Made by a program: the position numbers and the translations under genes
The notes under the pieces: generated by a model
The model's input: only the letters and a program-made list of their open reading frames with translations
What the model was told of the DNA's origin: nothing
Database searches by the model: none
Origin: Octopus vulgaris
Lineage: Eukaryota
Reading direction: 5' to 3'
NCBI GenBank assembly: GCA_951406725.2
Contig: OX597820.1
Span: 56,234,001 to 56,298,000, forward strand
DNA length: 64,000 bases
Shown here: positions 1-64,000 of the stretch, piece after piece
How positions within the stretch are numbered: position 1 is the first letter of the stretch
Layout: every line of letters begins with the position of its first letter

Positions 1-282
1 ATATATATATATATATATATATATATTCCTTCCTTTATTTGTTTCAGTCATTTGACTGCGGTCATGCTGGAGCACCGCCTTTAGTCGAGCAAATCGACCC
101 CAGGACTTATTCTTTGTAAGCCTAGTACTTGTTAGATGAAGGCTACCGGGCTGAAACTTCGATGTCACTGTCCACTCCTTGTAAAAGTATGATAGATTTG
201 AACTCCACAAAAAATATTGAGTTATTCTTCAGTTTTATGTTAAATTGTTTTTTATTATAACTTGACATAAAAGCAAACAGTA

Positions 283-795
<513 letters not shown>

Positions 796-834
796 TGCGC
801 GGGTCATTCTCACCCGTCGTTCGAAATTTTACAA

Positions 835-1447
835 ACGAACTCCATTGTATCAGAGGATGAAAAGCTAAGTTGATACCGGCGGAATTTGAACTCAGAATGT
901 AATGAGTCAAACGTAAAGCCACAAAGCATTTTTTCTGGCATGGTAACGATTCTGCCAATAATAATCCTTTCTGCTATAGGCACAAAGCCCGAAATTTGAG
1001 CGGGGGAGGAGTAGTGGATTTTTACAGACCCCAGCACGGGACTAATGATTATTTTATCGATCCCGAAAGGATGAGAGGTAAAGTCGACCTCAGATGAATT
1101 TGAACTCGGAACGTAAAGATGGACGAAATTCCGCTAAGCATTTTGTCCGGCGCGTTAACGGTTCTGCCAGATCGTTGCTTTAACAGCAACTATACTAATA
1201 ATTCTATATTAGTGGATTCAAACTATATTAATGGTTTCAAATTTTGCCACAAGGGCAGCAATTTGGAGAGAGGGGTAAGTCACTTACATCGACCCCACTG
1301 CTCAATTGGTACTTATTTTATCGACCCTCGAAAGGATGGAAGATAAAGTCGCCCTCGGCGGAATTTGAGCTCAGAACGTAAAGATGGCCGAAATTCTGCT
1401 AAGCATTTTGCCCGGTGTGCTAACGTTTCTGCCAGCTCGCTGCCTTA
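835..1447 (-). mobile_element. Cluster of degenerate family-A tRNA-derived SINEs
   Basis: Repeated ATCGACCCCGAAAGGATGAAAGGCAAAGTCGACCTCGGCGGAATTTGAACTC-like core and GCCAGCTCGC head. Confidence 0.85.
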
Positions 1448-3522
1448 ACAGCAACTATACTAATAATTCTTTCTACTGGAAGCACAAGACATCAAATTTG
1501 GGGGAAGGGATTAAGCTTTCAATCCCCGCCTTATAAGATTTCTTACATTGACGCACAGCAGCAGACTCAAAAGGAAGGAATATTATATAATATTCCTTCT
1601 CTTTTACTATAATTTCTTTCATGTCTTTATAGGAATGCTAAATCGACCCGAATACTTGATTGGTTCTTTATTTTATCGACCCCGGAAATTTCAAAGGCAA
1701 AGTTGACCTCTTTGGGAATGAAACCGTGTATGGAAATGGCTGTAGTTAAATACCACAGATATTTTGTCCGATGCTTTAATGATCCTGCCAATGCACCGAT
1801 TGAGTTGACACCATCAATAATTGAACTCGAAAAGTAACAGAAAGGTTCTAATACTGGAAAGAATTTGACCACTCTAAGAATGACGAAAATGAGATTGGAT
1901 TTCAGTCTCAAGTTTATGTGATGTCAAACAACCGCGACTAGAAATTAACTAAGATTTCAGTATGAGTAGTACGTTAATCCATAGCTCAGTTAACTTCCTC
2001 ATCGTCTTGTTTAATTCCACATTCTGACATTGGCACAAAATGATAATTTTTTAGAATAAGGTATAGTCGATTTAATCGCTGTAAGTACATGACTGGTACT
2101 TTATCAATCCCAGGAAAAAAAAAAGCAAATTAATCTCGGTGGCATTTGAACTCAAGGATATTAAATCCAGAAACTAATACCAAATGATTCTAATTATCTA
2201 CATGTCCGTTTTATATTATCGATAGCTAGTTGTCGAGGAATTGGCGGAATCTTCAAAACATCGGACAAAATAGCATGCTGTAGTTGATTACATCGCTGTG
2301 CATCGTTCCGAGTGCTATAAAATATAATACCAGACTTGTACTAGGGCATATTTAATCAACTGTATCTACTCCGCAAGACTTTAGGCCTTGTATTTCTTCT
2401 AGAAATCTATATTATATTATCGACATCTAGATAATTTGATTTTATCAAAATGGATACTGCATAGTTTTTAATTTGACCTACAAATCTTTACGAGCATGAA
2501 CAGATTTAAGAAAACTCTATGAGCCGTTTAACAATTTTAATACATCTCAGAGATTGGAAAACATCAAAGAAACGCACGAGCCTAGGATCAGACTAAGTTG
2601 TGTACTTTACGTTAAGATGTGTGTTTTAATTAAAACTTCTGAAGACATTCTAGTTGCTATGTTTATTTCCCATCCAAGTGTTGTAATTATACTTTTATTC
2701 TGCCGTTTACAACCAATTGACGTCACTTCCTCATCCGCTTTGCCAAGACTGCGTACATTCTCCTGTTTGAAGTTATCAATGAAGCAGTAATTTTCTAAAT
2801 TGATCTATGTTGGATATTATTGTATGTAAACACTACAAAAACTGTTTGCATTTATTTTTGCCGTGTTTTTTTTTTATATAATTATTTCCAAAATAAGAGA
2901 ACTCCCGTTAGTAAGGCGGCTTTTTGACAAGTTTTGTATTGAAAGCATGAACAACTAGCGTTATGCATGGTGCTATAAACACCTTTGCTGAAACTTCAGC
3001 TACACAAATCGATAGAAAGTTTACTTGCTTAAGGAAGGTATCCTGTAATGGATTAAGTCTACAGCTGTAAAGCAGCATTATCATTTATGTCATTGCAATT
3101 GCAGCAACTGTTTAGCCTCGGGTCAACCTTGTTCGTGTTCCTCAAACCAATAGGTATATATTCATATGTGTGTGTGTTTATTCGAGCCATTCTCTGAAGG
3201 AAGGAGCTGCTTTCTAACAAAGACACAAACGCTCCATCACTAGAATACGGATAACAACGACGATAAGTACTGAGTTTTGCATATTTTTACTGTTCGATTT
3301 ACAGATTGTATCGGTAAAGATCTTTTTCCATATCTGAAAAATCCTAACTTTTTTAGACTGTCTCTTACTAACGTAACCAAGTGTATGCCAATGATTATTG
3401 GTGTAAATGTGAATTTGAGCAGCAGGTCTCGAAGCATTCGTCCATCAATATTCTCATTCCCGCTATTTTTAGAAGAGATATTTACGTCTGCAAGGCAGCT
3501 AATCTCTATAACTGTATATGAC

Positions 3523-3559
<37 letters not shown>

Positions 3560-3565
3560 GCGTGC

Positions 3566-3639
<74 letters not shown>

Positions 3640-3659
3640 CCTAACTAACTAGTGGAACT

Positions 3660-4518
3660 TCGATTTACGAATTTATTTCGTTCCTGAAAGCTATTCGTCA
3701 TTCAGAATCATAAGCATCTTGTTCCCATTTTCCTTCTAAAATAGTGTCTGTCAAATTCACCTTCTTCGGGGAAATCTGAGTATGTCAGATGTTGGTATCA
3801 GATACTGGTACTGCAAATGCATTGTGGGATTGCTTATTGCAACAGAAAAGCACTGACTTCCGTAGCTGTTTGTGCACATTGGCATCCAGAGGGCAGCTGA
3901 TTTCCACAACATATTTTTACCTTGTGATCGCACGCTATATCTAGTCTGTTGTCTTTTAACTTGGTGGCTGCCTTAATTTTTAAGTTCTCTCAATATTCTT
4001 TCGACTCATCTGTCTCAATATGGTCAACTTCGTCTGTAAATGTTTTCGTTCTTGTTATCTTGTTCCAAACTGTTCTAGCTACTCTATCATGGCTCATGGG
4101 AAAATAATATCTGGAAGACATTCTCTTGCAATTGGCAATAATGCGTTTGAAGTCTTCAGTCCTGTTTTTGCACAGCCTACATTTGTTGTCTGTCAACAAT
4201 TTCTGCCTTTCATGCTGTAGGTACCCCGTGGGTATCTTTCGAAGTGGGAGGTCATAAACTTGTCGGTACTTCATACCAATCTTTTGAGATGATCAATTCC
4301 TTCTACGGTTTGTGCTTGTCGTGTCAAGTACGCACGCACCAACTTCCCAGTGAATTGGTCCATTTGAATTTTATTTTGTTCTTTTGATAAATAGAATTTA
4401 CCGATGATTCTTTGAGAGAGATCTGTATCAGCTCTTATTTCAAGGTCATTAGCTATCCTAATTATGCTGTTGGTTTCATGATTGCAAACTTGGGAACGGT
4501 ATTTACTGATCTCTTTTC
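3660..4518 (-). mobile_element. Degenerate R4/Dong-like non-LTR retrotransposon, C-terminal region
   Basis: CRLC..E...II..C zinc knuckle, SHDRVA (RHD motif), then DNRLDI and VEISCP motifs of the restriction-like endonuclease; in-frame stops. Confidence 0.8.
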
Positions 4519-4880
4519 TATGTATGTATGTATGTATGTATGTATGTATGTATGTATGTATGTATGTATGTATGTATGTATGTATGTATGTATGTATGTA
4601 TGCATGCATGCATGCATGTATGTATGTATTACGGATGGTTATATGTATGTACGTACGTATGTATGTATGTATGTATGTATGTATGTATGTATGTATGTAT
4701 GTATGTATGTATGTATGTATGTATGTATGTATGCATGCATGCATGTATGTATGTATGTATTACGGATGGTTATATGTATGTATGTATGCATGTATGTATG
4801 TATGTATGTATGTATGTCTGCATGTATGTATGTATGTATGTATGTATGTATGTATGTATGTATGTATGTATGCATGTATG
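4519..4880. repeat. (ATGT)n microsatellite with internal duplication
   Basis: Tetranucleotide array; the interruption ATTACGGATGGTTATATG occurs twice. Confidence 0.95.
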
Positions 4881-6772
4881 TAATAGCTATGTAAAGCGTA
4901 ACGTTTTCAAGAATGCTCTTAAAGAACTAATGGGTTACGGAACTAAATACATAAGATTTTAAAAAAAGATATGAAAGTTGATTACAATCACCACCACTAT
5001 CACCACCCACCACCCACCATCACCAACACCACCAGCTGAGCTAGCGTGTGCGTTCGCTCGGAACACTAGATATAGTAGTTAAACCTCCTTGAAATAATAC
5101 GCTACTATCTTAAAAAAAGGAAGAATATGCTGGGTAATGTAGTCTTAGTCAGAGGATGTCTGAAAACAGATGGAATAGATACAGCTGGAATACCTTTGAT
5201 CATAGGTTTGTCGTTTCATAGCTAATTCAGTGGAAGAATGGCAACAGCCATGGCCATGTTTAAGGGTCTCCCATATTGACGAGAGGAAGGTAGGATGGTA
5301 TCCCCAGACAGGAGACCTGGTCTGAGTACTTTTAACAGTGTGAACGCTACTACAGGCACCCGAAAGCTAGATGATGAGGATGTTAAACTGGAATCAAGTT
5401 TTCTTCTCAAAAGCAGTAAGAGCCCCTTCGGTAGGCTTCCACACAGTTTCTACCTCTCAAATTTCCTTTGAAATGCTTTTGTCGACCCGAGGGCACTATA
5501 AAAAAAATACATTCTCAGGATAATGCGTAATGGGATTGAATCCGGAATCATATATTTAGAAAACAAACTTCTGAGCCGAGACAGCAACTTGACCCAGAAT
5601 CCGTCAGGATGTGCAGTAAAATGAAATATGGCCTTTCTTGTTTCGTATATGTACCGGAAAAAAATTAAGAAAAAAGGGCATGAGTCATCTACTTATAATG
5701 TTTCGTTCTGTTGTCTTCTCACTGTATTGAATATCCATTCACATTTATTTATTGCACGGATGGCATTTCCGAGTTATTTGAGCAACTCTTTCTCTACGCC
5801 CACAAATAAACATCTCCATTTAGTTAATGCCCTCAATTCATTTGCTAATACTTAAGCAAGATATGGTGATGAATTACTTATTTATTTTCGTGGAACAAAA
5901 AAGGAAATTCAGTACCGACTCATTATTATTTTTATTCTTATAGCATATTTTATTCAGTTTGTTATTCTCTCTATGCAGCTAAAATATCATTTTGCTTGTC
6001 ACAGTATGTATTTCCTTGTTATACTTCAAAGGGCATCAAAAAGTGAAAAAAGTTTCCATTGCAAAACATAAACCAGAGAAGTATTTTCTGAAGCAAAATG
6101 ATTTCATTAATAATCTTCTCCATTAAAGGCACGAGGCCAGAAATTTTGAGGAGAGAGGTAACTCGGTTACATCTATCGCAATACTTGATTGATACTTATT
6201 TCATCGACTCCGAAAGAATGAAAGGCAAAGTCTACCTCGGTGGAATTTGAACTCAGAACGTAAGGACAGACGAGACGAAGTCGTGAAACATTTCATTCGG
6301 TGTGCTAACAGTACTGCCAGCTCACCGTCTTAGGATTCTTGACTAATACAAAGACTCCTTAATGTGATGAACACGCTGCAAGAACTATGTATGTATGTAT
6401 GCATGTATGTATGTATGTATGTATGTATGTATGTATGTATGTATGTATGTATGTATGTATGTATGTATGTATGTATGTATGTATGTATGTATGTATGTAT
6501 GTGTGTATATGTGTGTGCGTGTATGTTATAATTATACAGCTCTTATGACTCATACGTAGTACTTATATAAAAATATGCGAAAGTTGCAAGAGGTACGTGC
6601 ACTTAGGGAAAATACTGTTCCCTTTGAATATTAATTCAATTTTTGGCACAAGGCCAGCAATTTCAGATGTTGGGGTACGTCGATTACACCGACCCCAGTA
6701 TGCAACTGGTACTTATTTTATCGACTCTGAAAGGATGAAAGGTTAAGTGGACCACGTCAGAATACGAACTCA

Positions 6773-7169
6773 AGGCGGCGAGCTGCCAGAAACGTTAGCA
6801 TGCCGGGCGAAATGCTTAGCGGTAATTCGTCTGCCGCTACGTTCTGAGTTCAAATTCCGCCGAGGTCGACTTTGCCTTTCATCCATTCGGGGTCGATTAA
6901 ATAAGTACCAGTTACGCACTAGGGTCGATATAATCGACTTAATCCGTTTGTCTGTCGTTGTTTGTCCTCTCTGTGTTTAGCCCCTTGTGGGTAGTAAAGA
7001 AATAGGTATTTCGTCTGCCGTTACGTTCTGAAGTCAAATTCCGCCGAGGTCGACTTTGCCTCTTCATCCTTTCGGGGTCGATAAATTAAGTACCAGTTAC
7101 GCACTGGGGTCGATATAATCGACTTAATCCCTTTGTCTGACCTTTGTCTGACCTTTGTCTGACCTTTGT
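6773..7169 (+). mobile_element. Dimeric family-A SINE, 3'-truncated in an 11-bp stutter (GACCTTTGTCT)
   Basis: GGCGGCGAGCTG head, B box GAGTTCAAATTC, second unit starting at GGTATTTCG (7005). The central segment resembles, from memory, the MetaSINE domain (unverified). Confidence 0.9.
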
Positions 7170-7210
7170 CTTACCACACAGCCACTCCTACTCCTAAAAG
7201 AAACACTGGC

Positions 7211-7269
7211 CTCCCCAGCGGGGAATCGAACCCCGGTCTCGCGCGTGACAGGTGGGGATATTTACCACT
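7211..7269 (-). pseudogene. 5'-truncated inverted copy of the tRNA-Asp (lacks first 13 nt)
   Basis: 7170-7269 is the exact reverse complement of 8941-9040. Confidence 0.9.
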
Positions 7270-8707
7270 TTATGCTTCAAACATTATGCTTCAAACATTA
7301 TGCTTTAAACATTATGCTTTAAACTTTATGCTTCAAACATTATGCTTCAAACATTCTTCAAACATTATGCTTCAAACATTATGCTTCAAACATTATGCTT
7401 CAAACATTATGCTTCAAACATTATGCTTTAAACATTATGCTTCAAACATTATGCTTTAAACATTATGCTTTAAACATTATGCTTTAAACTTTATGCTTTA
7501 AACTTTATGCTTCAAACTTTATGCTTCAAAAATTATGCTTCAAACATTATGCTTCAAACATTATGCTTCAAACATTATGCTTCAAACATTATGCTTCAAA
7601 CTTTATGCTTCAAACATTATGCTTTAAACATTATGCTTTAAACATTATGCTTCAAACATTATGCTTCAAACATTATGCTTCAAACATTATGCTTCAAACA
7701 TTATGCTTCAAACATTATGCTTCAAACATTATGCTTTAAACATTATGCTTTAAACATTATGCTTTAAACTTTATGCTTTAAACTTTATGCTTCAAACTTT
7801 ATGCTTCAAACATTATGCTTTAAACATTATGCTTTAAACATTATGCTTTAAACTTTATGCTTTAAACTTTATGCTTCAAACATTTATGCTTCAAACTTTA
7901 TGCTTCAAACATTATGCTTCAAACATTATGCTTTAAACTTTATGCTTCAAACTTATGCTTCAAACATTATGCTTCAAACATTATGCTTCAAACATTATGC
8001 TTCAAACATTATGCTTCAAACATTATGCTTTAAACATTATGCTTTAAACTTTATGCTTTAAACTTTATGCTTCAAACTTTATGCTTCAAACTTTATGCTT
8101 CAAACATTATGCTTCAAACATTATACTTCAAACATTATGTTTTAAACATTATGCTTCAAACATTATGCTTCAAACATTATGCTTCAAACATTATGCTTCA
8201 AACATTATGCTTTAAACATTATGCTTTAAACATTATGCTTTAAACATTATGCTTTAAACTTTATGCTTCAAACTTTATGCTTCAAACTTTATGCTTCAAA
8301 CATTATGCTTCAAACATTATGCTTCAAACATTATGCTTCAAACATTATGCTTCAAACATTATGCTTCAAACATTATGCTTCAAACATTATGCTTCAAACA
8401 TTATGCTTCAAACATTATGCTTCAAACATTATGCTTCAAACATTATGTTTTAAACATTATGCTTTAAACATTATGCTTTAAACTTTATGCTTCAAACTTT
8501 ATGCTTCAAACATTATGCTTCAAACATTATGCTTCAAACTTTATGCTTCAAACATTATGCTTCAAACATTATGCTTCAAACATTATGCTTCAAACATTAT
8601 GCTTTAAACATTATGCTTTAAACTTTATGCTTTAAACTTTAAACTTTATGCTTCATTATAATTCAAAGAATATGCTTCAAAAGTTTATACTTCAAACTTT
8701 ATGCTTC
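7270..8707. repeat. 14-bp minisatellite GCTT[C/T]AAAC[A/T]TTAT, ~100 units, degenerate at right end
   Basis: Read directly from the sequence. Confidence 0.98.
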
Positions 8708-8927
8708 CTCCACGGTCCCGCTAAATAAGTTAAATACAATTATTTGATCCTACATCGTTGTAAATGAGCTAAGGCTAACACTAAGTGTGAGGGTTAACAA
8801 TTCAACAGCTGCTCGTCTGATCAGAAGCTCAGTACACGATACGTAGCACATATCTATTGTTCCTAATTTTTCTCACGCAGATTCTGAAACTTGTTGACCA
8901 AGATTTCAAAATAATGTCTGCTAGTAG

Positions 8928-8999
8928 TCCTCGGTAGTATAGTGGTAAATATCCCCACCTGTCACGCGCGAGACCGGGGTTCGATTCCCCGCTGGGGAG
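8928..8999 (+). tRNA. tRNA-Asp(GTC), probably pseudogene or defective isodecoder
   Basis: 72-nt near-match to metazoan tRNA-Asp with intact A and B boxes, acceptor stem and T-arm, and a TTTCTTTT trailer at 9007-9014. The anticodon stem CCCAC/GCGCG has two mismatches (C.C, A.C). Confidence 0.85.
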
Positions 9000-9014
9000 G
9001 CCAGTGTTTCTTTT

Positions 9015-9430
9015 AGGAGTAGGAGTGGCTGTGTGGTAAGTAGCTTGCTTACGGACTACATGGTACCGGGTTCAGTCCCAGTGCGTGGCACCTTGGGCAT
9101 GTGTCTTCTACTATAGCCTCGGGCCGACCAAAGCCTTGTGAGTGAATTTGGTAGACGGAAACTGAAAGAAGCCTGTCGTATATATGTATGTGTTTGTGTG
9201 TGTGTGTGCGTGTGTGTGTTTATGTGTCTGTGTTTGACCCCCCACTCCAACCGATGCTGGTGTGTTTACGTCCCCGTAACGTAGCGGTTCGACAAAAGAG
9301 ACCGATAGAATAAGTACTAGGCTTACATAGAATAAGTCCTGGAGTCGATTTGCTCGACTAAAGGCGCTGCTCCAGCATGGCCACAGTCAAATGACTGAAA
9401 CAAGTAAAAGAGTAAAAAGAGTAAAGAGTA
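9015..9430 (+). mobile_element. Family-B tRNA-derived SINE with internal microsatellite
   Basis: A box TGGCTGTGTGG, B box GGTTCAGTCC, GGCACCTTGGGCA segment and GTAAAAGA-type tail; many copies in the window. Confidence 0.9.
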
Positions 9431-10359
9431 GTACTTAACATATGCGACAGATTTAATCCGTGGTTCCGCTTAACGTCACCACTTGTCCACGGGCCCGGGA
9501 ACAGGGGGTGCAGAGGATTCATGACGCATGCGTAGCTCCTAAAACTTTTGTTAGTGCAAAATCAAACTTTGCACCCCTACGTACTTTTCTCGGGTTTAGA
9601 AAACAGTGAGTAAGAAGTGATCTGTAAAAAGTAGCTTGAAATTAGGTTTCTTCTCAAGGAACAAAGAACAAACATAAATAAATTAAAAACACTAAGACTG
9701 GTTGCAAAAAAATTTGGACCTGGGTTTACACCCCCATCCCACCCCATGCAAATTTCCTTCCCGAGCCAGGATACTTCTCCAGTTGACGCCCTTAGCGGAG
9801 TCCATTCTAAAGCAAGCATTCAAGCTACATCTCTGGTTTATGGATAACTTAGTGTATAATCTTCCACCCTTCCGTGTAGGAAGACCGGAAAGCGGTCTTG
9901 AGGACCATCTTTTCCTCTCTAAGTTATAAATTTAGAAAGAAAAATAAACAAAAAAACACGGGTTTGTGCACTGTAGAGTTGTGTTAACCTCTTAACATAT
10001 TTAATTTGCAAAGTTTTCTCATTACTAGGAATGTGATACGAGGAAACGAAAATGATGATAGTCGTTAGTCAAAAGTACAATGCATAGCATGTAACTAATA
10101 CTTCAGATTTCTCTCTACTCAATACATCGGAAATGGAGTCCAACTGTCTTTTCATCAACTTTTTGAAACTAAATTCCCATCCTCCTCATTTCGTGAAATA
10201 TTAGGTTGTTACAAAAAATACGTTCGTTTCCACCTCCCACCCTGCCATACATACTTGGTACTATATTGTTATATGTATGAAAAAAAAAATGTTCTTCATG
10301 AAATTGATCCAAATTTCAGACACGATAAACAAAAGTTGTAAAGGAAGAGCAAAGCTAAA

Positions 10360-10519
10360 AAAGCCGTGGCTGAGTGGTAAGAAGCTTGCTTCCCAACCAC
10401 ATGGTTCTGGGTTCAGTCCCATTGCGTGGCACCTTGGGCACGTGTCTTCTACTATAGTCTCGGGCCGACCAAAGCCTTGTAAGTGGATTTGGTAGGCGGA
10501 AATTGAAAGAAGCCCGTCG

Positions 10520-10588
<69 letters not shown>

Positions 10589-10589
10589 C

Positions 10590-10625
<36 letters not shown>

Positions 10626-10643
10626 CCTATCTATCTATCTCTC

Positions 10644-10674
<31 letters not shown>

Positions 10675-10897
10675 GCGCCTTTATGTCTGTGTTTGTCCCT
10701 CCACTCACCGCTCGAAAGCCGGTGTTGGTGTGTTTACGACCCCGTAACTTAACGGTTCGGCAAAAGACACCGATAAAATAAGTACTAGACAGTTAAAGAA
10801 AAAGTCCTGGGGGTCGATTTGTTCGATATAAAGTTCTTCAAGGCGGTGTCCCAGCATGGGCGCTGTCAAATGACTGACACAAGTAAAAAGTAAAAGA
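10360..10897 (+). mobile_element. Family-B SINE with expanded (TATC)n/(TGTC)n
   Basis: Same head, body and tail as 9015-9430. Confidence 0.88.
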
Positions 10898-11868
10898 TTA
10901 AATCTTTAATAAATTAATCTTTTAGTAAATAGGGTTGGAGGTAAAATAAACCGGACAAATTTATCTGACAACCTAATACAATGTTCTAAGAAAATTACCT
11001 CCGATTTTTAAGATGCCAAAACATTCAGTATATTTATTGTTTTTTTTTTAAAGGTTACTGGACTGGCGATTCGAGTCTAGAGAGGTAGAAGCCAGATTCA
11101 ATTCTTGGTCTGGTCAGATTTGAAGTCAGAGTTAAAAAAAAGTATATTCATAAGTGATCCATCCATCACTTGTCCGTGATAACAAGATACGCTCAAATGT
11201 GGACCATGTTACACTTACCACGGATTGATTTGAAATAACACGGGTCGGCGATATGTCAAAGATTTCGCATGTATCACAAAACTGCGCTCAGCTACCTTCC
11301 ACAACACTCAAGACAACTTGTGGTCTCGGAACGAAGCTTGTTTTCTCATATGTTCTATTGTTCATTTATCGCTGATTTTATCACTGATTCATTTATCACA
11401 TTTTTAATCAAACAGCGGTGATAAACGAGTATGCATGTATTTGTTATTTAGTCGACACCCTATAGTTTCTGATACTAAATAACAAAATCCAGCTGAGGAA
11501 AATGATAGCAAATGCTTTAAGTTATTAAACATAATTCTTCCTGTGGTTCTTCTACTGTAATACATACCATCGTAGGCGTGTAGCTAACGATGAGAGCGTT
11601 AGGGTTAGGTGAAGCACTTGAGATCACACACTAAGCATATAGTGTTAATCCTGTGATGTCAGGAAAAGCAATATCAAAATATTTAAGAGGGTATTTTCTA
11701 CAACCATCTTGACAAAAATCTACGCCCATTTTATACTGCAACACACACACACACAACACACACACTGACACAACGCCCCCCCCCCACACACACACATGTA
11801 TGTACATACAAACATAAAATATATGTATATATACATATAAATTTATATATTTACATATAAATACAAAC

Positions 11869-11903
<35 letters not shown>

Positions 11904-11986
11904 AATACAAACATATTTTTACATACACACATATATTATATATGTAATATGTGTGTGTATATATACACACATAATTTCACACACAC

Positions 11987-12149
11987 AGGCACAAGTGTGG
12001 CTGTATGGTAAGTAGCTTGATTTTCAACCACATGGTTCCGGGTTCAGTCCCACTGCGTGGCACCTTGGGCAAGTGTCTTCAACTATAGCCTCGGGCCGAC
12101 CAAAGCCCTGTGAGTGGATTTAATAGACGGAAACTGAAAGAAGCCTGTC

Positions 12150-12184
<35 letters not shown>

Positions 12185-12375
12185 TGTCTGTCTGTGCTTG
12201 TCCCCCAACATCACTTGACAACTGATGCTGGTGTGTTTACGTCCTCGTAATGTAGCGGTTCGACAAAAGAGACCGATAAAATAAATACTAGGCTTAGAAA
12301 GAATACGTTCTGGAGTCGATTTCCTCGACAAAAGGCAGTGCTCCAGCATAGCCGCAGTCAAATGACTGAAAAGGT
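11987..12375 (+). mobile_element. Family-B SINE
   Basis: Same head, body and tail as 9015-9430. Confidence 0.88.
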
Positions 12376-12544
12376 AACACACATTCCATATCTTGATATT
12401 TTTTCAGAATCAAATTCAAAATTTTAAGTTTTTAATTCCCTTGAAGAAAACGGTTTTATTTATTTCATGATGTAATCAGTTTATTCATCATAAACGTGTC
12501 TGAAACAGCTGTAGCAAACCTCAATCCATTTGTGTTCTTTCTTT

Positions 12545-12585
<41 letters not shown>

Positions 12586-12871
12586 CACGCACGCACAGGC
12601 ATATATAAAGAAATTTATTCTATTTAGTAATCCGTTAGTAGGTAAGTGACAAAGATTTTTTTTGTTTAAATCAAGACACTTCCGGTTATTTTTATTTGTG
12701 TATGTGGTACACAATGTATATCTTGTATATATGTGAGTGTCTGAGTGTATGAATGTGTGCATATAAACATACATAGGTCGGATGTGTATCCCCATAAACA
12801 TTGTCTGCAGTTGAAGTTGAATACATCCGTGTATATTTATGTCTTTGCATATATACATATATATGTACGTA

Positions 12872-12912
<41 letters not shown>

Positions 12913-13340
12913 TCTGTCCATTTCTTTCCTAAAGACAAGACGTGCTTTTACCTGTCTCTTCTCATAGCTCGTCTTCCTTGCGTTCATAATAATTTTTCTG
13001 TCGTCTTGGCTCAACAACCCTCACCGTTTGTTTTTACTGTCTTGTTCACACTGTCCTGTTCTTGTTACCCGCAAAAAAATCCCAAATTTTATTTAATTTC
13101 CTTTGCGGGAAGGACTGTTTCAACGAAGTTTCAACTATTTCAACTGTTTCAACGAAACGCGGAGTAGTTGAAACAGCGTCAACTGATGAAGGGGAATATT
13201 CTTTATGTCTCGTTTCTCTGTTTGTTTGTTTTGTTTGCGGTTTTCGAAAGAAAGTTCGTTTTCTATGTTTTCGTTTCTCCTTGTGTTTAGCGGTTTTTTT
13301 TCTGATGCCCTGTACCCATATATGCATGTATATACATATA

Positions 13341-13417
<77 letters not shown>

Positions 13418-13493
13418 CAAAAACTGTCCGACGAACGGCAACGGGAAACTCAGAGTAACAGGTTTTGTTGAATTTTCTGCTGCTTTAAATAAA

Positions 13494-13532
<39 letters not shown>

Positions 13533-13579
13533 GTGTGTGTGTGTGTGTGTAGGTATGTAGGTATGTACATATATGTATG

Positions 13580-13630
<51 letters not shown>

Positions 13631-13659
13631 AGGTATGTAGGTATGTACATATATGTATG

Positions 13660-13731
<72 letters not shown>

Positions 13732-13746
13732 TCAGACGAAACGTTA

Positions 13747-14040
<294 letters not shown>

Positions 14041-14269
14041 TTATTCTATCAACCCCGATACGATGAAAAACAGTCGACCTCGGCGTAATTTGAATATAAG
14101 AATATAAAGAGATTAAAGAAATGCCACTGAGAATTATGTCCAACGCTCCTTCCAGCTCGCTGCCTTCGACATTTCTGTAAATGAATAAGTTTATATGTGT
14201 GGCTATGAATGGACGTTGGCATTCTGCATGAGGATTAAATGAAGGATTTCAGAATGTATATTTGTGCGT

Positions 14270-14382
<113 letters not shown>

Positions 14383-16704
14383 TTTAACATCCTGTAACAG
14401 ATTTAACATCCTGTAGAGATCATACATCACTGACTGACGACATTTCCGTTGTGTGGAAATTGCGATCAGAAGCAGTTTATCTTTCGAAAACACCTGTTAG
14501 TGAAAAGTTTTGCCTCTCTGTATGCCCTTAATCGAAAGATCATTTACCTCTTTTCTCAGTACGTAAGCACGCACTGAAGTCGAGGATCAAAATCTGTCAA
14601 TCACTTGATGTGTTTTCAGACACGTCCCAAGAACATTAACATATCCAGCGGTGTGCTTGAATGTCACAGAGTTCATAAAGTGAATGCAAACAGTTATTAA
14701 CGAGTTTATTAACTGTCGAACACAATTTAATTTTGTCACTGATCCAGAAGAAATATAAGAAATCATATTGTAACCAAGTTCTAAACACTGAGATCTGTAT
14801 GCACACCTTACAGTGACGTGTGTTAATACCAGGAACCTTCCACAGATTATTACAATAATTACAGAATATTGGACAATCCAGTGCATAATTAGAGTTTGAC
14901 TTGGGATAACAGTTCACTTCCACTAACTGGTCTTGAATCACTGTACACGGTTCGAGAAAACTGAATGCAAGGATGAGCTGTGTTCCTCTGTTACTGAAAA
15001 TCTCTCGATAGATGAGTTTAGCTGGGCTTATGTACTTATTGAATAAGAAATGGACCTTCATTAGTCCATCGGTCCATAACGCAGCGTTCTACTCTATAGG
15101 CTACAAAGCAGCAAGAATGATTGATAAAACCACAAAGTAGAGAGATATGGATAGAATGGACCAAAGAATCCCAGGATTGAGATCAAGAGAAGTGGAACAG
15201 AGGTAGTCAAGTGAGGTAGAAGATAGACCAAATGCATAAGTCACACAGAGTACTACTAACCATCTCTACAAAAATGGCGAAAATGAGCAGCAACAAGCAG
15301 GCAAATTTTATCTTCCCTGTGGCTTTTGTAAGAGATATGCATGAAAAGTATGGCATGCTCAATTTAACAATTCTCTCGGGAATTTGTTCAGGTACTCTTC
15401 TAAAACTGGCTACAATTTACATAAGTTTGTGTTATGGGTGATATAACATAACCTTGGTCTCAGGACCTTTCTCGACTGTTGTATTTGTTTCTCTCCCGTA
15501 GTCCTGATCAGACATACCTTTTATCAAAAATGACATAACAGTGATTATTTCTTTTCGTACTTGCCAACAACAACCTATTATACTAAATTGCTACAATAAG
15601 AATTTGGGTGAACCGAATTGAAGGACTACTCAATCATAAGTTCCTTACAAATTATATTCTTCTACAAGTTCAGTCTCGACATGGACCCGTCCAAGAGCTT
15701 AGTCGTCCTCTGTTCTTACTAGGTTCAATCTTCCGTCCATTTCCTGTCACCAACAATACCTATGCAGAGAAAATTTCAAAGTGAGAACGTCTGAATAACA
15801 GTGTTTCATATGTAAATCACAGAGATCTGTAGTCGAGACGCTGTTGTCGGTTACTATTTAAAAAATAATGAACGTTCGATGGCACAAGAAGCGATGGACA
15901 ATTGTCTTTCACATATATATTAAATAGTGTTGTTATTGACCTGTATAGATAACTGTCTTTCAAATACATATTGGATAGCCTTGTTATTGATTTGTATGAA
16001 AAGAAATACAGAAAAATCACTACAGGAGAGAAACAAATGCAACAACAGTCGAAAATGGGTTGCTGTCAGAAAGGTCCTGACAAAAGTTATATTATATCAC
16101 CCATAACACAACTTATGCAAATTGCAATCAGTTTCAGTGATTTGTATAGAGCTGTTAGCAAATACTAATGTTTCTGCTAGATTCATAACGCGATTTGCGT
16201 AAGAAAGGAGTATTGTCCACCTTAAGAAAATTATCGTAATATAGTTTTTGTAGTTTTTTATCGACCTCACTATTAACAAAGAAATGATTTGGGACTTCAT
16301 TCACAGATTTTATTAAACAAATAAATTTATATTCATCCTGTGTTAGTTTTCTTGAGCACTTCCGTAATACAGAAACGTCCGTAAAAAACACAGTTAGTAC
16401 CCAAATATGTTGTCCAACAATTTAGTTTGTCCGGTCATTATTCTGGCCACCTCGCAGTCTATGATCTTTTTCACCCTGTAACACTTCAATGAAAGAAAAA
16501 AAACGCTTTATCTTTAACCTGGGAACTTCTACTCCTCATGGCCTAAATATACGCCTCAACTTCCTTTGATTCTGCTTTCCATTTTCATCTCCTCCGCTCT
16601 AAAGAGAAATGGTTTTGTTGTTGCATCTTGTACATGTATCTCTACGTGTAAATGTTTGAACATGTACTGCATGGTTGTATATATTGAATGTAGTTCTGTA
16701 TATA

Positions 16705-17032
16705 CTGATACTCTGTCGGTTACAACGATGAGGATTCCAGTTGATCCGATCAACGGAACAAGACTGCTCGTGAAATTAACGTGCATGTGGCTGAGCACTC
16801 CACGGACATGGTGTACCCTTGACGTAGTTCTCAGGGAGATTCAGCGTGACACAGAGTGTGACAAGGCTGGCTTTTTGAAATACAGGTACTACTAGTTTTT
16901 GGCAACTGAGTGGACTGGAGCAACGTGAAATAGAGTGCCTAGCTCAAAGACACAACGCGTCGCTGCGAATTGAACTCACGACGTTGCGATCGTGAGCCGA
17001 ATGCCTTAACCACTAAGCCACACGCCTTCACC
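16705..17032 (-). mobile_element. Family-C tRNA-derived SINE
   Basis: Reverse complement of 38740-39062; A box TGGCTTAGTGG, B box GAGTTCAATTC. Confidence 0.85.
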
Positions 17033-18233
17033 AATTATACATATACTGGACATACATATAACTGCATATAATGTGCAGTTTTACTTATACCTAACATTCG
17101 CTCATCTCCCTACTTCCTCTCATTAACTACTCTACATTTCTATCTCACTGACCTCTGCTCTAAACACCATTCTCGACCACACCTAACTGACACATATTTC
17201 TATATATGTGACAGCTTGATGTCGTTTGGTTAGGTCAGCAAATGATACAAAAATGATGTTATGACTGTTTACTTACAGTGGACAATGTTCCCTTCTTATG
17301 AAAACCGCACTGTGAATCTGATAGCAAAACCATACAATTTTTCACTTCTTTTTATCACATATTACTGCACAATTTCTCCACACTTCCTTCAAGCCATATA
17401 TCACTATATAATTTTCCACCTCTCATTAGCGGCTGAAATTCTCTGCAAGCTCTCTCTACGATCCTCCTCCTCCTCATCCTCCTCCTCCTCATCATCATCA
17501 TCATCATCCCCCTCAATCTCCTCATCCTCCTCTCTGCATCCTCTTGTCTGTTTGCAATGTGCTTTTAATCCTATCTCCCGCTTCACTTGACTATCCCCAT
17601 TCCTCTTCTGTTGACCTCAACCTCGTATTTCTGTGGCCCATTCTATCCCTATCCTCCTGTTACTCCTTACGTGCTCCCTCGCCGTTCAAACAATTCATAC
17701 TACAGCTCACTGGCTTTTAACCCGTTTCTTTTTGCATTACCCATCACGTCGCTCCTTCACTTTATTCATTCTCCTACGATCTAAATGATAATGCTTCTAT
17801 ATATATTCCCTCTTTTTGATAAAAGAAAAACGTCTGAAAAGTCAGTATTTCATTCTCACAGCTAATCCTACCACCGAACTTCAATGGGGACATTCATATA
17901 GATTAATTTTTTGCTGACTCAGATCAGATTCTAGTTTTGACCTGACAGTATTTACTTTCGTCATTTTACAATCTGAACTCCAATCCACACAATGATTATC
18001 AACAGCGCAGTGAGATTGATTAATCGACGAAAACAATTATGAGAAAATTGTGGGGCTTTACGTTGTCGTATGAAATTGCTTCAAATTGAAATTAAGTACA
18101 AACACTTGCTCTTCACTTGAATGGTTGGAGGGAAATAAAAACAATAGCATTAAATAAATTTTGGTGCTGTATTTGTTTTACAAGTCAAATGGGGATATTA
18201 CGAGAGTATTGTTCCCACTTGTTGGACAGTACC

Positions 18234-18468
18234 TATTTCTTTACTACCCACAAGGGGCTAAACACAGAGAGGACAAACAAGGACAGACAAAGGAATTAAG
18301 TCGATTATATCGACCCCCAGTACGTAACTGGTACTTATTTAATCGACCCCGAAAGGACGAAAGGCAAAGTCGACCTCGGCGGAATTTGAACTTAGAACGT
18401 AGTGGCAGACGAAATGTTGCTAAACATTTCGCCCGGCGTGCTAACGTTTCTACCAGCTCGCCGCCTTC
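18234..18468 (-). mobile_element. Full-length family-A SINE with 14-bp TSD
   Basis: Flanked by TGTTGGACAGTACC (18220-18233) and TGTTGGACTGTACC (18469-18482). Confidence 0.92.
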
Positions 18469-21400
18469 TGTTGGACTGTACCGCTATGCACATAAACATC
18501 ACAGGTCGCATCCAGAGAGAGGCCACTCGATTGGCATAAACCACTCACAGGCAAGCTTCAACCCCTGACCCACAGATGTACTATCTCCTCCCTATGACTT
18601 TCTTGCTATTTTTGTAATGTCGGCTGTTCCTGGGAATTGGTTGGACTTGTACCTCTCTTCTTACGTATTCCCAACTCACTCGTCTCTCCTCTTTTTGTCA
18701 CCCCAAACCCTGCTCTAACTACCATGCCTTGTCGTTCCTTTCCGGAACACTCGCCCTTGCTCGTGACTTTCCTACGAATGTCAGTTTAAATGGAATAATA
18801 ACGAACTCAATCTCACCGGTCTTGAAGGACCTTCAAAAAACAATAGGTATTGCTTCTTTCTCCAAACCCAACTGGCAAAAGAAGAAAAAGTGACAAGGAC
18901 CGTGTGTTGAAATTGAGCAAATTACGTTTTGGAAGATATTCCCAGACATTTAAGGTATGCTAAAAAAATATGTCATTTTCCTTCGTTTATTCCTTACTAA
19001 TTTATTTCTTATTTCTTATAGGTGTTTCCTAGAAGGTATGAAAAAGTTTTGCTACATTACGACAGCGGAATTATGTCAGCGACTAGGTGTCAGAAGTAGA
19101 ACAATGAGATAAACGAAAAGTGAATGTAACAGGTTTTGTGTGTTCTTAAATGACTAGACTTGATTTCCATTCTTGAAATTGATTTAATAGATTATACTTC
19201 GGTAACTCATAAAAGTTTGTTAATTTTTACATCACAGTTTTTCGACACTTTGTATTCATAGTCACCTGTTAAGTGATTGCAAAATATTAGTTTCAAATTT
19301 TGGCACATTGCCAGCAGGTTTTTGAAAGGGGTAGGAAATCGATTAAAATGGACCCAGTAACTGACTGGTACTTATTTTATCGATCTCGAAAGGATGAAAG
19401 GCAAAGTCGACTTCAGAACACAAAGACAGACAGAAAATTATTTTTGATTGCAAAATAATAACGTCATCGCATGAAGCTTAAACAAAAGGCCATAAGTATC
19501 GTAAATTGAATATATATCTAGTGTCATATCCATTTGTTTTGAAACACTCATCAAAAATTAGGCCTCACTGTTAGACAGCAAAGCATTTCAGAAGACTTAT
19601 TGAGTATCGATCCGACTAGTTTCGTCTTTCTTAAAACTCGTCTGGATTCACTTAACCTCCTATTTCCTAGCAGTAAGGGGGAAAACTATTTGTTAAGAGG
19701 CATGCAAGTTTACATCATAAGAATTTGTTTAGAAACTTCGAGAGATATGAATAAAAATCTTTTTTTTTTTGCGGTGGAACTCAAAGCAGTCAAGGTTATA
19801 AATAACTGTTCCAGCAATTTCAGGAAAAGGGTAAGTCGATTACATCGATCCCAGTACGCAACTGGTACTTACTTTATTGACCCCGAAAGCTGAAAGACAA
19901 AGTCGACCTCGGTGGAAAACTCAGAACGTAACGAGGACGAAATATTGCTAAGCATTTTGTCCGGTGTGCCACTGATTCTATTAGCTTGCCGCCTTAGATA
20001 AAGTTATAAATAATAGTATGAAGAGGGGGTTAAAAACAAAACCTATGGATTGAAATAAACGAGTAGCCTTTGACTATTTTCTTTCCAACAGGGTTTTAAC
20101 CCAATATTCAACATGTAAATATTAACCCAATATTCAACATGTAAATAATATTTTCAGCGTTATCGTTCGAGTTTCAGCAAAAAAATAAAATAAAATAAAA
20201 TAAAAAAAAAGATTTCTAAAACAAAAATTCTTATGATCTAATTATCTTACAATTCTAGCTGGTAAGCACAAAGCTTCGAAAATGGATGCAGAAATCTTGG
20301 AATGCTGCTTAGGTATGATCGTAGCACGGCCGTCATGATCAGCGATGATGTGCGTTCGTCTCCCACGCACAGTTATTAGCATTTTTCTTCTTCCGAGGGT
20401 TTTTTTTTTAAACCCAATATTCTACATGCTATTTTTACCATAGCTTTACTTCGCATTCCAACGATACATATAAGTGTGTTGATAATACATATAATAATTG
20501 TGTGAAGAGGAGCAACAGAGCTTGGGTTATATACAATAAGAACCGAACGTAAATGACATGCTGACAAATGAGTCTGTATATAAAATAGCTATCACATTTT
20601 CAGGTGAGTTTACATTGAAGTGAGTTCAGGTTGTTTTTTTGTACTGGCCATAAACAAAAAGAATTGAACTTAATACCATCGATAAACCAAACTAAAACTT
20701 TCGATAATTATGCAGTGCTCCAACTGCTAACAGGGGAAAGCGGTGGATGGATCCGCAAATGGTATCGATGATGAGCATTCAGTTCGATCAATTGATTTCC
20801 TACTAAATGAGTATATGTACTCAGTGCATGAAGTGTCATTGTTGAGCCCAAGGCCCAATGAAGAGCCCTCTACAGGAGCTAGCTTAAAAGATTTCAGACC
20901 TTGTGCCTATAGTAGAAAGGAATGAAGGCGGCGAACTAACAGAACCGTTAGTATCCTTAACGGCATTTCTACTGTAGGCCATGTGCCCATCATTGAATGG
21001 ATTGTTATGGGCAACGTTATGCAGAACATATTTCTTTATTTAACAGCTTGGCTAATGTATACAGACCCTCGCTAATTAGGCTGATGGAGCAGAATTTTAA
21101 TTTGTTTTATATATCTTCCCAATCTACATGAAGAGTTATAGGGCTGCTTTTAAGCTAGTTATAAATAAGATTTTTAAAACATAAATATTTTAAGGCGTCA
21201 ATAGTATGATTGAAAGCAAGTTATCTGGGAGTCATAGATAAAGTTCATTGCTTCTCGAATGAATTCAACAGCGTTATTCATTGAGACAAACTCTAAGAAT
21301 CAATCACTTGTTGAAAAATTGAAAAGAAAAAATTGCAAACTCAAAAGTAGCGTAGTTAGGGAGCGAAAGGGCGGTCCTTCCATGACAACGCTTTTATGGA

Positions 21401-21619
21401 GGAAAGACTTTTATGGAGGAAAGAATTTGTATCTAGTACATAAGCCTGTATGGGATGGGTGGGGGACTAAAGGGCCACCCAAAGCGGCACACACTATGGC
21501 TACACCACTGGATTTCCTTATTTTATTTTCATGGTGGCTTCAAAGTGTGTAGAACTGAGAGGGCCCGTAGGTTTCTAAATAAGAGTAGGTTTTTTTTCGT
21601 CATTATTAAATGATAGAGT

Positions 21620-22510
21620 CCATCGAGGTCGACTTTGCCTTCTATCCTTTCGGGGTCGGTAAATTAAGTACCAGTTGCGTACTAGGGTAGATCTAATTGA
21701 CTGTCCCCTACCCCCAAAATTTCGGGCCTTGTGCTTAGAGTAGAAAAGAATTGTTAGCACGCCGGGCAAATGCTTAGCAGCACTTCGTCCGTCTTAACGT
21801 TCTGAGTTCAAATTCCGCCGAGGTCGACTTTGTCTTTCATCCTTTTTCGGGGTCGATAAAATATGTACAAGCTAGGTATTGGAATCAATGTAATCGACTA
21901 GCCTCCTCCCCTAAACTTGCTGGCCTTGGGCCAAAATTTGAAATCCTTATTAAATGATAGAGTGTGACACAATGTGATAATGCAAGACCTTCAAATTACA
22001 GGTAAATCCAGAAAGGGAGAAGAATCGACTCCAATGCTGAAAGGATGAAAGTTAAACTGACTTTAGTGGATTTGAGCTCAGAACATAGAAGTGGGACGAA
22101 TACCACAATACACTATATTCTTTTCTACTCAAGGCACAAAGCCCGAAATTTTGGGGGCGGGGGCCAGTCGATTAGATCGACCCCAGTACGCAACTGGTAC
22201 TTAATTTATAGACCCCAAAAGGAGGAAAGGCAAATTTGAACTCAGAACTCAGAACATAAAGACAGACGAAATACCTATTTCTTTACTACCCACAAGGGGC
22301 TAAACACAGAGAGGACAAACAAGGATAGACAAACGGATTAAGTCGATTATATCGACGCCAGTGCGTAACTGGTACTTACTTAATCGACCCCGAAAGGTTG
22401 AATGGTAAAGTCGACCTCGGCGGAATTTGAGCTCAGAACGTAGCGGCAGACGAAATACCGCTAAGCATTTCGCCCGGTGTGCTAACGTTTCTACCAGCTC
22501 GCCGCCTTCA
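21620..22510. mobile_element. Cluster of family-A SINEs in both orientations
   Basis: Plus copies at ~21620-21945; minus tandem copies at ~22115-22510. Confidence 0.85.
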
Positions 22511-23359
22511 CAAAACACATTATCGAACGCACTAACGATTCTGCCAAATCGCCGTCTTAGTAGTAGGTATCTACGCTAAATCAGATTCTTTAGCTAGGGA
22601 CACTATACAATGTCAAGGGCGAAAAGAGAACCCACCATTTCATTTCGTTCGTAACCAGCTCTTCTGTTGAGATAGTCATCTTTCGCATTCTTGCAGGAAG
22701 CCAAAATATCTGAAAAGCAGAACCGCTACAGAGATACATTGTGCTTAATGTGTGTATAATAGGTATATTCAGCAATTTTTAGAGTCGTGAGATGATATTT
22801 GTGAAAATTGCGGTTGCTATTTCTTAAAATGCGATGAGTTGCTAACACCATCGTTTTAGTTTGTAGACTTCGAGAATATGTTACAAGGGAGAAAACTCTT
22901 CCAAACAAACTGAAATACGAAAATTTATCTTTTTGTCAATGGGAATGGAAAGAAAAACAGAAATTCTTATGTATAAATATAAACAAACATTTGTTTTTTG
23001 TAAACGCTGAAATGTGTATATAGATACAAATAAAACAATTTATTTTCGAACGCAGAGATGCCGTTGGAACAGCAGGAATCTTGGGTAAATTACCTTTACA
23101 AAGCTGATGCTTGACAAATTTTTCTGCTTAGTAAGGATAGTTTGCCCAAGATTCCTGCTCTTGAAAATAAATTATGAGAAATTCTTATAATTTTCCAAAG
23201 TCATGGTTCGATGGAAATGTTTTTATAAAAAGACAGCAGGAAATTTTATTCCAGTCTGTAATCATACAATTCTTACAGAGAGAAATATTTTAGGCCTAAA
23301 TGCACCGCCAATGATGATAATACAGCTCTTCAAAGATGAAAAAAAAAAAAAAACTATAC

Positions 23360-23892
23360 TCAATTTTTGTTCATTATTTACATTTGATGGATATTTCTCC
23401 TCATCTTGTTCGTTTGTTGTTAACACAACATTTCGGCTGATATACCCTCCAGCCTTCATCAGGTGTCTTGGGAAAAAATCGAACTTAAGTTCACATTCCT
23501 AAGGTATCTTTTGATATTATTATTTTTCAGATCACTGCCTGGAATCGAACTCGGAATCTTGGGGGTAGTAGCTCGCGCTCTTAACCTGTATGTCATATAC
23601 CCGTGGGCATTTATAGAGTGAATTTTTGGGCTTATAAATCTAATATTTTCCTATCCTTCTTTAATACCGGTTCCCATATGCTACTCATATCTCCACTCGG
23701 TCTCCTTTGGAGGTTGTTGTGTCCTAACATATGTGCTGCTTCTTTTAGTTTTCGTATTTTCCAGTGGTATTCTATATCTATTATTTTAACTTCATCCCAC
23801 AAGCAACAAACAAGATGAGGACAAATATCCGTCAAATGTAAATAATGTAAATAATGTACATAAATACCTCATCTCTTAAATATAGAACTGTC
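23360..23892 (-). mobile_element. 5'-truncated Penelope-like element with inverted tail copy
   Basis: WDEVKIIDIEYHWKIRKLKEAAHM resembles the C-terminus of a PLE GIY-YIG domain; tail 23365-23420 is repeated in inverted orientation at ~23805-23850, a hallmark of PLE insertions. Confidence 0.75.
23422..23467 (-). ncRNA. Minimal type-I hammerhead ribozyme (degenerate)
   Basis: GACAC-CUGAUGA-A-GGCUG(GAGGGUAUAU)CAGCC-GAAA-UG-UU-GUGUU: both core boxes, stem II and stem I present; stem III palindrome apparently CpG-decayed. Confidence 0.7.
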
Positions 23893-23904
23893 GATTTTTG
23901 TTGT

Positions 23905-23993
23905 CTTCTTCTTCTTCTTCTTCTTCTTCTTCTTCTTCTTCTTCTTCTTCTTCTTCTTCTTCTTCTTCTTCTTCTTCTTCTTCTTCTTCTTCT
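23905..23993. repeat. (CTT)n microsatellite
   Basis: About 29 perfect units. Confidence 0.97.
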
Positions 23994-24284
23994 AATCAGG
24001 GCTCACGCCATTAGCCACAAAGAATAATCTCTAATTCGAGCCTACTCTAAGCTACTAAGAATGCGTGTGGCTAACTTGAAGATCCACCCACCACACGCAA
24101 TAGACTGGCAGTTGGACGGGCGCGAAAGCTACGTTGTTATCCTCATTCCGTAAACGGTGGCTTTTAACGGGTGGAGAGCTGAACCATTATGGGGTACAGA
24201 GGATTCGCAATCTAGACTAGGGTCTGAAAGTTTACTACCACACCATAGTAGGTTACATCATGGTTCCTCTGCTTTTTGACAGAA

Positions 24285-24478
24285 GTAGAAAGAAAGAGTG
24301 AGAGAAAGTTGTGGTGAAAGATTACAGCGGGGTTCACCCCACCCCGCCCCGCCGAAGCCTCGTAGAGCTTAGGTGTTTTTGCTCAATAAACACTCACAAT
24401 GCCCGGTCTGGGAATCGAAACCGCGTTCTTACGACCGCGAGTCCGCTGCCCTAACCACTGGGCCATTGCGCTTCCACT
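24285..24478 (-). mobile_element. Family-D tRNA-derived SINE (partial); relatives at ~28030-28150 (-), ~36628-36882 (+), ~61462-61580 (+)
   Basis: A box TGGCCCAGTGG, B box GTTTCGATTCC, shared AAACACCTAAGCTC segment. Confidence 0.8.
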
Positions 24479-25562
24479 GTTGTTGTTGTTGTTGCTGCTG
24501 CTGGTGTTTAACTTGATTTCAGTTTTGATTGAACACGTGACCAAATGCATTCCAAGGCTGACTTGTACCGATTTGTTTTAGAATTGTTTTTTTTTTCTTT
24601 TTTGTTATTTTTGAAGATGACAAGGTAATTGGTTCTAGAAATGTATTGACCAATGTATCCTTTTTGCTGTTGCTGTTGTTCTAAAAGAAATTCGGATGTT
24701 ATTCAAGGGATTTGGCTGCTATTTCTAACGAGTCAAATATTATAAATTTGGTTAACTCTTCATGTAGATTGGGAAGATATATAAAACAAATTAAAATTCT
24801 GCTCCATCAGCCTAATTAGCGAGGGTCTGTATACATTAGCCAAGCTGTTAGATAAAGAAATATGTTCTGCATAACGTTATCCATAACAATCCTTTCTATG
24901 ATGGGTACATGGCCTTCAGTAGAAATGCCGTTCAGGATACTAACGGTTCTGTTAGTTCGCCGCCTTCATTCCTTTCTACTATAGGCACAAGGTCTGAAAT
25001 CTTGGGCTAGGAGGACTAGTCAATTACCTCGAGCATAGTACATGACTGGTACTTATTTCATCGATCCCGAAAGGATGAAAGGCAAAGTCGACCTCTGCGG
25101 AATTTGAACTCAGAACGTAAAGTCAGACGAAATGCTACTAAGCATTTTCCTTTTTCTGGTGTGCTAACGATTCTGCCAGCTCACCGCCTTAATGTAGTTC
25201 ATGATGATGATGATGATGATGATAATTGAGAAGACAAGAGAAACACCCTCTGTGTAGACTGTGTGGAAACCCATCTGAAACAGTAAAAAATGTAGTTACT
25301 GTGTGTTTAAAACTGGCGGGGAAGTTCAGAAAATGCAATGACAGAGTTACACTGTGAGCACACAGAGATATGCTCTACGTAAGATATGAGCGTCCTTATT
25401 TGCTCATGAAGAAATATTGCTTATAAATTCAGCTGCTGCACCATTGAAAATGTCATATAGTACGTTACCATTCGTTCACGATACAGGATATCTCCCAGAT
25501 TCATCAAACATTTATTGAAAATGTGAGTAAGTAAAAGAGAAAAATTAGGGAGGAAGAGAGAG

Positions 25563-25630
<68 letters not shown>

Positions 25631-25661
25631 GGAGAGGGATAAAGAGAGACAGAGTGAGATA

Positions 25662-25894
25662 AAGGCGGCGAGCTGGCAGAAAGGTTAGCACACCGGGCGA
25701 AATATTTAGTGGTATTTCGTCTGCCGCTACGATCTGAGTTCAAATTTCACCGAGGTCGACTTTGCCTTTCATCTTTTCGGGGTCGATAAATTAAGTACCA
25801 GTTGCGTACGGGGGTCGATATAATCGACTTAATCCATTTGTCTGTCCTTGTTTGTCCCCTCTATGTTTAGCCCCTTGTGGGCAATAAAGAAATA
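25662..25894 (+). mobile_element. Full-length family-A SINE beside (GA)n
   Basis: Complete head to AAAGAAATA tail; TSD-like AGAG[T/A]GAGATAAAG. Confidence 0.9.
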
Positions 25895-26894
25895 AGAGAG
25901 AGATAAAGAGATCTGTAGTGAGAAAGAGAAACGAAATCGTTCAAATAATTATAAAATGATTATGTTTAAATAATTATAATATTCTTTGCGCTAGATAAAA
26001 GGTCATAGAAAGGCTATGAGTGGTCCGTGTGCTGCAAATTGCCTTTCTCTAATCGTTCGTTCAAGTTGCGACAAATAGCAGCTAAGTCTCACTTGAATCA
26101 TATTCAACTATCCTTTAAAAAGAGAAGGGCAAAAGAATTATGAAAATAAAGAAAAATTGCCATGAATAGAATGTCATCAAATTATTTTAGATCTGCTTGA
26201 TCAGGACTAATCTGGCACCAAACAACAGCAAGATTAATTTTGGCTACCGTTTTTGCAACTATTTCGTAACCTTAAATTTCTGCAAGACATTTTTCTTTAA
26301 ATGTACAGCTTTTCATTCATTTTTAAAAGCATTCACAGTAAAATGATGCGAACGCTACTATTTAAAAAATCTCTCTGATGTCCTTCAGCTTATATGTTTC
26401 GTGTAAATACCGACTTTAAAATGTTCAAGCTGAAAATGAGCTGCAAAAATTTCACCAGCTTTCAAAGGACTACAAAAATCACGGATGTTATTTTCTGTCT
26501 GTTACAGAGTTATGCCCCATGGGCATCAAGGGAAGTAACTTTTGTTAGAGAATTGATATTGTTTCTACAACCGTGTTCCCAATCTAAATATGTTTGAGAT
26601 GTATTCGAACTCGTAAGGTCATTCGCTGCATTTTGTCACGGAGAAATATTCTCTGCGGACACCAGCATAATTTCGAAGCGTTCTCTATCCACATCGATAG
26701 AGGCATTCATTTCGAAGTAGTTATTTTTTCGTCAGCATCGAACACTGGAAAGATAGCTACTCCGAAATACATGCATCCATATGCATGAATATGTCTCATT
26801 CATATCTGAATATGTCTAAAACATATTTGAACTGGTAACCAGTGCTTCTAATCCGTATGATACCGTTTCTTTTAGGAGAGGTTAATAAATCCTT

Positions 26895-27340
26895 TGTACT
26901 ATAAGCACTGCCCCATGAATTTGGTGGGGGAGAGTTCTAGACGATTTCATCGACCTCAGTTGACTGATACTTATTTTATCTCCAAAAAGATGAAAGGCAA
27001 AGTCGACCTCAGCGGTATTTCAACTCAGATTCTAAAAACGGATGAAATACCTATTTCTTTATTACCCACGAGGGGCTAAACATAGAGGGGACAAACAAGG
27101 ACAGACATAGGTATTAAGTCGATTACATCGACCCCAGTGCGGAACTGGTACTTAATTTATCGACCCTGAAAGGATGAAAGGCAAAGTCAACCTCGGCGGA
27201 ATTTGAACTCAGAACGTAACGACAGACGAAATACCGCTAAGCATTTCATCCGGCGTGCTAACGTTTCTGCCAGCTCGCCGGATGAAATACCGCTATGCAT
27301 TTCGATCGGCGTGCTATAGATTCTGCCAGCACACTGCATA
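26895..27340 (-). mobile_element. Young family-A SINE (27052-27278) nested in an older family-A SINE
   Basis: 13-bp TSD CGGATGAAATACC at 27039-27051 and 27279-27291. Confidence 0.9.
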
Positions 27341-28171
27341 AAGGAGGCTTATAAATAATCCTAATATTTTACATAAAAAACTAGCAGAATCGTTTACCTG
27401 TTGGACAAAATGCTCAGCGCCATTTCTTCCCGTTCTTTACGTTCTGAGTTCAAATCTTGCTGAGATCAACTTAACCTTTCATCTCTTCGAGGTTGATAAA
27501 ATAAAGTACCAGTCAAGTACTGGGGGCGATGTAATCGACATACCGTTTTCCCTCAAAATTACAGACTTCAAACTCTGTAACGAACCGGCTTCCTGTTCAA
27601 GTAGAATGCTGTTGTGATCTCGGCGATGTATAAAATTTGGAAACCGTGAAACCGGGCTTGTGATTCCTTGAGGCTCGAATAAAAGTAATTTTACATGAAA
27701 GAGAAATGGGAAACATGTTCTCCATGCTTTCATCATGAGTATTAATGGTTTATATGAGTTTAATAATAAAATTGCATCGATACGGATTTGGGAACATAGT
27801 GCAATCCCGTTTTGGCTATTTTTTCTTATTTTTGCCAGAGAGGGAGGTTTTTGGAGGTCCTCGTAGACTGGAAAGATTTGCTACTTAATGTTGTTCAGCT
27901 GGAACTGTTGCACATGAATATCTCTGGTGAAAGTATGTCAATGAGAGAATTCCTGATGAATGACGTTCTTCGCTTAAATGACTGAATAATTAGAAATTAT
28001 AAAAACTAATTTGTAATTCACCATTACCTTCTGCTGGAGCCGCATGGAGCTTAGGTGTTTCTCTCATAAACACACACATCGCCCAGTCTGAGATTCGAAC
28101 CTACGATCCCTCGACCGCGAGTCCGCTGCTCTAACCACTAGGCCATGTACCAGAGGTACATGGCCTAGTGG

Positions 28172-28333
28172 TTAGGTAGGTAGGTAGGTAGGTAGGTAGG
28201 TAGGTAGGTAGGTAGGTAGGTAGGTAGGTAGGTAGGTAGGTAGGTAGGTAGGTAGGTAGGTAGGTAGGTAGGTAGGTAGGTAGGTAGGTAGGTAGGCAGG
28301 CAGGCAGGCAAGCAGGTAGGCAGGCAGGCAGGC
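28172..28333. repeat. (TAGG)n/(CAGG)n microsatellite
   Basis: Read directly from the sequence. Confidence 0.97.
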
Positions 28334-28396
28334 TATGTATTATTTAGCCACAAATACAAGGATTACAATTTAAGCTTCATTATACCTCAGTATATA

Positions 28397-28616
28397 TACA
28401 AGGGATTGCTGAAAATTCCTGGCTTTGGGTAAAAGAAAATACAGGAGGATCAGTTCATTATGATTTTATCCAATATATCCCCCTCTCAGATTCTCACACT
28501 TATTGCAGCGGTCCTTCAGTTTTTCTAAGCTCTGTAAAAGAACTCGGAATATTGGACATCCAGCCAGACCTTTCGCGACTCCCTTAAAACCAGGAACTTT
28601 CCAGCATCCCTTCGTA
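28397..28616. mobile_element. Tc1/mariner-derived MITE (~220 bp)
   Basis: TA-flanked imperfect TIRs of the type CGAGGGGATGCTGAAAAGTTCCTGG; three copies in the window. Confidence 0.85.
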
Positions 28617-28973
28617 TATATCATTATATTGTTGAATGAAACTCAAAGGTTGTAGCCCTAGTTTTATGCAGTGTTCGTATATTATTTATTTCTGAACAGT
28701 TTCTAAAATCAATCTGGAATTTAGTATATTCTCATGTGAATTACGAAATTGTCCGTTGCCATGTCGTGCTTGTGATGTATAGTCCCCAGGTCGCATTTCA
28801 AACTAAATGTGTTTTAAGCAAGTCTCATATTAAAGTTAAGAAAGCTATGACATATTTTCACAGTTCCTCATGATGTTAATTTGCCGAATGCGTATTGAAT
28901 TTCTCATTCTCTCTCTTTCACTTCCCCAATCACTCTCTCTTCCCCCAGTCTCTCTCTCTTCCCCAGTCTATCC

Positions 28974-29016
<43 letters not shown>

Positions 29017-29976
29017 GTTATTGCATAGTTATTGAGTTCAACCACCTTTTTGAAAGGTCTCGTTTTTGCACTTTTACGCTTCTAGCAACCCTCTTTAGTA
29101 GCTTCGCTGATGACACGATTATGTTCACATGTTGTAGTGGATTACAGTGCTAATAACCATCAGCACTCAAGACAGCCTAACTCTGCATATTCGCTATTTG
29201 CTTCATCTTGTCAGATGATAGCCATATCATATTCATCTCCATTGTTCTGATTTATTTCCATCCTTGCATGTGCACAGATGTGACTTTACACATCACCGAG
29301 CATGCATCACCATAGGACTTTATAAAACACAAAACGGGTCAAGAGAAGTTAATGTGACATCTGTACGTCTCTCTGGATTCAAGTGACAAGAGCTTATGAA
29401 GCAATTTTGACACACTGTCGGTCACCGTGGCAGGTTCTCGTACAAACTTTGCAAGGTGACTGGTACTGTTTTGGCTGTAAGTTTTATGTAAGAATATATG
29501 TCTCTTTGAAGAGCTACCCCTGCCCACGGCTTTCTCAAAAACAACAGGAGCTTCCTCTATTCCTAGGAAATCCATTCGACCCATAGACGAGACCCTGATA
29601 TATGCTATTGTTCCGGTGAAATTATTTGGGAATAATGTAAATTAAAGAGTGACTCCACCCTCCCTACAACTCCAGAAGTCCTGATCACTGCAGGCAGTTT
29701 ATTGTCATGCCCAGGATATACATACATACACACACACATACATACATACATACATACATACATACATACATACATACATACATACATACATACATACATA
29801 CATACATACGCATGTATATAAATATTATGACAGGTTTGCAATTGATATGACATATCTCTAATACAGCTGCATATTGAAGATATATATCTACACACACACA
29901 CACACACTATATATATGTGTATATGTATAGAAATGTATGCATGCCTACATATGTGTGTGTGCGTGTATGCACGTGA

Positions 29977-30025
<49 letters not shown>

Positions 30026-30041
30026 TATTCATATATATATA

Positions 30042-30271
30042 AGGCGTAGGAGTGGCTGTGTGGTAAGTAACTTACTTACAAACCACATGGTTCCGGATTC
30101 AGTCCCACTGCGTGGCACCATGGAGAAGTGTCTTCTACTATAGCCTCGTGCTGACCAAAGCCTTGTGAGTGGATTTGGTAGACGGAAACTGAAAGAATCC
30201 CGTCGTATATATGTATGTATATATATGTGTGTGTGTGTGTGTGTGTATGTGTGTGTATGTATATATATATA

Positions 30272-30309
<38 letters not shown>

Positions 30310-30568
30310 TGTATGTATGTATGTATGTATGTATGTATGTATGTATATGTGTGTATATGTGTGTCTATGTTTGTACCCCCAACATTGCTTGACAACCGAT
30401 GCTGGTGTGTTTACGTCCCCGTAACTTAGCGGTTCGGCAAAGAGACCGATAGAATAAGTACTAGGCTAACAAAAAAATAAGTCCTGGGGTCGATTTGCTC
30501 GACTAAAGGCGGTGCGCCAGCATGGTCCCAGTCAAAATGACTGAAAAAAGTAATAGAGTAAAAGAGTA
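30042..30568 (+). mobile_element. Family-B SINE
   Basis: Complete head, microsatellite and tail. Confidence 0.88.
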
Positions 30569-30691
30569 TATACACACATTCTCGTACATACACGCACACA
30601 CATATATGTAGCCATGCATACATTTCTATACATATACATATCTGTGCGTGTGTGTAGATATATATCTTCAATATGCAGCTTTCGTTTTTCT

Positions 30692-30727
<36 letters not shown>

Positions 30728-30790
30728 TATATACTCCATAATTGAACTCTGTCGCTTTATCTTCTATTATCAGAGCCAGTCAACAATATC

Positions 30791-31018
30791 TATTTCTTTA
30801 CTACCCACAAGGGGCTAAATACAGAGGGGACAAACAAGGACAGACAAAGGGATTAAGTCGACTACATCGACCCCAGTGCGTAGCTGGTACTTAATTTATC
30901 GACCCCGAAAGGATGAAAGGCAAAGTCGACCTCGGCGGAATTTGAACTCGGAACGTAACGACAGACGAAATACGGCTACGAATTTCGCCCGGCGTGCTAA
31001 CGTTTCTACCAGCTCGCC
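30791..31018 (-). mobile_element. Full-length family-A SINE with 16-bp TSD
   Basis: GCCAGTCAACAATATC at 30775-30790 and 31019-31034. Confidence 0.92.
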
Positions 31019-31215
31019 GCCAGTCAACAATATCGTTTACTTGGAAGCCACTGCATGGTCACACGACCTGACCTCCTAGAAATACCAGCTGAATCTTCAC
31101 TCAAATCACAACAGTCACTGCGCGCGCGCGCGCATATGCAATAGCTATAAAGTTTTCTTTTAGAAAATTACTATTTTTAAATCTCACAACGTGAGATATT
31201 CAACAACAGTACTTT

Positions 31216-31428
31216 GTAGTGAAGACTGTTTGCCAACATTACATGGCAGTCCTGGTTTAGGACTAATGTTGCTGTAATTTAGCCCCATGAAACATTGTCT
31301 CCAGCTGGCTCTATGACACAGATCGTGTCGTATAGCCAGCTGGAGACGATGTCTCCTGGGACTAAATTACAGCAACATTTGTCCTAAACCAGGACTGTCA
31401 TGTTATGATGGCAAACAATCTTTACTAT
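31216..31428. repeat. 213-bp imperfect palindrome (foldback / MITE-like)
   Basis: Arms of ~104 bp around a 5-nt AGATC loop. Confidence 0.9.
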
Positions 31429-31521
31429 ATTTTCTTTTATCTTGTTTAAGTCGTTAGACTACGGCCATGCTGGTGCGCCGTCTTGAAGAATTTTTAGTCG
31501 AATGTATCGACCCTAGTACTT

Positions 31522-31577
<56 letters not shown>

Positions 31578-31584
31578 GTGTGTG

Positions 31585-32077
31585 TGTGTCCTTAACTGTA
31601 CAAATATGCATGAAATTTTGATACTGTATAAAGAACATAATGGAAATTAATATGCACGAGTCAGATTTTGCAACACCACTACATCACATGAAAAATGACA
31701 CCGCTTAAATGGCAGTCATTTTCGGCTACGCATTCCCTTGTTCTTTCCAAAACTTGCACCTTAGCACCCTCAAGAGTTTCAGACCCTACTTCTCTGATTT
31801 CTCAATTGATGTTCTCCAGTTGCACCAGGGTCTCCGGTTTGTTGATGTAAACCCTCTCTTTCAGGTATCCCCACAAGAAAAAATCCGGGCTAGTCAAGTC
31901 TGGGGAACGTGAAGGCCAGTTGACATTACCGTAGCGGGAGGTTATTCTCTCTCCAAAGCACTGCCGTAGCAACTGCATTGTTTCTCTTGCGGTATAAACA
32001 GTTGTTCCATCTTGCTGGAACCATGTGTGAGGTCTACTTTGAATGGAAACGACATTGTTGATTAGCTCTGATAACAA
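31585..32077 (-). mobile_element. Tc1/mariner transposase fragment (3' end)
   Basis: WFQQDG...WPSRSPDLTSPDFFLWGYLKERVY catalytic-domain motifs, followed by a premature stop. Confidence 0.9.
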
Positions 32078-32609
32078 CGATAGAGTACAAATAAGGTGGA
32101 AAATCTGTTAAGGTTGAAGATAACGATACCAAAGAGCGAGCGAGGGAGAGAGAGAGAAGGAGGAGGGGTAGATGGGAAGGAAGGGAGAGAGTGGGAGAAG
32201 GAATGAGGGGAGGGAGAGAAAGGGGGGAGAGAATTATAGCTAACTAGTTTATCTGCTGGATAAGATAATGTTATATTTAATGTAACGTGCATTTAACTCA
32301 TTTTCTGTCCAAAACATTTTCATTATTTTATTCTAAATGCCCATGTTTAGCTTCAGACTTTTAGTTAACTCCTGTTTCATACATTCTGAAAAATATAGTT
32401 TCCCTTTCATAAGTTCCAAGTTGATCTGGTGATCGAAAAAAAAAATGAGAGTGTGTATCATATATGATGCATGGACACCAGAGAAATATGCCATGAGTAT
32501 CGTCTGATACACACGACAAAGTTAAAAAGTTAGCTAAGAGCAACTAAATATTAAAAGGAGGAATACTAGTTTGAGTACAAGCAAGAGACAACTCTGGACA
32601 TATATCTGG

Positions 32610-32800
32610 CTTATCAACCCTGCGCGCGTAAGCGAAGCAGGGTTATTGTAGTCGCTTGTCTTTTTGTCTGTGTGTTTACAAAATTACTAGAAAACAGCCG
32701 AATGGATTTTCACCAAATTTGGCAGAAATGCTCAGTGGGTGAGTGGCTCGAACTCATTAAATTTTGGTTTGATTATCTTCAAACCTGGCAGACGGGTGTA
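32610..32800 (+). mobile_element. Helentron-associated (HINE/DINE-1-like) element remnant
   Basis: 5' AACCCTGC...GCAGGGTT inverted repeat, GTCT-type low-complexity stretch and GGATTTTCACCAAATTTGG core. Confidence 0.5.
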
Positions 32801-33414
32801 TAAATGATAAACAGGAGAAATAACTCTTTATACGATTTTGTTGAAATATGAATTCGTCTGAGAATATATTTATTGAATTAAATTTTATGTTACCTCTATG
32901 TGCGTCCCTTCGATGCCCTTTTTTTTTTCATTAAATATATATCACTAAGCAAAGGTATCTAAAACTGTATACTTTGAGGCAATATTTAAGAAGAAAATTT
33001 CTCTAAGATGCTATCGGCATGAAAAGAAATATATAGTTAAGTTAATATTGTCATATTTAGGAAATGAAGCATCTAAAAATTTAACTACAAATTGTTATAC
33101 CGGAGAGAAAAATAAAAAATTTTTAAATTAGAATTGCACTAAGCAACTAGAGAGATATTCGTATTAATAAATTATATTAAACATGTTTGTGGACATTCGG
33201 ACATGGAAAGACTATACGCTGCACAAATTGTCTCAAGAGAAGAAAATTCCTTCGTAAAAGATATGTGGTGTGTTTACACCCATATTGTCCATAATGAGGT
33301 TTTTCTCTCTCGGTGCAGCGTATTGTCTTTCCAAGTCTAAATGTACTCGAACATGTTGAATATGATTATACATAGTTAGCTAGCTAACAAACAAACAACG
33401 TGCACTGATTTTCC

Positions 33415-34260
33415 ATCTATCTAATTAACAACGAATTTGTTAAGAAACTGGGAACTATATTATTATTATCCGAAACTCCTTTCCTCTCACCTCGAAAACT
33501 TTTTCACAACAAATTCCTATGTAATTGGTACCTGCACTAACTGAAAAGTATTTGTAGAAAATTTCATTAAAAAATATCCATTTTTCTGAAAGTTATAAGG
33601 AAACAAATTTGAGCGGTAGATGAGGCGGGTGCAAACTTCTGTACGTATGTCACAGCATCTTAGTAATAAATCAAGATTCACACACAAAATGTTAGTACCT
33701 ACTTTATTGTTCGTTTTGTTTGTTTTTCTGGTTAATGTTGACATTATTACCCGGAAACAAAATCGAAAAAAAAAAAGAAGCTACGGGTGTGAAAAAGAAA
33801 GGTGTAACATTTAGGAAAAATTTTTTTTTTTTAATGAAATTTTATATAAATACCTTTCAAACGGTATAGATTACGATTATAAAGCAACCCCCGTTGCTTT
33901 CCGCACATTTTTTTTATTTTCAGCTTCGTTTTCTACGTGGGTATGAATTAGAAAGATATCCATTTTCCTGAAAGTTACGAGGGAAGAACATTGGATCTTG
34001 TGAATTTTCTGAAGTCCACGCCCCACCCCCTTGGAAAAGATTTTCCCCACAAATTTCTTTATAATCGTAATCTATACCGTTTGAAACGTATTTAAATAAA
34101 TTTCATTTTAAAAAAAACCCATTTTCCTAAAAGTTATGAGGGAAAAACATCGGATCTTGTGAATTTTCCGAAGGCCTTTCTCCCTACTCACCCTCTGTTG
34201 CTTTCCCGAAAATTTTGCTTTCATAATTGTTTCCTACACCTTTTTTTTTTACACCCGTTG
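33415..34260. mobile_element. Unclassified element with direct and inverted sub-repeats
   Basis: CCATTTT[C/T]CT[G/A]AAAGTTA at ~33578, ~33960 and ~34119; 33811-33884 inverted relative to 34058-34130. Confidence 0.5.
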
Positions 34261-35674
34261 CACTATTTTTTTCTTCTTTTTTTCGATTAAACTTTTTTTT
34301 CGTTATACTTTTTATACAGCAGACGTCCCTGCGTATTCCTCCTCCTCCTCCTCCTCCTACTCATTCGTTTGAGGACAACAATACAAGGTTACTGTAATTT
34401 GATTTATGTCGATCCAGGCTAACGTTTGTACGTGTCTATGTTTGTGTGACGTCTTGATTGCATCAGACGAAACATGGTTTGTTTACGACGGCTTCATTGA
34501 AAATGACAGAGAAATCACAGTCGGTGTTCCTTAAATGTGTTTATATTAACATACTATATTATAGTATGTCAGAGACAATTTCGATGAAGAGGTGGTAACC
34601 AGATAAGCGGGGGTGGGTAGAATGTAGTATTTAAAAAAGAAATTAAAAGAGAAGGGGAGAAAGTGTTGAGGTACGAGGTGGACTTTTTTTTCTCTCGTTT
34701 GTTTTTGGTTTTGTTTTTAAACATTGCCACGTTCGTATTTTTCGACTTCTTGATTGTACTTAGAGTAGTCGTCGTTCATGTTATGGTAGCACATACAGGA
34801 CAGATTGCAAAAGCGAAAACACCAGGATGGTTTAAGAAACAAGCTTGAGTGAAGGACAATCAGAAATATATAAGATGACAGGACATGAAAGAGACGGAGG
34901 GAGCGGAGAAGAAAGAAGAGGCAACAGACAAATAGAAAGACAGACACTGATTCTGATTGAGAAAACTATAACCAGAAGACCTCCAAACGCGACTTTCCTC
35001 TCTTTTATATTTCAGGAGTAGTCTATCTAATATTGCATTATTCAATGTGGTCTCCAAGAGCACTTTTAGGAAAATATTGTGATTTAGGAGAAATTTAGCT
35101 GCTATTTCTAGCAAGTCAATACATAAAGTAGGAGGCGTTGGCAAACTTTTCCGTGAACTGGACCGCATAAGACATGGCTCATCATGCGATGGGCCACACC
35201 GCTAAAAACATTCAAGGTAAATTTTCGTTAGACGCGCCATTCAGAGAGTCCCGTGGTCCGCAGGGGTCTGAATGACATGCATGTGGCTCGTAGGACACAG
35301 TTTTCCCATGACTGACATAGAGATAATTTTGTTGGCTCTTGTATGAGTGTGTGCGAAACAGAATATTTATGGAACGGGAGTGAAATAGAGAGGGTGCGGG
35401 GAAAGGAATGCAACGTGATCCATTTGTCGTTAGAAAATCACTTAGACTCTTTAGCGCTATATTGTAAGTCCAGAAAGTCAGAATTGTCGTGCTTGTCTCA
35501 GTCTTGTGACCTAATAAAAAGCCTATCATATGATAGTACCCTTATTGGTGATACTGACTCCAGTGAACCATCATCTTACCATCTATTTACAGCTTGGCAG
35601 ACTGATCCATTAACAGCTGTCTTAACCAGAAACAGAACACTGCATGACCTTGTACATAAAACGTGACACTAGAT

Positions 35675-35871
35675 CAGTGCTTTTCAACCTTTTTGCTGGA
35701 GCGGAACCCCAAGGAAACATTCCACTGGCTCGAGGAACCCCTGTGCAATAATTTAATAGTCTTATGCACACATATCTGCACAGGAGAATTAAAAATTACT
35801 GCCGATTTTAGCAGTTTTGTAACTTCTTGCGGAACCCTAAGGTTCCGCGGAACCCTGGTTGAAAACCACTG
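35675..35871. mobile_element. hAT (Charlie-like) MITE
   Basis: TIRs CAGTGCTTTTCAACC / GGTTGAAAACCACTG; 8-bp TSD CACTAGAT / CGCTAGAT. Confidence 0.92.
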
Positions 35872-36143
35872 CGCTAGATCAACGCACCCAGGTACAATTC
35901 TTCGTGGTGTGAATCAGAACAAAAGAAAACGTTGGGTGGTAGTATAACAGGGAAACTCAAATCTAAAATAGATATAAGCAAAGCATTAGCTTCTTAAGGT
36001 TATGAGACATTCTGATACACAGCCGTTTTGGCGCCGTCGTTTTGGCATCGCTGCTTTGGCGTTGCCCATTTGGCGTGCTGATTCGACGTTGATTTATTTA
36101 ACATCTGATGCTTTAATGTTTCTCCCTCCCCCTCTCTCTCTCT

Positions 36144-36183
<40 letters not shown>

Positions 36184-37240
36184 TTCCCTCTTTTTACTCT
36201 GTCACTTTCACTCCTATCTATACAGGTAAATTTCTGCACGCGTGCTCGTGAGTTTGCCTCTAGTGCCAAAACCTACTGTCGTCAGTACTGGTTAAATAAC
36301 CAATCGGCTATATAGTTAGCGTCCGAACAGATGCGTCCAATCAGCTCATTCCTGTTTCATCTCCTTTTCAGTTACGTAAACGTGATCCTTCAATGTTTTG
36401 ATGGATTGTTCTCTCACACTTATATCAGGTGTTCAGTAATATATGAGGTGCTCTTCAAAGAGAAGGAGGAAGAGAGAGAGAGAGGGGGGAGAGAGAGACA
36501 GACAGACAGAGGCAGATAGACAAACAGAAACAGATAGACAGATACACAAAATTTTGAGTTGTTTGGCCCCAAATTGATTCTGACTGAGAAAACAGTGACC
36601 AGAAGACGCCATTCTCCCAGTTTTCTTGCGGTTTCGATTCCCAGACCGGGCGTTGTGTGTGTTTATTGAGCGAAAACACCTGAAAGCTCCACGAGGCTCT
36701 GGCAGGGGGTGGTGATCCCTGCTGTACTCTTTCACCACTCTTTCTCCCACTCTTTCTTCTGTTGGCCTGCTCGCCTAGCCAGCGGGGTGGCGTCATTTGA
36801 AGGCTAAAACAATGCGAACGCATTGTGACCAGCGATGTGTAACAACATCTGATGGTCTGGTCGGTCACGTGATCACGTGATATATACATATATACTTTGG
36901 GTATCGTAGATGAGTTCAGCAAAAATTTAGATTCAGCTGAATATCGTACTTTAGTTTTGTTGAGGCACCAGAATTTAGTGCGGTATTATCAATACAATTT
37001 CAAAGTAAGGTGATTAAAATCAAAATAAGCAACAAGGATATTCAGAGGTAATGCAGTACGATCGTTTCATGCAACTCTATTTAATTGAATTCTATGTCTT
37101 TGTGCAGCTGAAGATTGCTCTACATTTTAAATTGATGTAATGGTTGCATTGTTCAATTAAATGGAGTTGCATGAAACGATGGTACTGCATTACCTCTGGA
37201 TATCCTTGTTGCTTATTTTGATTATATTTTAATTTCTTAT

Positions 37241-37307
<67 letters not shown>

Positions 37308-37324
37308 AGTGTTATGACAATATA

Positions 37325-37955
37325 ATTTTCTACTCAAGGCATGAGGCCAAAAGTTTTGGGGGAGGTGGAAGTCGATTAGATCGACCCCAGTACGCAACTA
37401 GTACTTAATTTATCGACCTTCGAAAGGATGAAAGGCAAAGTCGATCTCGGCGTAATTTGAACTCAGAACGTAAAGACAGTCGAAATATCTATTTCTTAAC
37501 TACCCACAAGGGGCTACACACAGATGGGACAAACAAGGACAGACAAACGGATTAAGTCGATTACATCGACTCCAGTGCGTAACTGGACAGACAAACAGAT
37601 TAAGGCGATTATATCGACCCTAGTGCGTAATTGGTACTTAATTTATCGACCCCAAAGGGATGAAAGGAAAAGTCGACCTCGGCGGAATTTGAACTCAGAA
37701 CGAAAAAACAGACGAAATACCGATTTCTTTACTGCCCACAAAGGGGCTACATACAGAGTAGACAAACAACGACAGACAAACGGATTAAGTCGATTATATC
37801 GACCCCAGTGCGTAACTGGTACTTATTTAATCGACCCCGAAAGAATGAAAGGCAAAGTCGGCCTTGCGGAATTTGAACTCAGAACGTAGCGGCAGACGAA
37901 ATACCTCTAAGCATTTCGTCCGGTGTGCTAACATTTCTGCCAGCCCGCCGCCTTA
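37325..37955 (-). mobile_element. Trimeric tandem family-A SINE
   Basis: Three units with junctions at ~37489 and ~37721. Confidence 0.88.
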
Positions 37956-38415
37956 TAGTTAATACCATTCATACATTGACATCAATTCTCCGTTCCCAAC
38001 CAGTTTATGATCGTGTGTTATTGTAAAAAGTCCTAAGGCGCAAGCATGACTGTGTGGTTAAGAAGCTCGCTTTGTAATCACGAGGTTTGGGGTTCAATCC
38101 TGCTGCGCGGCATCTTAGGTGTCTTTTATGATAACACCTGAGCCGACCAATATTTTGTGAGTGAAATTGGTAAACAGAAACTGTGAGGAAACCCGGCAGT
38201 GCTCTATTTGTGTTTTCCCTCCTCCACCACTTGACAATTGATGTTGGTTTGTTTACATTCTTATGACTTAGTGGTTCGAAACCGATAGAATAAGTACCGT
38301 TCAACTAAACACTTCAAGGCGGTGTTTCAGTCAGTAGACTGTGGCCATGCTGCAGCACCACCTTGAATCAACCCCAATACTTTTGCCGAACTACTAAGTT
38401 ATGGACGGACACACT

Positions 38416-38484
<69 letters not shown>

Positions 38485-38739
38485 GATGGGCCTCTTCCAG
38501 TTACCGTTCACTAAATCCACTACCAAGGCTTTGGTCGGCCCGAGTCTATAATAAAAAAGATATTTGCCCAAGGCGCCACGCAGAGGGACTGAACCTGGAA
38601 CCATATGGATGGGAAACAAACTTTTTACCACACAACCACACTGCCCAGAATTTGATCGCAGAAATATACTGGTGCAAACGAGCCATCATCCTGCGCTTCT
38701 TTCTCAAAGCTTTTCTTGGTCACTTACTTTTGAATGTGT

Positions 38740-39062
38740 GAAGGCGCGTGGCTTAATGGTTAGGGCATTCGGCTCACGATAAAAGGTCGTGAGTTCGATT
38801 CCCGGCGACGCGTTGTGTCCTTGAGCAAGACACTTTATTTCGCATTGCTCCAGTCCACTCAGCTGGCAAAAATGAGTTGTACCTGTATTTCAAAGGGCCG
38901 GCCTTGTCACATTCTGTGTCACGCTGAATCTCCCTGAGAACTACGTTAGGGGTACACGTGTCTGTGGATTGCTCAGCCACTTGCACATTAATTTCACAAG
39001 CAAGCTGTTCCGTTGATCGTATCAGCTGGGGCCCTCGTCGTCGTCGTAACCGACGGAGTGCT
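38740..39062 (+). mobile_element. Full-length family-C SINE
   Basis: A box TGGCTTAATGG, B box GAGTTCGATTCC, GTGTCCTTGAGCAAGACAC segment; a CpG-decayed relative lies at ~53165-53320. Confidence 0.88.
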
Positions 39063-39419
39063 CCTTCCTTCATACTTTTGAATGTATTGTTTTCTTTTAA
39101 CAAGACGCCCTGCATTGTGCTTTGAGGGTAAGATAGAATTTCGTAACATTTATCTTACTTGGAAAGACATTAACAATGAAACAGCTGCAATAGAAATTTG
39201 AAACCGTGTTGCACTTTTTGTTTGTTAAAAGAAACTTGCGTCTTGTTTACTGCAAATAAACTTAAGGTAGGTATTTATTATGGAAGAGGAGTGGAAATAA
39301 TGCAATGACTAATGCCTCTCATAAAATATTTAAAATATCTTATCGTCGTAATTAAAAGGAAACAACGACAACTTGACTTTCTCCACAGTGAATAATTTTT
39401 TATACTACTTTATCTCAAA

Positions 39420-39818
39420 CTAGCAGTATCACCCGGCGTTGCTCGGGTTTGTAAGGGAAATAACTATATAAGCATTTTTAGATAGTTATAGCCAAAAAAT
39501 AGCAAAAAAATGCATTAAAAATGGAAAATAAAATGATGGTAAATTTTTTTTTTAATCGTTGACTTATCGTAGACATTTTTAGAGAGTTACTTCCCTTATA
39601 TAATAGCGAAAAAATGCATTAAAATGGAAAAAAAATTATGTTAAATTTTTTTTAAATCGTAGACTCATCGTAGACGCGCGCTAATACCCAGAAGGGCTTG
39701 ATATGAATCACGACTATAAGATACCCGGTTTTGGTTAAACTGTACCGCAAAATGTGGGAGTAGTTAGGAATCTAAATCGTAGGAGACAGACACACAACTT
39801 TACTTTTATATATAAAGA
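39420..39818 (-). mobile_element. Non-autonomous Helitron
   Basis: Minus strand begins A|TCTTTATATATAAAAG and ends with the CCCGAGCAACGCCGGG hairpin then CTAG|T; no TSD. Confidence 0.9.
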
Positions 39819-39910
39819 TTATCGGCAAGCTACGTTTCTAAGAGCAACCTTTGCCCACGAAGTCTTCCATAAAGAAATTAATAAAACAAACAAATGAATC
39901 AATAAAATTC

Positions 39911-40030
39911 AGCCACGACGTAAGAGTCACGTGGAAAGCAGAAAACAACAACAGTCAGCTGTTTGCTGTAATTCATTTAAAGTTCCTTTGCACGTTGCCA
40001 CACGTCACTTAGACTGATATCATTATAACT
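39911..40030 (+). promoter_or_regulatory. Putative NUPR1 proximal promoter
   Basis: CpG-retaining unique sequence with GACGTAA (39917-39923), GTCACGTGG E-box (39926-39934), CACGTCA CRE/ATF half-site (40001-40007) and TATAA (40024-40028), ~200 bp upstream of the ATG. Confidence 0.6.
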
Positions 40031-40231
40031 ACAACAGCCTATTAGCGTGAAGAATTTGTTTGCTCTCTCTCACTACATTAAATATTATTAATAAATTCTT
40101 ATATACTTAGAGCAAACAGAAAATTGTTGACTGAGACTTGATTCCTCGAAATTATTCGGATACGGAGACAAACTCTTTGCATGCACGGATAAATTGAATA
40201 ATAAAATAACCTTTAAAGAAACAAGTTAACA

Positions 40232-40477
40232 ATGTCTTCGCACGAAGAAAAACCAGAATACACAGATGACTTTGACGAGTATAATATTAACCAAGACAAA
40301 TTTATTCACTCCAGTCACAGTGGTAAAGGGCGGTCGAAGAAAGAAGCTGGGTTACATACCAACCATGCCGATCCAGGAGGACATACGCGCAAAACTGTTA
40401 ATAAACTTGTTAATAACAGTCATAACACCCATAAACCACATAATCCGACTGGGGAGGGTCAGGCATCAAAAAAGTGA
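40232..40477 (+). CDS. NUPR1: Nuclear protein 1 / p8 (NUPR1-family, Phospho_p8) stress-response protein, 81 aa, single coding exon
   Basis: Translation has the family core: acidic DDFDEYN, then HSGKGRSKKEA..HTNHADPGGHTRKTVNKLVN, matching the remembered human GRTKREAAANTNRPSPGGHERKLVTKLQN and insect p8 motifs. Start context ACAATG; repeat-free surroundings. Confidence 0.93.
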   Translation: MSSHEEKPEYTDDFDEYNINQDKFIHSSHSGKGRSKKEAGLHTNHADPGGHTRKTVNKLVNNSHNTHKPHNPTGEGQASKK

Positions 40478-41381
40478 ATGATGGCATCTGAAAATGTAAG
40501 TAAAAAGTGTGTGTTTAAATGTATCTTTGTGCAGTAACGTAACTGGGAGGGAGACGTGCTGCATCCAAAAAGATGTCAGTAGAACGGGAATATTTTTATG
40601 GGGCCGGCACACTTGTGCTTGGGTGTCACACACTCCAAGTCACTTCACTGTCTATGCATATATGCAAGTATGTATATCTTTGCGCGTATGTTTATGTATT
40701 TATGCATATACGTACGTACGTATGTATGCATGTATATATGAATTTATGCATGTGTGTATATATATGTAACGATAATTATATATATATTCGTGTGTATGTG
40801 TACTCCCCTGCCGCACATACAGTAATCAACTTCGCGTTACAGAAACTCTGTTTACGGAATTTCGCACATGAGGAAATTGTAAAGTATGAACGCCGTTTTC
40901 TGGATACGGCTTGTAATTCCACCTTTTCAGAAATTCAGGTAAACTTTTGCAAGTTTATAAACTAAAATCGTATTGCATGTACATGTATTAAAATATCGTG
41001 TGATCCTTTGCGGGTGAGTGATGTTGTCTACAAATACAGAAGGATTGCTACTCATTGTTTTTAGAAATAGACCTTGAGCGAGGAACGCTAATAGGTGGAG
41101 GTAAAGAATACATACACCGCCCGTTTTCGGCGTAACAAAAACCCTAACCCTAACCACCAGGTATACGCATTCTTTACTTTCGCCCGTTTATATGCATGGT
41201 CGTTCCAGTAGTCATTTATTTGTCTCCATTCTGTATAGAGTTTCGTAGCTAATAGCTCGCCAAATCCCTTTTCGGTAAATTTTTATATTAACACCCGCAC
41301 GATTTTCACCAAGAAAAATATCTATAAGACAGGTTTATAAAAATCGAATAGCTATGGGGGTCCATCAGAATAGAGTAGTAA

Positions 41382-41795
41382 GGCGGCGAGCTGGCAGAAA
41401 CTTTAGCATACTGAATGAAATGCTTAGCGGTATTTTGTCTGCGTTACGTTGTGAGTTCAAATTCCGCCGAGGTCGACTTTGCCTTTCATCCTTTCGGGGT
41501 CGATAAATTAAGTACCAGTTACGCACTGGGGTCGATGTAATCGACTTAATACCTATGTCTGTCCTTGTTTGTCCCCTCTGTGTTTAGCCCCTTGTGGGTA
41601 ATAAAGAAATAGGTATTTTGTCTGCCGTTATGTTCTGAGTTCAAATTCCGCCAAGGTCGACTTTGCCTTTCATCCTTTCGGGGTCGATTAAATAAGTATC
41701 AGTTTCGCACTGGTGTCGATGTTATCGACTTAATCCGTTTGTCTGTCCTTGTTTGTCCCCTCTGTGTGTAACCCCTTGTGGGCAGTAAAGAAATA
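41382..41795 (+). mobile_element. Dimeric family-A SINE inserted in a hAT MITE end
   Basis: TSD AGAATAGAGTAGTAA (41367-41381) / AGAATAGAATGGTAA (41796-41810). Confidence 0.9.
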
Positions 41796-42255
41796 AGAAT
41801 AGAATGGTAATCAAAGGGGTCCATAGGTGAAAATGGTTGAGAACCCCTGCTTTAGAGGGAAATCAGAAAATGAATATGGTGGAGGTGGAGGAGTATTGCC
41901 AATGCGAGGTGGTGGTGCTGATTGACTTGGGAGAAAGTACTGTGTGATAAAAGTTAGAAACAAGAAGGTTAATTGAATTGATGCACACACAAATAATATG
42001 TTGGTCAACATCTATGCTTTTCTTCCTTGTCCACCATGAACCAGTTCAACCGATTTTATTTTTCACTGCTCTCAATATTCTTGCCAACTTCTACCTGTGC
42101 TCTCTTCTGCTCTTGTTGGTGTGTGCATCAATTCAACTAACCTTCTTGTTTCTAACTTTTATCACACAGTACTTTCTCCCACGTCATTCAGCACTACCAC
42201 CCCACATTGGCAATACTCCTCCACCATATATTCATTTTCTGATTTCCATCTAAAG

Positions 42256-42672
42256 CAGAGTTTCTCAACCACTTTTACCTATGGATCCCCATAGCCATTC
42301 GATGTTTATAAACTAGTTTTATAGATATTTCTTTCGGAACTCCTCTGTTTTGTTGTTCACACATTGACTTGTGTAGGTTGAACTATGTAAAATGTTAGAG
42401 AAAGAAGCCGAGCTGTTTCTTGCAGTACATACCAATACATACATCTAAAGCAAAATGTTTTCGGGGCCCCTTGAAATACTATTACTCTTTTACTTGCTTC
42501 AGTCATTCGACTGTGGCCATGCTGGAGTACTGCCTTTTAGTCGAGCAAATCGATCCCAGGAATTATTCTTTGTAAGCCTAGTACTTATTCTATCGGTCGC
42601 TTTTACTGAACCGCTAAGTTATGGGGACATAAACACACCAGCATCAGTTGTCGAGCGATTTTTGGGGGACAA

Positions 42673-42707
<35 letters not shown>

Positions 42708-42944
42708 CGATGGGGTTCTTTCAGTTTCCATCTACCAAATCCACTCACAAGACTTTTGTTGGCCCGAGGCTATAGTAGAAGACACTGGCCCAAGGTGCCA
42801 CGCAGTGGGACTGAACCTAGAACCATGTGGTTTGGTAAGCAAGCTACTTACCACACAACCACTCCTGCGCCTATGATTCCCAATTTATTATTTTGTTGTG
42901 ATGACCCCCCAAAATCTTATATGTACCCTGGTTGAGAACCACTA
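42256..42944. mobile_element. hAT MITE interrupted by a family-B SINE (~42485-42872, -)
   Basis: TIRs CAGAGTTTCTCAACC / GGTTGAGAACCACTA; TSD ATCTAAAG / ACCTAAAG. Confidence 0.8.
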
Positions 42945-43469
42945 ACCTAAAGTAATAGGACCACTTCATTTTGTGAACAAAGAACATTCACTCTTCGTGA
43001 ATGCAGAACATCACGACTACTACTTGCTGTGTCTGTCACCAGAACTGTTAGAATTAACTACAAACACTAGCAGTATAGCACATTGCCCTTTCAAGATGAC
43101 AGAAAAGAGGTCACTAAGTGGAAAGCAAAGCAGTAGAGCAAAGATGGGTCATCAAGAAAGTTATGTTGAACTTTAAACCTTTACAAAGTATTTTACAAAG
43201 GATTTGTGTGTGACAAAAACATTTCAAGCACATTAATGTTTACAATGTCTACTGAGTGTCAATAATAATGACACGTAATAACAAAACAAATCAAGTGTTA
43301 AAGCTGTGACTTTGTTAACTGTTCAGACATTTTATTGCCCTAGATGTGATATGATGCAATAACATGGAATGTGTTTGTTTGTATGTTTCCATTTTTTTAT
43401 GCATTGGTTGAATTCGTGGTGCCTTTATGTGTGCATACAGTGTGCTTAGGGGTACAGTATATGTGGGGA

Positions 43470-44300
43470 CTTATATTGGGGGGGGGAAGGCTTTTGGGTA
43501 GGTGTCCGGCGTGTGTGTGTTTGTGGGTGCATTAGCGTATGTTCTGGTCAAACTATTTGCTGGACTCCCAGGTATTAGTGGAGGACCAAAGTTGGGGGAC
43601 TGATGATTATAGGCATTATGGAGCATCCATGTATGATAGACTGTACTTCCTCTCATGTGGGCAAGGATTAAAAATTTCGCTTCTGCTATTCAGGTAAATG
43701 CCTAGGTGTTGGGTGCTCTCTAAAATTGCTCTTTTCTCAACCAGGCATAACCTGCACTTTCTGCTGCTTTTGAAGTGTGCTTTGCATTTCTCCAGAATCT
43801 TCCACTTTACGTTGTACTTGGTTGTGCTTTTTTTTCAAAAACTAAATGTGCTAAGCCAGGGTTGTGGCATTATGTCTCTCCAGGATTTTGAAGGAGGACT
43901 TGTGCTTCTGAAGGGGCCTTCAGTTGCTTCCACATACTTTTGCCCTCTTGGTTGCCCATTTGGTCCTATGGCTGTTACCACTGCCTCATAAACAACAGTC
44001 TCCATGTTATAGTGGCCATTCAGTGGACATGTTGTGTTATCCCTACATGAGCATCTTGCCTCTGTCACAGGTGTGGGCCTACCTACTAAATTTTTTTTTT
44101 ATATTGGGTGCACAGCTAAAAGGAAAACTTAGGGTATGCATATTGAATATTTTGCTAAATCTATTGGTACAGGGGAAGTGCTTATCTACTAAACTAAAGA
44201 AAATCTTACCTATGCAAATTTTAACACTGCATAGGTAAGATAAGAGAAGAAGAGTGTGAACCACAACACCTTGTGGTGGTACATTCTCTTGCAAAGGTTA
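43470..44300 (-). mobile_element. Penelope-like element fragment (linker + GIY-YIG endonuclease)
   Basis: IGKIFFSLVDKHFP..FSKIFN, CSCRDNTTCPLNG..VVYEAVV..YVEATEGPF, KWKILEKCKAH..CRLCLVEK..LNSRSEI..CPH; frameshifted. Confidence 0.85.
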
Positions 44301-44429
44301 GTCTGGTGTGTAACTAATTCGATCCTCATATACATAAGCAAATATAGGATATTTGAAACTTCATTGTTTAAATGTACAGAATAATGTGTGCCATACATAA
44401 CACACAAAGCTTCATTTAGAACTGAAAAA

Positions 44430-44700
44430 TAATGTCATCCAAAAGTTTCTCGTTGTTTCGCACCTAATCTTATGACCTTGCTTGGAAACTCTGCACTTCA
44501 CATGCCACCATTACTTGTATTGGTGTAATTTTCTGGTGAGTAATAGCTTTCATTTTACCCAGTGTGCATTGTTCATTGATGCACATTTTCCATTTGAAGT
44601 AACCCCAAAAGAAATAATCACAAACTGCATGAGCTGGGTGATCAACCAGACTATGACATTGATCAAATGTTGTAAAATGACCGGTCAGTAACCATCTTTT
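44430..44700 (-). mobile_element. Highly degenerate Tc1/mariner transposase fragment
   Basis: Minus-strand translation CDYFFWGYFKWKMCIN resembles the CDFFLWGYLK motif. Confidence 0.6.
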
Positions 44701-44764
44701 CTTTCTTTTTTAATGGCATCCATTAGGATGTTTTTGAAAGATACTATATTTTATCACCAGAATA

Positions 44765-45181
44765 TACTCTTTACTCTTTTACTTGTTTCAGTCATTTGAC
44801 TGTGACCATGCTTGAGCACCGCCTTTTAGTCAAGCAAATCAACCCCAGTACTTATTCTTTGTAAGCGTAGTTCTTATTCTATCAGTCTCTTTTGCCGAAC
44901 CACTAAGTTACAGGGACGTAAACACACCAGCATCGGTTGTCAAGCGATGTTGAGGGGACAAACACAGACACACAAACATATACACACACACACACATATA
45001 TATATATACATACATACAATGGGCTTCTTTCAGTTTCCGTCTATCAAATCCACTCACAAGGCTTTGGTCGGCCCGAGGCTATAGTAGAAGACACTTGCCC
45101 AAGGTGCCACGCACTGGGACTGAACCTGGAACCATGTGGTTGGTAAGCAAGCTACTTACCACACAGCCACTCCTACGCCTA
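44765..45181 (-). mobile_element. Family-B SINE
   Basis: Reverse complement of the 9015-9430 family. Confidence 0.88.
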
Positions 45182-45702
45182 TTATATATACTTTCTCACA
45201 CAACAATTAAGTTATATTTATTTTAAATCGTTTGTCTTTCTCCCCCAGACCTCACACACAAAAATTAATTTGGGCGCAATTTTTATTTTTATTTTGTTTT
45301 TCTTAGTTAAAATCATGCTGGTGAAAAGATCAATGGGGTTGGGGGTGAAATTTCCGAGGCTTCCACCTCACCCCACCCAATTTTTCGGACCCCTCAAGCC
45401 ACATAAAGCGGTTCAGTGTTATATGATGTACATTTCACTGATATGTGTGAAAAGATGATGTTTGTATATGTGTGTTAGTAGTTCACCAATAGATTAGGCA
45501 GGGTTTGAAGTGTATATTTTGGGAGTGATTGTTAAGGAATGTGAAAAATAAGCGTATGGGATGGTCACAATGGATTTTTAATGTAAAGTGTTTAAGGTTG
45601 TGGAGCACTTTGATGGTTAGTCAAGCATGTCATTCATGTTAATGTGGTCAAGAAGTTAGTGTGTGTGTATATATATATATATATGCACATACACTCACAC
45701 AC

Positions 45703-45746
<44 letters not shown>

Positions 45747-46324
45747 TCACACACACAAACACACACACATTGGTATATATGTATATACATAGATACACGC
45801 GTACACACACAGTTACATATACACAAGAGCCTGGGAACAGAGTGTGCAAGTGGTGCGCTTGCAGCCCCTAAAATTTCTGGTGGGTGCAAAATGAAAATTT
45901 GCACTTGTGACATACTTTGCCTAGTTTAGAAGATAGTGTCTAAAAACTGATCTGTAAAATGTTGCTTGAAGTTGAGTTTCTTCTTAAAACAAGGACAAAA
46001 ATAAATAAATAAATAAATAGTCCAAAATGTTAACTGATGAAGCTGGCCATAAAATTCTCAAGAGAATTCTTGAAAGATATACTACTGAATCAAAGCATCA
46101 TCAACATCAAAATTAAAAGTGTGTGTATCTATATATATTTCTCATTTTCCCGAGCGTCAAACTAATACACCTGCTTATTGTTTATACACCTGTCTTCGTC
46201 TTTTGTTTTTCTGTAAATTCCAACTATATATTAGTATATATATATGTATATATATATATAAACAGATTCTACTTGATAAATTCTTATATAGATTTTATCC
46301 TTATAATTAATTTTATATATAATG

Positions 46325-48815
46325 GTTTGCAATACTAACTTCAGGAAACCTATCAATCACCTACTGACACACTAGTCAGATTGACTACATCCTCACCAGG
46401 AAAAGGGAACGATGGCTACTTATAAATGCCAACACCTACCCAGGCGAAGAATAGACTAGTAGTTAGCAACTTCAAGATCAGGGATAAATGGATGCCCAGA
46501 AGACGACCAGCATGGAGGAGAAGGGTTTGGAAGCTTAAAGATCTTGCAAATGGACAGAGATTTAGAGATGTATTATTCGAAGCTTTTGACGAAATAGAGG
46601 GGGATGTAGCATCACCTTATGTGGAAGACAACTGGAGGTTTCTATGGGATAACATGCTGAGGGCCACTGTGGATGGTGCAAAGTCCCCTCTCGACCCAAG
46701 GTAACATGGTGGTGGAACAATGTTGTTGACAGGGCCATTAGGAAAAAGAAACGGCTTGGAAGGTCTGGAAGAATGGTGGTAGCAGGGAATCATATCTGAC
46801 TGCTAAAAGGGAAGCTAGGAGACAGGCTTATTTAACCAGGGGAGAAGCAGATAAGAAAAAATTTGCCAATGTTCTGCACCGTGAGGACCAAAGACTTGAG
46901 GTATCTTGTGCTGTGAGAGAGAATCGTGATGTCATAGAAGAGAAATGTGTTTGCATGGATGATGGTTCACTTGCATTAAACGAGACTGCAAAGAGAGAAG
47001 TAAGGAGATGCCACTATGAAAAGTTGCTAAATAAAGAGAATGAACGGGAGAATGAGGAAACTAGGGATAGATGAATGGTTAGTGAGAGCTGTGCAAGCCA
47101 TGTACAGGGACGCTGTCAGTAAGGTGAGGATTGGCAACAAGTACTGTGAAGAATTCCAGGTAGAGGTTAGAGTCTACCAAGGTTCAGTCCTCAGCCCCCT
47201 CCTATTTATCATAGTCCTCCAGGCAATAACAGAGGAATTCAAAACAGGATGCCCTTGGGAGCTCCTCTATACTGATGACCTTGTCTTATTGCTGAGTCAC
47301 TATCAGAACTAGAGAAGTTTCAGGTGTGGAAGCAAGGATTAGAATCAAAGGCCTTAGAGTCAATCTAGCTAAAACCAAAGTCTTAATAAGTAGGAAGGCA
47401 GACTAACCATAAATACCTTCAGGTAGATGGCCCTGCTTGATTTGTAGAAAAGGCGTAGGTAGAAACTCTATAAGATGTACCCAGTGCATGCTATGGACAC
47501 ATAAGAGGTACAGCAATATCAAAGGAAGGCTAACTGGGAAGATAGTTTTTGTATGTGGCAGATGCTCAGGAGCAATAAACACTGGAAATGTGCAGAGAAC
47601 AACTTCTGTCACATTCCAGGGAGAAAAACTAGAAGTAGTTAACAGCTTCCATTACCTAGGTGACCAAGTCACTTGTTGGGGTGGATGCTCTGAAAGTGTA
47701 GCTGCTAGAATAAGAATAGCCTGGGCAAAGTTCAGAGAGCTCCTACCTCTGCTGGTGACAAAGGGCCTCTCGCCCAGAGTAGAAGGTAGACTGTATGACG
47801 CATGTGTACAAACAGCCATGCTACATGGTAGTGAAATATGGGTGGTGACTGCTGAGGACATGTGTAAGCTTGCAAGGAAAGAAGTCAGTATACTCTGCTG
47901 GATGGGTAATGTCAGTGTGTATACTCGACAGAGTGTAAATACCTTGAGAGAAAAGTTGGACCTAAGAAGCATCAGATGTGGTGTGCAAGAGAGACGACTG
48001 CATTGGTATGGAAATGTGGTGCAAATGGATGAGGACAGCTGTATGAAAACGTGTCACACCCTAGCAGTTGAGGGAATCTGTAGAAGAGGTAGAACCAGGA
48101 ATACCTGGGATGAGGTGGTGAAGCATGACCTTCAAACATTGGGCCTTACTGAAGCAATGACTAGTGACCGAGACCTCTGGAAATATGCTGTGCTTGAGAA
48201 GACCCGGCAAGCCAAGTGAGACCATAACTTGTGGCCTATCCCTATGCCAGTGGTGCAACCAGCCTGCTTATGTGTTACTTGTGAAGACCTGTTGAGGCAA
48301 GTGAAATCACAATCAAAATCAAATTCTCTGATGTGGCCAATTACAGCACTGCCTGACTGGCACCTGTGCCAGTGGAATGTTAAAAGCACCATCCAAGCAT
48401 GATCGTTGCTAGGGCCACTGATTGGCTCCTGTGCCAGTGACATATAAAAAGCACGATTTGAGGTTGATCGTTACCAGCGTTGCCTTACTGGCACTTGTGC
48501 CGGTAGCACGTGAAAAACAACATTTGAGTGCCGTCATTGCCAGTGTTGTTGGACTGGCTCCTGTGCAGGTGGCACATAAAAAACACCATTTGAGTGTGGC
48601 TGTCGCCAGTACTGCCTGACTGGCCCTCGTACCAGTGGCACATAAAAGCACCCGCTACACTCTCAGAGTGGTTGGCATTAGGAAGGGCATCCAGCTGTAT
48701 AAACTCTGCCAGATCAGACTGGAGCCTGGTGCGGCCATCTGGCTTGCCAGTCCTCAGTCAAACCATCCAACCAATGCCAGCATGGGAAGCAGACGTTAAA
48801 TGATGATGATGATGA
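46325..48815 (+). mobile_element. RTE-clade LINE, 5'-truncated, internally deleted, pseudogenised
   Basis: APE tail SQIDYIL, RT motifs QGSVLSPLLF and YTDD, FHYLG, RLHWYGNV..GRTRNTW; 3'UTR ending in (TGA)n. A junction near 47040 removes the N-terminal RT domains. Confidence 0.92.
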
Positions 48816-49399
48816 CTACAAATATGACTGAGGCATCTAGGGGTGGTCATATAGTATTCTATGTACTTTGAGTAAATATATAAACTGAAGGCATAAAAGT
48901 TAGGGGTGGGCAAAAGCCCCATTATTTAATTTATTCGCACTCTACTTCTGAAAATATTAATAGCTCTCTTTTTCTTTCTTCTTTCTGTCCTTTCCCCCCT
49001 CTTTCTTTCCTCTTTCCTTTCATTCTTTTTTTCCTTTCTCTCCTTCCTTCCTTCCTCCTTTATTTCCTTTGTTTATTCCTATTTTTCTTCTTTTCCTATT
49101 TTCTTTCATTCCTTCTTTCAATATGAAAACTGTAACACTAGACTGAATCACTACAGTGATAAAGATCAAACTGTGACAGAAATATTCAATCATCATCATT
49201 ATTATTATCATCATCATCATCATTATTATTATTATTATAGCTAAAATTACATTACTGATAACAAACTCCTCTTGTTCCAAAGTTCATTACAGTTGACACA
49301 TCAAGGCAAGTGGTTATAATTAGCTCAAAGATATCTTTTAGCTCCTTGTTTTGTTTCAGACATCATGTAGTACTTACTACCTTATGGTATCTATTACTT

Positions 49400-49815
49400 A
49401 AGGCGGCGAGCTGGCAGAAACGTTAGCACGCCGGGCGAAATGCTTAGCGGTATTTCGTCTGCCGTTACGTTGTGAGTTCAAATTCTGCCGAGGTCAACTT
49501 TGCCTTTCATCCTTTCGGGGTCGATAAATTAAGTACCGGTTACGCACTGGGGTCGATGTAATCGACTTAATACCTATGTCTGTCCTTGTTTGTCCCCTCT
49601 GTGTTTAGCCCCTCGTGGGTAATAAAGAAATAGGTATTTCGTCTGCGTTACGTTGTGAGTTCAAATTCCGGCGAGGTCGACTTTGCCTTTCATCCTTTCG
49701 GGGTCGATAAATTAAGTACCAGTTACGCACTGGGGTCGATGTAATCAACTTAATACCTATGTCTGTCCTTGTTTGTCCGTTCTGTGTTTAGCCCCTTGTG
49801 GGTAATAAAGAAATA
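49400..49815 (+). mobile_element. Young dimeric family-A SINE with perfect 14-bp TSD
   Basis: GGTATCTATTACTT at 49386-49399 and 49816-49829. Confidence 0.93.
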
Positions 49816-49824
49816 GGTATCTAT

Positions 49825-51724
49825 TACTTGTTTCAGTCATTAGACTGCGGCCATGCTGGGGCACCATCTTGAAAGGTTTTAGTTGAATGAATTGACACCA
49901 GTACATTCTATTTTTATTTTTTTTAAAGCCTGGTACTTATTTTCTCTGTTAGTCTCTTTTGCCGAACTGTTAGGTTATGGGGAATTAAACAAACCAATAC
50001 CAGTTGTCAAGTAGTGGTGGGGGACAGACAGACAGACACACACACACGCAGACACACACACACACACACACACACATACACACACACAACAGCCTTCTTT
50101 CAGTTTCCATCTGCCAAATTCACTCACAAGGCTTTGGTTGACCTGAGGATATAGAAGAAGGCATTTGCCCATGGTGCCATGTAGTTTGGAAGCAAACTTT
50201 TTACCACACAGCCACACCATAGATATATTGTAATGGTTGTATATTACTTTCTTATTTAACATGTCTGTGAGTCTTCAGGTGCAAAGAAATCATCATCCAT
50301 ACCTGTGTTGTTTAGGCCCAGTTCAACCCATTCATGTCTCTTGTTTTAGATGCATATTGCACTGATGGTCAGTAACATTCCATCAATGACCAGTCCAGTT
50401 TTTTGTTCAAATTGAATGTTTCTAGGACCATATATTTCAAACTCTCCTTCATTTTTAGACAACAGGGTGTAATTTGAAGATTTCACTTTTATTTCTAGCA
50501 GGTTGGACAACTATGTAAAGATGCCCTCATATTGAGTTGTAGTGTGTCTACAAAACAGCAGCAGTGTGTTTCACAAGGATTAAGTTGTCTTTTATTCATT
50601 GGCCTTGGCTGGCTGCAACCACTGACTAGCTAGCAGATAAACAATCTATTTATAACTGATATCTGTCAAAGAAAAGTCTCCAAAGACATAATTGTTATTG
50701 AAATTTCAACGAATCTATTGTCTTGTTTTGCTGGTCAACTAGCTACTGATAAAAAAGAAAAACAAAGCCTTGTGAGTGGATTTGGTAGATGGAAATTGAA
50801 AGAAGCTTATCGTATATATATGTGTGTGTTTGTGTGTCTGTGTTTGTCCCCCCCAACATCGCTTGACAACCGATGCTGGTGTATTTACATCCCGTAACTT
50901 AGCAGTTCAGCAAAAGAGATCGATAGAATAAGTACTAGGCTTACAAAGAATAAGTCCTGGGGTCGATTTGCTCGACTAAAGGCGGTGCTCCAGCATGGCC
51001 ACAGTCAAATGACTGAAACAAGTAAAAGAGTAAAGAGTATCCTCATTAAATGTTCATGTTCCATGCTGGCTGGCATGGGTTGGACAGTTTGACAGGAACC
51101 AATGGGTCCAACAACTACATGGTGCTCTAGTGTCTGTTTGGCATGGTTTCTATGGCTGGATACCCTTCTTAATGTCCACCACTTTACAGTGTGTAGTGGG
51201 TACTTTTTTTTTGTACCACCAGCTTAAGTGAGGTCACCATGCAACTTGCAAGACTACAAAACATGAGTTTGGAGGTGGAGTTTTATGCTTGGAGAATGAG
51301 AAGAGAGGGGTGAAGTATGAAAGAAAAGGGTCAGAGAAGAGTAGGCTTCTTACTGTGGAGGAGTGATATAACAAAAAATATAATAAATAAGTAAAAGCAC
51401 AGGCATGCCTGTGTGGTAAGAAATTTGTTTCCCAACCACATGGTTCTGGGTTCAGTCCCACTGCAAAGAACCATGGGCAAGTGTCTTCTACGATAGTCTC
51501 GGGCCAACCAAACCCTTGTAAGTAGATCTAGTTGATGGAAACTGAAAGAAGCCTGTCATATATCATCATCCTTAACATCCATTTTCCATGGTTGGTTAAT
51601 TTGATGGAGAGCTGTTCCGGGTTCCAGTCTGATTTGGCTTGGTTTCTATGGTTCAATGCCCTTCCTAATGCTAACCACTTTACAGTGTGTGTACTGGGTG
51701 CTTTTAATGTGGCACTGGGATGAG

Positions 51725-51763
<39 letters not shown>

Positions 51764-52000
51764 ATATATGTGTGTATATTTATGTGTCTTTGTGTCTATG
51801 TTTGTCCCTCACCATTGTTTGATAACCTTTGTTGGTGTGTTTACATCCCTGTAAGTCGGGCAGTTTAGCAAAAGAGATCACTAGAACAAGTACCCAGTTT
51901 TAAAAAAAATAAAAGTGCTGGAGCCAATTTGTTCGACTGGAATTCTTCTATGCATTACCCCAGCATTGACACAATCTTATGACTGAAACATGTACAAGAT
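49825..52000. mobile_element. Family-B SINE copies: ~49825-50215 (-), ~50765-51040 (+), ~51398-52000 (+, interrupted)
   Basis: Family-B body and tail motifs. Confidence 0.8.
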
Positions 52001-52077
52001 AACCGTAATTCCACAGCTTCATGATTTATAATAATTCTAGTAAAATATTGAAGTTTTATTTTTCTCTTTATTTTCAG

Positions 52078-53095
52078 GAATTTTGTAATACAGAAGAAAT
52101 TTTGCAGACACTTGATCATGACCAAAAAAAAAAAAAAACCAACTTGAAAATGCTTAATTCAAGCAGACTACTGGCTACTGTATTCTGTTTTCTATGGATT
52201 TGAAATAATTTTTTTTTTTAATGTTTTGTCTATCATTCTTTCTATTATCTTTACTTTACAATTATTGTGGTTTGATTATGGTTTCTTCAAGGTGACTGTA
52301 ATTGTACATTTTTTAATTTTATTTTTATATTTTTTTTGTAGTTTTTGTTAAATTTTATAACTGTTCTTTTTTTTATGTTTTCAGCTAAACTGTCATGTTT
52401 AATTTATGAAATGGAAAAAAAGAATTAGAATTAAGAAAATGTAACTACAACAGTTAGTATTAAAGTAGGGAATAGGCTATTTCTAATGTTAATGTGTTTA
52501 TTTTAGTTTCTCATACAAATTATGCTACATTACACACACATACACTGTTTGTAATATAATCTTTGTAGTAAGTATAGTGAGTAGAACAATTCTGTATATT
52601 TTGACTTTGTTAAAAATCTAATGACATTAATGTCAAAACACACATTTAGTGACATGTAACAAGGTAAATATATCAATTACTTTATTTGGAACCAGCAGAA
52701 TTTGTAACTCTAATTTATAAACACACATTTGTCCCCCTCTTTACTCGCATGCATCAGACACACTTTTAAGCACATATATTTAATTATATTTTGAATTTAG
52801 ATAAAATACATTGACCTATTTGTTTTAATATGAAATATGCCATCTTGCAATTTTGCATAATGAATTTCTATGCATAAATATTTTGTTTTCTTTTCCTTGA
52901 TAACCAATGAATATAAATGAAAAGCAATGGTTTCTCTTTTTCCGTGAATATTTAAATTCTGGAAGAATAATAACAATGGAAAATGATTGGATAATCTAAA
53001 TACATATTAATAATGGGTGAAGTAACAATGGAAGGAAATTATTATAAAGTTCTGTATAAAAATGGAGAAATAAAACAATAACAAACCAAAAACTA
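52078..53095 (+). other. Predicted non-coding terminal exon (3'UTR) of NUPR1
   Basis: ~1 kb TE-free, U-rich stretch starting right after the acceptor, with several ATTTA motifs and AATAAA at 53069-53074 followed by a T/C-rich downstream element. Confidence 0.5.
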
Positions 53096-54256
53096 GATTT
53101 ATCACTTTCTCTTTGCTAATGCATTCATTAGCATAAATTGAATTTGCAAATATGTTTATACATTGTGAAGGCATGTGGCATAGTGGTTAGGGTGTTAGAC
53201 TCATAATCACTAAATTGTGGTTTCAATTCTTGAACTGGGTGGAGTATTGTTTTTTGAGTGAAATACTTTTTTCTCATTGTTCCAGTCCAGTCAACTGTAA
53301 ATGATGATTCTGTGATGAACTGGCATCTTGTTCAGAGGGAATGTTTTGATCTTGGTCACTTCCTCACCAAGGAAATTGGGTAACCAACCTTATCAGTCCC
53401 AGATCAGACACTAAGAAATGATGGATACTAAGGCATGATGTATGTAGGTAGATGAGTTTAATAGTGTGTAGTTTACTGTTTGACAGTTCAGTAGTTGAAC
53501 AAAACACCTTGTTTCATGTTGTTCCAGTCCTACTGGCTGTAAATAAGTAACCTTGTGATGAACCTGCATCCCATTCAGAGAGAATATTGTGATTTCAGTC
53601 ACTTATTTGCTATGCATAAGCAGTCTTATGAGCCATAGATTACTGTAATCCCTCACCATATTACAGTTCACCTACCATAGTTTATTATAAGCTTCTGTTG
53701 CTTCATTTAAGTCATCCTGTAAAGAAGAAAGTGTATCTTCAGCTTAGATTATTATGAGGCTCCGAGTCATCTGGATTTCTGAGGTATTAAGCGGTAAGAC
53801 TATGACTCGCACCAGAATGGAACAACTCTCTTTTACAGAGTTACCTCCCAGCTGTTGCTTGAACTTATTTTCAACTGAACGGACTGGAGCAATATGAAAT
53901 GAAATGTCTTGCTGAAGAGTACAATTCTTCACATGGTCTGTAAATTGATCCCATGAACTATTGATCATGACTCTAACGTCCTAACCACTTAGTTACATGC
54001 TTTCACAACTCTTTCTATAGGCCTCAATTATATGGAATTGTTCGTATTGTGACTGTATTTCAATCAATTCTCTCCCTATCATGTCAAATTGGATTTGATA
54101 TGAATGACCAAAAGATTAGTTGACACTTAGTATAGTTGTTCCGTTGAGGAATCCTATTATCTCTCAAAGTATAGGGATATTGCTGAAGACTTTGCTTTTA
54201 TACAGCATTTTGAAGCCAAATCAAACAACTAGAGCTATTTTATCTTTGAATAATAT

Positions 54257-54512
54257 TTACAAGAACCAAGCACCCTCACGAGCATTACCTGACACCTTGG
54301 TGAGGTGAGCTGCCAATGATGACAAGAATTTTGTGATTAGCAGCCCAGTCCTTCCAAACATCTCAAATGTTACAGGTTGGAAGAAATAATTCATTGCCAG
54401 GTCCCAGTTCTTCAAGGTTTTGTTCCATTTGGCTATGGAAGCAGTGACCCTCCCATTTAGCATAGCATTCAGGACATGGAAGGGAGCAAAAGAGTCACAG
54501 ACCGTGGCATCC
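54257..54512 (-). mobile_element. CRE-like non-LTR retrotransposon endonuclease fragment
   Basis: DATVCDSFAP...YFFQPVTFEMFG...FLSSLAAHL..VSGNAREGAWFL resembles the remembered DAT..DT / F.PVAVET.G / TGD.RE..FL pattern. Confidence 0.7.
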
Positions 54513-54982
54513 TGTTCATATTTTGAATAAAAACTATACGTTTTTCAGATTAACAAATAAAAAATTTATAGGAGTTGAGCTCCCTATTAATAACTTATAA
54601 GATACTTGTCTCTTAGACAATGCTTACAGCAATTACTGTACATATCTTAAGGTACTTAGTTATTCAGTTTCGATTTCAATGTAGTGCTAATAGGGAATAT
54701 AAACAGCACCTTAATCAGTAGAATACTTTATTGGACTGGACAATCATTTCTGTATTAAAAACCTGCAACAAGCTGCTAGATATTATATTTCTATTTCCCC
54801 ATTGTTGAATGAAGCTTCCGCATACTGTAACCAGCTTATCTATTTTGGTTATAGGGTTAACTAAATGTTGTTATGATTAGGTGGTTAGCTCTGATCAATT
54901 GCCTTCTTGCTGTAATTTGAACTCAGAACAAAGAATCAGAACAGATATTGCAACAAATCTCTTTCAGTGCTCAAACCATTCT

Positions 54983-55215
54983 TATTTCTTTACTACCCAC
55001 AAGGGGTTAAACATAGAGGGGACAAACAAGAATAGACAAGGGATTAAGTCAATTACATCGACTCCAGTGCGTAACTGGTACTTAATTTATCGACCCCGAA
55101 AGGATGAAAGGCAAAGTCGACCTCAGCAGATTTTGAACTCAGAACGTAACAGCAGACGAAATACCACTAAGTATTTTGCCCAGTATGCTAATGTTTCTGC
55201 CAGCTTGCCACCTTA
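54983..55215 (-). mobile_element. Family-A SINE
   Basis: Full-length family-A motifs. Confidence 0.88.
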
Positions 55216-57093
55216 CGGTTCTCAACAATGCTCAAACAATTCTGCCAATGTACCACCCTGGACAGGTATTTTATTGACCTCCACTCCCCCACTGCCTTGC
55301 ACCAAGATTAAAAGCAATGATGATCTCACTAGGATTTGAACTATGAGTACAGAGGGCCAGAATGAATGACACAAGGTACTTGGTATTCTATTTGATACTT
55401 TAGCAGTATCAACCAGCTCAACTTATTTTTGCTGCTGTTCAACATTCAATTTTGCGTTGAAGCTTAGGAGAAGAAATACATTTTGAGGGATGCAAATTTA
55501 AGTATATAACTACTGTGGACGCAATTAGTTTTACAACTGGATATTCTTACTACTACTAACCATTCAGCCAACTAAAGAAATATGAGTGCAATATATTATT
55601 AACTAGAAAGCATGAAGCAAGCAGAATGATACATCGTGAAATATGACTTTCTCTGTATGAAATAATATGACGTCCATTTATAATATGGTCACTAATGTGT
55701 CATTGCAGCTGTATATTTTCACAACACAACTGTAGTCCTTATCAAATCACTTAGACCTTCAGCACTACAGCATTATCACTTCATCATTAAAGCCACGAGC
55801 ACACACACAATGATTAATGGTATCCAGTTATAGACATATGACACATATATAAGCACTGCTTTTGTGAAAAGAAACAATTTAAATAGTCCAACAGAATAAT
55901 ATCAGTCTTGTTCACTTCAGCTACTCAAAGATATAACCACTTTACATAACTAGTAAACAATCTTATATCTGGACTCAATACTATCAAAAATGTGTCTAAA
56001 ACCTTCAAATTTGCCTGATGTAAATGTTGTCAACTCACCATCATTAAGAACCTTCTCTGGTAATCTCGGATCCTCAAAGACAACAAAGGTTACAACACAT
56101 TACTCCCTTCCTTTATTGCTTAATTCCCCTTTTCTCTTTATTTGTTTCTTTGTTGAATTAATTTTGAGGTTTCTTGTTTCTGTGGTTGATATCTGATTCC
56201 ATTTGGTGTTTCTAAAGTGAAAGATCACTTATATTTTGCAATAATTTAATCTTTCATGCTTTTAATTTCTTGTATCTTTTAATCAACTTCTCTTTACATG
56301 TTCAAATAAAGATTTTTGTTTTATGAATTAAATAATGATTTCAAGGCCAGCAATTTTGAGATAAAGGTCAAGTCGATTACCTCTACCTCAGTACTCAGCT
56401 GGTACTTATTTTATCGACCCCGAAAGGATGAAAAGCAAAGTCGACCTCAGCAAAATTTGAACTCAGAATGTAAAGACGGACGAAATGCCGTTTAGTATTT
56501 TGTCTGACACATTAATGATTCTGTCAGCTCACTGCCTTTTTTTATGAATTAGATGACAAAGGACTTTAAGTAGTTGAATTAATAAAAAAATAAATAAATA
56601 AATAAAATTAATCTGCAATAAAATATGAAGTGTGTGGTGTAAAGTAAAAGAATTCTAATGATTTGAGCAGGACTCTTCGCCGGAAAAAATATGTAAAGGA
56701 GTGTTAAGTGATGACCAGAGAGAGGCGAGGAATGGCATTATGGCAGAAATTAAAAAACAGTGAAGAGAAGGATACGAGAATAGGGAATACAAATAACAAT
56801 AGTCTCACACATGTAATATAATGAGTGGAAAATTTGGACCGACTGAGATTACTCAAACAATTAGAACGCAAAAAATACAAAACCTTGCCCTCTGAGTGTT
56901 TAAAAACTAAAAACAACAACGGACCAAAATAAGATTAGTCGATGGGATTCCTTTTGTTTTGTTTTGTTTTAAAAGTCAAGTGGTGAAAGAAATGAACATG
57001 TTTGAGTCTTGGTGGATCGATTCAGTGAAGAATATGCTTCTGAACAATAGGTAGGCCTGATTAATTACTATTAGTATCACTCTCTTTCTCTCT

Positions 57094-57125
<32 letters not shown>

Positions 57126-57787
57126 GGAAACCAGCTCTTTCAGAGGAAGAATTTAAATGATTAAAAGGCAGAAGAGACATACATACATACATTTCTTTAG
57201 ATTTATTTTATAAAATTTGTTCAGTAAAAAGCTAAAATATATTAGAGAGGATTATATAGTTATATTCACTTCCATATCGGCTAACTCTGCCTTCTATGTC
57301 TTCTACCATAGCCTCTTGCCGACCAAAGCCTTCTGATTGGATTTGGTAGATGGAAGCTGAAAGAAGTCCATATATGTGTGTCTGTCTGTGTTTGTCCTCC
57401 ACCACCGTCTGTTGGTGTGTTATACATATCCATAACTTAGCAGTTTGGCAAAAGGAATCGATAGAATAAGTAGCAGATTTAAAAACTATAAAAGTAATGG
57501 GGCTGATTTATTCGACTAAAATTCTTCAAAGCAGTGCCCCAGCATGGTCGCAGTCTAATGACTGAAATAAATAAAAGACTATAAATATAATACTTATTAA
57601 ACATTTACAGGAAGAGTGATAGTAGTGATTTCGAAGTTTCAGCCAGTTAGCCTTCGTCGAACTCTAAGCTACCAGACCAAAGCTTCGAAGTCACACCCAT
57701 TCCTTTTTTTGCAAAAGTTTAATAAAGAAGTACTCTGCACTAAAAAATTATTGAATAATTCCCCTGTTTAATGCAAAATTGTTTTTA

Positions 57788-58196
57788 GAGTGGCTGTGTG
57801 GTAAGTAGCTTACTTACCAACTGCATGGTTTCGGGTTCAGTCCCACTGCGTGGCACTTTGTGCAAGTGTCTTCTACTATAGCCTGGGGCCGACCAAAGCC
57901 TTGTGAGTGGATTTGGTAGACGGAAACTGAAAGAAGCCCATCGTATATATACGTATATATATATGTATGGGTGTATATGTTTGTATGTCTGTGTTGTTCC
58001 CCCTACCACCACCACCAACATCGCTTGACAACCGATGGTGGTGCATTTATGTCCCTGTAACTTAGCGGTTTGGCAAAAGAGACCGATAGAATAAGTACTA
58101 GGCTTCCAAAGAATAATTCCTGGGGTCGATTTGCTCGACTAAAGGTGGTGCTCCAGCATGGCTGCAGTCAAATGAATGAAACAAGTAAAAGAGTAT
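57788..58196 (+). mobile_element. Family-B SINE
   Basis: Complete head, body and tail. Confidence 0.88.
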
Positions 58197-58197
58197 A

Positions 58198-58418
58198 TAC
58201 AAGGGGGTACTGAAAAGTTCCTAGCTTTGGGTAAAAGAAAATACAGGAAGATCAGTTGATTGTGATTCTATTCAACGTATTCCCCTCTCAGATTCACACA
58301 CCTATTGCCATGGTCCTTCAGTTTTTATAAGTCCTGTAAAAGAACTGAGAATGTTGGGCTTTCAACCAGGCCTTTCACCATGTCCTTGAAGCCATGAACT
58401 TTTCAGTACACCTTCGTA
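58198..58418. mobile_element. Tc1/mariner-derived MITE, second copy
   Basis: Homologous to 28397-28616; TA flanks. Confidence 0.85.
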
Positions 58419-58991
58419 TAACTTAGCATAAAAATAAAAATATTTATATCATATATTATACAGAGAATACCACCGAGAGGCTTTGGATAAAGAGGGCAAA
58501 CCAGTGGTGTGCTGCTATTGAGATGCAGTCTGGGTCATGATAATCCCGGTTGGGTCAAGTGAGGGAAGGGATCTGATGTTAGAAGATCCAAAACCCTCTT
58601 AGATACTAGAAACATCAATGACGATGCATCTCGGGTAACCGCAAGATGTATTTTAAAACTGAAATGTGTGTGTGTGTATAGATCGTTTGAAATATATATG
58701 TGTGTCTGTGTGTGGGGGGGTATTGTTATACATGGGAATGGTCATATTTTGCCAATTGAATACACGCATTATATATTTGATCTTCACTTCAGCTTTATTA
58801 TTGTTATTTTTGTTTCTTTGTCAAAGCTCTTCAATGATTCACTGTCTCTTCCTGTTCTACTTATTTCATTTTTGGAATAAGTAGGACAAGAGGAGACACG
58901 TGGAGTAAAAAGTCATTGAAGAGGTCATAGGATGTATGACGAAAGAGTTTTGACAAAGAAACTAAAATAATAATAATAATAATAATAATAA

Positions 58992-59420
58992 TTTGCATTG
59001 GAAAATATGTAAACACTACAAAATCAGCACTCCTGCTTACTGGTATGAACATCATCCTGAGCCAGTTGTTGAAGGTAAAAATGTCACTATCCTCTGGGAT
59101 TTTCCAGTCAACACTGACAGAATGATCCAAGCTAATCGACCAGATATAGTCATTAAAGACTGAGAAAGGGATGTCAAAAATATATCGATAATATCCCAGG
59201 AGAACCATGTCTCAGAAAAATCCAAAAGATTGTGCTGACAAGTACTGCCCACATCCTTAGAAAAAATTCCTATTAATTTAAATGTCTGTGTTGTATTACA
59301 TGAAGATATTTTGCAACTTCCCCTCCACCAGCTGTCAGCCATACTGTAACATCTCTTAACCTTCACTCACCCTAGGATGCTGGGTATGTCTCAGCAAGTG
59401 ATTGTAACAAACATTAGGCA
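58992..59420 (+). mobile_element. R4/Dong-like retrotransposon 3' fragment adjoining (TAA)n
   Basis: LHWKICKHY..WYEHHPEPVVEGKNVTILWDFPVNTDRMIQANRPDIVIKD restriction-like endonuclease motif directly after (AAT)n at ~58966-58991. Confidence 0.85.
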
Positions 59421-59421
59421 G

Positions 59422-59970
59422 TAGCTCTCATGGCTTCTGATCTTAACTGATTGGAAGTGTTATCATGTACATTGTTTTGTCTTGGTATAAAAGCTAGGCT
59501 ACAGCAAATATTCTGCTCAATACCACAGATTTGCTCGTCAGTTGCTTGACCTTAACCAGTTGAGTATGTCCCTTAGTGGCTGACGATATGTGCATCTCTG
59601 ATCATTAGCAGAAGGAGTTGGGGAGCATCATAGCCATGTGTTGAGGGGGATTCTTTGGGGTTTGGATAATTCACCATTGGAAACATAGGTGTTTCATTCA
59701 ACATCCTTAAACAACCCTTATTCAGGGTCCTTTTGAGTGGAATGGGCTACTCGACCTGAGGAAAATTCTAACTGGGCCCCCACCTGCAAGGCTATGCGCT
59801 GTTTATTTTGATATGAGATCACTATGTCGTGCACATATGGTTTTGATGCATGTGCCTGGTGTACCCTTATCAGACGGGTAGTCATGATGGGTATACTGAG
59901 CTTCATATATTTTACCTCAGTGTCACTTTGATGCTATGCACTGCTTTCTCACTTAATAATAATAATAATA
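59422..59970 (+). mobile_element. Unclassified retroelement 3' end with (AAT)n tail
   Basis: GC-richer block ending in TAATAATAATAATAATA; family not identified. Confidence 0.4.
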
Positions 59971-60689
59971 GTAAACCTGAAGTGAAGACCAAATACATAG
60001 TGCGTGTGTTTACTTGGCAAAATTTGACCATACCCAAATATATGTTTGGAAGTTTGTAAGTGTTAGCATGTTTTTGTGTCTGTGTGTTCGTGAGGCGTAA
60101 AAAGTACTGACCAGTGAAATGACGATGGAATTTGCTTCACAGTTCATGTTGTTGGTATCAGCCTGGCAACAGGTAATAACAGATGGCTTAAGGTAGTTCT
60201 TAGAAGAAACTAGAACCCAAGAACAGATAATTGATTTACCGTTTATGAGGTACAGTGTAAGAGTTCCATATCAAGATGTTGTGTCTCATAGTTGAGGTTA
60301 ATTGAATCACTCGTTGTGTTTATCTTTCTCTTGATATGAATATACTTCCAGATGTGTTAACTGTAGCCGTTTTTTCCGTGGTGAGATTTTCACCTAACCG
60401 CTATAGCTGAATCTGTAGTTGTCTTGTGTACAAATTAAATCTTCGATGTTTGTCGATGTCTGTCGCTTGGTTTTTGCTGCGTCTTCATTATATATTCTGC
60501 TTGGTTATTTTTCTCTAGTTATAGATATCCTGTAACCGTTTTTTTCCGTGGTGATATTTTCACACTAACAGTATGAGAGGTATCTGTAACATCTTGTATT
60601 AATGGTGGTCGCCTGCCTTTCGAAACTGGAACATGGTCGAGTATGCTCTGTGTGGTCAGAGGTTAGCCCTGAGAAGGACTTGAAACCTA

Positions 60690-60875
60690 AGACGGATATT
60701 TGTCTGAGAAACCTTCTTTTATACAGTTTATTGGGCTCAAAATGAACTTCAGAAATGGAAAGCTGTGATTGGCTGCTTGGAACTATGGCGCGAAAATAAG
60801 CGGAGGCAAATCGCGTCACGTGATAACCAGCGGTGCGAACGTAGTAGAGACCACGTGTCAGCCAATCGAATTAGT
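60690..60875 (-). promoter_or_regulatory. CpG-rich Pol II promoter oriented leftwards
   Basis: Minus-strand TATAAAAG (60723-60716), three CCAAT boxes (~60730, ~60768, ~60862), E2F-like TTTTCGCGCC (60796-60787), E-boxes GTCACGTGA (~60815-60823) and CCACGTG (60851-60857). Confidence 0.65.
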
Positions 60876-60989
60876 GTTTACAACAATGTTGAACTAGCCG
60901 AAGATGTTTGTAATTTCGACCGAGGTTATTCTTAATACTCTTCTCAAACAGTGAAGATAGCAATGAGAACGATATTGCTACAGAAGCAT

Positions 60990-61335
60990 TCAATAGCGCG
61001 GATATGCGCCACCTCATAGGTTTATATATACTCGATACTTTAAGCAAGCGGTTCCCGCCAGTCCACTTTAATCTCTGCAGTAATGACGCTTTAGCCGTCT
61101 CAAGAAGCGCAAACGGGCACAACCAGGACAGGTTTAAGAAGAACCTGATTTACACGCTTAGCCCCTATTGGTTGTAAGGTTATAATGGAGATCAACCTTA
61201 CAGTAGTTAACTTTTTAGATGTTACGCTCCATTTGGGCAACCGTTCATACTTGCTCTACCTCAGGCCAAAGGAAAAGCTGTCGTATATTAAAACAGCCTT
61301 CTGTCACCTGCCTATTGTGCTTAAAAACCTGGAGA
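60990..61335 (+). mobile_element. Penelope-like reverse transcriptase fragment
   Basis: LIGLYILDTL...LCSNDAL (decayed LYRDDGL)...INLTVVNFLDVTL...YLRPKEKLSYI...CHLP; frameshifted. Confidence 0.8.
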
Positions 61336-61573
61336 AGGGTGACCGGCCATAACCAATGATATACTAAAATACATAAAATATAATGGCTCAAAAATACTTT
61401 TAGAGTGTTTTTTGTTTCTGATTTATGGACAACTGACCGGTTATATATATATATATATATATGGCTTGCTCGCTTAGCCAGCTGGGTGGCGTCGTTTGAA
61501 GGCTAAAACGATGTGAAGCACATTGTGACCAGCGATGTGTAGCAACATCCGATAGCCTGGTCGGTCACGTGAT

Positions 61574-61619
<46 letters not shown>

Positions 61620-61649
61620 GGAGATGTACTTGCATAGCAAGTGGCTTGA

Positions 61650-61699
<50 letters not shown>

Positions 61700-61759
61700 C
61701 CATGTTGATTCGCTAGCCTCTGCACGCATTTTTTTCTCTCCGTGTTTCTTTTCTGTGTA

Positions 61760-61797
61760 TCTTTCTGTTGAAGAGCGTAGGCTCGAAACGTTAAAGA
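61760..61797 (+). ncRNA. Hammerhead-like motif (A6>U core variant) in a short repeat flanked by (TA)n
   Basis: UCUUU-CUGUUGA-A-GAGC(GUAG)GCUC-GAAA-CG-UU-AAAGA: same architecture as 23422-23467. Confidence 0.5.
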
Positions 61798-61893
61798 CTT
61801 GTTTTATTTATATTCCTGAGCGCCATACTAATACAATTGTTTGTTTGTATTCCACCTGCCTTCGTCTTTTGTTTATTTTCATAAAGCTTCCCG

Positions 61894-61922
<29 letters not shown>

Positions 61923-61928
<6 letters not shown>

Positions 61929-62137
61929 GGGATACTGAAAAATTCCTGGCTTTAAGGGCATCGCAAAAGGCCTGGTTGGAGGCCCAACCTCCTGAGTTTT
62001 TTTACAGGATTTAGAAAAACTGAAGGACTGCTGCAATAAGTGTGTGAATCTGAGAGGGGAATATGTTGAATAAAATCATAATTAACTGATCCTCCTGTAT
62101 TTTCTTTTACCCAAAGCCAGGAACTTTTCATCCCCTC
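61923..62137. mobile_element. Tc1/mariner-derived MITE, third copy (opposite orientation)
   Basis: Reverse complement of 28397-28616. Confidence 0.8.
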
Positions 62138-63494
62138 CCCCACCGATGTGTGTGTGTGCGCGCGTACACTCTCACATACACATTTATAATGAGTCTATTG
62201 TTTATAGTGCTCACGTGTACACTACAACTCGTCAGAAAAGAGTGAACCAGTGCGTGAGGGTGCAGAAAGCAACAATGAATCGCGTAAAGAAAGAAATGAA
62301 AGCCAAAAGTGCATGTATAATAATCATTCTGAATACTAATGCGTTTCAGAATGAAACACAACTCTGAGAGAAAAGTGAACTGCAGGAGCGCCCTAAATAA
62401 AAGCGATGGATGGCAAGTTAGCAGAATCAGGGTGGTTGCATAACTTGTGAATGGGATATGTTATAGTATGCTTCACGAAAAATGTTAATAAATTCTTGCA
62501 ACAAAACAGCTGCACACACACACACAAGACGGACCTGGGTAAGGCTTTGCCTTTCATCCTTTCGGGGTCGATAAATTAAGTACCAATTACGCACCGGGGT
62601 CGATGTAATCGACTTAATCCCTTTGTCTGTCGTTGTTTGTCCCCTCTATGTTTAGCTCCTTGTGGGCAATGAAGAAATAAGATTCTGATATGGAAGGCAC
62701 TATTTGGTAATGAAAACAAGCGTATGTTCTTGAGTGGAAGATATATGTAGCTCGCAAGGGAGGGTGTATGAAGCTGATTGGTTCAGAGAAGCAGAAGTCG
62801 TTTTTGTTACGGGTAGAAGATACAGTGAGAAGAAGTGCTTCTGTTTGCTATCTTTGTAGCGTACTTTCACCTAATCACTTAAAAAAAAATATGCGTTACC
62901 TATATTTCACTTAACTTAGCTGATTAGAGTTACTTCCCTTGTTTCTTTTAGATTTTTGAACAGTCGTTAGTGTTCGTCTACTAATTGGTTCTGATAATTT
63001 CAATCCCAGTTGTGATTATTCAATGAATAAGTTGGCATAAATTTCATCATCATCATCATCTTCATTGTCATCATTTAACATTCGTTTTCCATGCTGGCAT
63101 GTGTTGGATGGTTTGATGCGCTGGCCAACCAGAAAGCTTCCCAAGCTCCAAATTCTCTCTTTTGGCATGGTTTCTAGGGTTAGATATCCTTCCTCACGCC
63201 AACCACGTTACAGAGTCTGCTGAACCCACCCCATTTATATAGGATATACATTTTCTTATATATTGGATATAAATTTACTTATGTATATTGCTTAATATAA
63301 AATCATACACATACACATATACATTACACACACATACACACACACACACATCATCATCATCATCATCGTCGTCTCTAACATTACGCTCCAGGTATCCCTC
63401 ATCATTACCAAACTCATTAATATCTCTTTTGCTGCAGGAATTTATTCAACTTTATCGTGAAAATGTGTCCCATTTCCAAAATCGCATTGGTCTG

Positions 63495-63765
63495 GGAACA
63501 GGGCATGCAAGCACACCTAAAATTTTTGCCGATGCAAAATCATATTTTACACCTCTACTTAGTATTCACAGGTTTTAGAAAACTGTGCGCAAAAAGGTGA
63601 TCTTTAAAAAGCAGCTTGATATTAGGTTTCTTCTCAAAGAGCAAAAATAAATAAATAAATAAATAAATGAAACAATAAGATCTTGTTTGTAAAAAAATTT
63701 TGGACCTGAATTTGCACCTCCTAAGAAAATTTCGTTCCCGAACCAGTGCCAAATGTGCAACTTCT
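63495..63765 (+). mobile_element. Dispersed MITE-like repeat; relatives at ~9490-9795 and ~45830-46030
   Basis: Shared TTTAGAA...AAAA[G]TAGCTTGAAATTAGGTTTCTTCT-like core preceded by a TGCAAAAT segment. Confidence 0.55.
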
Positions 63766-64000
63766 CTGGTCATGTTAACTAGCCTCCAATTCTTTTCATC
63801 CCCAACGTCTTTAAGTTCAGCGTAAAAAATCCCACTTTTTTCATCCCGTTAAGTATCTTTCTTTTTTTTTTTCTGGTGATGTGTTTCCTCGAGTCTACAG
63901 GAGTCTAAGTTCTTGGGAAGAAATTGAGAAAATGAGAAGTGGATTTTATGTGCATTAAATCAAGAGAATACTCGAGAAATTAGTGGAGATCGGTGTGTAG

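Follow-up and report, generated by a model that had tools for sequence, protein, structure and literature searches.

Two near-identical cores of about 41 nt, each enclosed in a stem, lie within 60349-60590 of a 64,000-nt stretch of Octopus vulgaris DNA (contig OX597820.1, positions 56,234,001 to 56,298,000; here, the window), and they raise the question of whether the octopus carries an undescribed regulatory RNA at this place or whether the modules have a more ordinary source. The original prediction favored a repeated protein-binding or regulatory RNA element, with a conserved core and independently maintained stems, in DNA free of transposable elements (TEs). Here, we report that the DNA around the cores is a copy of a dispersed TE and not unique sequence. 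The locus is probably an octopus solo LTR that carries a leader hairpin in duplicate, and we give a probability of roughly one-half to the reading that the twin motifs are a tandem duplication within it which likely serves as hairpin signals in the leader of the element's RNA.

Results

Twin cores and their flanks. Core A occupies 60361-60400 and core B 60530-60571. The two are 3 substitutions and 2 one-base indels apart, and their local alignment score of 58 was reached by 0 of 300 shuffles, the highest of which scored 23. Each contains the inner GTGA-5nt-TCAC hairpin beside a run of six or seven T's, as originally described. The enclosing stems are likewise present: that of B (60518-60529 with 60579-60590) has 12 pairs, 2 of them G-U on the plus strand, and that of A (60357-60367 with 60400-60410) is paired at 10 of 11 places (with 2 G-U pairs and one A.C on the plus strand) and is extended by 5 basal pairs. 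It was also correctly anticipated that plus-strand G-U pairs become A.C on the minus strand; four such pairs were found in the outer stems.

The flanks, which had been thought not to be alignable, proved to be related. Upstream of the cores they match at 20 of 27 positions (6 of 300 shuffles were as high), and a single local alignment of A with B covers 144 columns, including both flanks; the downstream match (19 of 27, equaled by 79 of 300 shuffles) is not significant alone. Since the flanks are partly alignable, we regard the modules as an internal tandem duplication. Compared with A, B is short of about 15 bases just ahead of the core; in its outer stem, a different 5′ arm is paired with a 3′ arm that is homologous to that of A. 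The cores are more alike (36 of 40 positions) than the flanks (39 of 54; P = 0.04, for a core that was picked after the match had been seen). Thus, the stems exist as predicted, but the case for their independent maintenance is weakened by the duplication origin, the common 3′ arm, and the improbability of the B outer stem in its context (see below).

A dispersed repeat of 922 bp. Twenty public runs from 11 studies cover part of 60050-61100, and the contigs of 4 of these were aligned to 59975-61430. In all four, 60061-60982 proved to be repetitive, with numerous dispersed and diverged copies that share their ends. The aligned contigs numbered 188, 96, 628, and 550 per run, some of them deriving from the neighboring element, and in three of the four runs most were less than 95% alike. 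Among the matches listed, contig pieces start at 60062 and stop at 60982 or 60983; two contigs (1780 nt and 534 nt) match only as far as 60983 and then continue into other DNA. Over the right flank there is one exact piece of 492 nt, and in X7 a 526-nt contig crosses the right junction in exact agreement with the window. Summed depth in run X7, which is not a copy number, was 345-4700 across 60024-61003 versus 9-61 at 61004-61430, with a sharp edge. We take the contigs that depart from the window at 60684 to be diverged subfamilies and not element ends, since one of them goes on in sequence resembling that of the window. Self-comparison revealed no second copy of the 922-bp repeat within the window itself, and no empty insertion site was among the matches listed for the contigs of the four runs.

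Both cores sit within this multi-copy repeat, so the surrounding DNA is not TE free. Because the cores belong to a high-copy TE, we find no support for a regulatory RNA of the host in unique DNA; what survives of the proposed conserved RNA element is the idea of a repeated, structured motif with a shared predicted minus-strand fold and no Rfam match.

Evidence for a solo LTR. The 922-bp repeat is very probably the solo LTR of an octopus retrotransposon. Its termini are TGT...ACA with a 7/8 inverted repeat, and they coincide with the independently fixed contig breaks; of 63050 window positions, 43 have TGT...ACA at 922-bp spacing. The two copies of a putative 4-bp target-site duplication (left, 60057-60060; right, 60983-60986) match at 3 of 4 bases, a degree of likeness expected by chance at 3930 of 63050 positions (6%); 2 of the 43 positions with correctly spaced termini also have such a 4-mer match. 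Reading of the flanks revealed no TGG primer site, polypurine tract, or internal region on either side of the repeat, and no paired LTR was seen; for this reason, we infer its LTR status and its orientation (minus strand, from the promoter) rather than reading them off directly.

The putative U3 promoter (60716-60982, minus strand) includes the leftward TATA box of the original prediction, located at 60723-60716, together with CCAAT boxes at 60772-60768 and 60862-60866, E-boxes at 60817-60822 and 60852-60857, and a site at 60787-60796 that we take to be E2F-like. The observed/expected CpG ratio is 1.33 in this region versus 0.69 in the window. A CCAAT box some 80 bases ahead of the predicted start and the sequence TATAAAAG both suit leftward transcription from about 60693. 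In run X17, contig depth falls to the right of the TATA box, although contigs show neither start, strand, nor level. Such features (TG...CA ends, a TATA box, and stem-loops after the start) are described as general to LTRs (PMC3601003, PMC2664473).

No AATAAA or ATTAAA lies downstream of the TATA box on the minus strand of the repeat; the sole minus-strand AATAAA (60732-60727) is upstream of it and is altered in the majority of other copies in three of the four runs, position 60732 differing in 38/53, 179/352, 278/335, and 284/406 depth units in the four runs. As read from the sequence, a weak variant hexamer on the minus strand (60246-60241) precedes a U/G-rich tract. On the plus strand, ATTAAA at 60434 is followed by a GT-rich run. 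The LTR may instead read from left to right, because of this plus-strand signal, because the four G-U pairs favor the plus strand, and because T-rich U3 regions are reported for the Sushi and rGmr1 LTRs (PMC3601003).

Predicted fold of the modules. As delimited on the minus strand, module A (60349-60415) comprises a core (here 60361-60401), a helix (60366-60371 with 60396-60401), an inner hairpin (60380-60394), an A-rich bulge, and a continued outer stem; module B (60518-60590) has the corresponding core (here 60530-60572), helix (60535-60540 with 60567-60572), inner hairpin (60551-60563), and A-rich bulge, with a 12-bp outer stem that is predicted to be unstable in context. When 60061-60720 was folded, this B outer stem had a pair probability of 0.00 on the plus and 0.18 on the minus strand. 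Pair probabilities in module A shift with the stretch folded, from 0.25 to 0.8-0.9. Folded alone, A had z-scores of -2.6 (plus) and -3.0 (minus) and B of -2.1 (plus) and -1.2 (minus); these energies are unexceptional, since of 150 tiles of 80 nt drawn at random from the window, 14 have a z-score of -2.5 or lower on whichever strand folds better. The fold of the whole region had a z-score of only -1.1.

Modules A and B are predicted to fold alike on the minus strand, each as a helix with an A-rich bulge and a small hairpin, and the predicted pairs common to both number 13 on that strand versus 5 on the plus strand. The conserved part of the fold consists of a 6-bp helix, an unpaired purine-rich side, and the GUGA/UCAC hairpin; the long outer stem is not included. 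In the shared minus-strand fold, 19 of 20 cells are paired, compared with 25-70% when the fold is slid. Of the three substitutions between the cores, one is compensated (G-C to A-U), but as 237 of 500 shuffles do equally well, two copies cannot prove covariation.

Variation among copies. Two X17 contigs run from A into B with 10 and 21 other letters, which indicates that the twin layout is a trait of the family. Among the differences listed, other copies are substituted at 60530, 60541, and 60543 and have lost bases at 60546, 60548, and 60556, and all six of these changes miss the shared helices. A junction that skips 60522-60599 in three of the four runs, a weak signal with a short side of 25 letters, hints that some copies of the element may be without module B, and one X10 contig fuses a B-like flank to an A-like core. 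Plus-strand T>C places in the contigs were as common in the large runs (23 and 22) as in X17 and X10 (27 and 18), neither of which is recorded as RNA. Of the 40 differences listed, none falls at any of the four A.C positions; coming from contigs, these differences cannot show editing.

Other hairpins of the element. A bulged hairpin at 60660-60688 (minus strand; z-score, -3.2; 1 of 200 shuffles) follows directly upon the predicted start at about 60693, a placement like that of TAR-type R hairpins. Its pair probability was 0.95-0.97 in whole-region folds, and it contains a U-G pair on the minus strand that is C.A on the plus strand. A unit comprising 60645-60694 is tandem in X14 and X17 contigs, and other copies have it with changed sequence; by eye, the changed-stem version still pairs, and this unit may be a better target for covariation than the twin modules. 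The 44-nt unit of the start-site hairpin recurs in diverged form at 60191-60233 (minus strand), 470 bases downstream of the first copy; this second copy aligns with 60660-60702 at a score matched by 1 of 300 shuffles. A third hairpin (60265-60340, minus strand) has a 12-bp closing stem, adjoins module A, and has z-scores of -3.1 on the minus and -1.2 on the plus strand.

Known families and systems. In an Rfam scan of the region, 0 of 4227 families reached the gathering score, in agreement with the original impression that the modules match no recognized RNA family; five hits at E values of 1.3-7.6 were all far below threshold. Hammerhead, HDV-like, and twister ribozymes, H/ACA RNA, pre-miRNA, SECIS, and telomerase RNA were set aside by eye against their known motifs, and none had Rfam support. 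Scans for the 20-base core gave 10 metagenome and 2 viral loci; we take these to be chance matches and not relatives, the likeness ending at 20-30 bases. Of 409 stop-to-stop frames, 229 passed a complexity filter; 109 of these, together with 5 longer frames (114 in all), were searched against Pfam, and none of those within the element had a match.

The ENE is described as two U-runs that face each other across an internal loop, with one helix below and one above (PMC12501189, PMC7583470). Were the plus strand the RNA, the modules, like the ENEs of LTR retrotransposons covered in those reports, would place U-runs in the hairpins of an LTR element; unlike them, the likely RNA strand here carries A-runs, and the runs do not face each other. 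A geometry scan of both strands of 60061-60982 led us to reject the ENE, as the U-runs of the modules do not face between two helices; the one weak hit (60449-60475) lies elsewhere and is without these U-runs. TRIM elements, characterized as two short LTRs with a primer site and purine tract in less than 1 kb, and Helenus, which has a tRNA-like part (PMC10886601), were likewise rejected, since self-comparison revealed no terminal direct repeats and the element contains no tRNA match.

The closest likeness is to the solo LTRs of animal Ty3/Gypsy elements (Metaviridae), with which, on the accounts cited (PMC3601003, PMC6238403, PMC13282606), the repeat shares TGT...ACA ends, a short inverted repeat, a candidate short target-site match, dispersed copies, a putative TATA promoter, and hairpins after the predicted start. 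It differs in its length (922 bp, versus training-set means of 174-695 bp; PMC3601003) and, in this copy, in having no AATAAA after the TATA box. In O. bimaculoides, the de novo LTR elements are reported to be all Gypsy, with the CsRN1 clade common in cephalopods (PMC6238403); CsRn1-like Gypsy elements are stated to make 4-bp duplications (PMC2582038), and recently active Ty3-like families are described in O. vulgaris (PMC13282606). The core motif did not appear in the supplements of PMC13282606 or in the readable ones of PMC6238403.

With retroviral R/U5 stem-loops (TAR-like; the HML and MLV R hairpins, as presented in PMC2664473), the element has in common a bulged hairpin at the predicted start and more hairpins in R/U5. 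Here, in contrast, one module is duplicated and variable in number, and the likeness drawn is one of placement. Similarly, the single-stranded purines of MMTV SL4 (PMC8096270) resemble the modules in that a single-stranded purine run, predicted in our case, lies on a hairpin of the 5′ leader. However, in SL4 the purines occupy an apical loop with a GGAG core established by binding and packaging tests, while those considered here are in a predicted A-rich bulge.

Discussion

How might a pair of such modules have arisen? The repeat at 60061-60982 is multi-copy with fixed TGT...ACA ends, and both modules stem from one block. The solo LTR presumably was left behind after recombination between the two LTRs of an insertion. 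As its putative promoter would fire leftward from the TATA box at 60723, the minus strand would be the RNA, and the modules would lie about 100-180 and 280-345 nt into R/U5. Each is predicted to fold there as a 6-bp helix with an unpaired purine-rich bulge and a GUGA/UCAC hairpin. Template switching can change module number, and we speculate that copying errors or template switching by reverse transcriptase altered the number of modules in this family. MMTV Gag is reported to bind unpaired purines (PMC8096270); by analogy, the exposed purines may be sites for Gag or for a host protein in packaging or translation. At the present locus, the modules probably are passengers. A more ambitious suggestion, which we offer tentatively and consider rather doubtful, is that the module represents a previously undescribed RNA motif that acts in cis in an octopus LTR family, preserved by compensatory changes, acquired or lost as a block, and multiplied as a protein-binding site for the packaging or translation of a long leader.

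A close rival of the leader-signal reading is that, in the same solo LTR, the twin modules are a neutral internal duplication without function, the hairpins having merely eased slippage. The alignable flanks of A and B, the variation of the modules in number and sequence among copies (likewise seen for the 60645-60694 unit), the unexceptional z-scores, and the nonsignificant covariation would all be expected on this account. We nevertheless consider it unlikely, as the core is more alike than its flanks and as the differences between A and B, together with those listed in other copies, spare the shared helices. The cores could also act as DNA, being duplicated factor-binding sites of the LTR: enhancer repeats of U3 if the element reads from left to right, or else sites downstream of the start. 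U3 tandem repeats are described as common and able to regulate transcription (PMC3601003), sequence identity between the cores outweighs covariation, and the plus strand is T-rich, with ATTAAA at 60434; but the classical promoter motifs face left at their usual spacing, and the minus strand gives the better fold for the third hairpin and for both copies of the start-site hairpin, so that we consider this option improbable.

The remaining alternatives concern the element as a whole. That the 922-bp repeat is a nonautonomous DNA transposon, or some other element with TG...CA ends, is very improbable: although Ginger elements likewise have TGT termini and generate duplications of 4 bp (PMC2836005), and although no internal LTR region is seen here, the inverted repeat is 8 bp versus the about 40-270 bp needed for Ginger (PMC2836005), on which ground we rejected that transposon, and a complete polymerase II promoter lying one-quarter of the way along the repeat is in keeping with an LTR. 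We give even less credence to the idea that stacked hairpins fold a long R and bring the poly(A) signal before the TATA box near a distant cleavage site, as in HTLV-1. The only minus-strand AATAAA does lie just before the TATA box, several hairpins follow the start, and the same order is described in deltaretroviruses (PMC2664473), yet position 60732 is variable in the contigs of all four runs and the z-score of the whole-region fold is weak. Least credible of all is the reading of the modules as unique DNA that specifies a regulatory RNA of the host or a substrate of ADAR. In its favor are a strong predicted promoter upstream and the four G-U pairs of the plus strand that are A.C on the minus strand; against it, the surrounding DNA is a dispersed repeat, the frames tested between 58538 and 63769 have no Pfam match, and the nearest host gene that we found is 19.6 kb away.

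Under the leader-signal reading that we prefer, a solo LTR with R/U5 hairpins is ordinary, and a false lead for a new host RNA is removed. If the module is functional, it would be an RNA signal of a mollusc LTR family in which both the start hairpin and the twin module vary in number, and this would provide a natural number series for asking what such signals do. A literature search by title and the start of the abstract found no paper on cephalopod LTR RNA hairpins. The family itself may already be catalogued in the repeat libraries behind PMC13282606 and PMC6238403.

Neighborhood of the element

The left neighbor of the repeat is an inverted-repeat element (58727-60042) with arms of 88 bp (83%) and further arms nested inside them, which later insertions seem to have split; its arm ends 18 bases from the LTR. 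The right flank is low-depth DNA, in which a second TATA-like run and an E2F-like site (61022-61060, plus strand) face away from the LTR. Further to the right, 61690-61890 (plus strand) is T-rich between TA microsatellites. Near 61767-61790 it has a short hairpin and then GAAAC, reminiscent of the minimal hammerheads of Penelope-like repeats; Rfam gives no hit there at gathering score.

The LTR promoter faces, from 19.6 kb downstream, a NUPR1/p8 frame (40217-40474, plus strand; ATG at 40233) that matches PF10195 (E value, 4e-22) and is 89% identical to an Octopus bimaculoides protein. The region (39900-40477) looks intronless, with several ACGT-core sites upstream. Broken coding remains of a non-LTR retrotransposon occupy 46742-48219 (plus strand), with a weak RVT_1 match at 47031-47309 (E value, 1e-6, below the cutoff). 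An Rfam tRNA match of 45.6 bits with mismatched stems (8928-8999, plus strand) may be a tRNA gene, a pseudogene, or the head of a SINE, and a long minisatellite with a 14-base period extends over 7267-8540. Finally, direct repeats about 184 bases apart (at 6850, 26990, 37454-37700, 41452-41560, and 49473-49630) suggest a family that inserts as short tandem dimers.
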